Shown piece by piece: positions 1-64,000 of a stretch of 64,000 bases of DNA. This DNA is from Blastocystis sp. Blastoise. Its lineage: Eukaryota > Protista > Bigyra: Opalinata. Where the stretch lies: positions 434,001 to 498,000 of the forward strand of contig JBBPEB010000026.1 in the NCBI GenBank assembly GCA_039096225.1, written 5' to 3'. Each line of letters opens with the position of its first letter. Position 1 is the first letter of the stretch. The notes beneath the pieces are model-generated. The model was not told where the DNA came from, did no database searches, and saw only the letters and a list, made by a program, of their open reading frames with translations. Made by a program: the position numbers and the translations under genes.

Positions 1-913
1 ATTAATTTGGCAACTAAAAAAGACTTGTTTAAAAAATAAATTCAGTGTCGCAATTTGTCACAACTTTGTCACAACTTTTCATTTAAACATATATTTAATT
101 AATATTTTATATAATAGAATATTTCATTATAAGAATTAAGTATCAGCAAATATATATACCAAATTTCATTTTATACAAATGAAAAGATCATATGAAATGA
201 ATTAAAGAAAGAATTCAAAATATTTTGAACAATTTTTTTCCAGTCAAAATTTTGATTTATTTACGGGATAAATCCATTTTTGACTCATTTTTGAAATTCA
301 TTTTTTTAATGACAATTCAAATTAATTTCAATTTTATTTTCTATTAATTATTTAATTATATTCAATTAAAATTATTATGTTTATCATTCATAGTATTTAA
401 TAATGAAAATTGGTTCATGAATATTGATTTTAAGCCATTTTGAACTGAATTTATTTTTATCAGCTCATCTTGTCATCTAATTAAGAATAATATATTTATA
501 ATTGACTATTAATTATCATATAGATACATATTTACATCATAATGATTCATTATATGATGTTTAATGAAGAATGTTAAAAATTGAATTTTGATGAAATGAA
601 ATTATTTGAATATATATGTTATCAATAGCTCATTATTAGTTCATTATGAAGAAATGAATCATTTTAAAAATATTTTTATACTTAATGAGCTCATTTTGTC
701 TTCAATGAAGCTTTTATGACATTCAATTCTTCACTTTTTATATTTAATAACATTATTTTGATAGTATAAAAATAATATAATACTTTAAAAATCGTTAAAA
801 GAATTAAAAAATGATTAAAATAACGATATTTATCTAATGTATTTCTCTTATGAATTTCAAAAATTTAAATTTTTAGTGTTTTAAACGCTTATTTTAGGTA
901 TTAAACTTATTAT

Positions 914-2114
914 TAGAGCGGTTCAAAAGTTGCGACAAATCGAGTTGCGACAAATTTCACAACTTGTCGCAACTTGTCGCAATTTGTCGCAACTTTTTTA
1001 ACCAACAATAATGGCGAGAGTCCCGCGATTATTTTATTAATTTGGCAACTAAAAAAGACTTGTTTAAAAAAAGAATTCAGTGTCGCAATTTGTCACAACT
1101 TTGTCACAACTTTTCATTTAAACATATATTTAATTAATATTTTATAGAATATAATATTTCATATAATGAATAAAGTAGTGATAAATATATATACCATATT
1201 TCATTTTATAAAAATGAAAAGATCATATGAAATGAATTAAAGAAAAAAATCAAAATATTTTGAACAATTTTTTTCCAGTCAAAAAATTGATTTATTTACG
1301 GGATAAAACTATTTTCGACTCATTTTTGAAATTGTATTTTTTAATGACAATTCAAATGAATTTCAATTTTATTTTCTACTAATTATTTATCCATTTTCAA
1401 TTGAAATCATAGTTTACATTATTTATAGTATTTGATAATGTGAATGATTTCATGAATAGATTGATTTTAGATCTTTTTGAAATGATTTATTTTTTATCAA
1501 CTCATTTTATCATCTAATTAAGATTATTATAATTACAATTAACTCTTATTTATAATATAGATACATATTTACATCATAATAATTCATTATATGATGTTAA
1601 TTGAAGACTGTTAAAAATTGAATTTTGATGAAATGAAATTATTTGAATATATATGTATTCAATATCTTATTAAAGACTCATACGAAAGAAATGAATCAAT
1701 TTTTTAAATATATTATGCTTAATGAGCTCATTTTATCTTCAATGAAGCTTTTATGACATTCAATTTTTCACTTTTTATATTTAATAACATTATTCTTATA
1801 ATATAAAAATAATATAATACTTTAAAAATCGTTAAAAGAATTAAAAAATGATTAAAATAAGTATATTTATCTAATGAATTTTTCTTATGAATTTCAAAAA
1901 TTTCATTTTTTTAGTGTTTAAAACGCTTATTTTGTGTATTAAACTTATTATTAATTTATTTAAAAATTATTTATGTAATCATCATGAAAATATCTTTATA
2001 ATTATATATTTAAATATATTTTATAATAAATATATGACTTACAAATGAGATATAAAAAGTGTCGCAACTGTCTTAACTTGTCGCAACTTTTGTCGCAACT
2101 TTTGAACCGCTCTA
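914..2114 (+). mobile_element. Full-length 1201-bp non-autonomous element with 26-bp perfect TIRs
   Basis: TAGAGCGGTTCAAAAGTTGCGACAAA at 914-939, with its reverse complement ending at 2114. Subterminal TTGTCGCAAC-type repeats at both ends. TAGAG fits the hAT terminal consensus YARNG. No matching TSD seen at its own flanks. Confidence 0.85.
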
Positions 2115-2413
2115 TCTATGACATTCAATTTTTCACTTTTTATATTTAATAACATTATTCTTATAATATAAAAATAATATAATATTTTAAAAATCGTTAA
2201 AAGATTGTTAAAATGATTAAAATAACGATATTTATAGAATAAATTTGACTTTAAAAATTCAATTTTTAGTGTTTAAAACGCTTATTAAGAGTATTAAACT
2301 TATTTTTAATTCATTTAAAAATTATTTATGTAATCATCATGTAAATCTCTCTATAATCACATATTTAAATTTATTATATAATAAATATATGGCTTACAAA
2401 TGAGATATAAAAA

Positions 2414-2525
2414 GTGTCGCAACTTGTCACAACTTGTCGCAACTTTGTCGCAACTTTTGTCGCAACTTGTCGCAACTTTTGTCGCAACTTGTCGCAACTT
2501 TTGTCCCAACTTTTGAACCGCTCTA
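2414..2525 (+). repeat. Subterminal tandem array of 10-12-bp GTCGCAACT(2-4) units (candidate transposase-binding sites)
   Basis: Variable-copy arrays precede each right end (also about 2060-2114, 4355-4443, 4514-4623, 5376-5464). The left end carries the motif in both orientations. Confidence 0.8.
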
Positions 2526-5500
2526 GTTTTAAACACTAAAAAAATGAAATTTTTGAAATTCATAAGAAAAATTCATTAGATAAATATACTTATTTTAATC
2601 ATTTTTTAATTCTTTTAACGATTTTTAAAGTATTATATTATTTTTATATTATAAGAATAATGTTATTAAATATAAAAAGTGAAAAATTGAATGTCATAAA
2701 AGCTTCATTGAAGATAAAATGAGCTCATTAAGCATAATATATTTAAAAAATTGATTCATTTCTTTCGTATGAGTCTTTAATAAGATATTGAATACATATA
2801 TATTCAAATAATTTCATTTCATCAAAATTCAATTTTTAACAGTCTTCAATTAACATCATATAATGAATTATTATGATGTAAATATGTATCTATATTATAA
2901 ATAAGAGTTAATTGTAATTATAATAATCTTAATTAGATGATAAAATGAGTTGATAAAAAATAAATCATTTCAAAAAGATCTAAAATCAATCTATTCATGA
3001 AATCATTCACATTATCAAATACTATAAATAATGTAAACTATGATTTCAATTGAAAATGGATAAATAATTAGTAGAAAATAAAATTGAAATTCATTTGAAT
3101 TGTCATTAAAAAATACAATTTCAAAAATGAGTCGAAAATAGTTTTATCCCGTAAATAAATCAATTTTTTGACTGGAAAAAAATTGTTCAAAATATTTTGA
3201 TTTTTTTCTTTAATTCATTTCATATGATCTTTTCATTTTTATAAAATGAAATATGGTATATATATTTATCACTACTTTATTCATTATATGAAATATTATA
3301 TTCTATAAAATATTAATTAAATATATGTTTAAATGAAAAGTTGTGACAAAGTTGTGACAAATTGCGACACTGAATTCTTTTTTTAAACAAGTCTTTTTTA
3401 GTTGCCAAATTAATAAAATAATCGCGGGACTCTCGCCATTATTGTTGGTTAAAAAAGTTGCGACAAATTGCGACAAGTTGCGACAAGTTGTGAAATTTGT
3501 CGCAACTCGATTTGTCGCAACTTTTGAACCGCTCTATTAATTGAAGACTGTTAAAAATTGAATTTTGATGAAATGAAATTATTTGAATATATATGTATTC
3601 AATATCTTATTAAAGACTCATACGAAAGAAATGAATCAATTTTTTAAATATATTATGCTTAATGAGCTCATTTTATCTTCAATGAAGCTTTTATGACATT
3701 CAATTTTTCACTTTTTATATTTAATAACATTATTCTTATAATATAAAAATAATATAATACTTTAAAAATCGTTAAAAGAATTAAAAAATGATTAAAATAA
3801 GTATATTTATCTAATGAATTTTTCTTATGAATTTCAAAAATTTCATTTTTTTAGTGTTTAAAACGCTTATTTTAGGTATTAAACTTATTATTAATTTATT
3901 TAAAAATTATTTATGTAATCATCATGAGAATATCTTTATAATTATATATTTAAATATATTATATAATAAATATATGACTTACAAATGAGATATAAAAAGT
4001 ATCACAACTGTCTTAACTTGTCTTCACTTTTGTCGCAACTTTTGAACCGCTCTATCTATGACATTCAATTTTTCACTTTTTATATTTAATAACATTATTC
4101 TTATAATATAAAAATAATATAATATTTTAAAAATCGTTAAAAGATTGTTAAAATGATTAAAATAACGATATTTATAGAATAAATTTGACTTTAAAAATTC
4201 AATTTTTAGTGTTTAAAACGCTTATTAAGAGTATTAAACTTATTTTTAATTCATTTAAAAATTATTTATGTAATCATCATGTAAATCTCTCTATAATCAC
4301 ATATTTAAATTTATTATATAATAAATATATGGCTTACAAATGAGATATAAAAAGTGTCGCAACTTGTCACAACTTGTCGCAACTTTGTCGCAACTTTTGT
4401 CGCAACTTGTCGCAACTTTTGTCGCAACTTTTGAACCGCTCTAATCTCTTTATAATTATATATATAAATTTATTATATAATAAATATATGGCTTACAAAT
4501 GAGATATAAAAAGTGTCGCAACTTGTCGCAACTTGTCGCAACTTTGTCGCAACTTGTCGCAACTTTTTCGCAACTTTTGTCGCAACTTGTCGCAACTTTT
4601 GTCGCAACTTTTGAACCGCTCTAAATTGAATTGTCTTTAAAAAATGAATTTAAAAAATGAGTCAAAAATAGTTTCATCCCGTAAATAAATCAAACTTTTG
4701 ACTGTAAAAAAATTGTTCAAAATATTTTGAATTCTTTCTTGAATTCATTTCATATGATCTTTTCATTTTTATAAAATGAATTTTGGTATATATATTTGCC
4801 GATACTTAATTCTTATAATGAAATATTCTCTTATATAAAATATTAATTAAATAAATGTTTAAATGAAAAGTTGTGACAAAGTTGTGACAAATTGCGACAC
4901 TGAATTTATTTTTTAAACAAGTCTTTTTTAATTGCCAAATTAATAAAATAATCACGGTACTCTCGCCATTATTAATGGTAAAAAAAGTTGCGACAAATTG
5001 CGACAAGTTGCGACAAGTTGTGAAATTTGTCGCAACTCGATTTGTCGCAACTTTTGAACCGCTCTAACCGCTCTATCTATGACATTCAATTTTTCACTTT
5101 TTATATTTAATAACATTATTCTTATAATATAAAAATAATGTAATATTTTAAAAATCGTTAAAAGATTGTTAAAATGATTAAAATAACGATATTTATAGAA
5201 TAAATTTGACTTTAAAAATTCAATTTTTAGTGTTTAAAACGCTTATTTTAGGTATTAAACTTATTTTTAATTCATTTAAAAATTATTTATGTAATCATCA
5301 TGTAAATCTCTTTATAATTATATATATAAATTTATTATATAATAAATATATGGCTTACAAATGAGATATAAAAAGTGTCGCAACTTGTCGCAACTTGTCG
5401 CAACTTTTTCGCAACTTTTGTCGCAACTTGTCGCAACTTTTGTCGCAACTTTTGAACCGCTCTAATAATAATAATTTTCATTTACATATATAAAATTTAA

Positions 5501-5663
5501 TTTGAAAAAAATAAACACTTTTTCAATATATATAAATAAACTTAACGAATATTCATTTTTTTTTGTTGTTTTTTTTTGTTATTTTCTGTTTTATAATTAT
5601 TTTGTAATGAAAATTGTGATAATGTATTGTGAAATGCATTAATAGTGACTAAACAAATATAAA

Positions 5664-5737
5664 TCTTCCATAGCTCAGCTGGTTAGAGCATCCGGCTGTT
5701 AACCGGGAGGTCGACGGTTCAATCCCGTCTGGGAGAG
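5664..5737 (+). tRNA. trnN-GTT: tRNA-Asn (GTT)
   Basis: Cloverleaf: acceptor TCTTCCA/TGGGAGA, D arm GCTC/GAGC, anticodon arm TCCGG-CTGTTAA-CCGGG, T arm GACGG-TTCAATC-CCGTC, discriminator G. No intron and no encoded CCA. Confidence 0.97.
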
Positions 5738-5739
5738 TA

Positions 5740-5745
5740 TTTTTT
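5740..5745 (+). terminator. RNA polymerase III oligo-dT terminator of the tRNA
   Basis: T6 run starting 3 nt after the discriminator base. Confidence 0.7.
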
Positions 5746-6459
5746 GTTTATTTTTATTTTATTATTATTATTTATATTTCATCTTATTTCTTTTATTTTA
5801 TTGTTATTCTTATTTTTTTAATATTTTTTATATTTTAATATTTTTTTATAATTTCATTTTCTTCTTTCTAATATTTATCTTTTTTTCTTCCAACACTTTA
5901 CAATGAATACTTAACTCATACATATAGAAGATATATGAAATAGTATACACTATGAAATACAGAATCATTTATAATATAATTTTTCATATATTAAATTATC
6001 ATTTTTATTATTTCACATTCTATTCTTTATGCATATATATATTATTTTGTTGAAACAATCATATATTATGTTTTTTCATCTTTTTTATTCTTTTATAAAA
6101 ATATATTTATTGTTTATTTATTATTCTATTTTCTTTTTGTTTATTTAGTTTATTCTAATAAAGATATATTTTTAATACATATTTTTTATTATTCTTCTTT
6201 TTATAATTATATATATATATATTCTAATAACAATTTCTTTCATATTCTCTTTTTATCATATTATATATATTAAATATCAATCATTCATATAATTTTATTA
6301 TTATAAAATTATAATAAAACAAAAACAATGAATAAAGTAACAGTGAGAATTATTTTCAGCATATAGATGATTTATTGATAAAAAATAACATAATAGCATT
6401 TAAAGCAATAAAAATAAAAATATATTATTAATAAAAGCAAAATAAAATAATTATAATGT

Positions 6460-12297
<5,838 letters not shown>

Positions 12298-13012
12298 CTG
12301 AAACTATTAATTATGTATCAGGACAAAAACAATCCAAGATTCTATATAAAAAAAAAGAAACAACACAATTTGTTGCTTAATGTTTGATCAATAATCGTGA
12401 TTAATTTATAATAAATAAAAGAAACTCTTTTCATTAGGGTTATTCGTGTTTATTTTTCATTGTTTCTCGTCTCTTGCGAAAGATAAATGAAAACATAATC
12501 TATTGTTTTAATGTATATACAGTACTTTATAATAACGAATACAGTTTTTAGATTTTCCTAAAGTTTTTTGAATCAGAAATGATTAACATTTTTTTGATCT
12601 CATTATAATCATTATTCTAATGGTCTTTTTATAATCAAATGATGATAATAGTATAAAATATGAAATATTTATTGATTAAAGTTAACTGGAGTATTTAAGC
12701 AGAATTATATATTTTATCAATTCTATTAATGAAAATAATATGGTATCAATAGGTTTATTATGTATTTATTGATGGAAAGTGAATTGTTAAGAGTGTTGTG
12801 AATTTGATAATAAAACTTATGAATAATAAAAAAAAATTATATATATATATATATAAAGGTGTTGAACATGGGATACATACAATAAATAAAAAACTATAAG
12901 AGAAAACAACCGAACATAACAGAGAAGATAATCAAAACATATATAAAAAAAAATGATAAATAAATAAATGAATATATATATGATAATTAAAAATTTATTT
13001 TATATGAATAGT

Positions 13013-24491
<11,479 letters not shown>

Positions 24492-25323
24492 TTTTAGTTT
24501 GTCCTATCGAAAAAGAATATGTTATTATAAATAAAGACATTATCCATAAATACAATATACGTTATTAACAAAAAATTAGAAAGTCAATATAACAAAAAAA
24601 TGAATTAAAATAAAAAAGGTCACAAATTAAAACGAACAGTTCTTTCTGGAATTTTTTTTGAAATCAACTTTTTTCGTTAACAAATAAATTTTATTTATAT
24701 TAACTTTTTACTTTGGAATGATGTCTAATATTCATAAAATATTTTTGTTAAATATATTTTTTATATCATTTATAGTCCCTGTAGTTTATATATATATGCG
24801 TCTTTCATCAAGTAATCTTTTCTTTTAATTGTAAAATATTTTCCATTAATAATGGTTTTTATTCTTCACAGATAATAATAATTATAAATAAAATGTGAAT
24901 AACATGAAACTCGTTATTTCTCAAAACAAATATATGATGACTTATCAATAACATCTATTTTAATCCTTTATGGATCTTGACTGAGCTCGTATGTTATGAA
25001 AGAGATGAACATTCAAGAGATTAAGGATATCAATTGATGTCGTCATGACATTTTTTTCTTGGTTATAAATGTATATTTTTTTCGAGAAGAGAAAGCTTTT
25101 TATATTTGTTTAATTAATCAAAATTCTTGTTTTGGAAAGATTAAAGGTAAATATAGAATAATAAAGAATGCCATCGATAAACAATTGAGATTTTTTTGAT
25201 GATTTCTCAGCATTTAAGAAAATTCTCATGATTATCCGGAAAACAATAGAGAATTACTTAGCTAATTGAGTAATAACCAATGTTATGTTTTTTAAAACTA
25301 TATTTTCCTTTCATTCCTATAAA

Positions 25324-26600
25324 ATGAAGACTGTTGCATTGGTAGGTTTCTTCTTTTTGATTGTTCAATCACTCTCTATTCATCCTGGTGGCAAACCAAA
25401 TTTATATTATGCTGGAGATAAGATTAATGTAAAAGTCAATAGTATGACTTCTACGAAAGCTCATATTCCTTTGGAATACTACAGAGCTCCTTTCCCTAAG
25501 CCAAAAGAATATGATCATGAAAAACAAACTCTCTTTGACATGATTTCTCAAAATCATATAGAATCTTCTGTTTATGATTTCGAAGTTATGCAAAATAAGA
25601 AATGTGTTGTCGTTGGCGATTTATATTATAACAAAGACGATTTAAATCAATTATCTAAACTTGTTGAAGGTGAATATTTAGGTCATTTCATTATTGATGA
25701 TCTTCCTGTGTCTATGAAAGTTGAAACTGCTAATAATGGATTATATTATGAACATGGTTATCCTATTGGTTGTCCAGTTGTCTCTCCTACTACTAAAAAA
25801 GTTGAAAGTCAAGCTTTAAATAATCATCTTAACTTTGTTGTCTATTATAACCAGGAACAAGAGAATTCTACTGTTTCTATTGTAGGTTTTGAAGTTAGTC
25901 CTAAGAGGTATATTTATATTATTGTTTTTATTATATATATTATTATTATTGTATTTTTTTTGTATATTATTGTGTTTATTATTATGTTTATTATTATGTT
26001 TATTATAATGTTTATTATATTCACTTGATGATAGTATACGTTTCTTATTCTTTAGAGAACATACGAATAATTATTATTTTATTAATTTTATTTAAATGAT
26101 TACAATAGTTCTATTTATGATGATTATATATATAGTATGTACCACCAGTCTTCTTCTCTCTTCAATGAGAATAATGTGAAGACCGGTATTCTTCAGGAAT
26201 GTAATCCCGATAACCTCCCTCTCTCTCTTATTAAGACCATGGATGAAACCACGAAAGATGATACAGCTGTAAGCTATTTATTATTATTTATTATTATATA
26301 TTTTTATTATTATATATTATTCTGATACCTTACTCTATATACTATATCTTCTGCTTCTAGAATGTTCGTACTATCTTCACTTACAGTGTAGAGTGGGTCC
26401 AGACTGATAAGCCTTGGGCTGCTCGTTTCGACGTCCTTCTTCAACATGACCCTATGAGAGCTAATACCAATGTTCACTGGTATACACTTGCTAATAGTGC
26501 CCTTATTGTACTCCTTCTCACGGTATATATATTTTTACATGCTATTATTATTATTATAATTATGATTATAATATAATCATGATTAATAAACAGTATTTAT

Positions 26601-26634
<34 letters not shown>

Positions 26635-28461
26635 CCTTGTTGTTCTTATTTTACTTCGTTCCCTTTATCAAGATTTCAGTCACTATAATAGAGTATATAT
26701 TATTTTTATATTATTTTTATATTATTTTTATAATTAAAACTATATTATTCTTATAATTCTTATACTCTTTGATATATATATCTCTATATATATAGTTAGC
26801 TATAGATGAAGAAGCTCCAGGTGAGATTGAAGAAGCCGGTTGGAAGGCGTTACATGCCGATGTGTTTAGACCCCCGGAACACATGAAACCTCTTTTCGCT
26901 GCTACTATCGTATATATATATATATATACTAATTATTATTACTCTATGTTTATATTTACAATTGATTTATATATTCTATATACAATCAGTTAGTATAAAT
27001 ATTATATATATATAGGGTTGTGGTTTCCAAATGACTTTAGCTATGACAGTATACCTCCTTATATCTACTCTTGGTTATTATACTCTTAATGAACAACGAT
27101 CTCTATTCTTTATCACGCTCTGTGTCTATATTCTCGCGGGATTCTTTGGCGGTAAGATCGCAGGACGTTTATATGTTTTCTTTGAAGGAAAATCATTTAA
27201 ATTCACCTTCCTTCTTATGAGTGTATTCTATCCTTGTATATATATTATATATCATTATTATTATATGTTTATGTATTTTTTTTATATTCACATTTTTTAA
27301 AATTTAATATTTAATTATTATATATTAATATATTTTTATATAAATATATTTTTCTATTAATATATTTTTATATAAATATATTTTTATATAAATATATTTT
27401 TCTATTAATATATTTATAGGTATTATTTTCGCAACTATTCTTGGTATGAATTCATTCTCTTCTTTTGTCGGATCTGCAGGCTCTGTCTCTTTCTATACAT
27501 TCATCTTCTACTTCGTATATATATATAATTATTATCTATTAACATTTGTATAATAATATATATCTATTATTATCTATTAACATTTTTATAATAATAATAA
27601 TAATACTAATAATAATATATAATATTAGTCTATATTTATTGTATGTAATATGCCTCTTTCCTTCTTGGGTCTCTATAAAGGATTCACTACTCCTACTATT
27701 ACTGCTCCTCTTCCTACTTCTGGTATTCCCAGAGAAATACCCAGAAGACCTTGGTATATATATATATATATTTAAACACATATTATTCATTCTATATTAT
27801 CCATCTACTTATACTATAAATTCCATTCTTTTCTTTAGGTATTTTAATAGTGTATTATTATATTTAATTGGAGGTCTTATTCCCTTTGGTGTTATCTTTA
27901 TTGAGTGCTATTTCTATTTATCTTCTGTTTGGATGAATCATATATATTCCTTGTATCTCTATCTCTTCCTCTCCTTCCTTCTTCTTCTTGTTGTCTCCTG
28001 TGAACTCTCTATTATTGTTATCTATTCCTTACTTTGCTCAGAAGAATATAGATGGTGGTGGAATAGTATTCTTATCCCTGGTTTCTCTGCTGTCTATTTC
28101 TTCATTCTCTCCTCCTATTTCTTCCTCAATAGCTTCCAAGTCAATAATCTTATTGCTATCGTAGACTGTATTGGGTATATATATATTATATTATATATTA
28201 TATATTATATATATTATATCTATGATTATTTTTAAAACATAAATAGTCTATACTTCTTTATATTCTATATTTTATGAATCATAAATAGTGAATAATAATA
28301 ATATATGAATTACTTCTTTTCTTCATTATGTATAAATATATATTCTATATAGTTCTACATTCATCATTTCTGTGATATTTTTCCTTGTTACTGGTTTTGT
28401 AGGATTTACCGGATGTTTCTATTTCATATTCGCTATTTACAGTAATGCTAAAGTCCAATAA
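25324..28461 (+). CDS. TM9SF: Transmembrane 9 superfamily (EMP70/nonaspanin) protein, about 10 exons
   Basis: Signal peptide, VKVNSMTS..PLEYY, IDDLP, LNNHLNF, VGFEV, FTYSVEW, VHWYTLANS, EEAGWKALHADVFRPP, GGLIPFGVIFIE, LCSEEYRWWW. TAA at 28459-28461. Confidence 0.95.
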
Positions 28462-29291
28462 ATGTATTCGTATTGTATAATATATATATACATATACATA
28501 TTGAATAATTTACTTTTTATACTGTTCTATTTCCTTATTATTATATTCGAATATTTCTATATATATATTATATATATGTATGATTTGTTTTTGATGAATT
28601 CTATTCTATTCAATTTATATATATGTCTCTATATATATGTATATTGTTTGGTTTATACTTGACAATTGATTTATATGGATTATTTTATATGATATCAAGG
28701 ATATATCATTCTTTTATACTATCTACGAATGGATTTTGTATAGAAGTATGATATTTTATTCTTGAATACTCGACAAACCATTCTATTTTATGATAAAATT
28801 ATTTGGTGACATATGTATATATATCTTAAAATTATATTGATTAATGTAATATTAAAAATTTTTGAGTTAAAGAAATTTGATGGAAATCTCATTCGAAATT
28901 TGTCAGATAATTACAATTTAAAAAGAATCAAATCATCACACTCTATTATTCTTTATATACAAGCCTAGAGAATTTTATTCATTATACGTTTCATCTTAAT
29001 AACTAGATTCATTTTTAAAAATTTTATTTTATGTTATAAAAAGTGAATTCAACATACTCAACAATAGCAGATCTATTCATTTCTAAATGATTATATCAGA
29101 ATTATGGACTCTTTCTCCATTCATGTGAATAAACACTTTTTTTTTTAGATTCAATCCCACCTTCTTCAAAATCACCTCTAAAGCAATAAAAAATAATATA
29201 TTCTAAAAAACTATTTGTTTCTGAGACTTTATGAGTGAGTCATTTTTTACATTTTTTTTACAATATTTATTTGTTTTCGTCAATTTAATAA

Positions 29292-32200
29292 ATGTCTGAA
29301 CAAAAAGAAATTGACCATAAAACAATCACAACATTCTACGGTGATAAGAACATACCTTGTAGTGTTCCTAGTAGTACAATGTAATTGTTATTTACTTCTT
29401 CATCTCTATTTCTTGCTCTAGATATGATAAACATCTTCCACCATTCTCTCTACCACTTGGAATTCCCAAGAGTGTAGATATATCTGAAGAACATCTTGAT
29501 GATGTATGAATTATTTTAATATAAATATATTCTATATATATCTAGGGACTACTTGATGCTGAATCAATATTAGATAAGTTCATAGATGATCTAAATGTGA
29601 ATATTGATGTACCTGAACCAGATCTTACCCCTCTTCCACAATTGGAATTGACTACATGTATAGAACAAATTCCATTGGATATTGGAAGTAAATCCAAACA
29701 CATTATAGGTAAATTATTGAAATATTATATTATTCTTATTTTTATTTATTATTATTTTTAGGAGGTGAAACAGATGGATTTCCTTTGTCTTCTACAATTC
29801 AGGAATATACGCTTTCTTCAGCTAGCGAAACTAATAATATGTCATTTACAAGACAACTGAATAATGAAGAAAATGTATATATATATATAATGTAAAATTC
29901 TTTGTTTTTCAATATATGTTGTTCCCTATATATTCTTTGATATATTTATAGGTAATGGGTAATATTAATAGTGTTCCTTTCCTTCCTGGTGGTTTATCTG
30001 TAGAACTGAAACCGGAGAACCATAAGCGAATCAGTAAAGAGGAATTAGGAACAGTATTACAGTCTACTATTTCTCAAGGAGAGTTACAAAGTATATTAGT
30101 ATAGTTATTATTTTATATATTGTTATTATTATTATATATATATGAATATCATTATTTTGTAAATTATTCTTTCTGATTCACTATTAGTATAGTCAATATT
30201 ACTATTATATATATATATAGATTTATTGTTGAATGTTCCAACTACTGAGACTCCTTTCTGTGATATACAACAACAGTCAGAAGATACTCTTCATCTTCAT
30301 TGTATGCTATATATATATTATATATTACATATTATGTATTATGTATTATTTATATATAATATATAAACAATCTTTAGTTAAAGATGATAATTATTCGGAT
30401 TCCTCTTTCTTTAAATCCCTCCAAAATGGAAATCAAACTACAACTATTCCCGCCAATACATATGCATCATATGCTGATATCTATTCTTCTATTAAACAAA
30501 ATGTATATAATAATAATATATAATATATATAATAGTTATAATATAATAGTATATAATATAATATAATATAATATAATATATAATATAATTTATAATATAA
30601 TTTATAATATAATATAACAATAAATAGGTAAAAACGACATCTATATATGACTTTGCTTCCGATTTCTTTGATGACACTCCTTCTACTTATATATATAATA
30701 AGAAGGATACAACTTCTTCTATTGATTCTATTTTTGACAATTCTCCTGAGAATAACCACGGGGAAGAGAGTGATTTATCTAGTGTTCATGGTAATTCTCA
30801 AGAAACAGAAGATAAAGAAGATGTAAGTATGCTTGATTCCTTTATTTCTCCTTCTATACCTATTCCTTCACACTCTATTCATGAAAACTCTATTCAATCC
30901 TCTAATAATAATAATAATAATAATAATAGTGATAGTGATACTGACAGTGATAGTGATAATGATAATGATGTTTTAACTCCTGAGAATAAACAGAATATTA
31001 TAAATGAAAGTAGACAATTAATAAAAGAAGCAGATAAACATATACTTCCTCTATCTGATTCTAAACTTTCTATTTCAAATACACTCACATGGTGTATTAC
31101 AGATACTCAGAATGTGAATAATATGAATCTACTGATCCCTCACATGGCGTTAACATTCCCCTTCGAACTGGATACTTTTCAGAAACGTGCTATTTATCGA
31201 GTAGAAAGAGGAGAAAGTGTTTATGTTTGTGCTCATACTTCCGCGGGGAAAACTGTCGTTGCTGAATATGCTATTGCTCTTTGTAAGAAACATATGACAA
31301 AATGTATTTATACAAGTCCTATAAAAGCTTTAAGTAATCAGAAATATCGTGATTTTAAAGAGAAATTTGGTGATGTGGGTATAATGACAGGAGATGTGAG
31401 TATAAATCCTAAAGCCAGTTGTCTTATTATGACTACAGAGATCTTAAGAAGCATGCTTTACCGCGGGGCGGATATTATTCGTGATATTGAAGTTATTGTA
31501 TTTGATGAAGCTCATTATATTAATAATGATGATAGAGGTGTTGTTTGGGAGGAAACTATTATTATGTTACCCAATACGGTTAATACTGTATTCCTTAGTG
31601 CTACTACTCCTAATGCTAAAGATATATGTGATTGGATAGGTAGAGTAAAGAAGAGAAAAGTCTATGTAGAAGAAACGAGTCAACGACCTGTACCTTTAGA
31701 ACATCACGTATTCTTTAATAATAAAGATGTTGTGGTATATATATATATATATATATATTGGTATTCATTAATATACTATTCTATTATATATATATATATG
31801 TTTTTATTTATTATATTTTATTTATGCTATGTGTTATACATTTATATTTATTATATTCATTAACTTATATTATGTGCTTTATTTATATTGTGAATGTAAT
31901 AATAATAATAATATATATATATATATAGATGTTGACTCCAGAAGGGAATTTCTTGGAGAATAATTATAAACAGTTATTTAAATCAGCCGATGATAAGGCA
32001 AAAATGATCGTTGATAACCCTCAACAAAGTATATATATACATATGTGATTTGATACTATATAATAATATATATATTTATTTTATTTGAAATATTTATATT
32101 TTGTGGTATTATATATATATATATATATATAAATATATATATATAGTGCGTGTGGCTATTTCAAAAGAAGAATTAAATTCATTTATTAATCGACTTCTTA

Positions 32201-32412
32201 AATCTGATAATATTCCTGCAGTTTTCTTTATTTTTAGTCGTAAATCCTGTAATGAGCTTGCTCAAAAAGCAGGTGGAAATTCATTAATAACCGCGGAAGA
32301 GTCGGGTAAAATCAGGGTATTTATAGATTCATGTTTAAAGCGATTAAAGAAAGAAGATCAAGAATTACCACAAGTATATATATATATATGCTATTATTAT
32401 GATTATTATATA

Positions 32413-32446
<34 letters not shown>

Positions 32447-34166
32447 TGCGATACTATTATTATTATTATATATAGATTAAGACTGTGTCTCAATTGCTGT
32501 TAAATGGTGTGGGGGTTCATCACGCGGGTCTCCTTCCTATTCTCAAAGAAATGGTCGAATTATTATTTGCTAATAATTATCTTAAAGTATTATTTGCTAC
32601 TGAAACTTTTGCTATGGGTGTAAACATGCCTGCGAAATGTGTAGTATACCCACAAATCATTAAATTTGATGGAATGGACTTCAGATATCTTAAAGCTGAT
32701 GAGTATATATATATATAATAGTTCATTATATATATATATATAATACTATTATTACAATCTTTATTTATACCTCCCCATCTATGCTTATTTCCCCTTCTTT
32801 TAGATACACACAGATGTCCGGTCGTGCCGGTAGAAGAGGCCTCGATGTCAAGGGAACCGTTATTCAGGCGTATTTCAAGAAAATACCAACAGTTCAGGTA
32901 TATTTATATATAATTATTTTCTTCTGTATATAACATTCTTATGTATATATATATATATATATAGAAGATTAAAGGTGTAATGGTAGGAATTCCCACGAAA
33001 ATAGAATCGAAATTTCGTCTTACATATAGTATGCTTCTGAACTTACTTCGTTTTCAGGATATTTCAGTCGAAGAAATGATTGAACGATCATTCAGTGAAG
33101 TGAAAACACTTCGGGAACGAGAAAAATATGATTTCCCCACGGTAATTCTACATTATATATATATATATATACTCTTTTAAGTTTTTAGTTATGATCATAT
33201 ATATAATAATATTATTATATTCGAGTTATTTATATTTTGAAAGTTATTTGAAATATAAATAGTGTTATATAAATATTATTTATATTTTTAGTTGTTGAAT
33301 CAACTTAAAACAAAACGTCGTGACCTCACGTGCTATTTAGATGATTGTGTTTATGGTGGTAACAATGATATTGAAGACTTTTACAAAGATTATCGCAGTA
33401 AACGTGACTTATTAAATAACGTTATTACTACAATTATTCGCGGGGAAAATGGATCTACTTTTGTGAAGAAAGGTCGTATCCTCTATATTCTATATACATT
33501 CAATGATGTATATATATATATATATAATATAATATAATATAATATAATATAATATAATAGTATATAATAGTATATAATATAATTTAATAGTATATAATAG
33601 TATATAATATAATATAATATATATGCTTAAAAACATCTTATTTCCCTCGTTTATTTAGCGCCAATTCTTTGTTCCCTGTTGTGTTAAATCACCATTTGAT
33701 GAGAGTCATAAAACTGAAGTTATTATCTATATTCCCGCGGTAATTATATAATTTGATTAAGATTTTATATTTATTACTTTGTTTTTATGATAAAAATAAT
33801 TCTAAATCTATATATATATATATATATATTATAGGACTTCATTACTAGTAATATTTCTGTTGACGTTATTAATGATGGATTCTATAGTTTAAAGAATGTT
33901 CGATCGAAGACCGTTACAAATATTAATGGATTAAATTTCATTGTTGATATTATACCAGATTCTTCAATTTTATTTGTATCAACTCTTGTATCGTCAATAA
34001 ATGTGTCGAATTTATCATCTATCAATAGTATGCTATCCACGTGCAAATCCCTCTATGACGATCTCTCTAATTATAATGAAGAAGATATTGTTGATATAGA
34101 TAAAAATAAATATATATATAATTATTTTGAAAATGTCAGATCTTATGATCCAAGCTTATATTCAGA

Positions 34167-34233
<67 letters not shown>

Positions 34234-34850
34234 GTATATATTATGTATATATAGATGGCAGAGATATATAGATGTTAATTCGATGATGCGTGACTCAAAG
34301 TGCGTCAATTGTGTTCGTCATCATGAACGAATGAATCTTATGTCTGTAATATATGATATTGATTGTACTATTAATTCTATTAATACAATTCTCTCTACTA
34401 AAGGAATTGAAAATTTCCCTGAATTAGATAATAGATTACGTGTTCTTCGACGATTGGGTTACGTTGACGCGTCGGGTGTCATCACACTCAAAGGACGAAC
34501 AGGGTGCTATTTACAAGATGATAATATATTATTAGTGGAAATGATATTTAATAATGTATTTGATGGTCTGACTCCCGCGGAACTGGCCGCCTGTGTCTCG
34601 GCATTTTGCCTTGATAAGGATAGTGATGATATTACCACAGACCAACGATTATTACAACTACAAAAAGTCATGATTGTATTTATATATATAATATATATAA
34701 TATGTATAATCTATAATATATATATATATATATATATATAGGAGAATGGAAGTGAATTTGCCCGCGTAGAGATTGATGAGGGAATGAATATTGATATAAC
34801 CGAATTCTTAGCTTCAAATCTCCATTGTACTATGATGCAGGTATATATAT

Positions 34851-34940
<90 letters not shown>

Positions 34941-35257
34941 CAACCTATGAATGGTGTCGTGGCCGTTCATTTGCGGATATTACGCGCCTTGTGTCATTTG
35001 ATGAGGGAATCATCGTCAGATGTATGTTAGAACTGGATCAAGCTCTTAAGAAAGTATATATATATTATATATCTTTTATATGTTTTTTCATTTATAAATA
35101 TTATATATGTATCTATTTCATCTATATATAATTATATATATAGTTATGTGATGTTGCTAAGACTATTGGTAATTCTCAATTATATGATACCGCCAATAAT
35201 GCCGCCATTCTTCTTAAGAGAGATATTGTATTCTCACCCTCTCTCTATGTTGTCTAA
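29292..35257 (+). CDS. SKI2: SKI2 (SKIV2L) DExH-box RNA helicase, exosome cofactor
   Basis: N-terminal [87 protein letters not shown], and C-terminal [11 protein letters not shown]. The long N-terminus and YRGAD favour SKI2 over MTR4. Confidence 0.95.
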
Positions 35258-35990
35258 ATAATAACTATTTTTTATATTTTATATATATTTATGTTCTCTT
35301 TTTTTAAAGAATTCTTTCCTTGTATTTTTTATTCTATATATTCCTTTTATACTAATAGTAATATATGTTTGCTTATTATGAATTTTTACACAAATTGTTG
35401 AAATAAAGAGTATATAATATATATATTAACTAAAGAAAAACTTGATAAAACAATATAATATAGATTAATAATAATAAAAAGATTGGCTAACGCACTAAGC
35501 ACATATGACTTTATATTTATGAAGATACCATTAGATGTCGATCACATACTATCATACTCTTCATGTTTATATATAATATATAATTAAATTAAAACTAATA
35601 AGATTTATGTTCACGTTGTGTATGTTTATATTAAATTCTCACTTTAAGAGTTCTTTACAGATTACACAAACAATGTCATTAACAGTAATGATATATAAAA
35701 AAGTAATTATAGATCATTTTTTATATAAAAGTATCATTTTTTAATATTATAATATACATATAAAGTTAGATAAGAATTCTTTATAAAACCATTAATATAT
35801 TATAGATATATTCTTGTAGATTATTTTTTAAAAATAGTTTATATAAAAAAAATGAAAATTAAAAGTTGACTACAAAACAGAGTTGATTATTAGATTTACA
35901 TATAAACAAATAAGGATAACTACACTGAAAACACTTAATTAAAATAGACTTTATTTACATTTCTATTACATATATAATTGAATATATATA

Positions 35991-37685
35991 TTAATATTCT
36001 ACACAGAATTTACCATCACGAATAAAATTAACTGTTTCATTTGTGATTCTATAGAAATAGCTTCTATATCCAATATTAGTATAATAATTATATATTTGAT
36101 CATAATTCATTTTATAAAGTATATTATTAAAATCAGGAAGAGTTATATTTTTATAACTAATATAATTAAATATCTCATCTTTTTGATTATGTGTTTGAAA
36201 TTCATCGTTTGTATGGTCATGATAACGAAACCATTTTCTATAACTTAATGTATTGCATTCTAAATAATTAATAGCACCTAAACCTATATCTTCACCTGTA
36301 TAGTAAGTAGGTTGCTGATATCTCATCACTATTTTGGACATTCTTGGTCTAAAAAATACAATATATGCTGCATGATCAATAATATTATTCTCTATTAATG
36401 TTTTCATATATCTTTGTCCATTCTTTCTTTTCATATTCATTCCTCCATCAATACCATATATAGATTCTTTTTTTGATACATTATATATCATATTTTCTAT
36501 TGTATTTTTATCATCAATATAATAATCATCATCAGTTGTCATTGCAAATGTAGTAGTAAATGTAGAAGCTAAAAATATTTTCATATGAAATTTACTATTC
36601 CAATTACTACACCATATATAATAAGTAGGTATTGTGATGTTTAGAAAAGTATCTATAGGTAACTCTATATAATGAAGATTCTGTAAAATAATAATAATAT
36701 CAGGAACTTTTGTTTGCTTTTTAATAAAATCTAAAACAGTATAAGATTTACTTCGTTTATATACTGGAAGTAATAATGTAAGTGAATGATCATTTTTATT
36801 TTCATTATTATACTTACATGTAAACAGTTGAGGAAGAAGAGGAGGAGGAGTAATAAGCATTTCTTTCCTATATATAACAAATGAATCATAAATCATTTTT
36901 TTATTTTCAATATGAAAGAAATAGGGAATAAAGTACATAATACTCATGAGTTTCTGATTAATAGATGTATAACTAAGTATTTTTCGGATCAATCTTTGTC
37001 TTGTTAATAAGCATGTACTTATTTGAATACTTTCTATATTTGTATCATTATATACTAAAGAAGAACAAGAAAATAAGGTGATTTTATTCTTTTGAATAGA
37101 ATTTATAGTATTAGACAACCAAATAGATGTTAATTTACTTTTTATTTCATCTTGTAATTGATCTTCATCAATATATAAAACATAATCGGATGGATAAAAA
37201 ATAGATAAAAAGAAAGAGAAATTGTCTGTTTGGTCATGATTAGTATATATACAATAAGGAAAGGATATGTCTGAACAAATAGAAGATTTATAGGGAATAG
37301 AATATGACTCTTGTGGAGAATTTGTTTGAATGAGAAATATTTGTTGACGACTGATATTGTGAGAATTCAATGTAGACAATTCAACTGTTCTCTCGGTTAT
37401 CCTTTTTGTTTTAATAACAACTATTAGTGTAGGAAGGGCTGAAGAACTGACGTTCACTTGTTTATTCACATAACGATGATAATAATAGTTTAATTCTCTA
37501 TTTTTGATTTCTATTCTATTTAGAGTATTGAGTTTTGAATAAAGTGAGAAATAAGAAATAAATAAACCATTTAAAAATGTATTAATTGGTGACTTCTTTA
37601 TGATTACTGGGATTATTAATATGATGATGTAGAATACAAACAGTGTACTATAGAATAATATTTGTATATATATGATTAAACACAT
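35991..37685 (-). CDS. Intronless type-II membrane glycosyltransferase (GT-A fold, GT2-like)
   Basis: 564-aa single ORF with an N-terminal hydrophobic anchor, LTLLLPVYKR..KQTKVPDIIIILQN, DxD-like TTDDD and GEDI. A second IDED motif lies in the N-terminal half. Confidence 0.7.
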   Translation of the reverse strand: MCLIIYIQILFYSTLFVFYIIILIIPVIIKKSPINTFLNGLFISYFSLYSKLNTLNRIEIKNRELNYYYHRYVNKQVNVSSSALPTLIVVIKTKRITERTVELSTLNSHNISRQQIFLIQTNSPQESYSIPYKSSICSDISFPYCIYTNHDQTDNFSFFLSIFYPSDYVLYIDEDQLQDEIKSKLTSIWLSNTINSIQKNKITLFSCSSLVYNDTNIESIQISTCLLTRQRLIRKILSYTSINQKLMSIMYFIPYFFHIENKKMIYDSFVIYRKEMLITPPPLLPQLFTCKYNNENKNDHSLTLLLPVYKRSKSYTVLDFIKKQTKVPDIIIILQNLHYIELPIDTFLNITIPTYYIWCSNWNSKFHMKIFLASTFTTTFAMTTDDDYYIDDKNTIENMIYNVSKKESIYGIDGGMNMKRKNGQRYMKTLIENNIIDHAAYIVFFRPRMSKIVMRYQQPTYYTGEDIGLGAINYLECNTLSYRKWFRYHDHTNDEFQTHNQKDEIFNYISYKNITLPDFNNILYKMNYDQIYNYYTNIGYRSYFYRITNETVNFIRDGKFCVEY

Positions 37686-40600
37686 GTTTAGTACGAATTA
37701 TTGAAAATTTTGAATAAACATACTTTTTTTGTATATAATTCATTGCTCAAGATCCTCTGTATGAACTAAAAATATTATAGGTGGAATAAAATAATAACTT
37801 GAATTAAAAAAAATATATATATATAAAAGCTTGTGTTTAACTGTATACTTTTTATGGAAATGTTTCTTATTTGTGGATAACGAGTTTAGGTGACTCACAT
37901 CTCTGAAAAAATACAATTATGATTAACCACCCATTTAAAGGGAAACCATGCACAAAAAACATGGTTATTCATGTTTCTCTTTCATTTATGTATTATATCA
38001 TAATCCTTTGTTTTGATCTGATTTTTATTATAGAATGCATCATTCAAGAATTTGATGGTTAGTATATTATTCAAAATTTGTTTGTTAAAATGAAGACGGC
38101 TATTTTAAAAGAAGTTTACTGTTTTTCGTAATATCATTGACATTATGGTCATTTCTTTCCATTCCTATGCTTGATAAATCAATTCAGAGTATGAATGTAG
38201 TTATAAAAATATGTTTAAGTTTTCTATTTCTCACTTTTCTGCACATAAACGATCTAATTAATGTTTTTTTTTACTAATCATCATATAGAGAGTTCACATA
38301 TCTTATAAGTATCTCTATCTGAGTGAGACAACTAAGACAGCCTCGTTTGAGCAATTCACAAAATTATTGATTTCCACATTTGCAGATAATAGTTAAAGAA
38401 AGAGAGAGTTGTGAATTCTATTATAAAGAATAAACTATTTATTTGTATAACTAAGAGAATATAAATTCATAGTTTATGCTAACACCTAATAATAATCACA
38501 AACTTATTGAAATGTATACTATAAAAAATATAATAACTCATATTAATTATTAAGTAAATTTATTTATTTATTGGAGATAACAAAGAAATAATAAAATGAA
38601 ATAAAAAAAACTAGGTAAATTTGGTTATTCATTAAAATCATTTTATATATATCTATGGAAAACAAATATGGAATCACCTATTGTATATATTTTATTTAAA
38701 CAAAGTTATTATACCTATATATTCTATGGTTTTTAAAATATATTAGTATCATTAATAGTATATCAAATAAAGTTATTCTTATATTTTTCTCATTATAGAT
38801 GTTCTTATTACATATAGGAAAGATAAGTAAGACTAATAGAATAACTTTATTTTTGAGTCTTTTTAGTATCTAAATTCTATATATATAATTGTGGATCTCT
38901 TTTCTTTTCTTTTATTCTGCTTTGATTCGTTATTAGACTCAATATTCAATTACTCTAATTGATGAATTAAAAGGAGAATTGTATTATTAAAGTGAATAAC
39001 AATGTGTTATTTATAAATATTTATTGAAGTATACCTAGAGAGAATGAATACATTGTTATATATATAGTTATTCTTCTGTTGATTTGATGTATTTATACAA
39101 TTTTTCAATTATTGATTTCATCTTTATTGATACTGAATTCTCTTTATATGAGAATAAAGATAACTGCATATATATAGAATAAGAGGATTATCCAGAAAAA
39201 ATTTCCTTTTAGATATTAAGTAGAAGAAAATATATATAGAAATCTATACATAATAATACTTTATTATTTATTAACAAGTAAAAGAGAAGAAGAAATGATA
39301 TCTTTCATTTCCATATATATAGATCATCCATGGTTGATATTAGATAATAAGGAAAAATAGAAGGATAAATAGAATATTCTATTTCTCTTTCTATATAAAA
39401 CAACATATTATTAAAAAATAGGTATACTAGTATTATATACAAGTAATATATACAAACAAATAATATTTGTACAAATTATTCAGCAATCAATAATATCTGC
39501 GTCACTTATTGACATATTAACTTGAAATTCTTGTGTTATTAATTTGGTTCTAATTATTTGTTATAAAACATAACCTATCGATAAATCTCAAATAATTTTC
39601 TTCTTTTTATCATTATTCTTGTGTTGATCTTTTCTTACATGTAGCTTGATTTAATCATTTCAGTTTTCTCCAAAAGAAGGAAACACTTTCTACTAATTAT
39701 AATACAATTAAATAAATAATATAACAATAAAATATACTATTACTAAGAGAACTTCTAGTTCGATCGTCTTAACATGTCTACATGACTTTTCAAACATATG
39801 ATGAACAATTATGACCGAATTGAATTGGCATCCAATAAGAACAGGACCAATATTTGTATTAACTTGTTTACCACACTTAATTTATCTTGTTACGGTGTAT
39901 GGCCGTCCAAATATTTCACTCAATTCGAAAATCCTTATTAATTATCTTCATAAATGTTAGTCTCTTTTACAAAATCATCATCTATATCTATATACATAAG
40001 ATAAAATAGATCTCTGAATATCAAAAACAATTACAAAAGCTGTCTTTCCTATTAATTAGACAAAGAAAAACATTTCCTTTGATTATAAAACACTTCGTCA
40101 ACATTTTTCTCAATAATTCACGAATATCGATATTTTTAAAAATCTGAATGATTGTGTTCTCGATGAGAACACAATCATGCATAGCAGCCAATAAAATAAT
40201 TATATTTCAATGATTAGAAATATTATTTTTTCCCATGATTTTATCATCATATTTTTGTCTGAAAAATTTTCAGCTTTTTCTGTATAAGACATATCGGTCT
40301 GAAATTATCTGAAAAAATAATTCAAATAAATATATATATGTATATATTTATATCTTTTTTGGACATATAAAGTATACATAAATACATATCACACATGATA
40401 TTCCTTGTTGAAGCATTCAGTAGGCAAAACGAATAATAAGGATACTATATAGAAAATGTGTATTAAGGAATAACAGTTTGTTATTCCTACTCCTCCTACT
40501 CCTCCTCCTGCTCTTCCTATATCTTTTCCCATAAGAATTTCTGGTTTTAAAAATGACTCTAGATTCCCTTAGTCATGACGATGTGTCTTGGTGCGTCATC

Positions 40601-40777
40601 TATATTTTCAAAAACATCAAATTCCCGTGGAATTTTTAGTCAAAAATTTATATTTATATATAACTTTGTTAAACTATTAATGTAATGATATACCTCTAAG
40701 ACTATAATAACTTTTAAATAATGGTTAAGACTTTATTGTAGTGGCGAAACAAAAAAAATATTTTCAACTTGTAAAAA

Positions 40778-40787
40778 TGGCGGGAAA
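40778..40787 (-). promoter_or_regulatory. E2F-type site TTTCCCGCCA
   Basis: TGGCGGGAAA on the + strand about 320 bp upstream of the 41100 ATG. Motif match only. Confidence 0.3.
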
Positions 40788-40804
40788 GTTTAGATATACT
40801 TTAT

Positions 40805-40824
40805 AGAACATTCTAGAACATTCT
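40805..40824. promoter_or_regulatory. Perfect four-unit heat-shock element (nGAAnnTTCnnGAAnnTTCn)
   Basis: AGAACATTCTAGAACATTCT about 280 bp upstream of the 41100 ATG. It could also be a plain 10-bp duplication. Confidence 0.4.
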
Positions 40825-41099
40825 ACGTACTGTATATATTTACCACTCTTTTAATTAGGGTATATATATATAATTCTGTCCCGAACAAAGAAATCAAAAC
40901 TAAACAAATCTATTTTTGGGCTTTAAGAAACTAGAATTTAACGGTTATTTGCGGCAAATATTGCCGCCAAATAATATAAATAAAGATATACCAATAAATC
41001 ATATACTAAAAAAGGTGTGGCATCTGTGGAGTAATAAATGAAAAAAGACTTTTCTCATTTTTATTTTATATTTTGAATAAATAAAATATTATTAAAAAA

Positions 41100-41612
41100 A
41101 TGAAAAATGGAAATTTATATGATTTACATGTTGGAAAATGTGTTTTTGAATTTGATTCAGAGACATTAATGTTTTCAACTAAAGTTATGTGCGATGAAAA
41201 GAAAGTAGTTGATGATTTCACTAAATATAGAAGAACCAATGCAAATAAGATATTCCTCAGACAATGGATAAAGGATTATAAAGAAAGAAATCCTGATTAT
41301 GATGCAAAGAATAGCGGAGGCGTACAGCTGATTGATGGTGAAAAAATATGTTTCCCAGCTTGCTTTATTCAGAGAATAAACAACCACTATTTTCTGAGTT
41401 ATGAATTCTTGCTTCATGTAGTTTCTTTTTTTGATCCTTATGTTGGTGCTATTATACAAGATAATAGAGTCTTATTTGAAGAAAATAATTTAAAGCGAAT
41501 TATTGAAGCAGAAAAACAGAATATTAATTCCTCATCAATAAAGTGTGAAGAGCCTGAGTCCAAAAATGTTATCACTAATTATATGAAACCCATAAAAAAA
41601 GAAAAGAATTAG
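41100..41612 (+). CDS. Intronless KilA-N/APSES-like DNA-binding domain protein (divergent)
   Basis: 170 aa. Pattern LYDLHVGKCVFEFDSETLMFSTKVMC..FTKYRRTNANKIFL..YFLSYEFLLHVVSFFDP parallels the KilA-N consensus. Recognised by eye. Confidence 0.55.
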   Translation: MKNGNLYDLHVGKCVFEFDSETLMFSTKVMCDEKKVVDDFTKYRRTNANKIFLRQWIKDYKERNPDYDAKNSGGVQLIDGEKICFPACFIQRINNHYFLSYEFLLHVVSFFDPYVGAIIQDNRVLFEENNLKRIIEAEKQNINSSSIKCEEPESKNVITNYMKPIKKEKN

Positions 41613-42831
41613 ATAAAACAGTATATATTTCAAGATTATCATTTTTTTGCAGTATTTACTTTTTTGTCAAAACTTAATGTACATAGTCTTTTTTTATGTT
41701 TCAGAATATGATTAATTCATTCATATTATATATCAGAATGGCTTTTTATAAATAAAATTTTGTATTTAATCTTCATTTCATATAAATTGTTAAGAATTTT
41801 AAAGAATTGTTATGTTTTACATCACAGAATGTTAAGTAATCATTGACTAACTTGATATTAACATTTCTAATGATTATTTTGATTTTTACTAATTGAAATA
41901 CTTTAGAATTCAATAGAATTCATTTCAATTTAAAAGAAAGAGAATATTATGTATTTTAAAAATATATATATAATATTAAGAATAATTAGTGTTCATAGAT
42001 TAAATATATAAGAAAATAATAACTCTATTTATTTGATATAACAATTCTTTTTACTAATAGAAATATTTTTAATAAGGATTAGTCTTTGTTTGTAGTATTG
42101 TTTTTTTATTATATATATATATATTTATCTTAATTTTATGTATTTTTACTAAATCATCAATATATAGAAATAGTTTCTTATTGTTTTTATTATGTGATTT
42201 GTTTAAAATAGTATATACATATAGGATTCTATTAATAAAAAAATGTATATTTTATTATTATTGGTAATAATGAAAGTATAGATTTGTTATTATTCTCGTC
42301 TTATTGTTTAGTTGAAACTATTTTATTATATTAAAAAATATGAACAACAAATAATTTAAAAACAAGAAAATTATTGTTTTAGGTTAATGCAAAAAATATA
42401 TAGTTTAATTATATATTCATATTTTATGAAATACACTTATGAACTATTTTCAGCCTATTCTATAATTATCTTTGAACTAATTTTGATTATTTAGAATAAG
42501 TTACTGATTTGATTGCACAAAAAGAAGTTTGAATAGATATGAATGAATGAAATAGTTGGACATCATTGTAATATGATCAAGAAACTCTTATTCACCTGTA
42601 ATTACAATAATATATGATAATCTTCAATATGAATAAAAAAATTAAACTTCTAGATTGTTCAATACAAGTATTGAATAGATAGACTACGAGAATCACAATA
42701 ATAACCATAAGGCATGAGATAATGACTAATAAAATGAAAACATCATAATTATAATTTTTTCGAAAATGTTGTCTCAAAAACGTATTTGTGTCATGAAAAA
42801 AATAATTTGTTATTTCTTCAATTATTCAATA

Positions 42832-44728
42832 ATGGTGAAGGAGAGAATTCTATTTAGTGAAGATCCATTTATGGAGATGGGTGAGTATATCAATGTATGC
42901 AAAGAAATGATGAAAGATGTTCATACTATTATATCATCTGTGCTAGATTTTAGTAATCATTCAGGAAGTTTGATAAATGGTATTATAAGATGTATACAAA
43001 AATATAACGATGAATTGAAGCAAGATACTAACAATTGTTTTTCGATTTCTTGTGATAATTCCAAAAAAAGGTTTCAAAATGATTATAGATATAAACGGAA
43101 ATATGAAGATAATGAAACAGAAGATGAGAATATTGATTTGATTCGTTTTACAAGTAGGGGTCCTGTTTTTTCGTTGTCGAAAAATATAATCAATTCCATT
43201 CCTTATTCATATATATATGAACAATCATCCGACGAACTACGAACTTCTGATGGCACTGTATATCTTGATTACAGAGGGAATGAAGCTTGTGTTTATTATT
43301 TATTAGATTATTTGAATGGAAAACATCTTGATTTTTCTCAGTTTACATATGAAGAACAAATTGATATAATAGAGTTATTTGAATTTTGTGGATTGCCACT
43401 TCCTGAGGAATTGATCTTTATACGTGAAAGAAGGGATACTAAGAAAGTGAAATATAGAGAAGATAATATAGTAGATTTGATAATTAATGGAAATAAAGAT
43501 ACAATAATAAAAGAATATTTAGTAAAGAATGGATTATGGAATACTTATATTATGAATTATAATAATGGATTTGTTGATTTTAATCATATAGACGAGAGTT
43601 TATTTATAAATAAGAAATTCGACTATTTAAAATATCTGATACAATATATAGAAAAGGAGTATATAGTAATAGATGAAGATGAAGTCGTGAATATAAATAA
43701 AGATCGATTAGAGAATGAATTATATGAACTATTTGGTACTAAAGGAAAAGAAGCGACTGATAATGTGATTACTACAAAACCGACTGTATTTAAGAATTCA
43801 AAGATAATTGAAAAGAAATGCTATGAAACACCATTAGTGAAATGGTTAGGGAAAGAAAAACGATGGGTATTATTATTTAGGTATATAAATAGAATATATA
43901 TATATATGCTTATATAAAATATAATTTTTTGTAAAACAATAATGTTTTATTGAAATCTTATTAATTATTTATTATTATAATTATTATATGTATAGAGCAA
44001 GTGAGCATAATTTTTCAAGTAAAGAATTCCATAATTATTGTGATAATCTATTTGAAACAGTTACTTTAATTAAACATAAAAGTTATAATAATGATGGAAT
44101 GAATATATTTGGAGGATATACAGATCAACAATGGACTTATTATGGTGGTATATATATATGTTTATTATTATAATAAGTTATATTAAGGTTATTCAATTAT
44201 TCTTATTATATATTTTATTTTATTATTATAATATAGTATCAATTAATATACTTTTTTTAGTATATTATTTTTTTACTATAATAAATATTATAAATATTAT
44301 AAATATTATAATAAATATTATAAATATTATAAATATTATTATAAATATTAAAAATATTATAAATATTATATATACTAATAATAGAATTATAATTTTTATT
44401 CTATCTAGCTTATAAACCTTATTCAAATGAGTTTCTATTTACTTTAAAGAATGAACATAATATTCCTCCCACTAAATATGACTATATTAATATTGATAGT
44501 TCCTTTGGTATATTATGTTCTTCGCAATGGGGACCTACTTTTGGTAATGGTTATGATATATGTATATCTGATGATTGTCATGAAAATGCAACTTCTTATT
44601 GTAATTCATGCTCTTATTCAACTGTAAATACTCCTCAAAAGAATTCTTTGTTTGTTAATACAGGTAAAGAAAACTCACAAAATCATTTTTTGGTGGAAGA
44701 TTATGAAGTCTGGGGAAGAGATCTATAA
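42832..44728 (+). CDS. TLDc-domain protein with N-terminal BTB/POZ-like region, 3 exons
   Basis: VYLDYRG..YYLLDYLNG..FEFCGL (BTB-like). TLDc: WLGKEKRWVLLF|RASEHNFSSKEFHNYCD..IFGGYT..FLFTLKN..GPTFGNGYDICISD..VEDYEVW. TAA at 44726-44728. Confidence 0.88.
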
Positions 44729-45599
44729 AGATTCTATAATAATAGTATATCAGTTATTACATATTTATTGTTTTTTTATATGTAATGTGATTCTTTTTTG
44801 TGTGTATGTATTTTTTTGATTCTTTTAACATTTTTTTTTATCTCATTTGATAGTATGTATATTGAAATATTTACTGTATATATTTCAACAGAATCTTATG
44901 ATTCCAAAAAAATGTTATTTGTTTGCTTTTAGTTTAAATTATTGAATAATAATGAATCTTGTTTTCTTTGCATACAAAGCTATAATTATAAAGAATATCA
45001 ATTGCTCATATTATATATATAATGCCCTAAATGACCAATATTTTTGTAAATCAATATACTCATAAGATCTGGCATTTCAGTGAATACTAAATCTCTATAG
45101 AAGTTGAACAATTAACACTTATTGAAATGAAATGACTCATAATTCTAACTAAAAGAGTAAATAAATGATAGAAACAAACAAAAAATGACTTGATATTCAA
45201 ATAAAGCACAGTAAATATTTATTTAGACAACTTTCACAATTAACTTATGAAAGCTCTATTTTACGTCCAGAAGATGAATCAATATGATGATTCCACTCTC
45301 AGGATCATCAACCATTATTCATTTTAATTCTTGTTATTCAATTGAATATCAAGATGATTGAATTAATTTTATTTTCGTACATAGATTTGTATAACATATC
45401 TCAGATGCTATGAAAACCCTTAATTATGATGAATACTATTGATTCAATAAAATTTGAGAGTTGTAGATCGAGAATACAGAAATAAATCTGGATATTTGTT
45501 CCGTGGAAAAATATTGTGAACGTTTAATGTATAACAAAATAATCACGGGAGACAGAAGAATGGTCAATTCTTTTTTTCGTTAGACTTTTTTAATTCTAA

Positions 45600-46413
45600 A
45601 TGTCTATATTATTACATTATTGGGATCGCGAAATGAGATCAAAGAATATATTGTTGATCACTACGATGATAGGTCTTATTCTTTATGTAATAATGATAAG
45701 ACAAATATCTATGTTTGAAGATGATGTGACTTTACCTGTGTCTGTTGATCCAAAAATAAGTGACAATAAGCGTTATCATAATAACTTCCATAATAGTCAG
45801 ACTGTAAGTAATATTAGAGGATCTGATACTGTTTCTAAGACTGTTTCTGTTTCTCAGCAAAGATATGATGATGTACCTATGTCTCAAGAAGAAATTGAAG
45901 CTGAATTATTAAGAAAACAAGCCATTGAAGAAGAACAAGATAATATTGACAAGTTACACAAAAGTATATTTTTGTTTTCTTTAATATATAAAAAAAATTA
46001 TTATTATTTTGATATTTTATTTCAGTTATTTTAATAGTAGTGATAATAAAAAGTGTTTTATGTTATTATTTTTAGTATTCTATTATATATATATATATAT
46101 TAATAGTTGTGATAATAAAGTTTTTTTATATTATTATTTTGGTTATTATTATTATTATTTTATATATAGTAACTGCTGAAGAAACAGATGATTCTGAGCA
46201 AGCTTCTGTTCGTTTTGATACTACTAAAAAAGTTGATTCTGATGTTGGTGAAAAAGAAGAAAAAGAGATTGATGCTACTGAAGTTAATGATAATGAAAAT
46301 AATAATGTCAGTAATAATAGTAATAATAATAGTAATGAAGAAGAAGAAGAAGAAGAAAAGAAAGAAGATATAAAGAAAGTTGATAAAGAAGAAAAGAAAG
46401 AAGAGGAAGAAGA

Positions 46414-46446
<33 letters not shown>

Positions 46447-49433
46447 TGAAAATAAAGAAGATGAAAAAGAAAATAAAGATGAAGAAGAAAATAAAGAGGA
46501 AGAAGAAGAAAGAGAAAAGAAAGAAGATGAAAATAAAGAGGAAGAAGAAGAAAAAGAAAAGAAAGAAGATGAAAATAAAGAGGAAGAAGAAGAAAAAGAA
46601 AAGAAAGAAGATGAAAAGAAAGAAGATGAAAAGAAAGAAGAAGATGAAAAGAAAGAAGAAGAAGAAAATAAAGAATCTATTTCTTCTACATCTACAGAGA
46701 CTTCTATTCCAGTTGTATCTCAACCACTTTCAATTATTCCTAGTAAAAAAGTAGTGAATGTTGAAGAAGAGGAAGAAAATGATGACAAGAAACCTATAGG
46801 TCATTCTACTGGCTCTATTCCTTCTGTTATTAATGATATACCTGTTACTACTACTACTACTACTACTACTAATGATGATAATAAAGATATAGATACTTCA
46901 ATGGCTGCTATTGCGAGTGGAAATACAAATGAATCTTTAACTGACACTAAAGAAACACCAGCACTGAAAGAATCTGAAATTGACTTAAATAAGGAATCTT
47001 CTAAGATTTCTAAGGATATATCTACTAGTACTACTACTGATTCTAATGATATTATTATTCCTGGTATTACTATGGATTCTATACATGATAGTACTACTAT
47101 TAATAATAATAATAATAATAATAAAGAAATAATTGATAATAATAAAGAAATAACTGATGATAATAAAGAAATAATTGATAATAATTCTGTTTCTTCAACA
47201 ACCAATCATCTTCGTACTCCTACTGAATCTAAAGTAACTCCTTCTGAATCTAAAGTAACTCCTGATATTATAACTACTATCGACAATACGCTTGCTTCTC
47301 CCATTATTATTTCTGTTGCTGCTAATAGTACATTGTCTAGTACTTCTACTACTTCAGAAATACCTATAGAAGGAGAAGATCAAGTAGAAAATATAATTAA
47401 AACTGATATAAATACAATTAGTAAGGATGATGTTGCTAATAGTCCGTCGTTACATACTCATATTGAAGAAAGAACCATCGAATTTGATAAACCAGATTGG
47501 TATATATATTTATATTATCATTATATTTATTATATATTATATTAATTATTATTATTATATTTATTATGTTTATTATTATATTCATTATTATTATTATATT
47601 TATTATGTTTATTTTATATTATTATGTTTATTATTATATTTATATATTATTATATAGGGAAGAATCATATACACGACAACTGAAAGAAATTTATTATAAT
47701 TATGATCCAAAGTATATATATATATATATATTATTATAATATATAGAGCTCCTAATAAATGGACAGATATGTGGAAAGAGTATGTTTATTATATTCATTA
47801 TTATTATCTCTATTCTTATATATATATATATATTTTTATATAGTGATCGTATATCTCATATTTATTTTGATAAATTCTTTGCGTACGTAACAAATGTTTG
47901 CTATGATAATCGTCAAAGACGTATATTAATGTTTGAAGAACAAAAAGGAGATATTGAAAAAGCTATGGCGAAACATAAAATCAGAGATTTCTATTGTATA
48001 TATATATATAGATTTATTATAATTATTGTTAATATCTATCATTTATTATTAATTTGATTTTTTTAAAAGTTTATATATATATATACATATTTATTTATTA
48101 TAAATCTTTATATATAAATATAGTTAATCAATTTATTGCTACTGTTGGTCCTATGCCTGAAAGATATATAATGGAAGATGACATGGGTTGGTATCTTGCT
48201 CATCCTCGTCAACCCCGCCAAACATATCATTTCTTAGAAGGGGTCACTTATTATTTAGATATTGCTTTATCACCTAAATCACATCCTCCGGTATATACAC
48301 TATACTAAAATATAATATACTATAATATAATATAATATAATATAATATAATTAATATAATATACTATATATAGATCTCCAAGATGTTTATTGTTGATTTT
48401 AATCCAGATCGTGATTTCGCGTGGAGTAAATTAGTAGGTCGTTTTATTCATAATATATTCCCTGATGAATATAGACCTGAATATCTTGATAATAGTAATA
48501 TTGGTGTATATTTACATGAAAAGAGAGTCTGTGCTAAAGGAATGGTATATATATATAATTATAATAATAATTATAAATATTTATTATATATACATTATAT
48601 ATCTATCATTATAAAATAAATTTATGTGTATATTATATATTTAAGATTATACAATTTATTATAAAATAAATATAATATTATATATATATATAGACCTTTA
48701 TTCGTAATTGGGATGTAGGTCGTGGTGGTTATTTAATATCTTATCCTTTTGCTGTCGATGCCTTAAGAGTTCAAACTTATAAACATATACATGTCACTTT
48801 TAACAGACATAACCCTGACCAATTGACTTTATTAATATTATTACGTCGTAATAAACGAAGAATTATTAATGAACCTCAATTCTTAATAGATATTACCAAT
48901 AATACTCATAATCAAGTATCTATATATATATAATTATTATTATTATACTTATATTTTTAAAACAATTTTATAATATTTTTTCTTCCTAATACTATAGATT
49001 ATATACAATTAATATATATATATAGTATATAATAACACAAATAGTATTTGATAAAAAGACTGCTGAAGAGCAGATGAGAGCGATGTCGAACAGTGATATA
49101 GTTTTAACACCACATGGTGCAGGTCTTGCTAATATATATTTCTTATTACCTTATTCTGCTGTTATTGAATTGATGCCTCCAATGTGGAAATTTGGTTGTT
49201 ATTTAAGACAAGCTAATTCTGCACAAGTATATCATCAGTTTGTATTTGCTAAAGGGAATAAAGTGGGTAAAGAATGTGAATTATATGGTATGAAAGATAG
49301 ACGTTGTCAATTTGCGGGTATTCGTGATCAAGATTTTATTGCTTATTCACCTGATTCTTTAGCTGCTTTAAATAAAGCTAGAGATTATGTCTATTCACAT
49401 AAATATCATATGTCTTCTCCTGCATCGAAATAA
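45600..49433 (+). CDS. Type-II membrane glycosyltransferase family 61-like protein with a long acidic/Lys-Glu and Ser/Thr-rich stalk
   Basis: N-terminal TM (ILLITTMIGLILYVIMI), TNVCYD, RRNKRRIINE, and the GT61 signature DIVLTPHGAGLANIYFLLPYSAVIELMP. About 9 exons. Confidence 0.85.
46336..46675 (+). repeat. Coding purine-rich Lys/Glu/Asp repeat with 39-bp units (EKKEDENKEEEEE)
   Basis: In-frame tandem units within the GT61 stalk. Confidence 0.85.
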
Positions 49434-50107
49434 TTCCTTTATTATATATATATATATATAGGAGTATTAATCATATTATCTATTTTTATAATACTTTTCT
49501 TATTAGTGTAACTTTTCATTTTATATTTATTATATATATAATACTTTAATATTCTTATTATTATCTTTTATATCTTTATTTTTATTACAAACAAATACAT
49601 TATCATTTCGAATTGTTATACTACATACATTTATTATTTGTTTTTATTATCTTTTTTTTCTATGTTTAATGAATTGTTTTGCTTCCTCTATTTTCAATAG
49701 AAAGATACAAAGAAATCTTAAACAAAATGAAATTAATATAAAATAGAATATAGTACTATAATATAGAAATTATAATTTTTAAGTGACTAAAAATATAGAA
49801 AAAAACTCTTACAACAATGATTTGCTTTAACATTCCATTTTTTCGTGATTATTCTGAATCACTCATTCCTAAATTTCTATAAAAACCACGGGAAATCATT
49901 TTTTGAATAATTTCCAAGATTTTTCTGTCTATTTTTAGCTTGAAATTAAAAAACTAGATTTTTGCAATCTTTAGATTATCCGCGGTTATTTAAAAACATT
50001 AACTGCGAAATGTCAAAAGAGTTATTTCAATGAAATATATATCTTTAGTATATATTGTGTCTATATAGATATCTTGATTTTGAAATATACCTGAAAAGTT
50101 GCCATTC

Positions 50108-53100
50108 ATGAGTGCAGATGAAAACAGTTCTTCTCTAGGTTCAGATACAAAAGTCAAATCGTATCAGATAACAAAGAACGTAATAATAAATCATGACATC
50201 TTGCGAGATGGCTATATCCCTGAATTCGGAAAAGAAGCTGCGAGAACCAGACCATTAATATTATATATTTTTGATAATCTTTTTCCAAATTTCGAATATA
50301 AAGAAATTAAATCAGGTAGCAAAGAACATACGACACCGAAAATTAGAAATGTATGATAAAAAATAATATATAAGATTAAATTTGTTTTTGTTGTACTTAT
50401 TAGCATTTTCGATTTATATATATATTATATTTAGGATAAAGCGAAATATTTAATTGCTTTAGTACAAGAAAAAATAATAAACAATGGATTTATCGAAGGA
50501 AGCTGGAAAACAACAAAGGAATGGCTAACAATAGAATATGCAAAATATAAACATGCTGAAAAACAAGTTTGTCAGACTAATTTTATGTCTATTAAGTATA
50601 TATTATTTATATATATATTAAATATATATATATATTTTAAAAATTTTATATAGTAATGTACATTTTACTGAAAAAGAGATAAAAATTTGGCTATTTATAT
50701 ATATGTCTGGATATGAAATCACTGATATAGCACGAGTATATATATAATAATAATAATTATTATTATTATTATTATTATTAATAATTTATTATATATAGAT
50801 TCTAGGTATGGGAAAAGATTATTCTGGAAATTATGGTAAAAAAATAACAAAAATATATGTATATATATTTTTTTAGTTTTTTAAAATTTTCTTTTAATAT
50901 TTTTTATTTATTTTAACTTTATTTATTAAACAAAACATAATTTATAATTATAAATAATAATATAATATAGCCTGAATATACAAACAGAAGACTTGAAGCT
51001 ATACCAGTGCCAGAAGATAAAAAAAAGAAAAAAACATGGGTGTTTAATAAAATTCTTAATGCAGAAATTGAAAGCCTCAACTTAGAGTTACCTGATATTC
51101 AATTACCTGAAGAAGACATTCCTTCTTTTGATAAAGGATGTGATAATATTTTTGAATATTATTATAATCATTATGCACATCTATATAATCCAATATATGA
51201 AAAGTATGGAATAATATCTAATACAAATGGTACTATAAATAGTACTCAACAACAAAATGACTCTAAAAGTGTGTCTTCAAACGATTCTATAATTCCAGAG
51301 AGTTCTTCTTTTAGTCAAGATAATCTCAATAGCCAAAATCAATCTAATACTTCATCTACTATAAATCATGTCGATCCGAATAATCATTCCAATCCTTTAA
51401 GTTTTCAAAATCAATTCAATTCTCCTAATACTTCCAATTCTCAGAATCAATCAAATACCATAAATTCCCAAAATTGGCCTAATATTTCTACTACATCTAC
51501 TTATTCTAGTACAGTTAATACTCCATATACCTCCAATTTCACCAATCCTTCTACTATCTCCAATGCTATTGATACTTCTCATACATATAATACCATTAGT
51601 CCCCAAGGTAATACTGTTTTATCACCTTATTTACCTGAGCAACAAGGAATACCTGATATATCAAATATACAAAATATACCAATGAATATAAATACACAAT
51701 TTAAATCGAAAGCAAGAGATGAATTTGCTATACCCTATCAAATGAATGTAAATAATCAATATCCTTCTATAGCTCTCCCACAACAACAGTCTCAACAATA
51801 TTCTTTCCAATATTCTCAACAGAATACCCAACATACAAATCAATTAAATAATATAACAAATTCAACTATTTATTCTTTATCTAATTCTTGTATTCCTCAA
51901 AATAATGGAAATAATGGTATATCTTCATTTCCTCCTTCTTATTCTCAAGGTGTCATTTATAATAGTGATGAGCCTAATTCAACTTCAATGTATATGAATA
52001 ATGAGACTGAAATACAGAATACATTAGTTAGTCCTACTATAGTTAATAGTGATATGGACTCACAAATAGCACAGGATTGTTTGCCATCAGGAGTTAATGG
52101 AAATATCTTTAATGAATTTACAGATAATTATCCTGGTAATAATGAAACAAATAATACTATTTATCCTATTACTACTATTAATAATAATAATAATATTATT
52201 ATAGATCAAAAATTATCAAGTATAAATCATAGTCCACAGAATGATCAAGGTACTTTATATTCAATTTTTAATACCCATGAAACTGGTTCTAATAATCCAA
52301 CAGATACTTGGACTGATGAAAATGAATTTGAATTCTATAGTGTAGGTATGAGTAGTAATCCATCACAAAGAATATATACTATGAGTAATGATCCAGACTC
52401 TGAACCATATCCTTGTAGTGCACAAGATTTAACAAAAAATAATAAATCACAGAACAATAATGAACAGAGTCAATATGATCCAAATTCGATTTCTGCTAGG
52501 ATTCTATCTGGTCCTATTCAAAGTTCAGATGTCACTGCAGGCAATGAAGCTATTTCACAAAGATCATATTTGCACGAATATGATAGTACTGACATGAATA
52601 ATCGTAATTATAAACCTACGTTTTCGTGGACTAGTGATACATATAATGAAAATAGTATGAGCCATTCTAATGCTTTATCTTCTATGTCAAATATATTCCC
52701 TCCTATGTATATTAATCTTTCTTCTCCCTCTAGTGATCAACCTGTAAATGGTAATAATAATAATAATGCTTTAATTGATAATAATAATATTAATAATGGT
52801 TTCTCTAGTATTAATAATAATAATAATAATATGAATATTACGAATAATCTGAATATAATGACTACAATGAGTAATAATAATAATGGTAATAATAATTTTC
52901 GTGCTCTTCAATTATTGCCTCAAGTGAGAAATACTACTGATTCATATCCGTCCGCATATTCAAATAATTCTCCGTCTACCAATTTAATGTCTGTTGAGCA
53001 ACTGCAGACACATGATTTTTTAAATACAAATATTAATGCTAATAACACTTATACTCCTGACTGTTTCTACAATACATTCAACTTTGAAGAACAAGATTCT

Positions 53101-53118
53101 CATAGATATCAGGTATAA
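50108..53118 (+). CDS. Putative transcription regulator: N-terminal HTH/Myb-like region plus about 650-aa N/S/Q-rich tail, 5 exons
   Basis: Spliced ..NVHFTEKEIKIWLFIYMSGYEITDIAR|ILG resembles both Myb/SANT and LuxR/sigma70-r4 HTH. The last exon (50971-53118) is low complexity. The gene itself is clear; the function is tentative. Confidence 0.55.
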
Positions 53119-54920
53119 TATAAAAACTCAATTAACTAATAACAATATATATGTATTTATCTATAATTTGTAGTTTTTCTCATTTTATTTTTAATCTTGT
53201 CATTATTTTATCTTAGATATATTTTTTTTTGTATTTTCTTATTTTTGATTATGATTTATTATATTGTTATTATTCTTCTTTTAGCTAACTCTTGTTTTAT
53301 TTTCTGTATAATGAATTTAAATTGTATTTACATATATTCTATATTTATGTTTAATTAACCGTAAAAATTCTCTTCTTTCTCTCTCTCTCTATATATATAT
53401 TTTCTTGTTTTTATAATAATTGTAAAGAATAATAATTTAAAGATACGTATTCATTCCTTAATATTATGGTTTTCCTATATGAATTATTTCTATATAGCTT
53501 TGTTTTGTTATATATCATTTAAATATTTTTATTATATATAATATCGCATACTCTAAATAAACAATTTATGTAATTATGAATCATTATATTTTCACTACAA
53601 TATGAAGATAATATAGAATTAATCTATAAATAAATGAAAATTACATAGCATTTTGTATTATTAGTTTCAATAATAAAACGCAGTATCTATTCTATTGAAC
53701 TATATATATCGAATAGATAATATAATTTGCTAAAAGAAGAATTGCTATATATACATGGATAAAAAAATCTATATTCTTCATGATAACTTTGATTCTATTC
53801 TTTTCATTAAAAAATATATATATCCTTTTGTTGCTTCTTAGAAAAACGAATAATATTTAATATTTTTATTTGAATTATTTACAAGTCATTTTTTAATATT
53901 TATTTAATTTATACACAAAAATATAAATAATCAGTCTTTTCTTAAAAACCTGTTATTGTTTAACAAGATATATTATTATCTATATATATTTTCTGTTTGG
54001 TTTATACTAAGTTGCTTATACTTTTTTATAAATAAATATTATTTAAAACTATTCAAAGTGATATTAATATATATTAAACATTTGGTAAAAATAAAAAGTA
54101 TTAAATAATAGAAAACATTTCTAAGAATTATTTGATTATATATATATCATGATTTAATTATTATGCTAAAAATATATCTATTTTGTTTCTATTCCAAAAA
54201 ATATGGTCTATCATATTTAATGAATCTTATATTCCTAAAAAGAAAAAACACACATTTCTTATGATTGATCACCAAAAAGAAAGTCTAAGTTACATAAATT
54301 CATTAATAAGTTATGTAAATAAATATTCAATGTAAAACGTGAATAATTAATGAAATATAACTTGTAAATCTAAGAAAAAAACACATTTATGACTTTTCTT
54401 ATTCTATACACAATTATTTTTGTTTATAAATTATTGGTCAAGTACATGAAGCATAATTATGTATGAGATACTGAACTCTATATGATTTCAACAAAATAAT
54501 ATATATTGTTTTTATATCACCACTTGATAACACATATTCATGCCTCTTGATTATACCTACTGAATCAAGCATACAAATTAGGATAGATAAAGAAACATTA
54601 GACACCGAAAAAAACAGTATAATAATCAATTGCTATATATTATTAATATTATTTTCGATACATTAGAAGAAACTTGATCGTTAATTTATAAACACAAACC
54701 TTTAAACAACTATAGTTTTTTATTAAAGAGAACAGATGAATCAAAGTAAATGAAATAGTATTCATGAATTTATTGAAATTTCTGCACATTTAAATATATT
54801 ATTTATGGGAATAATTTGAAGAGATAGTGGTTGGTTGTTTTTCATAATTACTTTTTATATATATTTCCTCTCAATTTACAAAGTAAATAAGTTCAGACAT
54901 GTAAAAATTATAATGTATAG

Positions 54921-55649
54921 ATGCCTTATAGTAGAAGAAACTTAAAAAACAAAAAGCCTATGATCATTAAGAAGAAGCAGAAGAGTGGCTTGAAGCTGAA
55001 AACTAAAGTTGGTGGTGGTAAACAAATAAAAAAAATTTGGAATCAAAAGAAAAGTGCTAGACAAAACTATGCCAAACTTGGTCTTATTTTAGATGCTAAT
55101 CATCCTGAAACATCAAAGAAAGTTAGTGTTCCATTATATGGTATATATATGTAATCTTTTTATTCATTGTTTTTTTTAAATATTAAATACTTTTAATTAT
55201 TCTATATATATATATATATAATAGAGATTCCTAGTCTTGAAGAAGCTGGTCCTAAAAGAGGAAAGAATTGGATGACTCGTGATGATAGAAAATATATAAA
55301 AGCTCTTATCGATAAATATGATACTGATTATACTAAAATGTTTAGAGATATCAAATTGAATTATAAACAATTAACAGCTACAAAACTAGAAAATATGCAT
55401 AATAAATATAATTTATGTATAGTTGAAGAAAAAGAATATTGGGATAGAATACATACTAAAGTTGCTGAAGATCGTGCGAATCGTTTAGCTAAGAAACAGA
55501 TGAAACTTTCTGAATCATCTGAAAATAAAAAAGAAGAAGATGATGATGTAGATGATGATGATGATGATGAAATGGATTTAGGTTCTATGGATGATATGGA
55601 TGATGATATAGATGATGATGATGATGAAGAATTACTTGATGATGAATAA
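54921..55649 (+). CDS. NOP16: Nucleolar protein 16 (60S biogenesis), 2 exons
   Basis: IKKIWNQKKSARQNYAKLGL and YIKALIDKYDTDYTKMFRDIKLNYKQLT. Intron about 55142-55224. Confidence 0.92.
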
Positions 55650-56320
55650 ATGTTATGTATTACTGAATTATTTCATTTTCCTGTTTATTATATGCTATAT
55701 TTTTCATTTTTCTATTGTTAACAGAATTATTTTATATATATGTATATGATTTTTGTTTGTTTGTTCATTTTTCTTATTTGTTTGATATGTATATTAATAT
55801 TAATTAAATATATATATTTTTTGTTTTGTATATAATGTATTGGTTCAATTATAGAATTTAAAAAATGATAAAATACTTTTTATAAACAAAATACAACATA
55901 TAGATATGAACAAGAACAAGAAATAATTACATATTATTATTATATAAATTGATTAGTATATATAATATATATATTAAAAGTTTTTATGAATAATAATATG
56001 TAAATAAAACACTTTCAAATAAAGAGAGAATAAAAATATTTATTTTTAATAAATAGAAGAAAATTAATAAATAATAAACATTATATGTATATACGATATA
56101 AAAAGAAGAAAAAGTATTAAGTCTCACAAACAATTATATATAATTTTAATGAGACCTAAATATAAAAAATGAAAAATATAGTTATAAATTAAAAATAAAA
56201 AGTAGAAAAAACAAAAATAATAAAAATTGAAACAAAAAAAAAATGAAAAACAAAAAAAGAGACTTGAATATAAAATGAAAAATAAAAAAAGAAGAATAAA
56301 AATATAAATATATATATATA

Positions 56321-57529
56321 TTATAACGGTGTTGAATCTAGAATATGAAAATTGCTAGAATTATGATAATAACTACTATTATTATTAAAATGAAAACTAG
56401 ATGACGAACTACTTATATCTCCATCTCCATCACTTTCTGTATAACTCTCCATATTCCCGTGGTTATTTTCAATATCTAATGGAGAATAAAATGATATATC
56501 ACCTTTAGGAGCAGGAAAATGCTATATAGTATTATGTGATATATATATTATTTTGTTATATATAGTATTATATGATAAAAATATATTTATGTTATATATA
56601 TTATTATTATGTTATGAATATTAAAAATATAATAATATTAATATGATTTTAATAAACATAAAAATATCTATATAGAATAAATTAACTATATATATATACT
56701 TTATCCAGTACATTTTTAATAAATCGATCTCTGTACAGAATGGGGGATACGCACGAAACGCCAACTTTATCTTTATGTAATAAACGAGTCTTTGCAAAAT
56801 ATTCACATTTCTTTTTTAAATTATATTCTTGGAAAATATCAATAATCCCAATAAAATAACGAGATTCCCGTGATTTTGATAAGAAGGACTAGAATGAGAT
56901 AGATTATAATAAACGATATCAATAAGAATAGGAATGGTTAGAGTATTATATATATGTAAATACAGTTTCATTTTTACAAAAAATATGTTTATCTTCTTCC
57001 TCTGAAAGTATTGAATTCCCGCGGTTATTTGACGAAATTGGAAGAGCTGTAAAAGAATCGAGTTCAATTGATACAGCATCGGATCCTTCTTTTGCATTTG
57101 ACGGATTCCCGCGGTTATTCTCATCTTCAGAAAGAAGAGATGTATATAAATCATTTTTCTTCTTCTTTCTATAAATAATAATATTTATTTGCAATATATA
57201 AATATATACATTGGTTGCTTGGAAAAGAATTTTGGTAAGGAACTATATATACATATATATTAATAATAATAATACATAGATTATATACAATTGAAAAAAT
57301 GGTTTATGACTTATTGCAGCGCTATCCCCGCGGTTATTTGCTTGCGAGGTTTGATAAGTCATCCATACTTTTCGAAGAAAATCATCTTTATGAGAATATG
57401 AATATATACCTATATATTATTATTATTATTATTATTATTAGTGTTATTATTATTATTATTATATATATATATACCAACAAGGAGTGAATAATCCATAATC
57501 TCATGTGACATTAAAAAGATGGTCTATAT

Positions 57530-57593
<64 letters not shown>

Positions 57594-57673
57594 TTATACA
57601 TCTTGTTCAATTTGTTTATACATATATAAAACATCTTCTTCATCGATATCTATATATTGATCCATATCTTGAT

Positions 57674-57722
<49 letters not shown>

Positions 57723-57786
57723 TTTATAAGTAACATCAGGAACATGCTTATTTAAAGGAGAAAAAGAACAATCTAATGGCTGATCA

Positions 57787-57838
<52 letters not shown>

Positions 57839-57911
57839 TAAATTCTTGATCACAATAAATACATAAATATGAAGTGGATTTCAACGATGCTTTTCTATCT
57901 ACATAACTACC

Positions 57912-57985
<74 letters not shown>

Positions 57986-58021
57986 TTTTAAATCATATTT
58001 CTCTGGAACTAACGTTATGCC

Positions 58022-58061
<40 letters not shown>

Positions 58062-58555
58062 TCTGATTTTGAAAGCATAGAAAATTATTCATTACAATAA
58101 CATCAATTTCTTCTCCATATCTATATATATATATAATAATAATAATAATAATAAGAAAACATAAAAATCATAATTATATACAAATTAATTGAATAGAGAC
58201 CAAATATTCTTGTTATATATGTATATTTATTTTGAGATATATAAATTAAATAATATTCTAATAATGACCTATATATATATATATAAACTAATTATATAAA
58301 TACAAAAACTTTCGTTTATCTGATTTTTTTATAGTTTTCACAACATAGCGATGATCACGGGAATAATAGATAAAAGCACCACTTTCTTGCATTTTTTCAT
58401 TGGAATAATGAGTAATAGCTTCTTTATATTCTTTAGCATTTATTTCATAATAAGAACGTATATATGCAAATATCTATATATAAGGGTATACTTATATATA
58501 TAGGTTAATATACTTTTGGCGCGTAATCATAAAATATAATTCTTGTGTCTGAACC

Positions 58556-58601
<46 letters not shown>

Positions 58602-60600
58602 CTTTTGTAATCTCTATTTTTTTAACTTCAGTATAATCCATATTTGAATATAAAATTCCCGCAGGAATAATTGATAAGCATGCCTTTATAATAAATAATA
58701 TATAATACTAAATTAATTTATATATATATATATATATATACATCAATTCCTTTAGCTATATAAAAAAGTAATTCATCTCGTAAAAATGACATATAATCAC
58801 GGGAATCATTTGTTTCTGAAGGCTAATAAATATAATATATAAATAATATAAATAATATAAATAATATAAATAATAACAAATATAATAACTAAAATAAATA
58901 AATAAATAAATAATAATAAATCTATACATACCTTAAAAATCCATATAGTTAAGAAATAGGTTAAAAACGTCAGAAATCCTTTTAAGCCAAGAGCCACAGA
59001 TAATAGTGTTCCAAAAGAAGCCAGTTTCTGGTAGTAATAGGGGGATAAAGGGATATTTTGAAGTTGATAAGTAGAGAATATAAATAGAAATGCTATGTAT
59101 ATATTATTATTATTATGAATACATGTATTATATTGATTATTATGAAGATATATTATTATATATATACATATAACAACCCAATAGAAAGTGAATGAACAAA
59201 TATATAACATTGTTGTATATATTGATTTAGACCAAGCCTATATATATATATATAATAATAATATATTTATATATATAATAAAAAAATATTTATATATTTA
59301 ATAAATATAATTCTATTAATATATATTTAAAAAATATAAATCTATTAATATATACTTTAATAAAATCATTACTTGTGCCTCCTTGTAAATATATAGTTCT
59401 GAAATTACATACAAACATAATTATATATAAAATAAGAAATGGAGCAAAAAAATACCAAACCATTTCTCTATATATAAAGTAGATAGAGTATATATAATAA
59501 TTCTCATTATTATAAATATAATATATCTAGTATATATAATAATATTCATTATTATAAGTATATAATATATAGAGTATATATAATAATATTTATTATTATA
59601 TATATACGTAGAGAATATATCTGTTCCTGTATTAAACCAACATATGCCCATGGGTGATAAATGAGTATCGTGCGATGACCATAGTACGGAAGATCCGATG
59701 ACGCAGCTTCCGAGCACGAGGAGGGGGATCTCACTGAGGGATATATGAGGGATTTAATAGAATAATAATGATAATATATATAGAATAATAATAATAACAT
59801 ATTAAATAGAATAAAATATATATAATATAATATAATAGAATAAAATATATATAATAATATATTATATAATCTAATATATATAATATAATAGAATAGAATA
59901 AAAAATATATAATATAATATATAAAATCTCTATATACACTTTGAGTACATGTTTTGAGTTAATAAATGGATTTCGAAGTGTTAAAACTAGATCTATACTT
60001 AGACATAAAAATGCGAATTCAGACCCAAATAATGACGTATGTGCAAAGAAGGAATACCATTGAACTATAAAGAATATAATAATTATAATAATTATAATAA
60101 TATGTTTTAAAAAATAAATTTTTTTATTATATAATATATATTAATATAAATAAAAAAAATAATATAATAATAATATAAATATTAAAAAATATATAATAAA
60201 TATAATAATAATATAAATATTAAAAAATAAGCAATATACATGATCCTGAACATCCACTTTCTAAACATCCTGGTGTAAATATAGAAGCAAGAGACATTAA
60301 AGACCAAAGTAAATCATATATTCTATAAATAATAAAGGTAATACGAATATAGAGAATAAAAAAAAAAGAAAAATAATTAAAAATAAAATAGAAATACGAT
60401 CGACAAAAAACGAGTGAATCGTTATATGAGTACACTGAAGGTTTCATCCAAACCCTGAACAGAACTACAATAGCAGAGACGACACTTACAATGCTAGAAA
60501 ACGTAAAATAAAATAAGAAAAACAAAATGAACTATAGATACTTTGTAGCCATTATCAGTGAATACTGAAAGTCTGAAACACTATAAATATCTGTACTCAT
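56321..60600 (-). CDS. GPCR-PIPK fusion: 7TM receptor domain, LRx9GI linker, phosphatidylinositol-phosphate kinase; about 24 exons
   Basis: One continuous hand-spliced frame: TM region with [14 protein letters not shown] and GICWF, linker [13 protein letters not shown] (about 58780-58745), then DYAPK|[28 protein letters not shown]|GS, MDYSLLV|[28 protein letters not shown] at 56321. Confidence 0.88.
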
Positions 60601-61824
60601 ATTGCTATTTTCTGTTCCTATTTATTATATATATCGATAAAACAAATGAATCATCTAAACACGTACACTTTTTTTTATAAGTTTATTTTCATAAGCAAAC
60701 AGAAGCAACAAGGAATGTATCAATTAATATAAATAGTTTTTTAAATTCAAGCAATTACAACGAAACACAATAGACGATGAAATGTTTAAAGAAAAATTGA
60801 CCGTTGAAATAATTATGGGACTTCTCCTTTTTAAAGGCATGAAATGATTTTTCTAGTTAGATAAAAATTCAAAAAATTGTATTCTTTTTTATTTTTGAAT
60901 TGATGCCAGTTTGTTTTGAAATCACATTTTATCTATGATGTATACTATATTATAGATTCACTCTAACCAAATCAAATGCAAATAAACTCTAATACTAAGA
61001 TTTCAATTTAATTAGTTGCTAAAGTTGTAGTTGTGACTGTTTGATTGAACTGACGATTTCATAAAAAATGTTTTATTTTGCTATAGATATATAAATTTTT
61101 CTAAATATATATATATTTTTTTAAAATTTATCGTTTTCTTTTGCTTAAATTGAATTTATAAGGAATTCCAAAAGACTTTGTTATCATTCACATAACCATT
61201 TATATCTATACATTATTTATAAAACACCTATTCATTTCTTGGCGGCAAATTCCTATTTTTTTTTAATACTATGTTTTTTCATCTTTCAATGAATCATAAA
61301 CGATTATTTAATGATTTGAAACATAATGTAAGTATTTTTAATCCATATCATAACACATTATTGGTATTTTTGTTATTTTATTCGATAGTCTTAAATTTCT
61401 AAGTATTAATTTATGAATTATCAATCTTTATAGCTAATTATTCTTCAATATTAAATCAAAACTACATAAATTTTTTAAACAACACATTTCATTTTTTGAA
61501 TTATTCTCCTCTAAAACACTCTAATGAACATTTCCAATAATATTTGAGAAAACTAAAGTTACTAATCAATAAACCATTCAGATATAAACAAATAAATAAA
61601 TAAATCCAGTCAATTTCAGTGAAAACTGATTTCATATTAATTCAAAAAAATTCCTCAATCCGTTTCGTTTTTCCTATAACCGTGGTTATTCCTTACTTCC
61701 AGTTGCATTTTATTCAATACTTTTTGTTTCTATATTAATTTGTTGTGTTTCTACAGTAAGTAATAAGAAATTTCGTTATTTATCTGTTATTTGAGTGAAT
61801 CATGATTATATTTATATCTAGGAA

Positions 61825-64000
61825 ATGTCTTCAAACAAAAATAATAAGGAAACTAAAGAACAACAAGAATCTATCTTGACTCCTATTTCTTTTGCTGTCA
61901 GTGAACAAGGAGATTACTTGGATAAATCTGATAACCCATTAACTTCTATCAACGAATATATAATTCTTGGAGGAATCTGCATTTTTTCTTTCCTTATTCG
62001 TTTATTTGCTATCGTCAGATTTGAGAGTGTATTTATATTATCCTATACTATTTATATTTAAATAATTATGTATTATACACTTTATTCTTAGAATTGTTAT
62101 CTTTTTCTTTGTATATCTTTTTTTTAGTAATTTTATTTTATTATAGGTCATTCATGAATATGATCCATGGTTTAATTACAGAGCTTCCAAGTACTTTTCT
62201 TGGGCTGGTCCTTATGACTTTTTAAATTGGTTTGATGATCGTTCTTGGTATCCCCTTGGTCGTATTGTAGGAGGTACTGTTTATCCTGGAATGATGGTTA
62301 CTTCTGCTATTATTCATTATGTCTTAAATCTTTTATCATTTACTATTCAAGTTCGTAATGTATGTGTTTTCTTAGCTCCTATTTTTGCTTGTGCTACTTG
62401 TATTGCTACATTCTTACTAACCAGAGAAGTATATATAATTTATATATATTTATATTTAATTGTAATTTTTTTTTATTAAATTCTATTTATTATCATAATA
62501 TTCATATAGACTTCTCGTAGAACTTCTACTGCTTTATTAGCAGCTGCTTTTGTTGGTTTAGTTCCTTCTTATATTTCTCGTTCTGTTGGTGGTTCTTATG
62601 ATTATGAAGCTGTTGCTATTTTTGCTATGTTATTCACTTTCTATTTATGGGTTAAAGTAAATCTATTTATTATTATTATTTATTATTATTATTAATTTTT
62701 TTTATTTTGATATATATAATAATAATTATTATTATTATATATATAGTCTGTGAATACTGGTTCTTTATTAGTATCTGCTTGTTGTGCTCTTTCCTATTTC
62801 TATATGGTTTCCTCTTGGGGTGGTTATGTATTTATTATTAATATTATTCCTATCTATGTAGCTCTTATGGTCCTTATACGTATATATTTATATTTATTAT
62901 ATATTATTATATATTATATTATTATATATTATTATATTATTATATATTATTATATTTATTATATTTATTATATTTATTATATTTATTATATATTATTATA
63001 TATTATTATATTATATAATATAGGTCGTTATAGTCAAAGATTATATATTGCTTATACTACTTTTTATATTCTCGGATCTATTCTTGCCATGCAAGTTCCT
63101 TTTGTTGGTTTTAACGTAGTGAAACAGGCTGAATGTATTTTAAGTCATGGTGTATTTATTGGTCTTCAATGTATATATTATTATTATTATCATATTTATT
63201 ATATTATATTATATTTATTATATTTATATTATATTCATTATATATAATATATACTATATATATATACTCTATAGTCTATGCTATATTAACTTTTGCATAT
63301 GATCGTCTTCCTCTTAAATATTATAAGCGTCTTCTTATAATTATATTCTCTATCTTAGTCTTCCTTATTATTTCTCTTGTTCTTATTCAAATATTTGGGT
63401 ATTCATTCATATATATATATATATAATAATTATTACTATTATTATCATTGATATATTCTAAATATTTATTATTATTCTTTATATTCAATAAATAAATAAT
63501 TATATATATATATATAGTATTACTCGTTGGACAGGTCGTTCATTAACTTTATTAGATCCTACATATGCTACTAAATATATACCTATTATTGCTTCTGTCT
63601 CCGAACATCAACCTACTACGTGGACATCATTCTTCTTTGATTTACAAGTTTTAGTTCCTCTTGCACCTGTTGGATTATTCTTATTATTTAAAGATTTATC
63701 AGATGGAAGAATATTTATTATTATTTATGGTACTTTCTCATGGTATTTTGCAGGTATATATTCTTTATATTTTACTGTTATACTTATTATTATTATTAAT
63801 ATATATTATATATATATTTTATATATTATATTGAGTATACTTATTATACTTATTATACTTATTATATAGGTGTTATGGTTCGTTTGATGTTACCATTAGC
63901 TCCAGTTGTGTGTATTCTTGCTGCTGAAGGTTTTTCAGCTCTTTTAAGACGTTATATCGCTGTATTAAAACATAGTGGAAAGAAAGTAAATGAAAATGAT
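61825..64000 (+). CDS. STT3: Oligosaccharyltransferase catalytic subunit STT3 (runs off the window)
   Basis: [10 protein letters not shown]|[74 protein letters not shown]|GVMVRL. Confidence 0.97.

Follow-up and report, generated by a model that had tools for sequence, protein, structure and literature searches.

The locus described here raises the question of whether stretches consisting of nothing but TA repeats between two guanosines can be true introns and, if so, how they are removed. The window, that is, the whole stretch of 64,000 nucleotides that was analysed, comes from Blastocystis sp. Blastoise from tortoise gut, whose genome comprises 33,340,088 bases in 34 contigs. In a database search, one exon matched KAK8797135.1 (WA158_004345) at 100%. 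The complete protein (774 aa) was rebuilt exactly from the minus strand (60552-56321) upon removal of 23 GT-AG introns, among them 57912-57985 and the three pure TA introns named below. The host gene (56321..60552) has 24 exons, and its product combines six N-terminal hydrophobic segments, as detected by a simple scan, with a PIP5K domain (PF01504, E 1e-57). The N-terminal multi-pass membrane region (residues 1-250, encoded by exons in 58823-60552) weakly resembles a GPCR-PIPK fusion protein (pairwise E 1e-7), and a Pfam search of these residues gave no match. A GC-rich near-palindrome, CCGCGG or CCACGG (often AATAACCGCGGGAA), recurs inside the exons (57019, 57109, 57328, 56457 and about 20 more places), where it encodes the repeated NNRG peptide of the kinase insert. 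At the other end of the window, positions 1-5500 carry 355-bp tandem repeat blocks and short TGTCGCAACTT arrays and are devoid of a long ORF.

A reading made from the sequence alone had pointed to three minus-strand introns of the kinase domain as pure TA runs, and in the assembly sequence they are indeed exact G(TA)nG: 58024..58061 (n=18, 38 nt, phase 1, after codon 424, NQ|I), 57789..57836 (n=23, 48 nt, phase 0, QEFN|YDQP) and 57675..57722 (n=23, 48 nt, phase 0, VTYK|DQD). In each of them GT and AG occur only once, at the ends. Taking out the TA introns restores the conserved reading frame with the junction peptides previously proposed, reproducing the GenBank protein exactly. Together with 57912-57985 they separate five minus-strand exons of 38-75 nt (58062-58120, 57986-58023, 57837-57911, 57723-57788 and 57600-57674). 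The yUnAy branch motif and the pyrimidine tract are typical of U2-type introns, though not universal, and both were absent from the pure introns, as was any YURAY or TNA site, in agreement with the same reading. Minor, U12-type introns are marked by an RTATCCTT donor and a TCCTTAAC branch site; since the TA introns contain no C at all, an assignment to this type was rejected.

A fourth TA intron, which that reading did not name, lies between the first two. If the run G(TA)35G (57914-57985) is spliced at the first AG, the frame is lost; the continuous frame KYDLK|GSYV needs the AG located 2 nt further (57912), as the GenBank protein requires. The resulting minus-strand intron, G(TA)35GAG (57912..57985, 74 nt, phase 0, KYDLK|GS), is one base from G(TA)36G, so that either a distal AG is used as acceptor or position 57914 represents a base error or an allele. 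With the annotated GAG acceptor, a perfect TATAG lying 2 nt upstream is passed over (57912-57916), and G at -3 occurs in only 1% of introns. Two other minus-strand introns of the same gene have related interiors, namely a near-pure one in an intermediate state, G(TA)15TT(TA)5G (58555..58598, 44 nt, phase 1), and a neighbouring (TAT)n-filled one (57524..57599) devoid of fold-back ability (MFE -2.4 kcal/mol, weaker than shuffles). A second cluster of predicted TA introns is situated on the minus strand at 19046..20259, with G(TA)17G at 19046-19081, G(TA)22G at 19166-19211 and G(TA)15G at 20228-20259, and is accompanied by near-pure predicted introns at 19322-19368 and 19417-19640.

The origin of these introns was addressed by comparison with an orthologue (P0017) from a relative with 36% GC, Blastocystis-like by its 30-35-nt introns. 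The orthologue is represented by an uninterrupted 804-aa spliced contig (L033) as well as by genomic contigs (L030-L032), with exons 99.6% identical. The support it lends to the junctions is independent of the GenBank model. This comparison verified 22 introns, most of them 30-38 nt long. P0017 is 61% identical to the host kinase region, without any indel across the four TA-intron junctions, and 19 of the 23 introns of the window gene, among them the four TA introns, lie at the same codon position and in the same phase as in the orthologue. The counterparts of the TA introns are ordinary sequences of 30 nt (cDNA-verified, opposite 58024..58061), 33 nt (opposite 57912..57985), 31 nt (opposite 57789..57836) and 33 nt (opposite 57675..57722). 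Given annotation and orthologue together, the TA stretches are very probably real introns. Since ordinary introns occupy the same positions and phases in the relative, the four TA introns are, as judged from sequence comparison, ancestral introns filled by a microsatellite and not insertions; recent gain, either from introners or by birth from microsatellites, was rejected because all four positions are occupied in the orthologue. The orthologue introns start with GTAT in 19 and end with TAG in all 22 cases, seven of the 22 have no internal TNAY and several lack a pyrimidine run. Weak internal signals and GTAT/TAG ends therefore predate TA filling. Orthologues were also looked for in two other tortoise strains and were not found.

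The phenomenon is by no means restricted to one gene. A whole-genome census of exact G(TA)nG, a check suggested by the initial reading, gave counts at five values of n that were far above those of the reversed control G(AT)nG, i.e. 58 against 3 (n=12), 31 against 6 (n=14), 30 against 3 (n=18), 29 against 0 (n=23) and 17 against 0 (n=30). Interpolating from these five points, we estimate that about 500-600 pure runs of at least 30 nt exist genome-wide. In the DNA that was sampled, 34 of 44 G(TA)nG runs of at least 30 nt were called as exact introns, as opposed to none of seven shorter runs. Long TA arrays are anchored at splice sites: of 324 array ends, 197 were exactly G-T or A-G, as compared with 16 for reversed flanks.

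To place the pure introns among others, we used 505 confident introns predicted by a self-trained gene finder, which recovered 22 of 23 annotated introns and had been partly seeded with them. These predictions come from about 280 kb of sequence selected for the vicinity of pure introns, and the frequencies in this sample are therefore biased upward. Flat splice models already gave GTATAT donors and ATATAG acceptors as dominant. The 505 predicted introns have the donor consensus GTATATAT (+3A 0.99, +4T 0.91, +5A 0.72, +6T 0.89) and the acceptor consensus ATATAG (-5T 0.90, -4A 0.79, -3T 0.95), and their length has a 1st percentile of 33 nt and a median of 83. Near-pure introns form a graded series, in which forms with one to three interruptions were as common as pure ones after removal of the bait set, and other introns are filled with (TAT)n, (TATT)n or (TATTA)n. 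No positional enrichment of a branch motif was detected in 383 other introns: TNAY keeps a level frequency of about 0.10-0.15 in the 3' region, with no peak near the 3' end, and is equally frequent on the 5' side. Among 480 impure introns, 25 were free of TNA over the final 40 nt. A minority of the 505 introns showed enrichment of TTCCC or TTTCC 8-32 nt before the acceptor, a residual signal resembling a pyrimidine tract. The pure introns had been put forward as a possible separate, minimal class. They rather mark the far end of a continuum that takes in most introns of this genome, and are as such an extreme variant of short U2-type introns and not a new class.

Two cases illustrate how such introns behave in related copies. 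In a pair of paralogues 78-90% alike and located on two contigs, a pure intron resides at one common position, with n=18 in one copy and n=15 in the other, and the other introns of the pair have diverged inside. In addition, a 783-bp segment occurs on two contigs (L018:4499-5281; L024, minus strand, 4100-4882) with 99.7% identity and contains a zinc-ribbon, transposase-like gene that includes a pure G(TA)18G intron, from which it follows that a mobile or duplicated element can spread introns of this kind.

We then inspected the splicing machinery, where an altered U2 had been suspected. This suspicion was not confirmed: three U2 copies read GTGTAGTA, which is canonical, and so are the 5' start of U1, ATACTTACCT, and U6, with its ACAGAGA intact. 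An SF1 gene scored above the cut-off, with helix-hairpin, KH and zinc-knuckle parts, and a U2AF2-like gene with RRM-RRM-UHM order was found (UHM match E 1e-15), its assignment resting on domain order and one UHM match and not on a tree. A fourth U2 copy (L004:1501-1690, corresponding to G000:C16:1279160-1279349) is the same as the others from the branch-pairing region onward, and its 5' end is unrelated, with CAGTAGTA in place of GTGTAGTA and no U6-pairing stem I region. This copy is probably a truncated duplicate.

The repeat itself offers a way of pairing with U2. Against GUGUAGUA of U2, (UA)n forms eight of eight pairs (five Watson-Crick and three G-U) if an adenosine bulges out between G36 and A35, at two steps' distance from the canonical bulge, and six of eight pairs in the canonical register. 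The (UA)n-U2 duplex is weak, at -2.1 kcal/mol, as compared with -1.8 for a weak mammalian-type site and -5.8 for the yeast consensus. As summarised in PMC5378181, the bulge position was flexible in tests with orthogonal U2. The alternate modes described there resemble the present case in that U2 pairs with TRYTRY and the bulged A is off its canonical position; the enriched modes listed, however, require an RA step ahead of the bulge, and (UA)n offers none; the register best fitting (UA)n, with the bulge after TRY, is absent from that list. We raise it as a tentative proposal only that several hundred G(UA)nG introns branch via this non-canonical register at alternative adenosines. The requirements of the canonical major spliceosome would then come down to GU, AG, a certain minimum length and UA repeats able to pair with U2, and the hairpin might help in early recognition.

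Three other readings of the data have to be weighed against the removal of ancestral, microsatellite-filled introns by the ordinary spliceosome. The purity of the repeats might be an artefact of the assembly, in the sense that the true introns are near-pure and an interruption (TTA or TAA) constituting a normal branch site, together with the correct repeat length, was lost during base-calling or polishing. The tortoise strain Rus-B (33.3 Mb, 23.1% GC), which is most likely this genome, was sequenced with R9 nanopore and polished with MiSeq reads according to PMC10690189. The Blastoise assembly is thus probably based on R9 nanopore data, and base-calling of this type could affect both purity and n; the GAG end at 57912 also resembles a base error beside a repeat. 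However, the same assembly retains single interruptions in similar introns, 58555-58598 included, and purity is shared by divergent paralogues located on separate contigs. Moreover, a positional branch motif is missing in impure introns and TNAY is missing in the above-mentioned seven orthologue introns, which are independent data, and we regard such simplification as unlikely. The possibility that a lineage-specific UA-repeat-binding factor, or an altered specificity of U2AF2, SF1 or SF3B1, selects TA-rich ends, making the repeats an enhancer instead of tolerated filler, appears quite unlikely to us. It would fit the phase of TA, which stays fixed relative to the 3' splice site as far as about -28, the occurrence of a pyrimidine run of at least six in less than a quarter of introns, and the many RRM proteins encoded. 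The same phase locking is nevertheless expected from slippage starting at fixed TATAG ends, many introns end in (TAT)n, (TATT)n or T/C-rich sequence, and the GTAT/TAG ends are older than the TA filling. Loss of METTL16 as the cause of +4U was rejected, since a METTL16-like gene (Methyltransf_10) was found in the genome.

The third reading, which takes up the fold-back inferred in the sequence-only reading, is that the (UA)n hairpin joins the splice sites and replaces the pyrimidine tract, allowing U2AF-independent splicing as in the fish (AC)m-(GT)n introns that set a precedent (PMC4691745). The predicted folds of -13.1 (38 nt) and -19.0 kcal/mol (48 nt) do bring the ends next to each other, TA runs are found at both ends of many introns, and the raw correlation of 5' and 3' runs (0.20, near-pure introns included) exceeded the within-gene null (p 0.02). 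Yet when near-pure introns were removed, the correlation fell to 0.12 against a null of 0.09 (p 0.24), and the end-duplex energy of -3.88 did not differ from the within-gene null of -3.92 (p 0.65), so that the matching of ends expected from fold-back pairing disappeared under this control. Pairing across exons (-4.21) was as strong as across introns (-3.97), and in 37% of introns the ends form next to no duplex. The orthologous introns at the TA positions fold at only 0 to -2.9, the adjacent (TAT)n intron does not fold, and the hairpin is forced by composition, takes in the donor GU and has no defined register (the centroid is unpaired). Fold-back as a general splicing code is already largely refuted and, as an account of these introns, very unlikely; a role of the hairpin in these particular pure introns is possible, but it is not the code.

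The explanation we consider likely is that ancestral U2-type introns had their interiors replaced by a (TA)n microsatellite and are removed by the ordinary major spliceosome via short-intron definition. The lineage would already have had GTAT donors and TAG acceptors before TA filling. In a genome of 23% GC, GTATAT and TATAG ends could act as TA seeds kept by selection, from which replication slippage may extend arrays inward from both ends. Since both ends share an in-register direct repeat, collapse to a pure run is possible, and either inward growth or one slippage deletion could yield it. A length floor near 30 nt would persist, and the intron ends would be set by the single GU and the single AG over a short distance. 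U1 and then U6 would engage GUAUAU, U2AF1 would read UAG, and weak pairing of U2 with (UA)n would allow any of several adenosines to branch. The (UA)n hairpin would be a by-product in need of unwinding, not a signal. What speaks against this explanation is the same hairpin, which at -13 to -19 kcal/mol buries the donor and the branch region, as well as the weakness of the duplex with U2 and the absence of its best-fitting register from the enriched modes of PMC5378181. On balance, the TA introns appear to be spliced by the ordinary spliceosome. According to PMC10690189, the annotation described there favoured introns supported by RNA-seq.

Several known systems share some of these features. 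Blastocystis introns of the short U2 type, with a mode of 30 nt (PMC5608401, PMC10690189), are like the TA introns in their GT-AG ends, major spliceosome, common positions, length floor of about 30-33 nt and weak internal signals; the TA introns differ in their pure microsatellite interior and variable lengths. For tortoise strains, PMC10690189 describes longer introns and more low-complexity DNA, and repeat-only introns are not reported in the passages searched. The fish introns (PMC4691745) have simple repeats at both ends, no pyrimidine tract and pairing potential, as do the TA introns. Their repeats, however, are two different, complementary sequences found together across introns, not exons, and their splicing was shown to be U2AF2-independent, whereas here the TA repeat makes up the whole intron, splice-site bases included, and there is no matching across introns. 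The tiny AU-rich introns of Stentor (PMC9505925) likewise go together with canonical U1/U2/U6 motifs and no strong branch consensus, and their U-rich branch region was proposed to pair with U2 via wobble pairs. They measure 15-16 nt with the branch A at a fixed position, in contrast to the TA introns of 32 to more than 100 nt, in which every second base is a candidate A. An incomplete search of the literature turned up no account of introns made only of repeats, either in Blastocystis or in other protists. New in this analysis are the comparison with the orthologue, the pair of paralogues and the register of U2 pairing.

The TA introns give no pointer to a new splicing machine. If accurate reads confirm their purity, they would come close to the minimum of information that a U2 intron can have, with a dinucleotide repeat enclosed by two guanosines, and they would represent natural minimal substrates for branch-point choice without a branch motif. 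As every internal sequence cue has been removed from them, lariat mapping would directly test the choice of branch adenosine and U2 register, as well as reliance on distance alone. Finally, they would show a route from the splice-site consensus, acting as a seed for microsatellites, to longer introns, and this has a bearing on the question left open in PMC10690189 of whether the introns of tortoise Blastocystis grew or those of human strains shrank.
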